DNA of 64,000 bases from Glaucostegus cemiculus (taxonomy: Eukaryota): positions 868,001 to 932,000 of the forward strand of contig CDPCPM010000479.1 in assembly GCA_976551045.1 (NCBI GenBank). The letters are read 5' to 3'. The position numbers and the translations under genes were made by a program. This document shows, one piece after another, positions 1-64,000 of this stretch. The notes beneath the pieces are model-generated. The model was not told where the DNA came from. It saw only the letters and a list, made by a program, of their open reading frames with translations, and made no database searches. Within the stretch, counting starts at the first letter, position 1. Each line of letters opens with the position of its first letter.

Positions 1-66
1 AATGTTCAAGAATTTTTTGCAGTACAGCATAATGCAGATTAAATCAATAAATTCTTTGGCCTGCAG

Positions 67-199
67 CAGTCCCGTTCCTGCAGTCTTACCACCTCTACCA
101 CCCAAGAAGAGACAGTCTGCTCCCTCCCCAACCAGAGTGGCAGTGGTGCCTCCCATGAGCCGAGCTGCCAGCGGTTCCAGTATACCTAATGCCAAGCAG
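67..199 (+). CDS. RAPGEF1: RAPGEF1 coding exon (proline-rich motif PPLPPKKR; SAPSPTRVAVVPPMSRA)
   Basis: Acceptor ctgcag|cag (tandem alternative start at 70), donor cag|gtacgg. Resembles human SPPPALPPKKRQSAPSPTRVAVVAPMSRATSGSS. Starts phase 2, ends phase 0. Confidence 0.93.
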
Positions 200-988
200 G
201 TACGGGAAGTCTCTACATTTTGAGTGGTATTAGACCAGACGGAATAATTCGCACAGTTGCTGAAGAGCAATCATTGTATAATTAGTTGATGAAAGTATCC
301 AAGCCATAACAAGTGTGTGTTAGACATGCACAAAATTTGCTAGAATGACAGGAAAGTGAAGGGATCTAAAATTGTCTACTGAAACAAATCCTACAAGATA
401 TAACTTGTGAAATATGTTGATAAATAAAGGACTAATTTTATTTTCTTGGAGTTGGTGATGAGGTGTCACTGAATCAAAATTATGTCTATGATAAGGGTAT
501 GAGTTTAAGAGAAATCTCTTCACATTGGAGAGTCATTGCAGTTTGGTCTGCATGGCCACTAAGTGATTGAACCAAGGACACATTACAGGTTTTAACGGTG
601 CCATACAAGAGAAATTGGGACAAATGGGATTCCCTTGTGTTTCAAATGTCTGTTGATTTAAAGATGCATCATCCTTTTTAGGAGAGTAGATGGCTTACTG
701 TTACAGTCACTGGATAGAGTGTACCTTTGATTATGTCACAAAGACTTCTAATTTTTCATTTGTCTCATTCAAAGTAGTTGGTGCCCATAGTTCCCAAATT
801 ATGCCAAACTGGGTGTGATATCTTAATACAAAAAGATTTGGAAAATGTTCAAGCTTTTCATTTATAATTAAAGAACTGCAGTGATTATACTACATATAAA
901 GGAAAAAAATGTATTTGAATGTAAACTATTCTTGTATTTAAAGTGACAAAGATAATAGAAAAATAATTACTGTCTTGTGTATATATAG

Positions 989-1175
989 GAGTTTGACGGC
1001 TTGGATTGTTATTTGCAAAGGCGGCTGTCTGGTGGCAGCCACTCCTATAGTGGTGAATCACCAAGGGTATCTCCCTGTAACAGCATAGGAAAGCTGAGCA
1101 AATCGGATGAACAGCTGTCTTCACTGGACAATGATAGTGGACAGTGTTCACAGAACACAAGCTGTGAAACACTTG
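989..1175 (+). CDS. RAPGEF1: RAPGEF1 coding exon (EFDGLDCYLQRRLSGGSHSYSGESPR...SCETL)
   Basis: tatag| acceptor, g|gtaagc donor. Near-identical to the C3G segment RRLSGGSHSYGGESPRLSPCSSIGKLSKSDEQLSSLD. Phase 0 to 1. Confidence 0.96.
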
Positions 1176-1439
1176 GTAAGCCAGCATTGTTTTTTCCAAA
1201 ATTGAAGCATTGATGATTTTCTCACCCTTTCCATATAATGTATATTTTCCATTTAAAAGATATGGTACTTGTCTCCTACATCAGTTTACAGTTGCTTGAA
1301 GTGCGTATTGGTCTCTGGTGCAGTTGCTATTTGAAAGCATGTTGAAAGAAGTTCAGGTTGGGTCTCTCTGTTTGTTATTTATTTACCCAATCTCCACTTT
1401 CTCTCCCCACAGAAAAATGTTTGGAACTTATGGTGGTTT

Positions 1440-2960
1440 ATATTGCATAAATTCAATGATAATATAGAGTACAGGAAGGGAAATTGTTTCCAGAGGTGAC
1501 ATGTCAATAAAAATCAGATACAAATTTAAGGTTGGCAAAAGGATCAGAGGTGACACGGAAATTTTTGAACTTTGTGAGCTCTGACGAAAGTGCATTGCAT
1601 GAAAGTTTTAATAATAGAAATGGGGTTAAGTATTTGAAAAATCTACAGATTTATGGGTGTCGAACAAATGAGTTGAATTAGTTGGCTAACTCTCCCATAG
1701 AGTCAGCATAGGCACAATAATTTCTCCTGTCTTGGATAATTTTGATTCTTCTATGTCTATTTGAACATTGGAAGCACACATTAACATCAGCTATAATATA
1801 AGGTCAGAACTGGTGGATGAGGAGGGCAAGGACACTGGGAGGCAGAGTCTGGCTACCAGTCCAATCATGACGGACCCCAACTACTTATTGGGTTAGTTAT
1901 AATAAAACAGTCAGGGTTAGGTTAGATCTGGTCAGGATGATTTGCTTAGTAATACGCATGTGTCCTTCTACATGCAATGTAGCTTTGCTATTAATCAAGT
2001 GTATTTTCCATTTTCTCTAAATTCTCTTAGTGTGCATTGGCCCCAGATTGGCTCAGCTTCAGGTGATAGTTTAAAATTGGACCCAGTCAGACCTGGAGGG
2101 AGAGTAATTAGCAGAATGAATAACAAGCTACCTGCAAAGTATCAAATGCAAAGAAAGAGTTAAAACTAATTGTTCACTGGCAACAGGTTATATATAAGTT
2201 GTGTTCTATAGAAATGATGCTAGTCTGTAGTTCAAAATTTGTATGAAATAATTTGGACTTGAGAACTGGAAGTACAGTTTAAATTTGGTACTGGCATCAA
2301 TTTAGGAAGTAGAGTAAATAGTAAGAAAGACTGCAACAAAGTACACAACATAATTTGCACTCATTCAGCAAGTTTACTTAATTTCAACTTTAGATGATTG
2401 TAATGCAGATTTTTAAAAGTTTGCAAAGATGCAAGGTCTTTTTGGGGGTGAAATAAGTCCAAATTTGGTGAGAATATAGGAATCTCGGGTACAGATTCAC
2501 AAATTATTAAAACCATAAAAATGCAAACCAAGCACTAGAGTGTATTTCTAAAGAGATGAAATTTGGATTGAATCTAAGTTGGATCACACTTGGGAAGCAG
2601 AACGTTGACTTGGACTTTATTTACACCAGTAGGGTCTGGAGATGTTGATGAAAGTGCAAAAATAGATTCTCAAGAATTATGCCTTAACTGAGGGGTTATA
2701 AGGAAATATAGGACAAGCTAAGCTGAAAGATGATTTAATGAAAATCTTGACAATTACAAAAAGGATTTGACTGGACAGACAGGAAAATGTATCTGGATGT
2801 GGGGTCCAAACTAAGGATCCTAAAACAGTCATTAATAAATTCGATAGGAAATTTGGTAGGAACCTCTTTTACCAAGTGGTTATGATATTGAACTCAACAA
2901 TGTGTAATTGAGCAAAATAGCACGAATGCATTTAGGCAAAGTGACACAAGAAAACAATAG
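1440..2960 (+). mobile_element. Two highly decayed CR1-type LINE 3' fragments (about 1440-1740 and 2270-2960)
   Basis: Degenerate resemblance to the CR1 ORF2 C-terminus and 3' UTR seen in better-preserved copies in this window. Boundaries approximate. Confidence 0.4.
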
Positions 2961-3309
2961 AAAGCTATGCTCATCGGATTAAAATAGATGACAGAGTGGA
3001 TGCATGTTTGTATGGAGCAAAACAGAATCCATGTGGTTCATGTGAATTGCTGGTGTTGCTCATTAGTATATTACCTAGCAACATGTAAATTAGAGAGTGT
3101 GCAACAAATGATGAGGACACCAACATAATCATTCCTGAATGACAGTTAAGGTTGCAAGTACCTGTTTACAAATGATCCATTAGACATTTCTGTCTAGCAT
3201 TGATACACTTTGCTCAAGGTGATGCTCAACAATTGGGCATTATTCGTGTGTGAAAAGCTATGCTTAGACTTGCCCTCTTGCATCCTATTGTGTTCAAAAC
3301 ACAACAATG

Positions 3310-4270
3310 TGGTCATGCAGCACAGAAACATATCAGTAGGCACATTAATGCTCATGTCTCCAAGCACCCATCTATACTAATGCCAACACTTCGTCCGTAG
3401 CCTTCTGATTTTTAGCAATTGAAGTGCTTGCCTAGATGACTGTTATGAGAATCTCTGCCACCACATTCTCTGATCCCCTCTAAATGTTCTACTTAGCTTA
3501 AATCTTTGCCCTCCATCTTTAGATACCTAAGCTATGGGGTAATACTTGTGACATAGCCTTTCGATGCACCTCATAATTTTGTACACTTTAATCAGAGCTC
3601 TTTGTAGCCTCTGACATTCCAAGAAAATCAAACCTAGCCAATCCAGTCTCTTGAAAACTCCACCCCAGGCAATGTGGTGCTGAGTCTCCTCTGTATCCTC
3701 TCCAGTGCATTCGTATCCTTCCTACAATGTGGATCCCAGACTGCGCAGAGCACTCAAGCTATGGCCTAATGAATGTTTTATAAAGTTGTGCTATAACCTC
3801 CCTGCTCTTGTATTGTTTGCCTAATAAAGGCAGGTAGCTTCTATATACTGTCTACCTGTGCTGACACCCTCAGAGATCCTTGAACTTGTACAACAATGTC
3901 ACTCTACCTCATTATTCCCTCAAGCCCTACCATTCATTACGTATGTCTTGGTTTTACTGATTTTCCCAAAATGTATCACCTCAGTTATCAGGATTAAATT
4001 TCATCTGCCATTGCTTGGCCTGTTTTACCAATCGATTGATAATGTCCTTGGACTACACTCTGCACCATCAATAATGCCAATTTTCTTGTCACCTCCAAAG
4101 TTTTTAGTCATATCTCCTACATTCACTTCCAAATCAGGAAGCACGCCAACACTGATCACAAGGGTACACCACTGGTCATAGGCTTCCATTCACAAACCCA
4201 CCTTTGACCATCACCCTCTGCCTCTTATTAACTAGTCAATTTTGGATCCGATTTGCTTTGGATCCCAAAT
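3310..4270 (-). mobile_element. Decayed CR1-type LINE 3' portion
   Basis: Begins with a cagcacagaaaca tail and follows the same motif order as the 17215-18340 element (e.g. tcctttctacaatgtgg-like, actggtcataggcttcc). Confidence 0.7.
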
Positions 4271-4512
4271 ATCTCCATCTCCAACTAAGGCATGTAAGTT
4301 TAAATAAAGGGGTCTTTGGTATTTGAGAAGGTAACCTTTGCTGAAATTAGGGGTTACTCTGCATGCTCTGCTAAAAGGCTGTCTGCCTTCAATTAATATT
4401 GCTGCTGAATCAATTATTTATTTGCAAGAGGTTTCTGCTACCAAGTTAAGAAATATCTGTGTGGCTAAGTACATTTCATCCCTGTTGATTAATTTTCAAT
4501 TTTTCTTTTCAG

Positions 4513-5022
4513 ATAATCCAGAAAATTATGATCCTGATTATGACTTCTTGCATCAGGATCTTTCGAACTCTGATCAAAATTCGCAGCACCTTTCAGGCAT
4601 GCTAAGCCCACTACCAGAGTCAGCAGTAGAGTCCAGTTCACCTCTTCCTGGGCAGACATTTACTTCACAGTTTTGTACTTCACAAGCAGTGCCTGACTGG
4701 CGGCTGGGGCCACAGACTGGTGTTTCACCTATGCAAATACCACCAGCATTACCGGAGAAGAAACGTAGGAGTGCTGCTTCATCAGACAGTTCAGGATCCA
4801 GGGTTTCGTATGAAAGGTTTCCTTCACAATATGACAATATTTCTGAGGAGGAAATGCAGAACTCTGCATTGTCAACGGTTCAATATCCTCCATTTGCTGT
4901 AGTTTCACCAAGGCAACAAGGAATTCCATCAATGTCAGTTGGATTCCAAGATATTGATATTCCAGAAATGGCAGGAGTACCTGAGAAACCACCTCCACTC
5001 CCAGAAAAAAAAGCCAGGCACA
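4513..5022 (+). CDS. RAPGEF1: RAPGEF1 coding exon (YDPDYDFL, PPALPEKKRR, SQYDNIS, PPPLPEKK)
   Basis: ttttcag| acceptor, a|gtgagt donor. Two Crk-SH3-binding motifs and the Tyr504-equivalent SQYDNIS. Phase 1 to 1. Confidence 0.96.
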
Positions 5023-6059
5023 GTGAGTATTTACCTCTGCAACGTATAAATGTTGGCATTTTTTTGTTAAAGTATAAGGCGTTCTGCTAGAGTGAATATG
5101 TGATGTACATTTAACTTTCTCTGCTTATGGATTATTTTTCACGGGTGACATGTTTTAATGTGACATGGGTCCAGTGTTCCTTTACCAATCACCTCAAATT
5201 GTTCCTTTTACTATAGGCAGTTTTGTCCAAGGTGTAACAGTCTTTTTTTTCCCCCAAAACTTAACCTACAAATTCCAAACATGCAGCTCTTTGGAAGGAT
5301 GAATTCTGTAATTGTACTGTTGGGTTTTCCTTCCTCAGTTCATATGCATGGAGTATAAGAAGTTCATTCAGGATTTTCACTAAGATCATGGTTATAACAT
5401 AAAATGTAAATATTTTACTATGATATGGCAATGTCATTATATGACTGATGTTCTACAGGTAAATTATCACAACAGTGACTGTTGGCTACATCAGTAATGA
5501 CATTGGTGTAAATTAGAATGGCATTTATTCAACAGGAGAGGGCCCTTTGGATGAAAAAAAATCTAGTGGGTTGTGTGTCTCGAGTGTATTCGGTATCCAA
5601 GCCCAGATCTTATAATAATCACTGCATTGTCATCTCGAATTGGTATCTGGATCTTTCAAATACCAAAGCACATGATTACAAGGTTGTAACATATCTTTTT
5701 TTCCCATACTATTTACCTGTTGCTGCTTGACTTTATAAATGGAATCTCTATATGTAATAAAAAAGCTGACTGAGTCACTTCTCTATCACTGTAAGAAAAA
5801 GGAAGTTTGTGATTCCTGGAACAAATCTGTAGATGGTTCTGCCTAATTTGTTTTCTCCTTCTAAAATTAGGTCATATAGAAATCAAGTGATGGGTGTTTT
5901 CCTTTCCATGTGAAGTGCCCTTTGTAACACAAGTTAAGAAAAGAAGCAGAGCACAGATGCTTGGTTATTGCTTTACTTTTTGGTTACAGTTTGGTTAAGT
6001 GGACCAATCAAATGCTGTGGTTGGTTAACAAGAATTGTTCAGAGGCTGGGTAACATGTA

Positions 6060-6340
6060 GTGAGTGATTTGTCTCCTGACATCTCAAGATCTTCCCATCA
6101 CATAGAAGGCAGGAGTGTGATGGAATACTCTCCACTTTCCTGGATGTGTGCAGCTTGACAATATCTAGGACAAGATAATCTGCTTGGTTGGCACCCCATT
6201 ACTCTTAAGTATTCATTCCCTCCACCACTGACCCACATTGGCAGCAATGTATAACGTATGCACTGCAGTTACTCATCAAACCCACTTTGACAGCATGTCC
6301 AGGCCTAGTAATCACTATCATTACAAAGTGCAAGTTCAGT
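6060..6340 (+). mobile_element. LINE RT C-terminal fragment (same family as 54790-55830)
   Basis: aaggcaggagtgtgatggaatactctccactttcctggatg encodes a K(A)..SVMEYSPL.W-like motif, resembling the minus-strand ORF 54836-55225 (ICKAQVRITEYSP). Confidence 0.55.
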
Positions 6341-9300
6341 AAGCACACCATTTGCTACTATCAATGTTCCTCAAACATGGGTGTGTTCTGGCTGCAGGCT
6401 TTCTTTGACCATTTCTGGTACAACACTGAGATTGTCTTTTATGTTCATTTGCCTTGAACAATCCATTAGCCTTAACTGCTGTCATAATTTTCCAAGCTGA
6501 TCAAGAAATTTTAAGCCAACTCTCAATTGTCCTGAGTGGAAAGTAGCTAAAAAGTGGCGAAAAGAATAAAGCCTCTTTTGAAGGTTTGCAGAGAATGCCT
6601 CTGCAGTGTCGCCACTTGATATAGTTGTCTGTTTAGTATCTAAAGTGAAGTTAGCTTTTGACTTGGAACACTTCCATGAAGTACATATGGGTCTCCTGAC
6701 TTAACATACTTTTAGGCATTTTGGCGTGCGTGTGTTTGTGTGTGGTATTTTTGCATTTTGAATATATCCGTGAACGTATAAGTTCTGGCTAATTATTTTA
6801 GACTTAACTCTATGCAAGCAGAAACTCAAAGCTTAAGGATGAAGTTCTGGCTGACTGAAGAAATGAAGCTGCTGGCACTGAATTGTGACTGGTGTCAGAT
6901 GTTTGCAGTTGGCAGGAAAACCAGTTCATAAGGCAAAGATCCTGAATATTTTGCTCTTTAAAATTCAAAGCTTTTCCAAAGTTAATGCAAAGATAACCCT
7001 TCCTAAAAGAAATGATTGCTGAGAAATGTGGATAACTTCAAATAGTTTTTCTTAGAATTTACCACAATGAGTATTTAAATTAATGTTTTTTGTTGTGTGT
7101 GGTGGTGTGGGCTGTGTGCAAGTTTGTAGGTGTCAGTAAATGATTGAACAAATGAGCCTCAAAAAGAAACTCCTTATATTCACTCCCCTTAACCATCTTG
7201 GATGATCATTACACATTAACCTGAAATATACATCTTGCAGGAAGCTTTGCTGTAATCCATCCAGTATTTAGCTTGTTACTGTCTTTACCTTTCGGTAAAA
7301 CTTCTATCAGTTTTGCTATCATGATACTGAACTGGCCTACCAATGATGCAATGGGGTTGATGTTCAAAATATGGATTTTTCAGAAAACGTGCTTCAAATC
7401 AGCTACATCTCAATGAAAATATTATTTTTTATTATTTTCCCACCTGAATAAGTGACAGGAATTGAAGATTAGTAAGGTACTGGTATATCTTTTGATAAAA
7501 TATAAGAACTTAAGTGGGGATGAGAAATAATACATAGAATAGGATCAAAATAGCAACTGAAGACTACTTGTTTAAAATTGTTTCTTTTAAATTTAATTTT
7601 AAATTTAACCAACTATGGAAAATGGCCTCTTATCTGGCACACTAATTTCAGTAAGACCAGAGTAAATGAAAAATAAAGCTATTATTCGCATCAGTTTGGA
7701 TTTTAAAAAAATCTTATGAAATCTTAACATTTTAGGACGTGTAGTGCAGAAGCATATCTTAGATCAAGGATGAAAGTAATGATGATTCTCGAGGCATAAG
7801 GCACATAATGTGCGTGCTCTTAATATCTTGGGTAATATTCATCATTTCTGGCAAAATGTTCCATTTTTGTTTTGCTGCTGAATACTGAATTCAGTTTTTA
7901 AAAATTGCATGATCGCACACAACAGGCCATTTCACAAAACCAATACAAAATCCATCATGCGTGTCAAAGTTGCTTACTCCTTCTAAAGGTTGAGGACTTG
8001 CATACTTGATACAGGCTGGCAATTTAGTGAAGTACTGAGGAATTACTATGAGCTCTATTTTCTCATGGATAAGCTGTTACAGTGGGGATGTACGCTCTGG
8101 TTGTTCCCATAACCTGGTGGGGGGGTGGGTGCTGGTGGTTATTGTCTTTATCCTGCCCAAGCACTTCTTCCTAAGCCAACACCACCAAAGTGTGGTCATT
8201 GATATCATTTGACATTTGACAAATCTTGTATGTAAAATTTGGCTGCTGTTTTTAGCTGCTTAACAGGACCTAATTTAGTAATCATTTGTTGTGAAACATT
8301 TGATACATCCCAAGGATGTGATTATGTGTTTCATAAATATTTTTCCCATCAAGTTTTAACTTTTTGTATGAAATGATCGAAACTTCCTGACCATTGTTTG
8401 CTTCATTCTTTACAGTTGGAATCCTCCAGTTTTTATGATATGGGCCACTCTATAGCACATAACAATCTTCAGCCAAAAGGGCTGGCTGATGGAGATGATC
8501 TTTTCAATATTGTTTTAAAATTATCAGAAAAAGACTCTTAAAATCTATCTTCTCCATGCAGGCTTTCCCAGCTTTGCCTTTTGCAATTGGACATGGATAT
8601 ATACCAATGACCTTTCATTTAGCAAGTCATGCAAAGTATGTTGGAGCTCCAAAAATGCTTCACTATCCTACTAGCTTTGTAGCATCATATGTTACAAATA
8701 ACTCAGATAACTCTAACACAAAATCTTTCAGTAGTGTAATGAGCTTTCTTATGTGCTGTAATTTTAGTAACTTTTTTAAAATACTTTTTCAGGGGGAAAC
8801 TTTTTAGGTATCCCCAGTAGTTACCCTGCCCCATGTTTTAAATGCTTTTCTCTTTAGCGCTAAATTTTCTGAATGTACTGTGCAATACATCCGAAGCCAT
8901 TTCCACTGCTATGAGTTTTGTGCAGCTGGTTGTCTTGTGATTCCTGGCAAGGTTTGTTCTGATCACATAGTAGAGGTTGGAGAGAAATTATTTAGAGTAA
9001 AGTCAGCTTTCTCTGTATAGGCAATTTCAGCTTTTCATGGTTTAGTCTGTGAAAGATCATTGTAATATTCCTGCCTTCTATCATTGAAACATATAGTATG
9101 TTGGAGTTCCTAAATGCTGCAATACTGTGATTCCTGGCAAGTTTTTCCATTGAGTTTGGTAAACTGACTTCAGCTCACGAACTGAAAATTAAGTCCAAAT
9201 CCTCATCCTCACTATTCAAATCCAAATCCTCATTATTTGAAATAATTGGTTCACTTTAAATGTGTAATGTCTAGGGAGCTTACATCTTTGTTGTCTATTG

Positions 9301-12300
9301 AGCATACAAGGTGTTGTCATTGGTTTAAGGAATGGTGCTGATTTATTCTCAAGTTAGCTTGCTTCATGTGTAAAACTAGAACCATATATTGAAGTAACAC
9401 AATTCTCCTTTCACTGTTTCATGGCTTGCACAAAATTGATGTCTTGTAAATTGGCTGTGGGTTTTCTTTGAATCCAAGTGGTATTGAACAAAGAACTATG
9501 CATCTAGTTTTGTCCAGTTCCTTACGGAAAGTTACATCAATTTTATCTGGTCCAGTGTATATAAAAATGGCAGAATACGGATCACCTTTCTTCATTCGTG
9601 TTAATTTGTGGAAAAAAGATTAAATGAATTGGGTTTTAACTTCCAGGATACAATATTATAATCCCTTTAACACCTTTGATGTCATTTGTTCTAAAAAAAA
9701 GTAAATTATTTCAGGAAATTTCCATTATTTTGTTTGATACTTTACATGCCAATATGGAAGCATGTTATGCTGAAAGCAGCAAATGTGTCGGGAATTTGCA
9801 CTCATGCCAATTGGAAAATAGTGTCAGTTGAATAAACATTAGAAAAAAATTAGGTAGCTGGTGTAGCATTCAGCTGTGGCCTAGGAGGCCCTGGATTCTC
9901 TCCCTTGGCTCTGCTGAATTGATATTTGCAATTTGATGCTGCAACCATTGGTTGAGGAGAGAAAAATTTGCCAGTAGTTTTCTTTCCTGACTGCTTTCTC
10001 TCATAGGGATATTTGAGAAGTATATGCAGATGACGGATGCAGTTAGTAATTAATTTAGTTTTGGGAAATATGTTCTAAAGCATTCCATGTGTATTTTGAA
10101 AGGTGATTATGAAGCAGTAAGAAACTGAAACAGGCTTGGAAAATGGGGAAAGAATAACTTGGATCAATTTATATCAGTCCCTGGAAATTTGCCTATTTGA
10201 CTGAAATGAAACTCTGAGGGAAGTGAAAATGAGCATGTCTTCCAGCACTGCCAGTCAGCAAGGAAGTAGTATCGATCAGTGTTGTGGAGAATTTACTGGT
10301 CCAGTTTGTCCAAAGCTCCTAACTGGCAAAAAGCAATGTGATGTGACAGTGTGAACCCCCTAACCCAAAGGTAAATGATTCAGTAAAATAAACTAGTATA
10401 TTCGCTAGAATGGATGACAAGGCAATGGGATTAATTTTCCTTCTATGTTCCCCACACAAGTAACCTCAGCAAACCAATTAAAAGTGGATTTATAGATCTT
10501 TACCAAATGCCAATGATGAGTCAAATTAAGATGCATCTTCTGCTTTGGATGTACTATGATGAGCATGGGCATAAGTGCTGCTTTTGTTTTAATGTGACTC
10601 TTGGTTTTAAATGGCTCTTTGAGGGTTACAAATGAAGTTCTAGGAAAATTAATCAACCTATTTAGTGGGGAAGGAAGTTGCTATTTATTATGATTTCAGA
10701 GGATGATATGGTTGAGGCTGAAAATTACTGTTTCTGTGCAGAATTACTTTGAAATATATTGCATTTTGTAGAGTATTTCCTAAATTCATTTTTATAATGA
10801 GTAATTCTACTGTTATTTTAATATGAAGTTCTGTAGTCCAAGATTGAAAATGTACTGAATTAAAAGTTGCTTTTCATTTTCAACACCTTCAACGCGATTA
10901 AAAAGTTCTCTGGAGCATAATTAAGCAAACTAAACTAAATAAGCAAGTGATTAAAATTGTTCCAAATATTAAAGGGATCAAGTGATAAGAATGCAGAATA
11001 GATCATTATAGGTTACATTTCAATCTTTTTAAAGTATAATTTACAGGCCTATACCAGCGAATTAATTAGCACCACTGATCACAGGTTGATTGCATAATAC
11101 AAGCAGATGCCTGATGATCTGTCTTGACCACACTGAGGATATGATTTCATTGTTTCTGGCGAATGGTGTCATCTTTTCAATGGTTTATTCAGTAAAGCAG
11201 TCTTTTTTCCCTTAAAGAAACTACAACTCCAGCCAATGCTAGAATTACCAGTTCTGGAAGTTTAATATTCCTGGGAGCTTAGGTGGTGAGATGTGATTGT
11301 TTGAAAAAAACACAAAACATTTATACCACTTGATATTTGGAATTACTTTAGAAAGTCAATATTTATGTGTATTACATCCTCCAATGTTGTTCTTGCAGTC
11401 CTCACTTTGCATTAGTTAACTGGCCAGACACTTGTATTTTAAAATTTAAGTTACTGATGAATTTAGTCTTGATAGGTGATGTATTTAAACTTTTAATTGT
11501 GCTTTTACAAATGACCTTATAAATCTTTTGCATAATGGAATAAATGTGCTTTAACTGATTTGTATAGTTCAAAAATATTATACTGTAAATTATTTGTTTA
11601 TCACTTTCTACATGGAAAAACATCTAAAATGCTTCATAAATACAATTAGGTGGATGTGTTACCTAAAAGCTCAGTGAGAGATGCTTTTGAGGTGGATGGA
11701 TGCTTAAATTTGGTGAGCTAAGCTTTTACTTGCTATCTCCTCCCTTGCCTTTCAGCAGACTATCCATTGTTTCCATAAGCTCTTTAGTGTTTACTGTCCA
11801 GAATATGCCCTGTAACCCCTTACCAAGGATACACAGCATTTCCTAAATCCTTGACCTCCGCCGCCATGGACACCCAGCATCTGGCAACATCATTACCTTA
11901 AATTTCAACACCATTCCAACTTGGATATCAGTATTACTTCATTAAGATTCACTATAGAAGTCCTTTGCATTGAAGGCAATAGTTCAAGAGGTTGGCTCAC
12001 AACTTTCTTTAGCATGTTTTGGGATAAAGAATAAAATCCTGGTTTTATTAGAATAGCTCCTAGCCTGAGAATTAACTTTAATGCTTTATGATCTGTGCTT
12101 TAAAATCTAGATTAAACATTTATATGCATCAACAGTTGTCGTTTGAAATACTCTGCATTTCAGTTTCATTGCATATTAATGGGGCCAATTTAAAAAGTGA
12201 AAGTAACTGCATTGGCAGAAGAATAATCCCCTAAATTCCTATACATTATTGCTTTTGTTTTCCTGTTTTGGAGATCACTGGATATTAGCGTGAGAATTCT

Positions 12301-15164
12301 GTGGGCCAGCAGCTCATAAGTTGGGAGGGTGGGGAACAGGCTCTGCATCCATCTCTAGGGTATATTAATCATACTGCTGAGTAGGGAAATTGAATTAGAT
12401 TTTAAATTTATCCTTTTCAGGAAAAAAAATCTGAAGCAAGTTATTCCTTGTTTTTAATCTGCTGTTGATCAAACTTGAACACTCATTCTTTGAGCCCAAA
12501 GTGACATTAGTTGACAAAGGCAAAAAACAAGCTGCACTAACTGTCAAGTGTGTTCACTGGTTTCCCTCTAGACTACTAAAGAGCATTATTCAGTTTGCAT
12601 AAAGATTTATGTGCTGTTAAATTATGTGCCTCTCATCTCTCTACCAGAAAGGCATTTTTCCTCTGAATTTAATTAGAAAATCCATTAAAGTAAACAGATG
12701 CAACATCTATATATGTAGATATGTGACTTAATCAAAGAGTATAGGGATCCTTTGGGAAATCAGATGAGGTACAGGATTCACCATGGTCTGATTGGTGTCA
12801 CAGATTCGAGACTAAAATTCTTATTTTGTGTAATGTTGATAATCTTAAGTGTTTTTTTTTCCCTAGAGTCCCCATGTCTCTATTTGTAATATGATAAACA
12901 GGAGTTTTGCAGATGGAATGTTGATCTGGGTTTGGAATTTGGGAACAGCTGCTCTCGTTTTTACAGGCATCACCGATGGTCACTTTGTCAATGAACATCT
13001 GTTCTAAATAAGATTACATGGAGAATTCAATTTTCTTCACTTTATAGAATATCCAACAATGGAACACTGCAGCCAGTTTACCCAGGAACTAAATAAGGAT
13101 GTGATGGGGACACCATCTGTATAGAGGACTGAGATAGAAATGTAGTTAATTGCAATATCATATACACATTCCTTTTGAATGAATTCTTTTCCCAGAACAC
13201 CAGCTCTTCCTGGAAAGACTAAGTAATGAGGAATTTATTGATGTTGCACAACCATATCAAACTTAGCGTGTTTAGTGCAAGCACAGCACATTTTGTTAAT
13301 ATGGTATTAGTTTTTTTTACAAATAAATAGCATCTTTTAATAGCAAAAATTTGCTATTTGTTCATTTTTGGGGATGCAGGCATTTCTGACAAAGCCAAAA
13401 TCTCCATGGAGAAGTTGGTAGTGTGCTAGCTTACTGAACTACCATAATTTTTTCAATGAAGGAACTCCCACAATGCTACTGGATTTCCAGATTGAAACCC
13501 AGCAACAAGGAAGGAATGGCCATTTACTTTCAAGTCAATATTTTGTATGACTTGAAAGGGAATTTGCATGTAATGGTGTTCCCATATTCTGTGGTTCATA
13601 CATTAACAAAGAAGTCAGTTTTTGTTTCAAATTGTTGCTTGGGGCTAATATCAAGTTTAGAAAAGCAGAACACACATTTTAGCATGTTGGTCAAGCTAAA
13701 GAGCCAGTGGCCAGGTTAATTGAAAGAAGCCAATCTCAAGGATATACCCAAACCACATTGCATGGATTGCTATTGCCATTAAAGGCAACCACATGAGATA
13801 TTTTGTGGAATTAAAAAAAAAACGAGTTGAAAAACATATCTGTGCAAAATTAAAAATGGTATTGAATAATTTTCTTAAATTCTCTAAGATGAATATGTCA
13901 TAACATGCGTTGCTTGATATTGGGACCCACAACTAGTAATGGGAAGTGTGAGCTTGTGATTCATTTTTCTCCCACATAACATATCTCAGTGTTAATTCAT
14001 TCAGTTGTGCCCAATAATGGCAGTAGTGGGTGTGTGTGGGTGAGGGGCGGGGTGATCTGGTGCTGTTACTGATTTTTGTCCAGTATTAAGAAACTAGTAC
14101 TAAAAAATTTATATTTTAATTGAGGACATTTGCAGTTTGAAGGTTGAATAACACTGCTTCCTGGTAGCATTTCCTAGTTTTTCTTTGTTGTAGATTAATA
14201 AAAAGGCACTTCATTTAATGAGTTTAATCCGTATTTAAGCAAGATTTAAACAGAGGCCTGAGAAGTATTAAAAAAACAGCAAGGACCCCAAAGACAAAGA
14301 AAGCAGCCTGGAAAGAACCTCCAGCAAAGTACAGCTGAAGTCATTGGAAATAAATACTTCCTAATAATACTAAAATGCTGTAAATGATCAAACAGCATCT
14401 GTAGAAAAAGTGAACTGAAGAATTAAGAAACAGTTGTCCATCTGAAATGTCGACTGGCACCTGTTTCTCCTCCAATGTTGTTGAACCTTTGAGGTATTAC
14501 CTCATGTGATGTACCTTGTCCAAATAATTCCCTGAAGTTCTTGTAATGTGTTGCATACACCTCTTGTTTATTGGCTTGAAGACTTGTATGGCTACTGATT
14601 TGACTTGTAGCCATAAAATAAATTTCTGGCATCAAATAATCATCAGATCTTCATGAAAATAAAGGTGAAATTTGAAGAAATGTTGCCATTATCACCTGAA
14701 TATTGAAAAGGTGGGCTGGAGAAAAGAGGATGTCACTCCCAGCTTAAAAAGAGTTGTTGGAGAATTGATTCAAGACTACCAATATGCTGAGGTGCAATGT
14801 ATGCTATCAACAAAGTAACTTGTCCCAGCTTCCTTGAGAGAACCCTTGAAACTCTTCCATCCCCAAGGACTAGGGTATCTAGAATAGAGAAACACGTACA
14901 AGATTCTCGCATTTGGGCATCATCCCATCTTGAAAGTTTATTGCAGAACCTTGTTCTCTAATTCACTTTCTTCGAGCAATGTGAGTTACCTTCAACTCAC
15001 AGATTGCAGTAGTTAGAGTTCATGTACTACCACCTTGAAGGCACTTACTGGTGGGCAATGAACATTTGCTGGCCATCAATGCCCAAATCTTGTGAATTAA
15101 CACAATCATTGTTGGCTGAGGTTATAGAAAACCTTGATCATGACCAAAGGAAAGAAGCTATAAT

Positions 15165-15655
15165 ACTTAACTACAGGAAGAATGTGGTTGTGCTGAAGAG
15201 AGTGCAGAGGAGATTCAGCAGGATGTTGCCTGGACTGGGGGACTTTAGTTATAGGGAGAGATTGGATAAACTGGACTTGTTTTCCCTGGAGTGAAGGAGG
15301 GTGAAGGGTAGCCTGACAAAGGTATAAAAAATTATAAAATAGTCAAAAACTTTTACCCTTGGTAAGGGAATGAAAAATGAGGGGTTTAAGGTGAGCTGAA
15401 AGAGTTTTAAAGAAGGTCTGAGGCTAAAAGTTTGTTTTTACACAGGGACTGGTTGATACCTGAAGTACACTGCTGGAGATGGTGGAATCGGATACAGTCG
15501 TTATATTTAAGAGACATTTAGATAAGTATTTGGATAGGCAAGGCATAGAAGGATATGGACTTCATGTGGGTAAATGGCATTCGTTTAGATGAGCAGAAAG
15601 GTTGGCATGGACATGATTGGCTTCAGGGCCTCTGTGCTGTACAACTCTGACTCTG
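15165..15655 (+). mobile_element. CR1-type LINE 3' fragment
   Basis: Translates as YRKNVVVLKRVQRRFSRMLPGLGDFSYRERLDKLDLFSLE and ends in a CR1-like tail (agggcctctgtgctgtacaactctg). Confidence 0.85.
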
Positions 15656-15850
15656 ATTTCCTCTCTATACTTGTAACAATAACACTTTTTCTTTGTGGAA
15701 AGTGCTAACTGGGAAACTGATCAGTTATCAAAATGCTGCAACCTTACCACTATTACAGTGTAGCGGAATTTTCATTATCACTGTTAACCAAGACCAGTCG
15801 GTCTTATTGAAGCTTGCTGATTTTGTTTTTCTCCTTCTCCCTATGTTTAG

Positions 15851-16053
15851 TCCTCGCATATATGCAATTTGTGGAAGATTATTCTGAGCCACAGCCTCAC
15901 GTCTTTTATCAGACACCACAGAACGAACATATATATGAGCAGCGAAACAAACGGTTTCAGGAAGTCTATGGATTCAATGACTCCTTCAGCAGTACTGATT
16001 CATCACTAGAGATTTTGCCTCCTCCAGCCCTGCCACCCAAACAAAGACAACTG
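15851..16053 (+). CDS. RAPGEF1: RAPGEF1 coding exon (autoinhibitory region ILAYMQFVEDYSEPQP...PPALPPKQRQL)
   Basis: tttag| acceptor, ctg|gtgagt donor. Resembles human MLAYMQLLEDYSEPQPSMFYQTPQNEHIY...EVYGF...PPPALPPKQRQL. Phase 1 to 0. Confidence 0.97.
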
Positions 16054-17214
16054 GTGAGTTTGACTTTATTTTTGCCAGGAATGCGTAAAAAAAAAACACC
16101 TCGGAAATGTCAAGGTTCAGATACACAGCTTATAAACCTGAGCTTATGGGAAGTGGCAGGATGGAAGTGTGGTGAGTGGAAGGAGAGGAGTGTAACTGGA
16201 AGATTATTACTTCAGTGAACAATAGCTGTTTTCCATTGGAAAAGCTTGGCATAGCTTTAAGAATCCACTCTGGAATGCCCTTATTTTTTGCTTATTTTTA
16301 TGGATATTGGATTGAAAGTTTTTAAGTTTTTACCTTACTTTTAACTGGCAATGTATTTTGGTTATGACAGTTATGTCCTGCATGTTGATTCTTAATTTTT
16401 CATAAAGTGGATTTTATATTTTGCAAATTACTTTGTTAATTCCATGTTCAGACACATTATCATTGAAAATAGAATTGGCTACGAGTTGTAACTTCATTTA
16501 ACTATACAATGGATATTGGTTTTAAAAATGATCTTTACTACTTTAACAATAGTTTTAAGTATAGTTTTAAAATTATTTAGTTTTTTTGTTCATTTCTAGA
16601 AGGACCTTCTAGACCTTTTGGATATTTTGTTTTTCATTAAGGCTCAAGCTTGTACTTGATCACCTATTTTTCTGACCACTGATTTACACTTAGGGTGAAG
16701 GAAATATCGTGTTGCAAAGTAAATATTTCTAGGTAGGAAAAGGAAAGTCTCTCTTTATGAACCAGCTTGATCAGGCAACTAAACATTGGAACTTCTAGAA
16801 TAAAGGTGATTTATAACATTTTAAGATTCTTGTTTAACACTTTGGCTTTCTTCAGTTAATAGGACCTTGTAGTTATTGATGTAAGTACTCTGTAGTTGCC
16901 TTTTTAGCACAGAAAACAAAGTTTAACTCTGGTTTATTAAATTGGTGGTTCAAAGCTTTCAAAATTACAAAATAATGATCAATTCAGCTGTTTCATAGCT
17001 CAATACTGTTAATTTCTGCAGCTCATTTCACCCTTTTAAGGGTACTAATAATGGTGGGCAAGTTGATGCTCGGTAGAGAATTTGCTGTATAGACTGCGGT
17101 GATTTGATATCCATTGAATACTTATTGACAATAAAACAGGGCTTTGAAAAAGAGGGTGCAAAGGAAAGCTTGAATTCATTTAAGCAGCCATTGTCTTGCA
17201 CTTAAACATATTTC

Positions 17215-18340
17215 TATTCACAAAATCACAAGATAATGGAGCAGAAGCAGGCCACTCGGCCCATCGAGTCTGCTCCAAAGGGAAGAGAGGGTGGGGAAAA
17301 AAGGGGGGGAAAAGAGGATGAAAAAGAATGAGAAAAAAAACTATTCTAACTCCAAATTCCCGCCTTATCTCCATATCCCTTGATACCTCGACCAATTAGA
17401 TATCAATCTATTGCCGCCTTGAATATCCCCAATGATCTGGCCTCCACTGCTTTCTGTGGTAAGGAGTTCCACAGGTTCACCACCCTCTGGCTAAAGAAAT
17501 TCCTCCTTATCTCTGTTTTGAACCTGCTTCCTCTAATTCTAAGGTTGTGTCCTCTAGTCCTGGACTGTCCCACCAAGGGAAACAGCTTGACCACATTCAC
17601 TTTGTCCATTCCTTTCAACATCTTGTACGTTTCTATTAGGTCCCCTGTCATTCTTCTGTACTCCAATGAGTACAGTCCAAGTGACGACAGTCGCTCATCA
17701 TATGTAAACTTTTTCATCCCAGGAATCATCCTAGTAAATCTCCTCTGAACCCTCTCCAACATCAGCACATCCTTCCTAAGATATGAGGCCCAAAACTGTA
17801 CACAGTACTCTAAATGAGGCCTCACCAGTGCCCCGTATAGCCTCATCAACACTTCCTTGCTTTTATATACTATACCCCTCGAAATAAATGCCAACATAGC
17901 ATTCGCTTTCCTTACCGCCGATCCAACCTGGTGGTTAGCCTTTAGGTTATCCTGTACGAGCACCCCTAGGTCCCTTTGTACTTCTGTACTTCCAATTTTA
18001 TCTCCTTCTAGATAATAGTCTGCTCATTTATTTCTACTTCCGAAGTGTACAACTGCACATTTTTCCATGTTGAATCTCATCTGCCATTTCCTCACCCATT
18101 CTCCTAGACTATCCAAGTCTCTCTGTAACTTTCCTGTCTCTTCACTACTCTCCACTCCTCCCCCAATCTTAGTGTCATCCACAAACTTAGCCATAAACCC
18201 ATTAACTCCTTCGTCTAAATCATTAATATACAAGGTAAAAAGAAGGAGCCCCAACACCGACCCCTGTGGCACACCACTAGTAACCGGCAGCCAACCAGAA
18301 CAGGAACCTTTTATTCCCACCCTCTGCTTCCTGCCATCCA
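17215..18340 (-). mobile_element. 5'-truncated CR1-type LINE (RT C-terminus and 3' UTR), relatively well preserved
   Basis: ORFs 18024-18320 (VTSGVPQGSVLG..FTLYINDL..KFVDDTK, RT core) and 17403-17963 (LYGALVRPHLEYCVQFW..LERVQRRFTRMIPG..FFSQRVVNLWNSLP) are typical CR1 ORF2. Confidence 0.95.
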
Positions 18341-18734
18341 GTCTTGTTAGGTTGGATTGTTCATTTATGAAGTGCTTTCCTTGTAATTTTTATTTCTGAC
18401 TTAAAGACAAAAGTGTATCAATGTATCTCTTATGATTTGTAAAACAAATCCCAGCCACTTAAACTGTATGAGGACTTGATCTGTGGTCTTTCTTTCTAGA
18501 GGAAGTAACATATGAGCACATACAGCTGTCCCTGTATTCTGTAAATAATGCTGTTGAGCCTCAGGCTCAACATTATGTCCACATTTTATTTTTTGTATGC
18601 GTGGATTTAAATGCATATTTCCTTCCTGATCATTTTTTTTTAACATGCTGGGGCCTTTTTGACTGTTTGCCAGAATCTTTCAGTGTCTCATTCGCCACAA
18701 GTCAAGCAAAATGATGCTCATATCATTTGCAGAT

Positions 18735-18905
18735 ACGATAGGGTCTTTCAGCGGATACAATAGGGTCTTTCAAGAGACTGTTGGATAGGTACATGGAGCA
18801 AAATAAGATAGAGGACTATGGGTAAGCCTAGTAGTTTCTAGTGTAGGGACATGTTCGGCACAGCTTTGTGGGCTGAAGGGCCTGAATTGTGCTGTAGGTG
18901 TTCTA
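18735..18905 (+). mobile_element. CR1-type 3' tail fragment with a short 5' duplication
   Basis: gggctgaagggcctgaattgtgctgtag tail; atagggtctttca occurs twice at its start. Confidence 0.7.
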
Positions 18906-20319
18906 TGTCATTTGGTACAGCTTGTTAAATCTGCATGTTCCTTTTTTTGGGGTATTAGGATAAAACATTGGACTAATTGAAGTTAAAACTAAAGTGGTGT
19001 GTTTTGATGCTGTCAGAGCAATATTGTTATGTGCATTCAGAGTTATGCCAGTATTATTGGTTTTGTAAATTTGATACAGGAATCAGTTCAGACTTGATCT
19101 CGCAAACTATATCCATAATGCATTGTACAATTGCAGTAATCAAGATTGGCAAAGACAGCTTGTAGGCTGAATTCTCCCTTGTGTAAAAGCATGTTGTAAT
19201 TAATCATTGAGTTGTATTGGTAGATTGGTAGTTATGCTATTTTACTGGATAATGACATGGCAAAAAGGATTCCTTTTAGATTGTGTGTAAAGTACAAAGT
19301 TTTTCTAACCCGAATAAGCGTTATTTGAAGTATAAATCAGATTCTTTGGTAATCTTTGTATTGAGTTTCCTTTGCACCTTCAAAGATTAACATTATTGAT
19401 TTGTAGAAGTATTTTTGACATTCTGAAATTGTAATTTGAAAACTTGATATTTAGTTACTGCTTAGAGTAATCCTTTACCAAACTTGATGTTTCCTCATTT
19501 ACTTTCCAAGGTCTTGTTTCCTTCAACTCTTAATTGCATTTTAATGCTACTTATTTAATGTACTGGGAATCAAACCACTTTCTATAAATTTGGAAATTGA
19601 ATTCTTGGGTTTCTACAGAAAACTTTAAAATTGATTTTTGCATTTAATTATGGTGCTGTATTTCACCTTTTTGAATAAAATGGTGCATATTTGCATTAAC
19701 AATATCCTTTTTTCAGAATACAAAGTCTAGCTTTCCTATGGTTGTACAGAAAACAGTATTGTGCATGACCACATCAAGTACAAACATTTAAAAAGCTTGA
19801 TTCTACCACAGCAGGGACCCCGTTCTAAAATAATACAGGTTCTAAAATCTTTTAAGGTGTGCAGCCAAAATCACTGACCCTAGCAAGTTTACAATACAGT
19901 TGATAAAGTCAAGTGAAAGATTAGTTTGCTAGTTTTGGAGACCATCCAGATTGGAGCAAAGAGGCATGATTCTAGCTAAACACCTGATTTTGTTTTCCCG
20001 GGGAAGGCAACCTTTTGAATACTGACATTTTGTGATTTCCACTTTAAACAGATGTTATGTAAAACGTTTTGGAAATTTGGTTTTTCATTATATTCAGTCA
20101 AGCCAGTGTTTGATTATTAACGAGAAATCAATGCACCATCCAAATTGATTATTGTAAATCTTTCAACTTCTGAAATGAAGTGCACATCTTAAGTTGTTAA
20201 GAGCTAAAGGTCTATGGATCTTCAAAAAATGCATAATTAGAAATCATTACTGTTAGACTTTAACCACCTTACTGGCACAAATCGCACTGGTAAGCTTTAA
20301 GTTACTTTTTCAGGCAGGA

Positions 20320-20710
20320 ATGTAGAACAGTACAGCACAGGAATAGGCCTTTTGGCCCATGATGTCTGTGCTGACCCTAATACCGAATGAAACTAATCCC
20401 ATCTGCCTGCACACGATCCATGTACTTCTATTCCCTTTGTATTCAAGTGTTTGTCTAAATGCCTCTTAAATGCCACTATCCTGTCTGCTCTCACCAGCCC
20501 TGGCAGCATGTTCAAAGAACTTACCACCCTGTGTGTTTTTAAAAAAAAATCTTGCATATCTCCCTTAAACATTCCTGCTCTTACCTTAGAGCTACTGTAT
20601 GCCCTCTAGTATTTGTCATTTCACCTCTGGGAAAGAGACTCTGAGCATCTACCCTACCTATGCTTCTCATTAATTTATAAACTTTATCAGGTTTCCCCTC
20701 ACCCTCACCA
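20320..20710 (-). mobile_element. CR1-type LINE 3' fragment
   Basis: acagtacagcacaggaataggccttttggccc tail; ctaccctacctatgcttctcattaatttata motif shared with other copies. Confidence 0.8.
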
Positions 20711-20864
20711 TCATTTGAACATTGCCATTTCTTTGCCTCTGTAGAAAGAATCCTAGACCCAATAGTACGTAGATGCTCAAGGTTCCTGAAAAAAGAACAA
20801 GAAGTGGTTATTCAGTTATCTGAAATTATTGTAGACACATCTGGTTAGAGTTCAGTTATGTAGA

Positions 20865-21130
20865 AGCTGTTCTTCTTGGAGAAGAGGACATTAAGGGGAG
20901 GTTTATTAGAGTTCAAAGTTCTGAGGGATTTGGATACAGTAATGGCAGAGAAATTCTGATGGTAACCTGAGGATATGGATTTCAGACAGCTGGTAAAAGA
21001 ATTAGACGGGAAAAATTTTCTTCTAAAGTAATCTAGGACTCGTTGCCTGAAAGGGAAGTGATAACAAATGTAGTAATAACCTCCAAAAGGAATTGGATAT
21101 AAAGTTTTAACAGAGCATTAGGGAGGGGGA
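20865..21130 (+). mobile_element. Decayed CR1-type fragment
   Basis: ctgttctcttcttggagaagagg..aaggggaggtttattagag resembles the LFSLE.RRLRGDLIE coding segment. Confidence 0.55.
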
Positions 21131-22029
21131 AGAGTATTAAGGCTACTTGCATCTAAGCTACCACAGTTACCATATACCAAACAGAAGACATGCTACTGGC
21201 TCTGGGATTCTTTTCTACTGCTGAATAGTCAATACCTGTAAGCTTTTGATTCTTATTGTGATAGAGTCGACTAACTTGAAATGATTGGAAAGATTTTGCT
21301 GAAATCTTCTATCAGTTTAAAGGCATTAAAGAGATCTAGCCAGCAGTACAGAGGAGCAGTGAGTCAACTGGGGACAACTTTCTTTCAAATCAAGGTGACG
21401 TGCAAAGCAAACCTTGGCTGGGTACTGAAATTTCTGTATCACTGGTGCTGTTTTACAGTCATTTTATATTTTGTTTGGAATCCATTGGTGTCATTTTGAA
21501 TGTTGAAGTGCCATCTCCAAATTCTGTTTGGATGAAGCATTGAGTTCCTGATCTCAAGAACTATCTGGACATGGTTCCTATCCAGATATATTGGATATCT
21601 AGTATATTGAACAGTTTTAATAGAAATTGGGAGCTTAAATAGTTTAAAATTTGGCACTGGCTTGTTCAAGTGGATGATTAAAAGAAATAACCATACCATT
21701 TTAACAAAACATGTTTTCTAAGTGAAATTTGCAAGGTGGAAAAGTTTGCTATGATGAAGAAACAATACATAAACATTTTTTCAACAGAGAATCTCCTTGA
21801 AGGAAGGGGGGAGGATGGTTGTGGGAGGGAAATGTAAAAATATCAGTGATAAAACATGGAATCCTGAAGCCAAAGAGCTACAGACCACCAAATGCGACAT
21901 TCAGTAGAATTATTGCAGATAAGAAAAACGAAATATCTTAATCTGTATAATTGTGTGACGATTTCAGCTGCTATAATTTATTACGTAATAATATCCTCCA
22001 AATTGTAGTTTGTTCCCTTTGCTATTGAC

Positions 22030-22275
22030 TGTTTCTATCTCTGTCTTTCTCGTTTCGACCTCTCTTTCTCTCTCCTCCTCTTTTTTCTCTCTTTCTTTCC
22101 CCTCCTTGTTTTTCTCTCTTTTTCCCTCCCCTCCTCATTTCTCTCTGCTCCTCGTTTCTTTTCTACCTTCCTTCCATGCAGGCATCCTATGCTGCTGCAC
22201 CATCTTCTTCCTATTCTTCATCCTCCTTCTCATTCTCCTCCTCGTTCTCTTTCTCCTCCTCCTCTTTCTATCTTC
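22030..22275 (+). repeat. About 245-nt CT-rich polypyrimidine low-complexity tract overlapping cassette exon A
   Basis: Directly visible and nearly purine-free apart from a short stretch around the 22181 acceptor. Confidence 0.9.
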
Positions 22276-22385
22276 AGCAGTCGAAGGTCCTTGTCCTGCC
22301 TGAGGACGCCAATACTGCTACCAGTATCAGCATGTCCGTCTCCAATTCCTTCCTGAGTCGTCACAACTCCTTATCTTCATCTTCG
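22182..22385 (+). CDS. RAPGEF1: RAPGEF1 Ser-rich cassette exon A (ASYAAAPSSS...QQSKVLVLPED...SVSNSFLSRHNSL)
   Basis: Long pyrimidine tract then atgcag|, donor tcg|gtgagt. 204 nt, phase 0-0. Resembles the insert of long vertebrate C3G isoforms (QQTKVAFTPED..SVSNSFLSRHGSL, recalled). Internal alternative acceptors at 22277/22280. Confidence 0.85.
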
Positions 22386-24114
22386 GTGAGTGTGCTGACT
22401 AAAGCTTGTGCCTTATGATCTGCTCTGTGTGTGTGTGTGTTCTTCAGCTGCCTTGGCTAATCAAGACAGAAGTGCCAGACTTGGTTGTAATAGTTGGGCC
22501 TTTCAAAAAAAAAAAGCACTCTGCATTGATTTGCGATCTTGTTGCTTTTTAATTTGGAATGATCAAGAATTTAATTTGCATTTCCTAAATTGTGTATGGC
22601 TAATTAAAACTGTTGTGGGCAAGCTGTAGAGGATGAGGAGTCTTGCACCAGATTACTATCCAAAGTTGTCATTACATTGAACAGTCTTATAGAAAACATG
22701 CATTCGTTATTTAGGATGCAGCCTTTTAAAAGCTGCAGAGTTCTCAGCATTTTTTTGTGCAAGAAATGCCATGTGACCAAAGTGACCAAACAAAGGTTCC
22801 GATAATAACTGCTAGTTGTACATTCTAAACATGAGCTGCATGTTTTGTATGAAATAAGTTTACATTCCAAGAAAGACTTTAATACATAATGTCATGATTT
22901 TGTTGGAGCTGTGGTACCTGGAAGAGGAATGAGATTTTCCTTCTTTGAAGTGTTTTCTTATCAAATATTGATTCATGAAAGCTTTACCATCCATTTTCAG
23001 GACTAGATAATACAATAAGAATCTGCGTCTTTTGAATGGTTTGTTCACCTTTTGTTGTTTACAGAATTTTTTAACAGACTAATAATTTGTAGTTTCATAT
23101 TTTGGTGTAGGTATGTGAAAATATGGAAGTTGCACCATCTCTGCATTTTTCTGCTGGATGTGCTTTACCATATCATTTCTTATGAAATTAATTTGTAGTT
23201 TACTATTGTTGAACTAAAACCTTTTTGCATCAAATTTCTCTAATTTGTGACGTACGTATAAACTCAGGGGTGGGTGGGGTAAATGACAGTGAAAATCTAT
23301 TATTTTTGAGAGGCTAATTACTGCCTTTGCAGGCTGCGGTATTTGTGGATCAGTTCCAAAACATGACTCATAGCCTTTTTCTGTAATGTGTGTTTATATA
23401 TTAAAGAAACACAAATTTCATTCATGGATTTCTGCAGTTCTTTATGAAAATTTCCAAGGCATTCCTTCGTATTTGTCCTGCAATGTTTGTTTACCACTGC
23501 CTGTCAATTCAACTGATTAATCTCTTGAGGGTTCTTTTCAATCACCCAGCTGATGGGTTTGACTACCTGGTATCTTTACTTGATCCATCACTTTGTATTT
23601 TCACATTATTGATGAAAGTTTTTATTATGTGCGAACAAATAATTGTACATAATTATTTATGTACAATTATTTAGTATACATGTCTACCAAATGTTTCATC
23701 TTCAAATTTCTTAGGGTGTTAAAGTGCTATGAATATAAAGCTATTCCAGGTGAAATTGGTGAAGTGCAAGTTGAAATAGATCTTTGTGATTCTGTTTAAG
23801 GAAAAAGTATATATATTTTTAAAACTAAGCCAGTCATTGCAGAGGCCTGTGTTGGAACAGAACTGTTCTACTGTTTATGGTAAGAAATTGATACAACAGA
23901 ATGGATCAAGATTCTGATTGCATTCTAAATATACCATAATAACTACGTTATTTCAAATCCTTTGCAAAGAACATAATGTAAATAATTAAATAAAACATCA
24001 CTTAAAGTTTTTTTATATAAAGAAGCCATTGGCAAACTGGAGAAACTCTGATGTTAATAATATCAATACCAATGTTGATAAAGCATCTGAAGAAATTCTG
24101 CTAGCATATCAGTG

Positions 24115-24990
24115 TATGAATTCGGAGCAGGAATAGTCCAAAATGTGTCTCAAACCTATTCTACCATTTAATGATATCATAGCTGCTCTTAATGTAGCCT
24201 CCTCTGGATTTCTGTCTAGACACGTTAACCTTCTATCTCCTTGCTTATCAAAAAGTTAACTATTCATTAATAATTTTAAGAAGTTGCTTACACCACCCCT
24301 GGAGAAAGACTGTTCCAAATACTTAACTGTTGAGAGAAGTCATTTTGGCTCATCATCTTAAATGGCCAACCCCTTATTTTTAAACAATGACCACTACTTT
24401 TGGATTTTCCCACAAGAGGAAACATCCTCTCCATGTCCATCCTTTGAAGACCACACAGAATCATCTTTGTTTCCGTCAAGTCCCTTCCTGGCTTCCCAAC
24501 TCCAGTGGATACAAGCCGAACTGCTCCAATCTTTCCTCAGGAGACAACCTGCCCATTCCAATATTAATCCAATAAAATTCTCTGAATTGCTTCAAGAGTT
24601 TTAATATCCTTCCTTAAGCATGGAAACCAATATTGTACATATTCTTCAGGTGTAGAAGGTCTCACGAATGCCCTATATAACTGAAGCATAATCTCCCTAC
24701 TTCTATATTCTGTTCCCCTCATGATGTGATAACATCCTGTACGATTATACTAGCCTATTGTGAATTAGGGCGTCCAGATCCCTCTGCATCTTGGACCTCT
24801 GCCAACTCTCACTGTTCAGATAATGTTTCATTTTTCCTGCCAGGATGGACAGTTTTGCAGTTTCCTGCATTATCCTCCATTTGCCAGATTTTTGCCTGCG
24901 CACCTAATATCTCTTTTGTAGCCATCTTTTGTCCTCTTCACAGTTTACTTTCATACGTATCTTTGTGTCATTGGTAAATGTAGCAATCAG
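24115..24990 (-). mobile_element. Decayed CR1-type LINE 3' portion
   Basis: Minus-strand ORF 24288-24479 (MERMFPLVGKSKSSGHCLKIRG..IWNSL) is CR1 ORF2-like. Confidence 0.8.
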
Positions 24991-27368
24991 CCTTCAGTCC
25001 TTTCATCCAAGGTACATTGATGATGCCATCACTCATAGAATGGGGAGTGCATATGGAATTGAGGCAGTAATTAACAACATGCCATATTTGTGTGATTCAT
25101 ACTTTGTTCTTGCCACAGTTAGTGATACATTCAAAACAGAAGGCTGTCTGTTCTGATTTATTTTTTGCATTGGAATTGATTCCTTGTCATAAACTGTAAT
25201 AAGACCTTTTCTAGGTCTTAGAAAAGACTTATCAAGCTCTTCTCATAGCTTAAATGCTAATACTTAACTCTTAAGACACTTTGTTCTCTGCGCTTAACCT
25301 AATTTTATCAAGTTAGTAATTACAAATTAATAGTCTTAAAAACTTAATAAACCTACAAATTACTGTACCCTTTAACCTGTTTTATTTTTAAACTTGATTG
25401 CATTATACATTTAAGACTTAACATTTCATTGTTGATTATCATGGAGCCATGCAACTCTAAATCATAAAGTGCCTGACATCATTGCAGAGAAATGGCCACT
25501 TGAGATGGTTGCTGTGAAATTATACAGTAATTATTTTTCTGTTTTACTCGGTTTAAAGGCGCGCATTTTAGAACATTGACATCTTGAAATCTTGATCCTG
25601 CCCCAACAACCTAACAAGTTCCTATTTTTGTCCTTGAGTCTCCAATCCATCAAAATAAAAGTTCCACTTCTCTGTTTTGTATTGCTTGAACCACAAGTGA
25701 TAAATTGCCAGCAGGTCATGTTTAATGCTGTTTATGGATTGAGATGCTAAGTATTTTAAGATAGTTCAGATCATGTTTCCTACTATAGTTTCCCCCAACT
25801 CCAATGAGGAATTGCATGTGAAGAGCTGCAGAAGGATCAATGTTATATTTACTCAGCAGAACAATTTTAATGTTGAATAGGACTCTGCTAACTGGGTATG
25901 GCTGGATCCAGTTTGATCTGCCTTTTTTAGCTTGCAATTTTGATATGTTTAGATACATAGTTGCTGGATTTATTTGGGTATTAATGGTTTTAATAAATGG
26001 CATTAATGAGATGACAGGACTTGTTTAGGTGGGATAAGTAGTGTATGAGAAACTCCTAGTTAATTTTGTCCTAGCAGTAGGTGTAGGCCACAAATGCAGC
26101 CTGATGTTTGTGTCTTCCCCTGAATTCTTGATTACTTTAAGGTAACTGCACTTTTCTGCATTTTTGTTCTTCTCTGTCCTTTCATTGTTAATTTCTTGTA
26201 TTTTGTCATGTCTTTGTTTAGTAATTTGCTCATACTATGAACACATCAAGTATTGCAACGTGTCTCAATTTTTGAACAATTAGAAATTAGAGCATGCAAG
26301 GCAGACTTAGCACAACTTAACTGAGAATCATTTATGTTGTAGCTATAGTTATTTTTGCAAAAGAAAGTTTTCTAGTCCTTTAAGTGACTAAATGTTGACA
26401 GAAATCTATAAATAGTTTGAAACATTTAAAAGAAGTACATGAAGATATGAGGGAAGAGAATAACTCCATTGTCAAAGAGATTAAACTGTCAAAATTAAAT
26501 GATTTAAATGGATACTTTTGGGAGATGGTGAATAAGAATTTCAGTTGACAGAGACCTGGTGATTTGGGTGGAAGAATCACTTGAATGATTAATCTAGATT
26601 GATGGTTTGGTCAAAGAACAGAACTAAAAGGTTTAGTATTGGCAATAAAATCACATTGGGATCTTCTCTGCAATGGGTAAATGTAATGAAATGTGTGGGA
26701 TACCCAGGAATTGCATATACCAGATGGAACAGTGATTGCATTGATACTATCTTTAATCAGGAGAGGAGCTATGGATGTGATGAAATTTGGACTGGAAGTA
26801 TTGATTTGATTGGCTACAGCATCTTTAAAGATCATGGAGAAAAAGGGCACATATTGGACAAGTGACCACAAAACTAGAAACAAAAGGACTGCTTGTATGC
26901 TTCAGCTCCATAATTTATAATGGACACAGGAGTTTTTATAAAAACATTGCATGATTGAGTCATTTTCTGCAGGCTGTGTGCTTGGAGTTTTCTTCTGTAA
27001 TAAAAATACATTTATGGATGCTGAAGGAAAGGTTATCTATGGTGGCTAAAAATTGAAATTAAAATGGCAGATTTGCTCTGGCTTATTATGTAAACCTTAA
27101 GCAATTGAGGAGTTAAAGTTATACCATAAGGGTGATGGATCTGGTGCTGTTTGGATTTAGTAATTCAAGGTTTGGAAAATACATTCTTTGTTAATTTATA
27201 CATAATATTTGGAATAAAATGGACAGATTCCATATGCATTTATTTTAATTTGGAGCTAAATGCAAAGAAAGGAATTAAAGTATGCTAATATTCAGTGAAG
27301 AAAAATGATGTGGAAATGTGCTGGTGCAGCTGAATTTTGGAAGATCTGCTGCTCACCAGATCTAATTA

Positions 27369-27402
27369 TAAAAATAGAGGGTGTGTACACCCTCTATTTT
27401 TA
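27369..27402. repeat. Perfect 16-bp inverted repeat with a 2-nt spacer
   Basis: TAAAAATAGAGGGTGT-GT-ACACCCTCTATTTTTA. Confidence 0.9.
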
Positions 27403-29113
27403 CATCATTACTACAAGAAGTTACTAGTGGGTTTTGGTTCTTACTGGACTGTATGGCTAAATTCTTAATCCCACATTTGGGGAGGGCACGCAGACTTTTG
27501 TAAACTTGCATTATAGGAGAGCAGGGACATTAGATGCATAAATTGGTGATTTTCACATTGACATCATGACATTTTTAAGTCAGTATGGTTCAGTGACTAA
27601 AGGAACATTTAAATGTCATCTTTTAACCCCTCCCCCAGGAACTTCTGTAGACTTAAATGTATAGAACATGCAGTTAATTTATGGCAATGAGATTGGAATG
27701 TAATTGCATTCAATAATGCCTAGCTCTCAATGGGGAAGTTTCTCTAGGGTAATAGCTAGACATCAGCAGTCTAAACTCATTCATTCGTTATAGCTTAATT
27801 GTTCACAACTATTGTAGGTCTATTTATATAGCATCTTTCATAAGTTAGATGTCATAGGGCACTTGAGCAAAATCAAATAAAATTTGACACCAGGTGAAGT
27901 CAGGAGTTTTAATGACAGGGAAAGTATGGCCAATGATGTCGCTGTTGATGTGTAGTCTTTCACATTGATTCACAAGATTGAACACTAAGTAAACCAAGGT
28001 TGTACAAGTACATTTTCCAATTTTCTTCCCACACTTTATGACAAATTTCAATTGGGTCTGCTAATATGTCCTGTTGTTATGCAGGTTGTAGGGAAGTGGA
28101 ACTCCAGCTATGTTCATGCTTTGCAACAATCTAAACATTATAAAGCTATGAAATTCTCCATTTAATAGCTATTTTTAATTTCTCTCAATTAAAATTAAAT
28201 GGTTCTCCTTCAAGCTGTAACAGTGGCTTTCAGGTAGGAAACAATCAATAAATAGAACTTATCAATTATAAGCATTGCCGAAAGATATGAGATATTTTTG
28301 ATATCCGGGGACCCAATTATCCTAAATCAATTCAAACGCCATTTTGAATGATAGACAAAACACTTGCATCTTCAGACTTGAATCATTGTGGTGATCTTCA
28401 TGTATTGTGGAGAAGATGACTAAAACATTGCCAGAAAAATAATATTAATTTGACAGATTTGTGGAACATAAACTCAAAAGATCAAAGAATAAATAGGTGA
28501 CATTTTATATATGTGTGCATGTAGAATAGTTTATGGCCTTGATACTACTGCTGCTGCTGCTACTACTTCCTACCTTAACTGCTTCCCCTATTTACTTTGC
28601 CAAGTGGTCATAAATTGAGGATGTTTCAACAGTATTAGTAGCTGATCTTGCTTAGTTTTGTTGCACAAGTGGGATTAACAGGCTAGGCAGGTTGAAACTC
28701 AAACATGAAGGCCGTACTGTTGAGCTACGCATCATATAAACTTGTATTTCTTTTAATTCTAGTCCGTATCAAAAAGAAACCAAGGCTCCTCAATTTTCAT
28801 AAGGGAATTCTTGCACTGAAGAGAGATGAGGTTTTATTTTTGGTACATACCCGATTCTAATATCATTGAAGATCTTTGCCATCCATTATGAGTACAGTTT
28901 AACTTGCTTCCAATTTGAGGTAAATAAATTTGTGTGGATATGATTGACTGCAGACTGAGGCAGCTGATTGTCCACATATAGTTGCGCTTTTCAGAAGGTT
29001 TTGGAAAGAGATCATATATAAGTAATTTTGTTTGAAAAGTGTTTCATCAGAGGTAATGATAATGAGCTATTAGGATTATGCTGGTTAAAAAGTTGTATTT
29101 AAAAATCTTATTC

Positions 29114-29290
29114 AAGGAGTTTGTACGTTCTCCCCGTGTCTGCGTGGGTTTCCTCCGGGTGCTCCGGTTTCCTCCCACATTCTAAAGACGTACGGGTAGG
29201 TTAATTTGGGGGTTTAGAATGGGCGGCATGGACTCGTTGGGCCGAAAGGGCCTGTTACCACGCTGTAAATAAAATTAAAAAAATTAAAAT
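29114..29290 (+). mobile_element. 5'-truncated V-SINE-like element
   Basis: V-domain core gtttgtacgttctccccgtgtctgcgtgggtttcctccgggtgctccggtttcctcccaca, CR1-like tail gggccgaaagggcctgttaccacgctgta, A-rich end. Confidence 0.9.
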
Positions 29291-30159
29291 GTCAGCACAG
29301 GACTGCTGTTCACCTGCCACTTTGCTTTCACAAATTTCACAATTCTTAGTTCATTTACAAATGTTGTCAAGAGTTTTTTGTTTCTGTCCAATAATTATAT
29401 CTGTAATGTGGTGAGTATTAGGTGACATTTTCTATAAATTAGCTTTTTAAGTTTTCATCAGATGCTTACAGATCTTTGGACCTCTATACCCAAAGCTATA
29501 TTGTGATCTGCATTTCTGAAGCCATTTTGGTCAGTTTCAGCATCATATAAGTTGTATTTGATCCAATGGTTTTTAATTGCTTTGCGAAGTTCTCACCTGA
29601 TCAAACATTTGAGCAAATCCTTCACCATATTTAAGCATGTCTTTTGTTTTTGTGTCTCCAAGCAATATAAATGTAAGTGATGTTTTGTTCAAATAAGCCA
29701 ATGTTCTGTCCAACATTCAGTATCATATTTATTTGATGACCTTGATCAGGTGTGCTATCTTTTATTACTGACCAAGACAGATTTAATCAAACGCCAATGA
29801 ATAAATTCAGTTAACCACCAGAAGAGCGAGCCCCAAACTGTCAGTTTATCTACTGGGACCACTGACCAAGAGAATAAATGCATATAAAGCTGTTCATCAG
29901 GTTCCAGACTATGCTGCATTATTCATTTATTTCTTAAATTCATGAAATAAGAAGTAATCTAATTGACTTTGATTATTTTCAGTGGTTCGTTCTCTTGTAA
30001 GTCTGTGCAAGTTCTTATTGAGTAGAATGATTTCTTCCATGATCCAATAAAATCATTCTTAGCTTGGGATCAGCCACACCGTTCAACTGTAGCTTGATGC
30101 TGCAACTAGCTAAGTATCATTGGTAGAGCTTTAACATAGTGTTAATATTTATGGCTATT

Positions 30160-31690
30160 TAGGACTCTCATTGGCTTCGTCACCATTGGTGCCAATTTCC
30201 ACCTGGCTCTCTTTTTATTTGCAGTCCATGTCTGATTCTTCTTTCTCAACTCACTGTCTCATTACCAAGTGATAGGTTAGCAGTCTATATCCGTTGCAAG
30301 CTCAAGGATGCTCACGGTTATCTTGACAGTGGCTCCTTCCACCCCATTTCTTGTAAGGAATGCAATCCATTCTCCCAGCTTCTACAACTCCATTGAATCT
30401 TTTTGGATGAAACTTTCCATACCAGTGCTTCTAAAGTTTTCCCTTTTCCTTAACCATCGCTTCTACTCCAGGATGATTGACATGGACCATAGCTCCATGT
30501 CCTGCACTTCTGCCTTAACCTTCTTCACCTTCCACCCAGAGCATGGATAGGGTTCCCCTTCAATACACGCAAAATGCTGGAGTATCTCAGCAGGTCAGGC
30601 AGGCAGAATAGGGTTCCCTTTATCCTCCCCATACACCTCACCAACCTTCACATTCAAAGGATTATCCTCTTTAATTACTGTCACCTTCAATATGATGCCA
30701 CCACCAGCGCATCTTCCTCTTTCCTCCCTTTTGCATCAAGGACTCCCTGGTTCACTCTCCTACCTTTGCCAATCCACGGCATCTTCCCTTCTTCCCACCT
30801 AGGCACCCAAATACTACTCAGTGTAACAGAAATTCATTAGTTCTAATTCCAGTTTTCTGTGTTAAAACAAAGCTGGAGGAGCACAGCAGATCAAGCAACA
30901 TCTGTGGAGGCAAAGGGATGGTCAATGTTTTGGTACGTGACCCTGCATTCAGACTGAAGCAGTTTTTTGCTCCAGATGGCAGCATTTGCAGTCTCTTGTG
31001 TTTCCAGTTTGGGGTGTTGCATTTGGTGCTTCCATTGTGGCCTCCTCTACATTGGAGAAGCTAAATGCTACTTGGGTTTTGCAGAACACCTCCATGCAGA
31101 TCCTGCGCTGGGAGCTCAGAATCACCTGTTACTTTGATTCTCCCTCCCATTCCCATTTTAACTTCTGTGTTACGTCTCATACACTGTTCCAGAAAAGCCC
31201 AACATAACTTCAAACACCATGTCGTGTTATAACCCCTAGGTCTTGACAATGAATGCAACAATTTCAGATATCCAGGCTTTCTGGTTTCTGTCAGAACTGA
31301 TCAGTTCTGTTGAAAGGACTTCAAAATGCAATGTTAACTCAATTTTTCTCTCTCCACAGATGCTGCCTGACCAGCTGGTTATTTCCAGTAATGGCAATGT
31401 TTTGTATCTCAGAGTTCCAGCTTTTTTTTTCTCTTTACTACATCCTCATTCATTTTCTATTTAGATCTTCTCCAGACAGATTAGCTGTGATTTACGAGCC
31501 TTCACCATCTTTTCAGCCAGTGCCACAATGCCTTGAGTCACCCAGTCTCCTGGTCACCACACAGGCACATCTTGCAGCCTTAAACATGTTTGGTTTCTAA
31601 CTTTTGATGAAAAATGATCAACCTGAAATGTTAACTTTTTTCTCTTCACAGAAACTGATCTGAGTATTTTCTATTTTTATTTCATTGGTA
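30160..31690 (+). mobile_element. Decayed Penelope-like retroelement (RT thumb, GIY-YIG endonuclease remnant, terminal-repeat pieces)
   Basis: From 30304, KDAHGYLDSGSFHPISCKECNPFSQLLQL; RVPFILPIHLTNLHIQRIILFNYCHLQYDATT (ORF 30574); 31021-31077 IWCFHCGLLYIGEAKCYLG (CxxC-YIG motif). Followed by ccacagatgctgcctgacc repeat units. Confidence 0.8.
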
Positions 31691-32180
31691 CAGTAATCTG
31701 CAAGGTTGTCTCCCCTGGGTGCATGCAAGCTTTCTGTGGGAAACTGATGTTTTTGAGTTTGAAAGTTTCCTCATGGATCCTCACTAGAAAATTTAGAATG
31801 ATTAGCAATTTTAAATAGTGCATTAAGCACTGTGTTTGAATAATGTGATTTGAAATGACCATGATTACTTTTGTGTTTCACACTTGTCTGAAACTAAACC
31901 AGCAGGCTTGCTGCTTGATCGTTCGCTCTATATAAACTTTGTGTCTGAACAAACAATGTAGTCTCAATTTTGCTATTGACTGAGGAAAATTCAGTCCAGT
32001 ATATCTGAGGAATTAATTATTAAGGAGAAGTAAGAAAGGCCAAGTACATTGGAGGGGAGGGGGTGGGGTGGGAGGATTTTAATACACAGAATGCTTTTGG
32101 ATGACTTGCTTAGTGGATTTGCCTGAATTTTATATATGACCTATGATCCTCTCCTTTTTCTCTTCTTTCTCTCTCCTCAG

Positions 32181-32435
32181 TTCAAATCGGTTTTTAGATC
32201 CTATTCGCAGGACTTTGTTCCTCACCATCATACCTCTGCATCTCCTTCTCTTTGCACTATCTCCTCCCACTTTCCAGTTGTGCACCAATCGAGGAGCTCC
32301 GATCTAACCTTGCCAGGCTCAGCTAGCATAGTGAAAGCTACGGAACTGCTGGACTGCTCTCATGACAATGCAAAGCCTGTTCCTGTCTGCCTCCCTCCTG
32401 AATCTGCTTTTCCCACCTCTCTCCAAACTACTTCG
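32181..32435 (+). CDS. RAPGEF1: RAPGEF1 Ser-rich cassette exon B (FKSVFRSYSQDFVPHHH...VCLPPESAFPTS)
   Basis: CT-rich tract ending cctcag|, donor tcg|gtgaga. 255 nt, phase 0-0. Resembles the long-isoform segment YKSVFRSYSQDFxPHHQ (recalled). Confidence 0.88.
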
Positions 32436-33149
32436 GTGAGAATTGCTTATGAATACTTAAGTGCTTTTCAAAACCTGCACTCTTAAATAAAACATCCTAA
32501 ATCTGCAAATGGCATAGAAGAACTTGATTGATATCTTTATATTTATTCTCCAACTTAAAGCTAAATAAATCAACATTCTACATTAAAAACATATTCTCAG
32601 TTCAAATGAAGATCTAAACCAGTGAAAATATTTATTTTGAAAAAGGGTGGTTTCAAAGTGTAACTTGGTGTTTATAACCAAATGGACTACTAGTAAGAAA
32701 TGCAGCTTCAATGCTAATGATTTTTTTTAATGGCTATTTCATAACATTATACATCACTTGAGCAAATTTGTCAGGTGAGGTACTGGTCACTGAGGCAAAC
32801 ATCATCTGCTTCATGCAAGCAAACTGCTTAAGCAATCAGTTTCCAACCACCACTGATTTTTACTTATTTGCCACACCAATCATTCTTCGGTTCCACACTT
32901 GTTATATGTGGTGCACTGAATCCTAAATGTGAAAAGATGTAAATTATAATATTTGGGATTGTGATCAATAAGAATGTACCGGTGAGACAAAGTAGAACTC
33001 CCTTTCTGAACTAATGGTATAGAGAATGTGTACGTACTTTGAGGAAGAATAATGAGAGAAAAAAGAAATTAAGGATTGTTAGATAAGCACATGGAAGAAT
33101 GTGGAATAGTAGGATATGAGGGTGGAAAGAGTTAGTTTGGGAGATGTTT

Positions 33150-33215
33150 GTAGGATGGCACAGCTTGATGGGCCGAAGGGCCTGCTCTGTGCTGTATTGT
33201 TCTATTGTTCTATTG
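33150..33215 (+). mobile_element. Isolated CR1/SINE 3' tail
   Basis: ggcacagcttgatgggccgaagggcctgctctgtgctgtattgttctattgttctat, ending in a tandem terminal repeat. Confidence 0.7.
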
Positions 33216-35954
33216 TTTGTTTGATAAGGAGATAGATATGTGTCAGGGTTGCTATGTTGTGTGTAAAACTACAGTCAAGTAAATAGAAACAAGAATTGCA
33301 ATGGAGGGTAATATTGCAGCTTAATAGCTTGGTTTAGACTGGTGCAAGACAATGAACTAAATAAACCTGGCTCCAAAACTCCAAGGTGGCAGGGTATGGT
33401 TTGAATTATCCTGGTGATCTCCGAGCCATCTTGTTTCATATAAATTATTCAGATACTGGTGTGAGAGAAATTAGATTCAGTTGTTGATAGATTTGGGTAT
33501 TGCATTCTAACAGGAATGTACTTGATCCAGGGGAAAGAAACTTTTGCTTGGTCCTGAATCTGTGAAACAAGTCCAGTATCAATGTGGATATCAAGAAGTG
33601 AAACAAAGCTTTGATTATATTGGAACCTCTATTTAAATGCAAATTACCAAAGCACTAAAAAGAAGTATTATAAACAGCAGGAAATTTTGGGCAGGTGACC
33701 AAAGACTTTGTTCATGTCGTAAGTTTTAGGGAGGGTCTAGGGGAAAGAAAGTCATAATTTATCAAGACAGCTGAAAGCATGGTGGGGAACAGTGGAGGAA
33801 TTAAATACAGAATTGTAGGAGCAAAGATCTAGAAGGCTGCCAGGGCTATTACAGGGATTAGTGGAGTTAGGAAGGAAGGGAGTGGAGTGGTGGACTGAAT
33901 TTAACATCGAGGCATTGTCAGTGAGAGCAAGTGTGGGTCAGAAGTGAAGGCACAAGGAGGTGAACAAAACTGAGAAAGAACAATTTATCTTGGAACACAG
34001 ATATGAGTTTTATATGAGTACAAGTTCTTGTGTAAAAAAAAAAATTGGATGATAGTTGCAGCAGAGATAAGCTGAGGACAGTGCCATGTAATATTAAAGA
34101 GGAGCACTAAGTAGTTTTCATGATGGAGTGGGTATGAATGGAAATGACTGGCAAACAGTTCAGCTTCAGATCAGTTCTTGACGAGAGGAGTAAACCCTGT
34201 ACCAATGCTAACCTTTCATCAAAGCTCTGAGGTCAGTGCTGCCTCTCTCCTAGATGTTGGTAGCAAGAACACCAGGAGGAAGTAGTTTCTTACTATTGAT
34301 ACCTGTTCAGCCTTTCATATTTAGTTAGTGCGGGTTGTGTGCAATTCAGTAGTTACGTTTTCATATTGGAAGAGAGCTGAAGAGCATAGTTCATTTCTTA
34401 GACTGAAGTTTTTAACCACCATCAGAGTGTGTTGGGTAACAACTGTACATGCGTAACTCCAGTCCCTTGGGTTGTTCAGAAATGTTCTAAATGTTGCATT
34501 GCTTGGATCAGTTAAGTTTGGCCTTTCACCACAGGAGTACTGATTGGTTAAATCTTCAATGTGTTTCTTTTAAAGAAATGTAACAGCTGGCTATGGATTT
34601 GTGGCTAATAATCCTCATAAGCAGTTTTGAGATATTCCTCCTGTGGATTTATTTTTAATTGATGTCCCTTTTTAACGGAAATCCTGAAAAGTTAATAGCT
34701 AATTCATGAATAAATGTATGCTGTTGAAAGGATGTACAAGTTGCAAAATCTAAAAAAAACATGGCTGTCACCAGTGCTTTGGATATCCTTTAACAACCTT
34801 TTCCATGGAAAACTGTAACCAGATGAGATCTCAAATATATGTTGTAGCTGAAGGCTTTTGACCACTTGTTTGGCCTTCAGATCATATTATTTACACACTG
34901 TACTCTAGCTTGCTTTTTGCTGGTTCGGTGGTGGGGGGGGGGGGAGCACAAAAGATTCAGTCTTCATGATATTTATGGAACTTCAGCTTGATTTTTATCT
35001 CTTCAGTTTCACCAAATTAATTGTCTTTTAATTTTATCAATTCATGTCAATTAGTCTACAGGATTCACAAGGAAAGAAATTGTGGGCATACTGAATCTCA
35101 TTGTCACATTTTTTGGCAGAGGATTCATAAAATCAGACTTGAGTTAATGGGGAGAAAAAGTTATGAATGTGGATTTGCTGATTTGATTTCTGAATATTTA
35201 AAAGTAGAAATTCTAAAAACTATATACTTTCCAGAAATAATGTTCTTTTCACTTACCCCCTGCGATATCTGTTAAATGCACATATCTGTTGAATCATCCA
35301 AACATTTGCTTTTCTGTAATACTATAGAAACAATTACATTCACCCATTGCCTCAAAGCCCTTTGTGCTGAAGAGTACTCCATAAATAGATTCTTTGAATG
35401 TGAAGATCTAACACTATTGAGCTAATCCCCATCAAATCTATTATGGACCAGATTTTGCTGGCTTGCTCCCACACTTAGAAACATCATTTGTGTTTCCAAC
35501 CACCCTACCCACCCACGCCGGTGCTTGGTCCAACGAAGAGGCCTTTTCTCACTGGCACACTGCATCTCAAGAGTTCAGCAGCAAGAGGGCCTTGAATTGT
35601 GCAGAGGTGGTCCTGCCACAAACTCTCTTGACAGGTGGTGAAGTTGGGGTCAGGTGACAGAAGCTTCAGTTGATTTACTTCAATTAACGTTCATATTTTT
35701 AATATTAAAAATACTTAAAAGAATTTATAAATTAAAATCATTAACAGAAAGCATTATCCTTTTAAAAAAAAAAGTTGAACCCTTTCCATTTGCCATATAT
35801 TTCTTTGTCCTACATCCCGCATTGTAGTCTTGGATTCTTTGCCAGGTGTGATCCAGAGAGGTAATTTTGTTTTCACCCATCCTTGCAAGGCTGGATTTAA
35901 AATGTACCAGCAAGTCCCCCACTTCCAGATCTGACTGCATGTGTGTGGAAGTCA

Positions 35955-36760
35955 GAGTTGTACAGCACAGAAGTGGGCCCTTCAGCCTGACTCGGCTATG
36001 CCAACCCAACTGCCTATGAATGCTAATAACATTTTCCTTCATTTGGTTCTTGTTCATCTATTGCTTTCTGATCCATGTACCTGTTGATGCTTTTTAAATG
36101 CTGTGATTATACCTGCCTCTACCACCTCCTCTGGCAGCTTGTTCTATGTACTCACCATCCTCTGTGGAAAAACATGCCCCTCCAGTCTCCTTTAAATACT
36201 TTCCCTCCCACAAGTTCTCTAGTTTTAGAGTCCCCTCCCTTGGAAAAAAGACTCAGTACAAGTGACAATAATAAACCAATGCCAATAGTGTAGTGGTTAG
36301 CATAACGCTATTGCAGTGCCAGCAACCCGGGTTCAATTCCCACCACTGTCTGTAAGAAGTTTGTATGTTCTCTCCGTGTAGGTTTCCTCCGGGTGCTCCC
36401 GTTTCCTCCCACATTCCAAAGACTTGCATGTTAGGAGCTGTGGGCATGCTATGTTGGTGCTGGAAGAATGGTGACACTTGCGGGCTGCCCCCAGCACATT
36501 CTTAGTAATGCAAAAAACGCATTTCACAGTGTGTTTCGATGTACATGTGACTAATAAATATCTCATCTTACCAATCTACCCTATCTATGCTGCTCATAAT
36601 TTTGTAAACCTCTATCAGGTCACCCTTCAGCCTCCTGTGTTCCCGTGTGAACAATCCCAGCCTATTCAACCTCTCATTGTAACTAAAGCCTTCCATTCCA
36701 GACAACATCCTGGTAAACATCTTTTTCACTCTTCTGGCACCACCACATTCTTTCTGTAGT
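35955..36760 (-). mobile_element. CR1-type LINE 3' fragment interrupted by nested insertions
   Basis: ORF 36568-36846 (KMFTRMLSGMEGFSYNERLNRLGLF..RRLKGDLIEVYKIM) and tail tacagcacagaagtgggcccttcagcc at about 35961. Confidence 0.85.
36287..36570 (+). mobile_element. V-SINE-like element with an alternative 3' tail
   Basis: tRNA-like head (tagtgtagtggttagc; ggttcaattcc B box), V core, tail ending tgtacatgtgactaataaat. Confidence 0.85.
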
Positions 36761-38193
36761 GTGACAACTCTCTGTCGAGAAATTCCTGCAGTTTTTATAG
36801 GTGAATACTGCCAGATTCCATCAGAGCAGCTGACAGCAGCCAGCATAATTCAGGCTATTATCTTGTGACCTGTTAGTATGGAGGTAGTTATTCCTGACAT
36901 TTGTTTTGAACTGATCCTTATATCACCATGTCATTAATATCTTGGGTCTGCGTGCTAATAGCCTTAATATCTGAGATTGAGAACGAGAATTTACTTTTAG
37001 TGTATTGCAGTTTATTGATAAAATTAACATTTCTGCTAAACATAGGGTCAGCTAAAAATAATGGCAGGTCTATTGTAACTAATTGTATGGACTGCTAAAA
37101 ATCTGGTGCAAGAGTTCTGTCCCTGATGTAGGCAATTATCCTTAACATACTGATTCAGGTACAGACTCCAATGTGAAGTAAAAGCATTAATAATGTTGAC
37201 TTTTGCCTTCTATCTAGTCACCTAATCTAGTTTCAGGGTTCACCTCTGTTCATAGTGTAATCTTTAATTCACCATGTTCAGTGATGATAATAAAATATCT
37301 CCTTTGGGTAATTTTATCGCATGTGATATCTATAGAATGAAAATCACCCCTTCCTCTTGAAAGAGGAATAAAAAACATTTCAATACTACCATGTGAAATC
37401 TGTGGTGTGTAATTTTTATTTGAGATAGATTAGAAGGTATGTAACCTTAGCATTCAAATCTACAATTCATTTTAGATATGATTTCAGCAAGCAATATGTT
37501 ACAAATTATCAGTATTTGGAAAAATTGGTACATTGTGCCAAATATCCAGTATCTTTGATTTGTATTAAACTTTGATATCAATGAGGTTTTCTTCATTTGG
37601 TTTAACTCTATTGTTTATATTGTGGAAAATAAGCATACATAATCTAGTTAGAAATAATATTTAGATATAAATGTAATCTGATGAAACAAGTACAAAATTA
37701 AGCAGTATTCTGAAAAAAATAAGTTAATTTGTATAGAGACCATTCGTCAGAACTTTAAATACAGGTACAGAAGGACAGTCTTGAAAAGAGGTCCTCTCAC
37801 CATTTGTGCATGTGTGTGCCACTACAAGCAAGGGTAGAGGGAAAAATGAGATGACCCATTTCTGGTGCAAGAAATTTTGGCTTTGCACATACTGTTGTTA
37901 GCTGGGCACCAGTAAATGCATCACTTGGTTGTCTTATTCTCCCATGTGAAATAAGCTGCATGTTATTGAAATCATGATAAATATGTGAGTAGAAGGAAAA
38001 AATAAACAATGTGGCAGAGCATTTCAAGTGCACTGGGAATAAAAAGAGTTGGATAAATATGGGATATTGATCTCAAGGTCAGTGTTTGAGTAATGGGGTT
38101 TGGCTGCATTTCAATATTGTCTTGAGTGTGAAAACCATTGTACACAGAAGTGGGAGTGAATATCTTGAGACCTTATGGTCTTCTCTCCTGTAG

Positions 38194-38286
38194 AGCGAGA
38201 GCAATAGTGAGGATGCTGGTGAGGGTGAATACGTTAATCTGTATTCGTCCAACCAAACCAATGGAGACCTCTCTCACCCTGAAGCA
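38194..38286 (+). CDS. RAPGEF1: RAPGEF1 cassette exon C (SESNSEDAGEGEYVNLYSSNQTNGDLSHPEA)
   Basis: tctcctgtag| acceptor, gca|gtaagt donor. 93 nt, phase 0-0. Contains the AGEGEYVNLYSS motif of long C3G isoforms (recalled). Not in the ORF track. Confidence 0.88.
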
Positions 38287-40692
38287 GTAAGTAGCATCCG
38301 AAGCATGTTGAGTCTTTGGTGCTTGGCTGTAGAGGAAAGCATGTTGGAATGGTTTTCTATTGTGCTGCTCATTTCATTGTACTGTGAAACTCATCATTAA
38401 TAAAATTAACACCCCAACCAACTACTCACTCTGTAGTCTTTCTGTATATGTCCCACCAAGAAAGTAGGATATCACATGACCAATTAGCTTGGCAGCTATG
38501 GCTAGGAAATGTTGATTTTTTTTTTCCACCAAGAAAGGTCTAATTAGCATTTCTACTATTGGTGGTTGACTGAAAAAAAAATGGGCTAACTTTCATAAAT
38601 AGGTAAGAGTTTGCGATATATGCAGTCCGTTTTGTTAAGCTTGCTTTTGTCTCCAAGGACTGCGATGTCTTGTAGCTATCTTTAAAATCTAGACAGTTTT
38701 TGCTATTTCCAATTCCACACATCAATGCATCTAGAATATCATAGTTCAGACTTGCAGGTACAACAAAAATATAATGGACTTGCACCAGCCATGATAGTGT
38801 GGTATTAGTCTAACATTAGGCTTTTGTTGCTTTGCTTATTTTATTGTATTTGAGGTATACGCGTGTAAAGGGTGAATTCACTTTATCTTAACTCACACAT
38901 CACTACTTGCTTTTTTTTGATCTACATTGACTCAAAGTTAAGCAGTACTTAAAACATTCATTTTCTTTTCAGTTTTCTTCTTGGGTTCATCCTTCCCTAG
39001 TTCGGTAATCCTTGCTAACCGGAAAACTGAGTTGTGACTCCTTTAATTTGCCCTCCCTGTTCATCTCTAAGTGCTTCACTCATTGGTTTCTTTTTCCAAA
39101 ACCCTAAGCTGGAATTCTTTCCCTGGGCTACTTGATCCTTGTGCCCTTTCTCCTTTAGGATGCTCCTTAAATCTGCCTTTTTGACCAAGCTTTAATATAA
39201 CTTTGATAGAGTAAAATACCCCAATGCTCTTTTTGGTAGTGTTATTTAAAAAGTCTAAAGGTACTATACTTGTACCAGTTGTTTTGCCTCTTTTTTGCAT
39301 GTCACATCTAATCAAGTTGGAATAAGAAATACATGTTTGTTACATTAGTCCCCAGCATCTTTTTATGCAGAAAAATCATCTTGTACTGCATCATTTAAGA
39401 CATTTAGAACAGAATTTACCTTGCTTTCTCTTGAGCACACAGCTGTAGCACACAGTTTAATTTCTGCATCAGGTTCAGCTGTATACAAAATATTGAACTA
39501 CTTTTTAGTGCTCCAGTCATCGATCAAAATTGTAGTTGAGAAGTCTGTGGTTGTTGGTCATGGTATAGCTTTTAGCTTCTAATACATATTGCCTTTAACG
39601 TGCTTCATACTACTATACATATAACTGCTTGCATGGAGAATGGCTATTGGTTTCTAGAGCACTTTCTCTCATATGGCTGCAGTCATGAAAATGGATTGAT
39701 TTCGCTTTTTACTCTAGCCCCTTTTGCATGAGGATATTGAGGAAAAATATAGACCTTTGAAGAATAGTAAACATGTAACTAGTTGCTGGTTATTTGTCTG
39801 AAAGGGATAATCCATTAATTGGTTTTCTGCAGATGTGCATTTAAAGGTAACCACCAGTTTCGCACATTGCTGTTTTTCCTTGAACATGCACCACATTAAT
39901 CTTAAATGAAACATATCTTATACCTGTTGAGATTGGGGGACTAAATGATCACCCAGTTAATTTGGGATTGTAATTGATTGACCTGTGTGCACTTTTTCTA
40001 ACTATTGTAAGCGCTATGGCCTTTTGGAAATGCTTCACTTTTATTAGAGCAATGGATAAAATGCTGTCGCCCTGCAGTTTGAGGGTCCAAGGCGTGTTGT
40101 GCTTGTGTGTGACATAGAATTTAGTGCTACAAAAGTTAAATCAGTATTTTAATCCCCTACACTACCTAGTGAACTATTTAGCAGCAAGTTTAATGCCTCT
40201 CATTAGTGGCTGCTACTACTACACTAATTTCTGAAAACTATTTTGGGTAATAAATATCTTTTGGCACTCATGCAAGTGCTGACTGTTACAGTTTCCAAAA
40301 GTAGTTTTCTGCAGATTTTTGTAATCATCTTTAAAATAATACAGAGCCATAAAATCAATATTAATAAGTTAATATGGATTTGTAAATATTACCTTTTAAG
40401 GGATATAAGCTGATCGGATATTTGACAACTTTGCTGAAGGTGCATTTTGATCCATATGAGATGATGCATAGCATATTATTTTCCATACTTTAATGTTGGA
40501 TAATTCTGTGGCTCTGTACACTTTTTCTAGTTTGTAATATTCAGTAGTGGATATTTGCAGATCGTATTTTTGGATATTATACAGTAGCCAATTGATATTT
40601 AGCACTTAAAAAGTTTAGTATGTACTGGGGGAAAAACAACCCAGTGTTAGTCATCGACCATTTTTATTCTTTTTTTTTTTCTGGCTATTCAG

Positions 40693-40716
40693 GAAATACC
40701 GATGTGTGCTGATACT
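40693..40716 (+). CDS. RAPGEF1: Candidate 24-nt microexon (EIPMCADT)
   Basis: T-rich tract (11-T run) then ctattcag|, consensus donor act|gtaagt. 24 nt, stop-free, phase 0-0, between phase-0 neighbours. Confidence 0.6.
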
Positions 40717-40984
40717 GTAAGTGATTCCATCTTTAACTTTTGTCTTAAATTACATTAGTGCAACTGCTCAGCAGCTTGTAGCACATTTTTAGACAGTGTT
40801 ATCATCAATGGTAGATAATACTTGAGAATGTCTACTTCCAATGTATTAGAAAAGCTGTAGATGATGAAGTGATTGAGACTGTGTCTAATTTAATTCAAAA
40901 GTACGCTGCTGGCCTGTGAGCCAAATATAATTCCTAGTGCTTTTTTCCCTGAAACATTGCATAATCTGGTTAATTTCATTCCAG

Positions 40985-41076
40985 GAGCCTATAGAATCTG
41001 CTAACGAAGAAGAGGTCCATCACAGTGACTCCCCGAAATCAACTAATGTAAAGGAAAACCAAGATAGAAATGACAG
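40985..41076 (+). CDS. RAPGEF1: RAPGEF1 coding exon (EPIESANEEEVHHSDSPKSTNVKENQDRND)
   Basis: ttcattccag| acceptor, ag|gtggga donor. Phase 0 to 2 bridges to the next exon. Positional equivalent of the divergent human linker EPPAGKDG...DGSER. Confidence 0.8.
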
Positions 41077-42044
41077 GTGGGATTGAAGGACTAAAGACCC
41101 ATACCACTCCTAATCAAAACAAAACCTTGTTTGTAAAATTCTTCTGAATTGTACTTATCTACTTGACAACTTGTTACTAGCATATATATGTTTGTATTTT
41201 TTCCACAAGACAAATAGGCCTATTATTTTAATTAGATGAATAAAAGGGTGTGTTTGTTAAATTTGGGATTTGTTCAGAGATGAACTACATAAAAGATAAC
41301 ACAGATCTGCTTAATGCTAAAGCTAAAAAAAACATATAAATTTTGTATTATGATTCAATTCAAAGTAAGATATTATATATTAATATTGGCTTTAAGATTT
41401 GTCACAGCCAGGGAGAAATGGAATAATTTGAGTATGAAATCAACTGCATTAAACGGAGACAATTGTGCATTTGTAAAACACTATTAAAAATAAAAACTCA
41501 ATCTCTAAGGCTTTCGTTCAAGAGTTAAAAATGCACCACATAAATGAGAGTGAGAACAAAGCAATGATCAAGTAAGTAAATTTTGTAATGTCATAGTCAT
41601 ACAGCACAGAAACAGACCCGTCAAGTTCATGCCAACTATCAGTCATCCACTTACATTAATTCCCCTTTCTCATTTTATTCTCCCAAGGTCCTGAGTAAAG
41701 AAACAATTAAGTAGAGGAATTTATTAGAGAACTGGTTAAAATGGCATTTGGATAACTGAAAGCTCTGCCATTAATGGCAGGGTAGAGGAGAGGAGAATGC
41801 AGCGTTTAAAGTATGATGGGATAATAGAGTGGGAAAGACGGTGGAGGGATTTGTCAAAGAGAAATTGAAATTAATTAATGTATTGGTGATTACACAGCTA
41901 AGAAATGGGGATAGATTGGAACATTAACCAAGTACATAGGCTAAAGTGGCAAAAAGATCAGTTTGTTTTGGAATTTGTAGAGGTTGGGAGCTTGGATGGG
42001 GAAAGAGTGACGACTAATGGGGGGCTGGGGACAAATTTAGAGGG

Positions 42045-42172
42045 GTCTTTAGTAAGGTTTCGGCCCGAAACGTCAACAATTTCTTTCCTCCCCCAGACAC
42101 TGTATGACTCAGTTCCTCCAACCCATTGTTTGTTGCTCTAGATTCCAGCATCTGCAGTCTCTTGTGCTCTCC
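42045..42172 (+). repeat. Penelope-terminal-repeat-derived short repeat
   Basis: cggcccgaaacgtcaac...gattccagcatctgcagtctcttgtg, shared with copies at about 30860-31005, 44450-44620 and 48230-48280. Confidence 0.65.
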
Positions 42173-42174
42173 AT

Positions 42175-42520
42175 ATTTGGTTTCACTAGAACATGTTTAT
42201 TTTGTGTATTCTTGCAGATCCCCTTGAATGTTTGCCACTGCATCTCAATTGACTGAATCCTTAACCTAATTTGACAGTTTTCTTTAGCTAGCTTTTTCAT
42301 ATGCCTTGTAATTGCCCTAATTTAGTTTTAAAATACTAGTCTTGGCATATTCTTCTCTTTCTCAAATTGAATGTAAAATTCAATTGTATTGTGATCACTG
42401 CCTGGGGTGCCTTCATTATGAGATCATTAATTAATCCTATCATGTTGCATGATACCAAGTCTAGAACACCTGCTTTCTGGTTCAAGACCTGCTGTTCTAA
42501 GAAACTATATTGCAAACAAT
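42175..42520 (-). mobile_element. Decayed CR1-type internal (endonuclease/linker) fragment
   Basis: Minus-strand ORFs 42109-42300 and 42336-42530 (EMQWQTFK; FLEQQVL..GVLDLVSCN..LINDL) resemble the CR1 endonuclease C-terminus. Confidence 0.6.
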
Positions 42521-42898
42521 CTGACCTCATTAGGTTAGAATTAAACTGAGCACAAAGTCATACCCCTGGAAGGCGGTGATTGTATGAAATTTAAGATCCA
42601 ATTTTGGCCCAGTGTTCCCATGTTGCAATTGAAACCCAAAACCAGAGCAGTCAATTCTTTGGTTTACCTTTTGACAATTATGAGGAGAAGCTTCTCAGCT
42701 AGTTTATCATCATCAATATAAACTAAAATATTCATGCTAGAATAGTGTATATTTAGAATATATCAGATCCACTGAACTTTGCTTCTGAAGAAAACAACAA
42801 TATTCTGGCTTACATTCATGCCTTATTTTTGTGGTGTTTGAAGTCGACCTGTCTCATATGCCTATTGATTATTTCTGTATTGTTTGTCTTTTCCTTAG

Positions 42899-43007
42899 GC
42901 GAACAGAAACACAGAACTCATCTGACTTGGATCAAAATGACGAAACGGATGAATTGTCCCTCATAAATCATGATGAAATTGTGGCTCGACTTACTCTCAA
43001 ACAAGAG
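42899..43007 (+). CDS. RAPGEF1: RAPGEF1 coding exon (...DELSLINHDEIVARLTLKQE)
   Basis: ccttag| acceptor, gag|gtaatg donor. Resembles DELSLIDHNEIMSRLTLKQE. Phase 2 to 0. Confidence 0.95.
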
Positions 43008-43365
43008 GTAATGCCTTCTTTAGCATAGCAGTTACTAGCTGGCACAGAGCTGAGAATGGAGAAATCCCCCATTTCATCTGTGAGGGAATTGCTGTGAGAG
43101 ACTTTGGTATAACTGAATGTTTTATTGAATGTGATGGGATGATGGACTGAACTTTTAGCTGGGGTGGAGGAAAGTACATGGGTTTGCAATTGGAATTGCA
43201 TCCAACTAATTTGTTGTAACTTGCATTGGAGTCTAGATACTTTTTGACTGCCTCGTCTAAGAGGTCTATGGCAGATCTTAAGCCACTGACATGCAGCAAA
43301 GATGTTTGTTCAAAAATCCCAGCCCAGAGTCCTTTGTTACCTTGGTTAAAAATGCAAACACTTCA

Positions 43366-43595
43366 TTTATACGGCATGGTAAGAGGCCCTTCCAGCCAAC
43401 TGAGTCTGCACCACCCATTTAAACCCATGTTAATTTACCCGTACATCTTTGGAATGTAGCAGGTAACTGGAGGACGCAGAGGAAACCCATGTAGACATGG
43501 GGAGAACGTACAAGCTCCTTACAGACAGTGGGAATTGAACCCTGATCACTGGCGCTGTAATAGCATTATGCTAATCGCTATGCTACTGTGCCACC
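43366..43595 (-). mobile_element. V-SINE-like element (antisense)
   Basis: Reverse complement of head, V core and CR1-like tail (gaggaaacccatgtagacatggggagaacgtacaagctccttacag). Confidence 0.85.
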
Positions 43596-44449
43596 TCGTA
43601 TCGTACAGTACACAGTCGAGCAAAATCCCAAATTTGGTGACCGGAGCCACTGTAATACAGAGCTGCTGGAATTAAAGAAAGCCTGGGTGGGGTAATGCTG
43701 AAGTGGGGTTGGGGAATGAAACTGAATTGAACTGAAATGAAGCCAGGATTCCACATTGGCAATTAGTTTTATTGGGCACATTAGTGCCAGTTGTATTGAA
43801 GTTAACTGCTTTCATTTTATTTGATCTCCAAGGGATTCTGAAAAAGTGATGTAAATAGCAATGCAAATATGATTTGTATTATAAATACACAAAATACATC
43901 ATAAATTGTTAAACTTGTGTTGTCTTAATTAAAATATTCTTTGAAGCAGTGAATATTTTAAAATTAAAGTGGAGACGCTAGATAAATCAAAACTGGTACT
44001 GAAATTCCAGGACTAACAGGGTCTTTATAAAATGTATTGGGTACATTATGCTGTGAAACACAAAAACATCAGTCGTAACTTTGCATTTTAAGTGAGGAAA
44101 CTGTTGGTGGGTTGTTGTATGATGTCAACCTGATTTTAAAAAGACTAAAAATATTACCTGATTAAAAGAAAACATGTTTCATGTGAGTGGCTGTCAAAGG
44201 TGATTCTGATTCAATCAAAAGGTACACCACTTGTATAAAGGCATGATCTCCGGATCTGATCACAGAGTTGAAATACTTTTACCTTCTGCAATATACCTGG
44301 TTGTACAGATTCTTTGTGCAAACATGGATGGTGCATTGCATTCAGCTTTTAGTCCTGTGAACCAATGGAGTGAAATGCTGGGTCTTGCAAAGGAGTTTTG
44401 CATCTGAAGCATATGATTAAGTTACTGTATCAAGTTACGTTGGGTTAGT

Positions 44450-44620
44450 GAAGACGCAAGAGACTGCAGATGCTGGAATTTCAAACAGCTGCAGTTTCAT
44501 GATGGGTCTTGTACCAAAATGTCAACTGTAGCAGTCCAGGTGAAGGGTCTTGACCCAGAACAGCAACTGTCCACTTCCCTCCATAGATGCTGCCTGACCA
44601 GCTGAGGTCCTCCAGTAAAT
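44450..44620 (+). repeat. Penelope-terminal-repeat-derived element with two tandem hammerhead-like units
   Basis: 40-nt period units at 44492-44528 and 44532-44569, followed by ccatagatgctgcctgaccagctgaggtcctccag. Confidence 0.65.
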
Positions 44621-47030
44621 TGGGTTAATGCTTTAAATGTGCATTAATTTTGTTTACTCTTTCTTTGGTTATTAATTTGACCAGTTCGTATGATCTAGTT
44701 TTCAATGTTGAGAATCTAAGGTAAAGCGCGAGATCCATTAAAAGCTTCTATGTCTACAGAAGACCAAATATTTCATGACAGGAAACATGTTACATTTATG
44801 ATTTTCCCCTGGGGTACACATAAGATAAAAATGAACCCCAAAATGGGCTAGTTCTCATATTACCACAATAACAGAACTCAGTGTACCCTGAATCTCCAAA
44901 AAAAAAAATTGAATTGAATGCAAACAATTGTTGCCTCAGCTTCAGAAGAAGAATTCTAATATTCAGAACAGATACAGAATTATTATTGACTGTGCAATAG
45001 GAAGCCTCGCCTCTTTATAGCAGGATTGATTGCGTTGTGACAGCAAACCATTTGGTTTCCAGCAGTTGCCAAAAACAATCAGACAATTCATCACTTCTCA
45101 GAGTGTGTGTGCTCCAGGGAGTGGCGGGGGAAGGGAAGGGTGCACTGGAAGGACGGCACTGGAATCGATATGCAACAATTTTGAATGTATAGTTGAAGTA
45201 AGGAAATTGTCAATTTGGTACAATGTTTCTTGCATGAAAAATAAAAGAATAATTTTACTTATCATCCTAAATTAGAAATCAGGTTTGAGCTTGTTTCCAA
45301 GTTTATACTGAAATGTGCAGCATTCAATACCTATCCCTCATGGTGGAGAATAAGGGATATTTTATCTGTGGGTCTGAAGGTGGCTGATGAGGTTGATCTA
45401 GGAGTGGCAGGTTCTGTTGCAACTGACCTTGGATTCCCTGAGTCATTTTGGTTCGGCATTCTCCCAATACCCACCAAGTATGCACTTGCCTGGAGTGCAT
45501 CTTCTGACAGCTTCTTGCATAATAATGAACATAAAAATGGAAGCCTCACTCTCAGAAGTGCTCTAACTGCACAATTCCCCTGACCTGAAACATTGACTCT
45601 GCTTCTCTTTCTACAGATTCTGTCTGACCCGCTGAGTATTTACAGTCTTCTGTTTTTATTCCCAATACTTAACCTGCTGTTAGAGAATGAATTTACGTTG
45701 GTCTCTGAGGTTCACTAACATGGAAAAACTAAAAAAAAAATCACAGTATAAAACATTTTTAAAAATTGTAGTGGTAATTAAAATGAAAAATACGTTAATA
45801 TTTTTGTAATTGGTAAACTGAAATGTGTTTAATTTTTATTATCTGAAACTGGGTAGTCTTCTGTGACTTCAATTTTATTTCTTCCCATCTCAGAGGGAAG
45901 CACTGTGCATTCTTCATTGTCAGAAAGAATACTATTCATAAATGGATTTATGAGGAAAAAAATAATTGAGTCTTTCACATGGGATTTAGCCTGTCAAGTA
46001 TCTCCTTTGCCACTTCGCACATTGTATGCAAATTGTTTCCGGGTGCTATGTTGTTCATAAGCACTCATTCATTCAAATGCACGTGATTTCTGTCTAATTC
46101 GAGTGCTATTTCATGGAGGTAAATATTTCCCAAAAATTACCAGAAATATTGGACATTTTAAACTTTTATGAACAGACTTTGCCATCATCCTGTAGCCTGA
46201 GCATTTTTGATTAAATATAAATCATTTTTGAACCCTCATTGAGGTTCCTTCCATAATTTTAATTTCAATCCTGGAATCATCTAAGAGTTCAGAATTTGAG
46301 GATTAAGGCGTTATTAATTAACTCAAGAAGAAGGCATTTGTTAATCAGTTTTAATCCATCCTTCCATTCATTATCACTAATTGAAATTCAAGCATAACAA
46401 CTTGTTTCCTTTGTGGATCATTGAAACTTGGTTTTGCCACTTCAGCTACCCACTTCCTCCAAAATATCATCCCCCTGCGGGGTGCTGGGGTGGTGAAACT
46501 AGATCAATGCAGTCTTCATCATACAAACTGGACATGCTACCAGAGATGCTCTGTAATGAGAGGTTTGGGCGGTGCTAGGAGAGAAGTAAAGCTGGGTGTC
46601 ATCAGTGTGGCCCAAGAGATAACATCTGAGAGCCACAGGAGGAAATCTCAGATGGGATACTTCGGTTGTGAATTGGTTTCTGGAAAATGAGCAGTAGTTG
46701 GAAAGATAATGGATATTGGGTCAGATGAGTGCTGGGTCAACACCACAGAGGTGCCGGAGTGTTGACTGTACTGTGTATTTTTATTGTACTAATTTAGAAC
46801 TTGCATTCAGTGACAAAGCAACAGCATTCGTGGGTGATCTCTATAAAATTCCCCACAAAGTTTAGTGATCTCTGCTTAGTATGTTCCCACAGAAACCACA
46901 GTTCCTAGCAATGACCACAGTTAATAGCTACACAGCAGGCTATAATAGTTTTTGCTTTGGCAATCTAATGTGTCCACCCATTCCTCCAGTCGGTCCATTT
47001 CTCCTTGGTCTATTACTATTCTTCTCATAG

Positions 47031-47273
47031 TTTTTTTTTATTTACAGCGTGGTAACAGGCCCTTTCGGCCCTCCAAGTCCACGTCGCCCATTTTAAACAC
47101 CCAAATTAACCTCCCATACGTCTTTCAGAATGTGGGAGGAAACCGGAGCACCCGAAGGAAACCCGCGCAGACACGGGAGAACATACAAACTCCTTACAGA
47201 CAGCGACGGGAATCGAACCCAGATTGCTGGCGCTGTAACAGCGTCGTGCTAACCGCTACGCTATCGTGCCACC
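47031..47273 (-). mobile_element. Full-length V-SINE-like element with intact Pol III boxes (antisense)
   Basis: On the minus strand: A box TAGCGTAGCGG, B box GGTTCGATTCC, V core, CR1-like tail, oligo-A end. CpG-rich. Confidence 0.92.
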
Positions 47274-47479
47274 CGATGCTCCCTATGCTCACAGATATTA
47301 TTGCATTTACCTGTGAAAATTGTGCCCTGTGCAGTCTTCCAAGTACTTAATGTACATTAAAGCGCTCCATATATAAATCTCACTGTATACTTTCCCCTAG
47401 TCTGAAAAACAGTCACTCACTAAGTTTCCTGTCACTTAGCTGTTTTTTTTATCCATGCTACTGGTTTTCTGTTGACAGA

Positions 47480-48230
47480 TAGGGATGATAAGTTTTGGGA
47501 ACCTTGGATAACAAGAGATATTGTAACTTTAGTCAAAAGGTAAAAGGAAACATATGTAAGGGTTAGGAAGCTGAAATCAGAAAAAAAACCCTTGTGGAAT
47601 ATAAAGGAAGCAGGAAAGAACTTGAACAAGAAATTAGCGGGACTGAAAGGGGCCATGAAATATTCTTGGCATGTAGGATTAAGGAGAATCCCAAAGCGTT
47701 TTATATGCATATTAGGAGCATGAGGGTAGCCAGGAAAAGGGTGGGTCCACTTAAGGACAAAGGAAGGAATTTATGCATGGAGCCAGAGGAAGTAGGTGAG
47801 GTCCTTATTTAATACTTTGCATCGGTGTTCACCAAGGTGAAGACCCAGGATGATGGTGAGAGATTAGGGAGTGATATATCAATATTCTAGGACATCTTGA
47901 TATTAAGAAGGGGAAGTTGTTAAGTGTCTTGAAAAACTTTAAGGTGGATATGTCCTCTGGGCTTAATAAGATCTATTCCAAATTACTGAGGGAAGCAGGG
48001 GAATACTGCTGAGGCCTTGACAGAGATCTTTATATTTGCTAGTTATGGGTGAGGTGCCAGTAGACTGGAGAATAGCCTATGTTGTTGCTTTGTTTAAGAA
48101 GGGTAGCAGGGACAATCCAGGAAATTAATGACCAGCAAGCCTTACACCAGTGGTAGGGAAATTATTGGAGGAACCTTTTGGGGACCGGATTTGCTTTCAT
48201 TTGAAAAAGCAAGGACTTGTAAAGGATGAA
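47480..48230 (+). mobile_element. CR1-type LINE internal fragment (linker and RT N-terminus)
   Basis: ORF 47594-47812 (LACRIKENPKAFYMHIRS..RVGPLKDKG..EPEEVGEVL), then a decayed VP.DWRIA.V..LFKKG.RDNPGN motif. Confidence 0.85.
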
Positions 48231-49149
48231 GACAAAAGAGATGGCAGATGCTAGAATCTGGAACACCCAACAGATTGCAGTAAATTTACTATTTTTCCAG
48301 TAAATCTAAGCTTACAACAAAATACTTACTGCTGATACTGTGAATAAGATTTAACACCACATCTTGTTTTACCCATGCCATATTCTGTTTGTTCCCGGAC
48401 TGAATTTATTTTAGTTTATTTGAAATCTGCAGATAAACTGAAGAATCAGCCATCAGAGTCATCAAAAAGTTAGTACATCATTGACAGCTTCTCATTTTTA
48501 CTGTTGACTAAGCAATTCTATTAATTTTATTTTGATGCTTAAAAATATTTAGTTCCTACTTCTTTCTCGACCTCTTCTGAAATTGAAAATGATGCATTAG
48601 CCACATGATAGTGGAATGTAGTGAAGCACAATATTCACCAATTTAAGTATATCAGTGACTTAGAATTGAGAACTGGAATGGCTATTGGGTGATTAAATTA
48701 CTAGGGTATAACTTTAATTCAGTTCCTATTTTTGATTCATTCCTTTGTTCCTTTTATATTTCTTCTATTATAAATTGCTATAGCTGCAATAATAAAGAAT
48801 GACTAAGTTCGTCTTATGGTAATTGTATTCTTAATGGGAGTGAGAGCATAAAGGGATGAATTTTGCACTAATTGGCTCCAATTTACTTCCCAGTAGATAC
48901 TTATGAAATCTTGCAGAAACCACCAGGATGATTCTTTATTGAGAGGCTGTGTTGGAAAGGGTACCACATGGGGTTGCCAAAAAAAGCGATGCCCACAGAA
49001 TAACAAAATTTGTCAACACTGCTGGAATTGTCAAACTCAAATCTTTTAAGTGTTTTTTTTTTCCTGAGGGCATGCTTTTCAAAAAATGCTAATAAGCCAT
49101 TAGAGATTTTTAGAAAAAGGCGTAGAATGTTTTAAAGGCATTAAGATAC

Positions 49150-49985
49150 TATGTGTATATGTGGACTTCTGAAAAGGCTTTTGATAAATATGAATTTAGA
49201 CATATTTAAAACTAGGGTCCATGGGATCAAATGGATCATGGGTAGCTTAGTACACAATTGTCTAAGAGAAGTGAATTGTGGTGAACTATTTTTCTAGACT
49301 GGATGGAAGTATACAGTGATATTTCCTCAAGTTCAACAATTTAATTGAGGAACTGTTTAAAATGAACTAATGCCGTGGCTTTGGAGAGCATGATTTGTAA
49401 AAAAAATTACAGATGATATGAAAGTCAAAAACTGTGAGGAAGATGGCAGTAAATCACTGGGGAGTCAACAGACTGGTGTAATAGCAAACAGATTGACAGA
49501 TAGCACAAAGGGTAAAGACTTATCCCGTTCTGGGTACCATGCTCGAAGAATGTTTCAAGGCTGAGGGATTTCTGTTATGTACTGGACTAGAGGTGCCGTG
49601 ATATCCTCCCTAGAATAGAGAAATCTCAGAAGAGATTCATCTTTTAAATCATAACTGGTGTGCATAGTAAATGAAGAAAAATTGATCATAATGGCTTAAG
49701 GGACAATAATAAGAGGGCAAAGGTTTATGGCAGTTGACAAAAGAACAAGCAAAAACAAATCTTTTATGCAATTTGTGAGTGGGATTTGGAATTCTCTGCC
49801 TGAGGGGGTAAATTGAAATGTGATTGTAACCTTCAAAAGGGAACTGAATGAATAACTGGAGGAAAAATAAAATCAGTGATTTGGAGAAGGAGCGGGGGAT
49901 AGGCCCTAACTGCTGGCTTTTCAAAAACTAACTAGGACTCAATGGACTGTAAGACTTCCAGTAATGTGCCAGTCTGTGATTCTAT
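49150..49985 (+). mobile_element. Highly decayed CR1-type LINE 3' portion
   Basis: gtgtatatgtggacttc..aaaggcttttgataaa (VYxDFxKAFDK-like), with a CR1-like 3' UTR near 49780-49985. Confidence 0.55.
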
Positions 49986-50763
49986 GAGTTGGACTCCTGT
50001 CAGCGTGGATATTGTACTTGTGCAAAGTCTTCAAGTTCATTGCTTTGTTACAGTATCTGAAATGATGGATTTTGATCTGTGAACTTTAATATTCATCTTT
50101 CTCGCTGAACCCAAACCCGAATCCCAAGAGAAGCAATTGAGAAACATTTTACACTGAGGTCTCTGAAACAATGCATTTGTGGTGGGACAGGAAATACTTC
50201 CTTCCCTTACTGCCTCTGTGCACATTTTGAAATACCACCTTAAATACCACCCAAGATGGATCAACTGATGCCTCTTTATTTCACATACCGTGGAGAGGTT
50301 TCAACTTTAATAAAATTGGGCATTTCTATGTGTCATTGCTTAGAAATTAACTTTGAGCTGTCAGTATTGATACAGCAGTATTGATACATGCTCTTGTAAA
50401 TCAGTATAGCTGTTAACATCAAAATTTGACTTGTCCCCCTTTATTTTGGTGTGAGAAAACAGTGTATTTTTTTTTGTGCACAAAATCACAAATCATTGGC
50501 AAACTACTCGCCATAAAGGGTAATTTTGAAACTGAGATGGGAAGGTTTTCTAAAACCTTAAAGTGCAAAGCCCACTGCCTATAACTTAGATTAATTGTGC
50601 AGTTACTATAAACATAATAGATTGAGGAAAACTTCAAACTTTAGCACAAAACAGTCTTTAAATATTATCATTGCTTTTGTTTTGATGGATTTTAAAATGG
50701 AGTTTCCTTTTTTCTTGTGTATGTATTTTAGGACTTTTACATTTTCAACTCTTTATATTCTAG

Positions 50764-50839
50764 GGAGAAGATGGTCCAGAGGTACGAGGAGGGTCAGTCG
50801 ATATTCTCATAGTGCATGCAACTGAGACAGATCGTAAAG
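50764..50839 (+). CDS. RAPGEF1: RAPGEF1 coding exon, REM domain start (GEDGPEVRGGSVDILIVHATETDRK)
   Basis: ttctag| acceptor, g|gtaaat donor. Resembles GDDGPDVRGGSGDILLVHATETDRK. Phase 0 to 1. Confidence 0.96.
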
Positions 50840-51376
50840 GTAAATGTACATTACAGAATGACCTCCAAAGAATGGAGTTAATTTTAGTTTTTTGCAATTC
50901 CAATTATGTTAAGAGAATGAATTATCTTTTGCTTTCCACTGTTGGAATATTGTAACAATCTTGTATTTTTCCATTGACTTTCTCCACATTGAAGATCAAA
51001 TTAGTTGGACTTTTATTGTTTATTTTTAATGGATTTCTTTCAATGTTGCTTTAAATTTACTGTTTTTTTTTGTTGCTTAATGTGTTTTCCCAGTTCTTCC
51101 TGTTGAGTTCTTGCAATATGCTCCTTACATTAAGAACTGAGCTGATGGATAAAGTCAGGTTTAGATTATTGGAGTAGTGACTGAAAATTAGCTAAAGCAA
51201 GTCAAAACCAATTCCATAAAGTTAGCAGCATGCTTTTCTTTAGCTCGAAGGAACATACTTTGTGTTCTAATTAATTATAATGTTGAGGGATATTGGACAG
51301 CATATGAGATTATTCAGTATTCAAAACCAGTGTGTTTCATTCATACTTCCAATTGCCTGCCTGTCTTCCTCCTTAG

Positions 51377-51461
51377 ACTTAGTCCTTTACTGTGAGGCAT
51401 TCCTGACCACCTATCGAACATTCATTCCACCTGAGGACATCATCAAGAAACTGCACCATCG
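51377..51461 (+). CDS. RAPGEF1: RAPGEF1 coding exon, REM domain (DLVLYCEAFLTTYRTFIPPEDIIKKLHHR)
   Basis: ccttag| acceptor; ends at the U12 donor cg|ATATCCTTT. Phase 1 to 2. Confidence 0.95.
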
Positions 51462-51666
51462 ATATCCTTTTTACTAATTTATGCAGGATTCTCAGTTATA
51501 ACAGCGTAAAGGGGCAATTAATGTGAATTGTTGGTGACGTGCACTCAGGAAAGATGTTACTATGAAGAAACTTATCTATACCCTAGTGTCTCCTAATTAT
51601 TTTCACACATGGGCATGCAGGCACGCGGGCACATGCATGCAGATATTTTTCCCTAACTTACGACAC
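51462..51666 (+). other. U12-type (minor spliceosome) AT-AC intron, 205 nt
   Basis: 5' site ATATCCTTT, branch site TTTCCCTAAC at 51648-51657, terminal AC at 51665-51666. Excision restores the frame ...HHR-YEKF... Confidence 0.93.
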
Positions 51667-51759
51667 TTATGAGAAGTTTTGCCACTGTCCAGACACTTTC
51701 AAAAAACGGGTGAGCAAGAATACATTCTTCGTTCTGGTACGAGTGGTGGATGAACTCTG
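51667..51759 (+). CDS. RAPGEF1: RAPGEF1 coding exon, REM domain (YEKFCHCPDTFKKRVSKNTFFVLVRVVDEL)
   Basis: Follows the AC acceptor, donor tg|gtgagt. Resembles YEKFSPFADTFKKRVSKNTFFVLVRVVDELC. Phase 2 to 2. Confidence 0.95.
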
Positions 51760-53064
51760 GTGAGTAATATTGGCAATTACGACATACAAACATGTTTAAG
51801 AAAATAAGTGTTGTTTGTCTGCATGTATTTTTAAATACAGCATCTTTGTCTTATTATTTAAGAAACTAAAATAGATTTTGCTACCTTCATGACTTCAGAA
51901 TTAATCATTGTTATTAATCTGAAGAATATTTTTGCATCTGTATTTTGTATTTGTTGTCAGACTTAGTTTTTTCCATACCAAAAATTTATAAAACTCCAGC
52001 AGAAAATAACACATCTCAAAGCATGTGCTTATTTGCCCAAACCTTCACTACCACCAAAAAATTGCCAGAATTTCTTTATACCAATGCTCCTTTTTGTTGC
52101 TAAGTTTTAAATGATTATTTCTGACCAACTATTTCCTGTACCTCCTTTGGAGCAAAGACTTGTGTTAAAAGTAAAATAGATTGGGCAGACTGAAAATAAA
52201 ATCACCACAGATTTCAAAAAAATCTCACTTTATTCTGAATGATTTACCTTTGTTATGTTGTGAATTGGGTTCTCCTGTATCAAAATATGTTCAGCTGCTA
52301 CTTGAATATGTGAATCTGTGCACTGTGTTCGTGTGTATGCAGCCCGTACGATGCACTCACTTGTGAAGCAATTGAAACTGAAATATCTGCTCAGCTTCCA
52401 TCTTTGCATGCAACACATATAACTTCTGTTTAGTGGTCTCTCAATTATTAGTTTAATTTTCAGGAGTCAATTGAGTTTTGATATGAGAAAGTTGTGTCAT
52501 TTTAAAATAAACTAGAACAAGATAAAATTGGAGGTATTTCAAATTCTTTTGGTGAGATTTTAAATTGCACAGAGTGAAGTAAATTAGTGCAGTGACCTCT
52601 GATAAGTAGCATCGGATAGTTTCCTCATGGTCTTCATCTTTCAAGTTAGTTAGTTGCACACCCTGGGAGCAAAGTGTTGCCAAACTTGCAAGGATCAGTA
52701 TGTACTGAAGTAACTTGCACGAATGGGCAAAATACTTTGGAAGTACTTTGTGCCTCAATTGTGCTTAGTCATCATTGCTACACATTCCAAAACTGTGAGC
52801 CAAATTACTTGGCAGCTAATGTCCCAGATCCACAGCATGCTTTAATAGATTGAGTGGTATGCATTTGTTGTTCAGTGAATTATACGAGTGCAGCTAAGCA
52901 TGCCTCCAGCAGTTTGTGGTGATTTATTGTATCATAACTTGCATCGTATTGATTAGCGCAAGACAAGATTATGTTTCTGAGTAAATATCTTTAACCTTAT
53001 TGTATCCTGAATGTCATTTCCAGTTTCAAAAGCATTTTGTACTCTGGATTTACTTATCAAGAAG

Positions 53065-53845
53065 TATAGAATCATTGAGTTATACAGAACAGAAATGGGC
53101 CCTTCAGCCCATCATGAGGCGGCACGATAGCATAGCAGTTAGCACGACGCTGTTACAGTGCCAGCGATCGGAGTTGGATTCCCGTCGCTGACTGTAAGGA
53201 GTTTGTACATTCTCCCGTGTCTGCGTGGGTTTCCTCTGGGTGCTCCGGTTTCTTCCCACATTCTAAAAGACGTATGAGTAGGTTAATTTGAGGGGTTTAA
53301 ATGGGCGGCGCGGACTCGTTGGGCCGAAAGGGCCTGTTACCACGCTGTAAGTAAAATTTGAAAAATTTGAAATGTCCATGCTGGCCATCAAATTCCTATC
53401 TATACTAATTCCATTTACCAGCACTAGGTCTGTGGCCTACTCTGCCATAGCAATTCAAGTGTTCATCCAGATGATTCTTAAATGTTGTGAGAGTGTCTGC
53501 CTCCACCACCACCTCAGGCAATGTGACCACCCTCTGGGTGGAAAAAATTCTTAGATCTTCTCTAAACCTCTTCCTCCTCACAGTAAACTTTTGTGCTCTG
53601 GTCTTAGACACCTATGATATGGAAACGTTTCTTACTATCTACCCTGTCTATGTCTCTCATAATTTGGTACACTTCTATCAGGTCCCCCCTCAGCCTCATC
53701 TACTCCAAGGGAAACAAGCCCAGCTTATCCTGTCTCATAACTGAAACATTTCCATCCCAGGCATCGTCCTAGTGAATCGCCTCTCGCCTTTTCCAGACCA
53801 GTCATGTCCTTCCAATAGTGCGGTGATCAGAACTGTACACCATTT
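53065..53845 (-). mobile_element. CR1-type LINE 3' fragment interrupted by a SINE
   Basis: ORF 53405-53611 (RFREDLRIFSTQRVV..LPEVVVEADTLTTFKNHLD); the tail continues on the other side of the SINE (53080-53116). Confidence 0.85.
53118..53371 (+). mobile_element. Full-length V-SINE-like element
   Basis: Head ggcggcacgatagcatagcagttagc, V core, tail gggccgaaagggcctgttaccacgctgtaa plus repeated aaaatttg. Reverse-complement match to 47031-47273. Confidence 0.92.
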
Positions 53846-54789
53846 GGGAAATACATAAAGTTCAGTTCAGGAAAAAGTACTTCAGGAGATTAACTGAGGA
53901 AGGGGCCTACTGAGTATCGTTGTTCATGGACTTTCAAAGGAATAGATCAACTTTTTTTTGTCTTGGGTGTACTTTGGTTATTTAATCTCACCTCTGATTC
54001 TGTAAACCTTTTCTATCAGTGATCATCATCACTGTGTAGGTAAGAAGCAAGTTGGGATACTAAAAACCATATTAACTAATAAAAATGATCTGTTTCTGCC
54101 CAATCAAATAAAAGTAGTTCTCCTTGTCCATAACTAATTACTCTGTGATTAGTTGCTAAAATCATAATATCATACCTGACATGAAGGTTTTCTCTCATTA
54201 TAAACATGGGATATTCTCTTATACCTGTAGTGCAGAAATAATGGAGGGTAAATGGATCGGAACAAACAGTGGCTCAAATGAGCCATTTGGTCTGTAGTTC
54301 TGATTGCCCTTTGGGTTTAACATCCTAAAGAGTAGTATGGATGTATGTTGTTGCATATATTGAGATCATTCACTCATCTCTTCCTGATTCTATACCCGTA
54401 CCTCCTGGCTGTAACCTTGGGCTGGTACCTATTTCTCATCTAACTGCTGTCCTTTGTAACAAAAGCTCAATGATAATACCCAAAAGAACCCAACTACAAT
54501 CCTATTTGATTCCACCTATAAGCAGACATTTTCTCTGATTCTGATATGGGGAGTTTCAAAGCCATTGCCTCTAGTTTCCACCCCAAAGTATTTTCTCGCT
54601 ACCTACAGCAACTGTAGGAGGGGTACACCAGATAGTCAGAAACTTGGCAATGTATTCAAACCTGAGATGTGTTTCCTATCACATCTTCACTATCACTAAG
54701 ACCAGCTACCTTCCCCATGTGTAAGTTTATTAATTTTCCCAGATATAAGCATCAGTGTTTTTTGATGTTTTGCCTTTGACAAATTAGTG

Positions 54790-55830
54790 GAAAGTTACTG
54801 TGAACTGCTGTAGTCCTTCTGGTGCAGGTACTCCGTCAATGTTGTTCTAGGGTTTTGACCCATTGAAAAGAATTGCGATTTATTTTTTTCCCAAGGGAGA
54901 GGAACCTGTTTCCCATGCAACTGCTCTCTTCTTGTCCTTGCTGGTAAGGGCCACAGGTTTTGGAGGTGCTGTTGCACCTTATGAGATGTATAGTGCAGTT
55001 TTGGTGCACCCGGAATGGAGCGAATGAATATTTAACGTGGTGAATTTGGTGCCAGTTAAGTTGACTCTCTGTCAAGCTGTCTGTTGTTGGAGATGTATTC
55101 CTCCTGGCAGGTGGAGAGTATTCTGTAATCCTGACTTGTGCTTTGCAGATAGTGGAAAGGCTTTGGGATGCCAGGGTGTGAGTCACTTGCGGCAGCATAC
55201 ACAACTGATCTGTTCTTGTAGCCATAGTACTTACGTGGCTGGCCCTGTTGAATTTCCTGTCAAGGGTGACCCCCAGGATAAATTTATTGGTTGACTTGGT
55301 GCTGATAATCAGAGTAGTTAGATTTTATGGTGATAGTGATTGCCTGGCACTTTTGTGGCATGAATGTTACTTGCCACTTACCAGTCCAAGCTTGATTGTT
55401 GTCTAGGTGTCGTTACATGCAGGCATGGATAGGCTGAGAAGTTGTAAATAGAATTGATTGTGCAAACATCAGTGACCATCCTCACTTCTGACCTTTATAA
55501 TGGAAGATCATTAGTGAAGCTGCCAAAGATGGCTGGGCCTAGGAAATGCCATGAGGGAACTACAGTGATGAGTTGGCAATACTGTAATTGGTCTTGAATA
55601 ACCACAGCCATCTTCTGTGGGCACCATGACTCCGATCATTGGCATGTTTTCCCCCTGTTAACCAGTTGTACTAGAGCTCCTTCATGCCACACATGGTATA
55701 ATGCTACTTTAATGTCAGAGGCAGTCACTCTAGTCTCTCCTCTGGAATTCGGCTCTTTAGTCCATGTTTGGATCAAGGCCAAGGGTGGGTTTTGGATCCA
55801 CGTGGTCCAAGCAGAATCGAAACTGGACAT
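54790..55830 (-). mobile_element. Decayed LINE RT fragment (CR1/L2 group)
   Basis: Minus-strand ORFs 55636-55830 (LIQTWTKE.NSRGETRVTASDIKVALYHVWHEGAL, ALDIxxAFDxVWH-like) and 54836-55225 (LSTICKAQVR..EYSP). Confidence 0.7.
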
Positions 55831-57510
55831 TGGTGTGCAGGTATAAACACACTGCAGACTTTGGCAGGTTAGACATCGTGTGGAAAGAGAGTTAATGATT
55901 CAGGTCCTAAGACTGGCAGAACTGGAAAAACGAGAAAACAAGGGAGTTTTCAATTTCAGAGAAGGTGAGGAGAGCAATATCTCTGAAAGGGAAGCATCAA
56001 GTAGGTTGATAGGCACATAGAACCAGTTTATGCTTTGTCTGCGTTATGTGTGGCTAACAGTGGTTGTGGGACGTGCCCAGTAGCTCAGCTTGTATCAAAG
56101 GAGAGTGAGAAACTGAGCCAAAATAAATTGCAAAAATGGCAGGTTATTGAAGAGTATGCCACTTGAAAGGATTACTAATAGCATTTTCTATTGCCTCAAT
56201 AATTGAGAATAGATTGATTTGAGCAGTAATTGGATTTTTCCCACTTTCTGTGAACAGAACACGTCAGTCATTTTTCACATTGGCTGTTGCCAGGGTTGTA
56301 AGTGTACAGGTACAGCTTGGCTCGAGATGCTGCTAGTTCTGAAGCACAGGTCTTCAACGTTGCAGCTGGGATGTTGTTGCATAACCTTAGCTGTAGAAAG
56401 GGCTCAGCCATTTCATGATAACAATGAATCAACTTGGCAGACTTGCTGAGATGCGGGAAATTTCAGGAGGAACCTTTAGTAATATTGCCAGTTTTACATC
56501 TGCCTCAGCTTACGTGCTGAAATCCTCGACCACATCTTTGCTACCTCTGGAGTTAACTTTTTCAAGTCACTACTAAGTAGGGTTATACCTTCCATCCTGC
56601 ACATCCTTCAGCTCATCTAAAATTCTACTACCTATATCCCATCTTGCAGTGTTTCATGCTCACTAATTTTCATTACCTTGTAGATTAAGCAATTTCAGAA
56701 GTCACCCTTTTTAAAAAGAAATCTGACCATGACTTAGCTGCAATGGCCTACTTCTGCTCCTTTGGCTTGAGATCTTGAGATGTTGACCCTGCATCTAAAT
56801 TCCTTCATTTCTACAACTTCTGAAATATCTGTGCTCCAAATCTGGCTTCTTCGCATCCCCAAATTTAAACACTCCATTGTTGGCAGCCCCTTGCCATTAA
56901 CTGCCTTCCCTCCTTAAAAAAAATCTCCTCTGCTACTTTCCTGCTTTGAGATGTTTCTTTTATCTGCATCCTCTTTTCCCATAATATATCTTTGTACATT
57001 TTCTGTTGAATCTTGTTTGAATAAAACACCTTTATAGGAAAGTTACACCATTATTAATAATGCTGTATAATTGCAAATTGTTGTTTACAGATAATGAAGT
57101 ACATTTGAAATGTTGCCTGTGTTGTAATGCTGGAAGTACTCCAGTTACTTGGGAAGAAGGACCTAAATGCATATTATTGAATGCCATGCAAATTACAATT
57201 ATGTTAGTTTGTTCTGTAAGCATTGCGTAATATTCAATACCAGTGCCTTAAGAGTGCTCACATGATTGACTGGCAACTAGTGACACAGATTATGATGATA
57301 TCTAATGTGGAAGTAACCTATATGCCCTTTTTAATATCTGCATAACCCCTTTTTTTTCCTGTACTTATTTCAGAAGAATGCTTTCTAGTTAAAAAAAAAA
57401 GGGTAAATATTCAAAGTCTGCAGTAAGAGTCTAGTCTAGAAGTTCTACCTTTTATGCTATACCTGTTGCACATCATCTGATCAATTTTGTTTTGTTGCTT
57501 CCTTTCCCAG

Positions 57511-57696
57511 TCTGGTAGAGCTGTCGGATGACATCCTGAAGTTGCTGATGGAACTTGTGTTCCGTCTAGTGTGTAGTGGTGAGCTGAGTCTGGCCCGGGT
57601 TCTAAGAAAGAATATTCTGGATAAAGTAGATCAGAAGAAGACTGTGAAATATGCTGGTTTGATGAAGCCGTTGGCTGCACGTGGGGTAGCAGCAAG
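57511..57696 (+). CDS. RAPGEF1: RAPGEF1 coding exon (LVELSDDILKLLMELVFRLVCSGELSLARVLRKNILDKVDQKK...PLAARGVAAR)
   Basis: tttcccag| acceptor, ag|gtacag donor. Near-identical to C3G. Phase 2 to 2. Confidence 0.97.
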
Positions 57697-57891
57697 GTAC
57701 AGGTTCCATGTATATTTTTTTTAGACAATATTATTTTACCTTGCTTTCTTGTAAGGTTTATAAACAAATAGATGGAAATGGGTAGTCTCTTAATTTTTGT
57801 CAGTGGTTGGGAGAATCTGTTGTGTGAAAACAGAATTAATTCAGTCCTCAACTTCTGGTAACACTTGAACTGCTGCCTTTTTTCTCTCCAG

Positions 57892-57976
57892 GCCTGGAAC
57901 CCTTCATGACTTCCACAGTCATGAGATTGCTGAACAGTTGACACTGCTAGATGCTGAGCTGTTCTACAAAATAGAG
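57892..57976 (+). CDS. RAPGEF1: RAPGEF1 coding exon, CDC25 domain start (PGTLHDFHSHEIAEQLTLLDAELFYKIE)
   Basis: tctccag| acceptor, gag|gtattt donor. Matches the recalled human peptide. Phase 2 to 0. Confidence 0.97.
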
Positions 57977-58139
57977 GTATTTGAATAAGTCATTGCTCTG
58001 CAAGTCATACAGATTATTACATTTTCATGAACTACACTGATATGAGGTTAGCTTATCCTGTTAAAACATGGTGCTGTTCTATCTAACTGAATCATTGAAA
58101 AAATTGTGGGCCAGTTGAAGATTGGTTCGAGGATTCAGA

Positions 58140-58930
58140 TGAGAAAAAGAATCATTTGGCCTATAGTGTTTATGCCAGTCAAAAAAAGCTACCCAGCCTC
58201 ATCCCTCCTTCCAACACTCCATTCATAGCCCTGAAGCTCTTGGATACATGTAAATATTTTATAGGTGACAAGGATTTCTGCATCTATCATCCTTTCAGGC
58301 AGTGGAGTCCAGACCCCTGCCACCCCCTCTCCTCTAATCCTACTGATTACTCTATTTCTTATGTCCCTTTCTGGAGTCCATCCTGCTTACTGTGTGTAAG
58401 CCCCTTGTGATTTTATAAGATCGATTAAAATTTCCCTCAGTTTCATCTGCTTCAAAAGAAAGCAAACCAAGAGCATCCTATCATTCCTAATTGCAAAAAG
58501 TTTGCTTTGCACCTGTCAGTGCGGTCACATTTTTCCTGTAATGTAATGGCACAGTACTTGAGCCATAGTCTCCCTGCACTTGGATTTCATGCATCAGTTT
58601 GAAAGGCAAAGCATCCCAATGTGGCTTTTTAACTATCATATTAACTTGATCTTTGGACATAAACTTCCAGTGTTCTTCCATAGTAAATATCAAATGGAGT
58701 GTTTTTCTCGGCCTTTTTGCATCTTAAATGCATTGCCTTACCGCTAGATTACTTGTCTGTCCAGCTGAGCGGGCCATCTATATTTACATGTCTTCTAAAT
58801 GTTTTCTCCTCACTGTCACCCATATGCCCAACTTTTGTATCATCTGCAAACTCTAACAGGCTTCAAAAACACTCATTAATGTATACAGAAAGCAAGGACT
58901 AAGACAAAGCCCAGTGGAGTCCTGCTAGTA
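58140..58930 (-). mobile_element. Decayed CR1-type LINE 3' portion
   Basis: Motif order shared with other minus-strand copies (ccaacttttgtatcatctgcaaac; ttcaggcagtggagtccag). Confidence 0.55.
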
Positions 58931-59320
58931 ACACAACATCAGATCAGCATAAGTGGGCAATAATATGCACCTGCATGATGAGAAAACTGAGAATTAAGTA
59001 GAAGCATTTGGTTTTAAGAATTGTAGTACAAGTAAGTGACCGCTAAAGATAATAAATCCTGGACTGTGGTCATAGCTGGTGGACCTGTTTAATGTTGAAG
59101 CAGATTAGACCATTCTTCAGGAAGGGATGCTGATTATCAAATTAGAATGCTCACAGGTGAAATTTAAGCTGACAACTTTGCTCATGTTTCTGTGCTCCAG
59201 GTTAAATTCTATTGGTGATTCCTTTGTTCCTTTACATTCTGATCCAAGTTATATGGTGCTAGTCTAGCAAATGTTATGGCTACCTTCATCTCTCTATTTT
59301 ATCACTTCTTTTAATGACAG

Positions 59321-59415
59321 ATCCCTGAGGTTTTACTCTGGGCCAAAGAACAGAATGAAGAGAAGAGTCCGAACCTAACACAGTTTACAGAGCACTTCAA
59401 CAATATGTCCTATTG
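59321..59415 (+). CDS. RAPGEF1: RAPGEF1 coding exon, CDC25 domain (IPEVLLWAKEQNEEKSPNLTQFTEHFNNMSYW)
   Basis: gacag| acceptor, tg|gtgagc donor. Phase 0 to 2. Confidence 0.97.
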
Positions 59416-60724
59416 GTGAGCATGAAGCAGTGTTTCTGAGCTCTTCTGTGCCAAAGTGGTTGAGATAAGGAGAACTGAGTTCTGGGTGTAACAACTGAAA
59501 GCTTCTGCTTATGAATAATGAGATGGAATAAAAGTAGCCAATACAAGATCACGAGTCAATACAGGGGTTGAATGTCGTGACGGGGTGCGCAGTAGAGTGG
59601 AGACTTCTAGAGATGAGATGAAAGATTACCTGAGAAACAATGGTTCAGTGGTTGGTGATAGGATCGTGAAGCAACGAGAGGTCTGAGGAAATGTTGGAGG
59701 GCTGGCTTCTAGTTTGGTAAAAGTTAGTTTGCCATACCATCTCATCCTTGATATCGAGATTTAATGGTTGTCAAGATTGGATTGGTGAGAATGAAATGGT
59801 GCAGAGGGAGGGATTAAGGACAATGAAACCAAAATGGTCAATATCAAGCAGCAGTTTCTAGTGAAATGTTGAAGGAGGAAAGGAAATCTGAGGGAAGGGT
59901 CCAGGTGAAAGGAGAATTCTGAAGATGGCGGAAATGGTCAACTGTTAATGTGGAGAAAAGGGGGTTGGGATGCTATTTTTAACCAAGAAGCAGACACAAA
60001 AGTGAATGTGACAGAAGAGTTCAACATCATGTCAAGCTGCATGCATTAATGTTATAAGAGGACCATGGAGGGAATAATTGGGAAATATAGTGAAAATATG
60101 CCAGTAGATGAAATGGACCTGCAGACAAGAACAAAGTGTGCATCAGTGCTGCTGAAGACTTTCAAAGAGCTGATGGGCAGTGAGCAGAATAGTTCCAGTT
60201 CTAAAATTTAAGACTCCAGGTTTGACTCCTTTATGGTGGGAGTGAGGAAAAGGACCATACTACATACATGTATCAAAACACAGAAGGACACCATGGTGAT
60301 TTGCCTGTAGTGCTTTCACTCCTCTCTGGGAATACTTCTCTGTTGTCAGATCTTTGCTGTCTTTAGTTATATGTTCAGCATTGGTATCTCATTTTGTGGA
60401 GAACTGTAACAGAAAACACTTGCTGATGCTGGCAAAGTTCATTAGAAGCAATACACCAGCCACCATCTCCAGTCTTCCTCCATTTCACATTTTGTTTTGA
60501 ACATGTCAACTTGTGAGCTATGTGTCTGCTTCTCCACAGTCCATTGAACTAATACCTACTCATCACGCGTGTACCTAAACATTGAGTGTTAACAAGGCAG
60601 AGTGACTGCAAAGCATTGCAGCTGAGCCAGATGTATTTTCTCACTACCAATGCCAGTCTCCCAGGAATGGATGCTGGATATCAAATGAGAGAATGTTTTC
60701 ATGTTAAATCCTTTGGTCTTTCAG

Positions 60725-60803
60725 GGTGAGGTCAATAATTATTCAACAGGAAAAGGCACAAGATCGAGAACGGTTACTCCTCAAGTTTATCAAAATTATG
60801 AAG
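60725..60803 (+). CDS. RAPGEF1: RAPGEF1 coding exon, CDC25 domain (VRSIIIQQEKAQDRERLLLKFIKIMK)
   Basis: ctttcag| acceptor, aag|gtatgt donor. Phase 2 to 0. Confidence 0.97.
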
Positions 60804-61048
60804 GTATGTACTGGTACAAAGTTTAATATTGTTACGTTTCTCTGCTCTCAATTCTGAGAATTGTAAGATTTGCTCAACAAAAAATATGCCTTATGTATAT
60901 AATTTAATACATAGAACTTAGATGACATGTGGCTAGAAAAATATATGGTTGTGTGTGGTGAAATCTCACCAAAAATGTCCACGTAACTTGGTAACTATGA
61001 AATCCTTGGAACACATGCTGAAATTCAAACTTTTTTTTCCCTTTTTAG

Positions 61049-61150
61049 CACTTACGCAAATTGAATAATTTTAATTCATACCTGGCTATATTGTCTGCGT
61101 TAGACTCTGCACCTATTCGAAGGTTGGAATGGCAGAAGCAGACTTCAGAG
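61049..61150 (+). CDS. RAPGEF1: RAPGEF1 coding exon, CDC25 domain (HLRKLNNFNSYLAILSALDSAPIRRLEWQKQTSE)
   Basis: tttttag| acceptor, gag|gtaagc donor. Phase 0 to 0. Confidence 0.97.
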
Positions 61151-62149
61151 GTAAGCATCATGAGTCTTCAGGCATTTTTTAAATTGTTTAATTCATTTTT
61201 GTAAAGTTTAAACTATAAATTGGTGCAAAACGCCTTCAGTGCACCAAAAGCTATATTTAAAGTGACACTGTCATCCCAGTTTTATGTGGCTGCTATAGCA
61301 TAGTCTGTATGCCATTTCGTAAGTGGGTACCGTCATGTATATTTCAATGCAAAACACATACTAAAAACTCTGGAAATGAACTGATTGAATAATGTACTAA
61401 TTGCAAAATACATCCAGGCAGTTAATGATGGAATTGCTGGATTGATAAAATTAGAATACTTCTTCCCCCAAGATTGGGTTCGATGCACATGATGTGCTTG
61501 CTAAAGGTGTGTGACTAATAACCATTTTGAACTACATATCAGATTGGTCAATATTGTCATTGGAATACATTTTTTCCTGTACTTGTATCCTTCAGATTGG
61601 GGAACAAATTTCCACAGAAGATTAAATCATTGCAGATTATTCAATAGCAAGATTTAAACCTAACCTTGGAATAGCCTTTTCTTGTAGTGAATGTAATGGG
61701 TCGTCTGGAATGGCAACTTAGTTTGCCACAGGGAATCTACTTCTGTTTTCACAGTTGGACATGGCTTAAAATACATCTACATTACTCAGTGTTTTCCTGA
61801 ATCTTGTTGCTTTCACTCAGCTGTCACATGCCAAATTAAATCACTCTTTTGAAGTTAAGAATAAGCCATTAATACTGGAAATCAGGATAGAAAATGCCAT
61901 AGCTCAAGCCATTCTGAATCTGAAAGATAACAGTAATTGATTTTGATTGGAGTCATTGATTTTTTAATGTGTAACAGGAAAATTGTAATAATTCTTCAGA
62001 ACTTCAATTTGTAGAATCTTTGTTTTAGCTGATCTCAACTCTATTTCCATTCTTTACAGTGGGCAAAATGGGGAAAAATATAAGCTCATACCAGGTATCA
62101 AAGTACAGTCCATGAAATGTGAGAGGTCTGCAACCTGAGACTCTCAGTA

Positions 62150-62250
62150 CTGTTCCGATGAAGGGTTTCCAACTTGAAACATTCATTCTCTTTCCACAGA
62201 TGCTGCCTGATTTGCTGACTGTTTCTAGCATTTTCTGTTTTTAGCTCAGG
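62150..62250 (+). repeat. Penelope-terminal-repeat-derived short repeat with a hammerhead-like core
   Basis: ttccgatgaagggtttccaacttgaaacatt...ccacagatgctgcctgatttgctgactgtttctagcattttctg. A similar copy lies at about 62610-62712. Confidence 0.65.
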
Positions 62251-64000
62251 TCACTTGCCGTGGGACTATGATTGAGAAAGTAATTGCAAAAGACAATGAA
62301 ATAGTGACGGGGTGTAATCTCAGGATATGGGATTGGCCTTCCAGGACACGATAAATTTATTTACACAAAGTTGTAAATCTTTGAAATTCTTTACCTCCAG
62401 GATGTTCAGTTGAGTAAATTCAAAGCTGAGATTGTTAGGTTTTTCGACACTCAGATAATCAATAGATACTGAGATTGTGTAGGATAGTGGGGTTAAGGCA
62501 AAATATCCACCATAATTTTGTTGAATGTGGCTCAGACCTTTATAACCTCTTTGTTTATGTTCTTTTGAAACCATGCTTTTTTAATAGAAGTAGCAAGATG
62601 AAGGTCTTTCCCAGTTCTAACAAAGTGTCACTAAACCAAAATGTCGACTGTTTCTCTTTCCACAGATGCTGCCTGACCTGAGATTTTCTATCATTTTCTG
62701 TTTTTATTACAGCAAGACGAATGTATATACTGCAGAATAAATAAATTCAGTAATGTAAGCATTGAAAACATTGAGCTTTGTCTTCCCTCTACGGCCCATA
62801 GCACGTTGTTCTACAAAGTACCTTGAGTAAAGATCTATATAAGTAACTGGTGACAAACTTTAGTACACAGCATTATCATCAGGGTGCTTCTGTATTAAAG
62901 GCATAGACCCTACCATCATGGTGTAAGCAGATGCTTGTCACATGGCTGATTTTAAAAAAAACCTGTGGCTGAGCACAGCTAGACAGTGTTCTCTGAATGC
63001 TGGTTATGAGAACGTGTTCAAAGGTCTGTGCCAATTATGCCTAGATTGCAGAGATGACAGAAGTTGTGGCTGAGCCTTTGCACTATAAATTATAAACTAG
63101 AGAAAGAAGATAGGGTGAAAGTGACTTATGTTCAATAGGATAGTGACGGTGCACTTCTCCTAAAGTGAGCTGAACTGATTATTAAATCAACTGAGTTTTC
63201 TTTGTACCTCCTTTTGCCACACAGGAAGCTCATTATGTTCTCCAGCAATTGCTGTGGCCATCCTTAGTCAATTGTCCAAAAAAAGCAGCAAGTTATTCTC
63301 CTGGGGAGGAGAGCTGTTAAAGATAAGTGGACTCTGGCTTCAGGCTAATGCACCTGTTTGAAGAAAGAGTGGATTTTAATCAACACTCCACAGTGGACTC
63401 AGTAGTTTGAAACCTGAGCCAGTAGAGGTAGATTTGTATAGAAATTGCAACATTGAAGCAGTTCAGCCTTTAGTTATCCAATACTAGTCTTTATCCTCTG
63501 AGTAAAGTGTGGCCATCTTCCCTATTTGTCCAATGTCATAGTGTACCTCGTTCTTCTATTTTCCTTTGCTCACCCATTCAATTTATTCCAATTTGTTGAC
63601 GTGATCTCTGCTTCAAACATTATTTCTATTAGTGCATAGTGCAGTAATATGCAAAATGATTCTTCAGCAATCTCTTCTATATTTTCATTTTTTAGCCTGT
63701 AATCTATGTCTCTCTTTCTGGTGCTCACAACCAGTGGAAGCTACGATTTCCACCTATGCTGTCTCATCCCTTCTATTTTAAACACCAGTTACCCATCATC
63801 TTCCCTGAAGAAAATGCCCTCCATTTGTCAATCTCAAAGGCTTTGCTGAATCAGGCTGACCTGGCTAATTAACCAGGCCTGGCAGGTGTGTAACCAGCAT
63901 CTGGAGTTCTGTCCTTTCCCACATACCTGAGCTCTATAGGTAGTTCTAACTGGGTGAGATCAGCACCCTCCCATGTTGGGTGAATGTACTGTATGTAGTT

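Follow-up and report, generated by a model that had tools for sequence, protein, structure and literature searches.

Two questions are raised by the locus described here: whether a 205-nt AT...AC segment that interrupts the REM-domain coding sequence of RAPGEF1 in what is likely a ray is a genuine intron, and which spliceosome would remove it. Our analysis strongly favors (probability about 0.97) a spliced-out AT-AC intron in the REM part of RAPGEF1 that sits at the same codon as a minor intron catalogued in human and is probably excised by the minor spliceosome.

The host gene of the intron is RAPGEF1 (C3G). Its gene body runs on the plus strand from 38 to 61150 of the window (the whole stretch of 64,000 nt that was analysed) and comprises 14 exons, modelled on the Pristis isoform P0002, with only an approximate start for the first exon; the last three exons of the gene model lie beyond the window end. 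The full 17-exon model (window plus the next 5.5 kb) encodes 813 residues, 791 of which are identical to P0002, and its first residues are likely intronic. GT-AG ends were found for 15 of the 16 modelled introns, the minor intron being the only AT-AC intron. A 61-residue exon used as query retrieved 2840 proteins, the best 120 of which are RAPGEF1/C3G wherever they carry a name; matches of 100% to this exon came from Pristis, Rhinoraja and Narcine, and the best matches are batoid RAPGEF1. The DNA thus probably comes from a cartilaginous fish of the ray or skate type. Two further exons with AG...GT ends (32181-32435 and 38194-38286) lie inside a 24.9-kb intron; they are found in the longer Pristis isoform P0010, are absent from P0002 and by their sequence appear to be alternative exons of C3G.

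Three exons of the plus strand frame the region of interest. The penultimate exon before the minor intron (50764..50839; GEDGPEVRGG...TDRK) was placed by tblastn, boundary refinement and spliced reads and is followed by a 537-nt GT-AG intron. The exon directly upstream (51377..51461; LVLYCEAF...KKLHHR) belongs to the REM domain, ends with the CG of an arginine codon and was placed by Pfam profile and reads. It was the only one of three exons to match Pfam when exons were searched singly (RasGEF_N profile positions 25-50, E 3.3e-6, just under the cut-off). The exon directly downstream (51667..51759, 93 nt; YEKFCH...VVDEL) is supported by reads, contigs and the gene model; it is followed by a GT-AG intron reaching 57510, and its 30-aa product gave no match as query in a PDB search. 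In the Pristis protein of 1049 residues the junction of the two exons falls on residue 711, which belongs to Pfam RasGEF_N (664-728) and precedes RasGEF/CDC25 (815-985), in agreement with the original prediction of a U12-type AT-AC intron in the REM domain of RAPGEF1.

The intron itself occupies 51462..51666 of the plus strand (205 nt, phase 2; 18 spliced reads and three contigs). As read from the window sequence it starts with ATATCCTTTTT at 51462 and ends with TTTTTCCCTAACTTACGACAC. The donor ATATCCTTT matches the conserved U12 5' splice site [AG]TATCCTTT, and the longer U12-type 5' splice site ATATCCTTTT (51462..51471, plus strand) is complementary to the 5' end of the genome's U11 as well as to the AAAGGA box of U6atac. 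The U12-type branch site TTTTCCCTAACTT (51647..51659, plus strand) is TTCCTTAAC-like and complementary to U12 snRNA. The branch site TTTCCCTAAC carries two adenosines at 51655 and 51656, located 11 and 10 nt before the last intron base, the second being the likely branch nucleotide and the first its alternative. The branch site is thus 10 or 11 nt, depending on which A is used, from an AC 3' splice site (51665..51666, plus strand), and no polypyrimidine tract is present in the 10 nt that follow the branch A (CTTACGACAC). Splicing at these ends restores an arginine codon split after its second base (CG|T TAT GAG) and joins exons 51377-51461 and 51667-51759 into ...KKLHHR|YEKFCH..., with the letters LVLYCEAFLTTYRTFIPPEDIIKKLHHR|YEKFCHCPDTFKKRVSKNTFFVLVRVVDEL at the junction. 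Donor, branch site, terminal AC, lack of a tract and restored frame had all been predicted earlier and proved exact when the sequence was read again. The motif ATATCCTT alone occurs at 6 sites on both strands of the window versus 4.5 expected; in combination with the branch consensus and an AC within 500 nt, 1 site was found versus 0.005 expected (both strands), where the expectation derives from 200 third-order Markov simulations and the pattern was chosen after the site had been seen.

Transcripts were assessed by aligning RNA of organism A, three raw runs plus one contig set, to positions 50701-51900. Organism A is a close relative of the window's species, with 4 differences in 254 exonic nt of the three exons. 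The reads examined make up about 18-24% of each run and give a depth of 1 to 15; joints were listed at 3 or more reads from 2 starts. All three raw runs splice 51461 to 51667 (AT..AC, position unambiguous), with a total of 18 reads (X13, 6; X14, 1; X15, 11), and the same joint is present in contig X1 of this organism and in both contigs from two further organisms, B and C (X5 and X6). Excision at AT...AC is therefore seen in the reads and contigs of relatives, the joint of 51461 to 51667 being the one that the original prediction had named. The upstream GT-AG intron was covered by 17 reads (joint 50839>51377). No other joint over the minor intron rose above the listing threshold in 50701-51900, and in a wider alignment (44001-64000), which repeats dominate, 51461>51667 again accounts for every joint listed over it, although rare cryptic joints there may have escaped the listing; GT-AG boundaries in transcripts, named beforehand as the result that would speak against the intron, were not found in the relatives' reads and contigs.

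Elsewhere in these alignments a few reads fall into the downstream GT-AG intron at 51781-51900, in two runs with mate orientation opposite to that of the exonic reads. Introns of 44001-64000 contain high-copy transcribed repeats, to which partial reads align by the thousand on either strand (e.g. 44480-44615, 47060-47260, 53080-53320, 56740-56780 and 62190-62680); these repeats resemble the ends of shark/ray SINEs and LINEs.

The correct junction peptide, KKLxxRY[ET][KR]FCH, was found in 113 of the 120 best orthologues (of 2840). The remaining seven (P0091, P0092, P0093, P0095, P0102, P0107 and P0108) are wrong at the AT-AC junction: five turtle models read R-Y-P-S-K-S-F across it, one swallow model continues as R-Y-P-F into intronic sequence, and both exons flanking the minor intron are missing from one sturgeon model. 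The R-Y-P read-through in the turtle and swallow models suggests that their introns also start with ATATCC. The expectation that gene finders misplace this intron thus holds, and the seven mis-modelled entries should be taken as an annotation warning for database orthologues.

The components needed to remove such an intron are encoded in the host genome. Matches above the Rfam gathering score were obtained for all four minor snRNAs, namely U6atac (23 matches, best 138 bits), U12 (2), U11 (2) and U4atac (1). The 23 U6atac matches (including L016-L018) stand against one or two for each of the others, and most of them are likely retrocopies. Pairing was computed with the best snRNA copies of the same genome. 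Intron positions +5 to +10 are complementary to U11 nt 2-7, with a G-U and one more pair extending this to nt 2-9, and positions +4 to +9 are complementary to the AAAGGA box of U6atac (nt 11-16). Against U12 nt 16-27, the segment 51647-51659 forms 11 pairs over 12 positions (10 Watson-Crick pairs, 1 G-U and 1 mismatch) and leaves one A bulged; the CCCTAAC within the branch site contains one mismatch to U12. According to the accessible part of PMC3584512, U12 introns are defined by a conserved 5' site and branch site, have no pyrimidine tract, show a branch distance optimum of 11-13 nt and can branch from either A; by that measure the 10-11 nt of the ray intron lie at the short edge of the optimum. 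Both this distance and the mismatch to U12 count against removal by the minor spliceosome.

Following the established mechanism, we infer that U11 would pair with intron positions +3 to +10 and U12 with the branch site, bulging an A; U6atac would then take the place of U11 at the 5' site, and the AC 10-11 nt downstream would be picked by distance, without a pyrimidine tract. Judged by these signals, the minor (U12) spliceosome likely removes the ray intron. A second possibility is that an AT-AC intron is spliced here by the major (U2) spliceosome. U2-dependent AT-AC introns do exist, as stated in the consulted section of PMC1557818, and the ray branch site is one base off consensus. The features of that class, i.e. 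a U1-type donor and a polypyrimidine tract with no U12 branch site, are not what the ray intron displays: its donor is the full U12 consensus with no U1-type site, its U12 branch site stands at a U12 distance, and the tract is missing. The human orthologue, moreover, is assigned to the U12 class in the supplementary rows of PMC8280824, where ZRSR2 mutation leads to its retention. We regard removal by the major spliceosome as very improbable. Even less credit can be given to the idea that the true ends are a GT-AG or GC-AG pair nearby and that the AT-AC ends are a coincidence or an assembly error. An enumeration of donors in 51400-51599 and acceptors up to 51744 returned no in-frame GT-AG pair; the sole options of the major type that preserve the frame are two GC-AG pairs whose donor departs from the consensus, and the turtle and swallow database models do use different ends. 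Every listed joint over the intron is nevertheless 51461>51667, which already refutes other ends for the relatives; only this junction yields the peptide shared by the 113 orthologues, and the intron region occurs just once in the genome, with a 100% match, at the search sensitivity used. Minor-spliceosome removal of an AT-AC intron with ends at 51462 and 51666 thus remains the reading of choice.

A regulated switch, in which controlled retention sets the level of C3G or gives a truncated product with the SH3-binding region but no CDC25 domain, would be an addition to this reading and not a replacement for it. Read-through translation reproduced the predicted HHRYPFY-stop, with the in-frame TAA at 51475..51477 (plus strand), 282 nt upstream of the following exon junction, so that retention stops translation ahead of the catalytic domain. 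By the 50-nt rule this distance predicts NMD, and a retained RAPGEF1 transcript is likely an NMD target. Failure of splicing would accordingly bring a retained RNA to a stop four codons in, and the RNA would likely be degraded, through NMD or decay in the nucleus; the outcome would be a reduced output of C3G and not a short protein. The earlier claim that retention removes the whole CDC25 domain is hence right about the position of the stop, whereas a protein without CDC25 is less likely than RNA decay. A switch would also fit the proposal, in the part of PMC3584512 at hand, that slow minor splicing is rate-limiting, the human PSI of 5-12% in controls and 29% in ZRSR2 mutants (supplementary rows of PMC8280824) and mouse retention values of 0.06-0.10 in three columns (table excerpt of PMC6717393). 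In the ray lineage, by contrast, intronic depth was zero over 51501-51660 in all three raw runs (at shallow depth and in reads of a relative, whose intron may differ), and the small depth in bin 51461-51500 mostly reflects the exonic base 51461. The suggestion that the ray intron is rate-limiting gains no support from these shallow data, in which no retained reads were seen, and our literature search found no paper linking C3G to the minor spliceosome. A regulated switch on top of minor splicing is consequently considered unlikely.

The REM position of the intron recurs among RasGEF paralogues. A genome search with PF00618 gave 14 matches, a lower bound, 12 of which cover the first half of the domain. 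Seven of these 12 REM exons show a donor-like site at +53 from a T-Y-R-like motif, AT-type U12 donors in two (RAPGEF1 and L014) and GT donors in five (L002, L006, L007, L008 and L010), the six paralogue donors being predicted from sequence; the other five (L003, L004, L005, L009 and L011) read on past +53. The REM exons of L002, L006, L007, L008 and L010 end in AG|GT at the codon and phase of the minor intron. From peptide motifs we take L002, L006 and L007 to be RalGDS-like and L008 and L010 to be SOS-like. L014 (G000:C69:7836076, minus strand) is a paralogous RasGEF gene, likely RAPGEF5, whose U12 donor ATATCCTTT sits at this +53 offset of the REM domain; the donor context, ACA|ATATCCTT, agrees with that given for mouse Rapgef5 in PMC6717393, where RAPGEF5 is also given a minor intron. 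For the 3' end of the L014 intron, four weak candidates and none that convinces were found within 30 kb downstream. Taken together, the predicted donors suggest that the REM intron position likely exists in both a U12 and a U2 form within one genome, which makes it a data point for studies of intron conversion. One might speculate that a single ancestral REM position of the RasGEF family switched spliceosome class and that lineages keeping the U12 form (C3G, RAPGEF5-like) came under minor-spliceosome control, but we hold this to be a long shot. If true, retention of the short RAPGEF1 intron would tune Rap1 signalling in vertebrates.

The possibility that the intron is novel, which had been left uncertain, can be settled in the negative, as catalogues for human and mouse already include the orthologous intron. 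RAPGEF1 appears among the U12 intron-containing genes in the consulted part of PMC13135317. The accessible supplement of PMC8280824 gives the human intron as U12 A-type, AT_AC, at chr9:131589979-131592098, with donor context ...CAGTACAG|ATATCCTTT and acceptor context ...TTTCTTTAACCCGTGCTCCAC|ATATGA. In the same material its PSI rises from 0.052 to 0.288 in ZRSR2 mutants (padj 3.5e-13), where alternative donors and acceptors are used as well. Its retention is not significant on CENATAC depletion (padj 0.91 and 0.86; patient sample 0.41), a result that counts against the minor-spliceosome reading. The mouse Rapgef1 minor intron (chr2:29730613-29732826) is listed as 'Both' for mouse and human in the rows available from PMC6717393, with lengths of 2214 nt in mouse and 2120 nt in human. 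Rows of that source reporting a human 'cryptic 5'/3' site in all 8 tissues, MSI 1' were rejected as evidence of regulation, since they may represent a mapping shift caused by the human ATAT repeat. The supplements of PMC4667643 and PMC2831892 contain no RAPGEF1 entry, and the accessible main texts of PMC11347168 and PMC10639083 carry no mention of shark, RAPGEF or Chondrichthyes. The ray case adds a cartilaginous-fish copy of a catalogued intron and is of little value as a discovery; as a compact, natural 205-nt AT-AC intron with unambiguous ends it is a handy minigene reporter.

Compared with its human counterpart, the ray intron lies in the same gene, at the same arginine codon and in phase 2 (human Q-Y-R|Y-E, ray H-H-R|Y-E), the flanks being CAG TAC AG|A TAT GA in human and CAC CAT CG|T TAT GA in the ray, with Arg followed by Tyr-Glu. 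Shared as well are the AT-AC ends, the donor ATATCCTTT, a U12 branch site and the lack of a pyrimidine tract. From this correspondence of host gene, codon position and phase, the ray intron is judged to be an orthologue inherited from the common ancestor and not a new gain. The two differ in length (205 versus 2120 nt, the ray intron being ten times shorter), in the branch site (TCCCTAAC in the ray, TCTTTAAC in human), in the distance between the second branch A and the intron end (10 versus 12 nt) and in the boundaries, where the human ATAT repeat is absent in the ray and the ray downstream exon starts with TTAT. The mouse Rapgef1 intron resembles that of the ray in its 5' site CCG|ATATCCTTC, the exon ending with the CG of the arginine codon, and differs in its length of 2214 nt and its branch site TGAACCTTAACC. 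A-type U12 introns are further found in human RAPGEF3, RAPGEF4, RASGRP1 and RASGRP3 (AT-AC) and in RAPGEFL1 (AT-AG); these are the same intron type in the same protein family, although in different genes, and their flanks suggest that they may interrupt the same REM codon.
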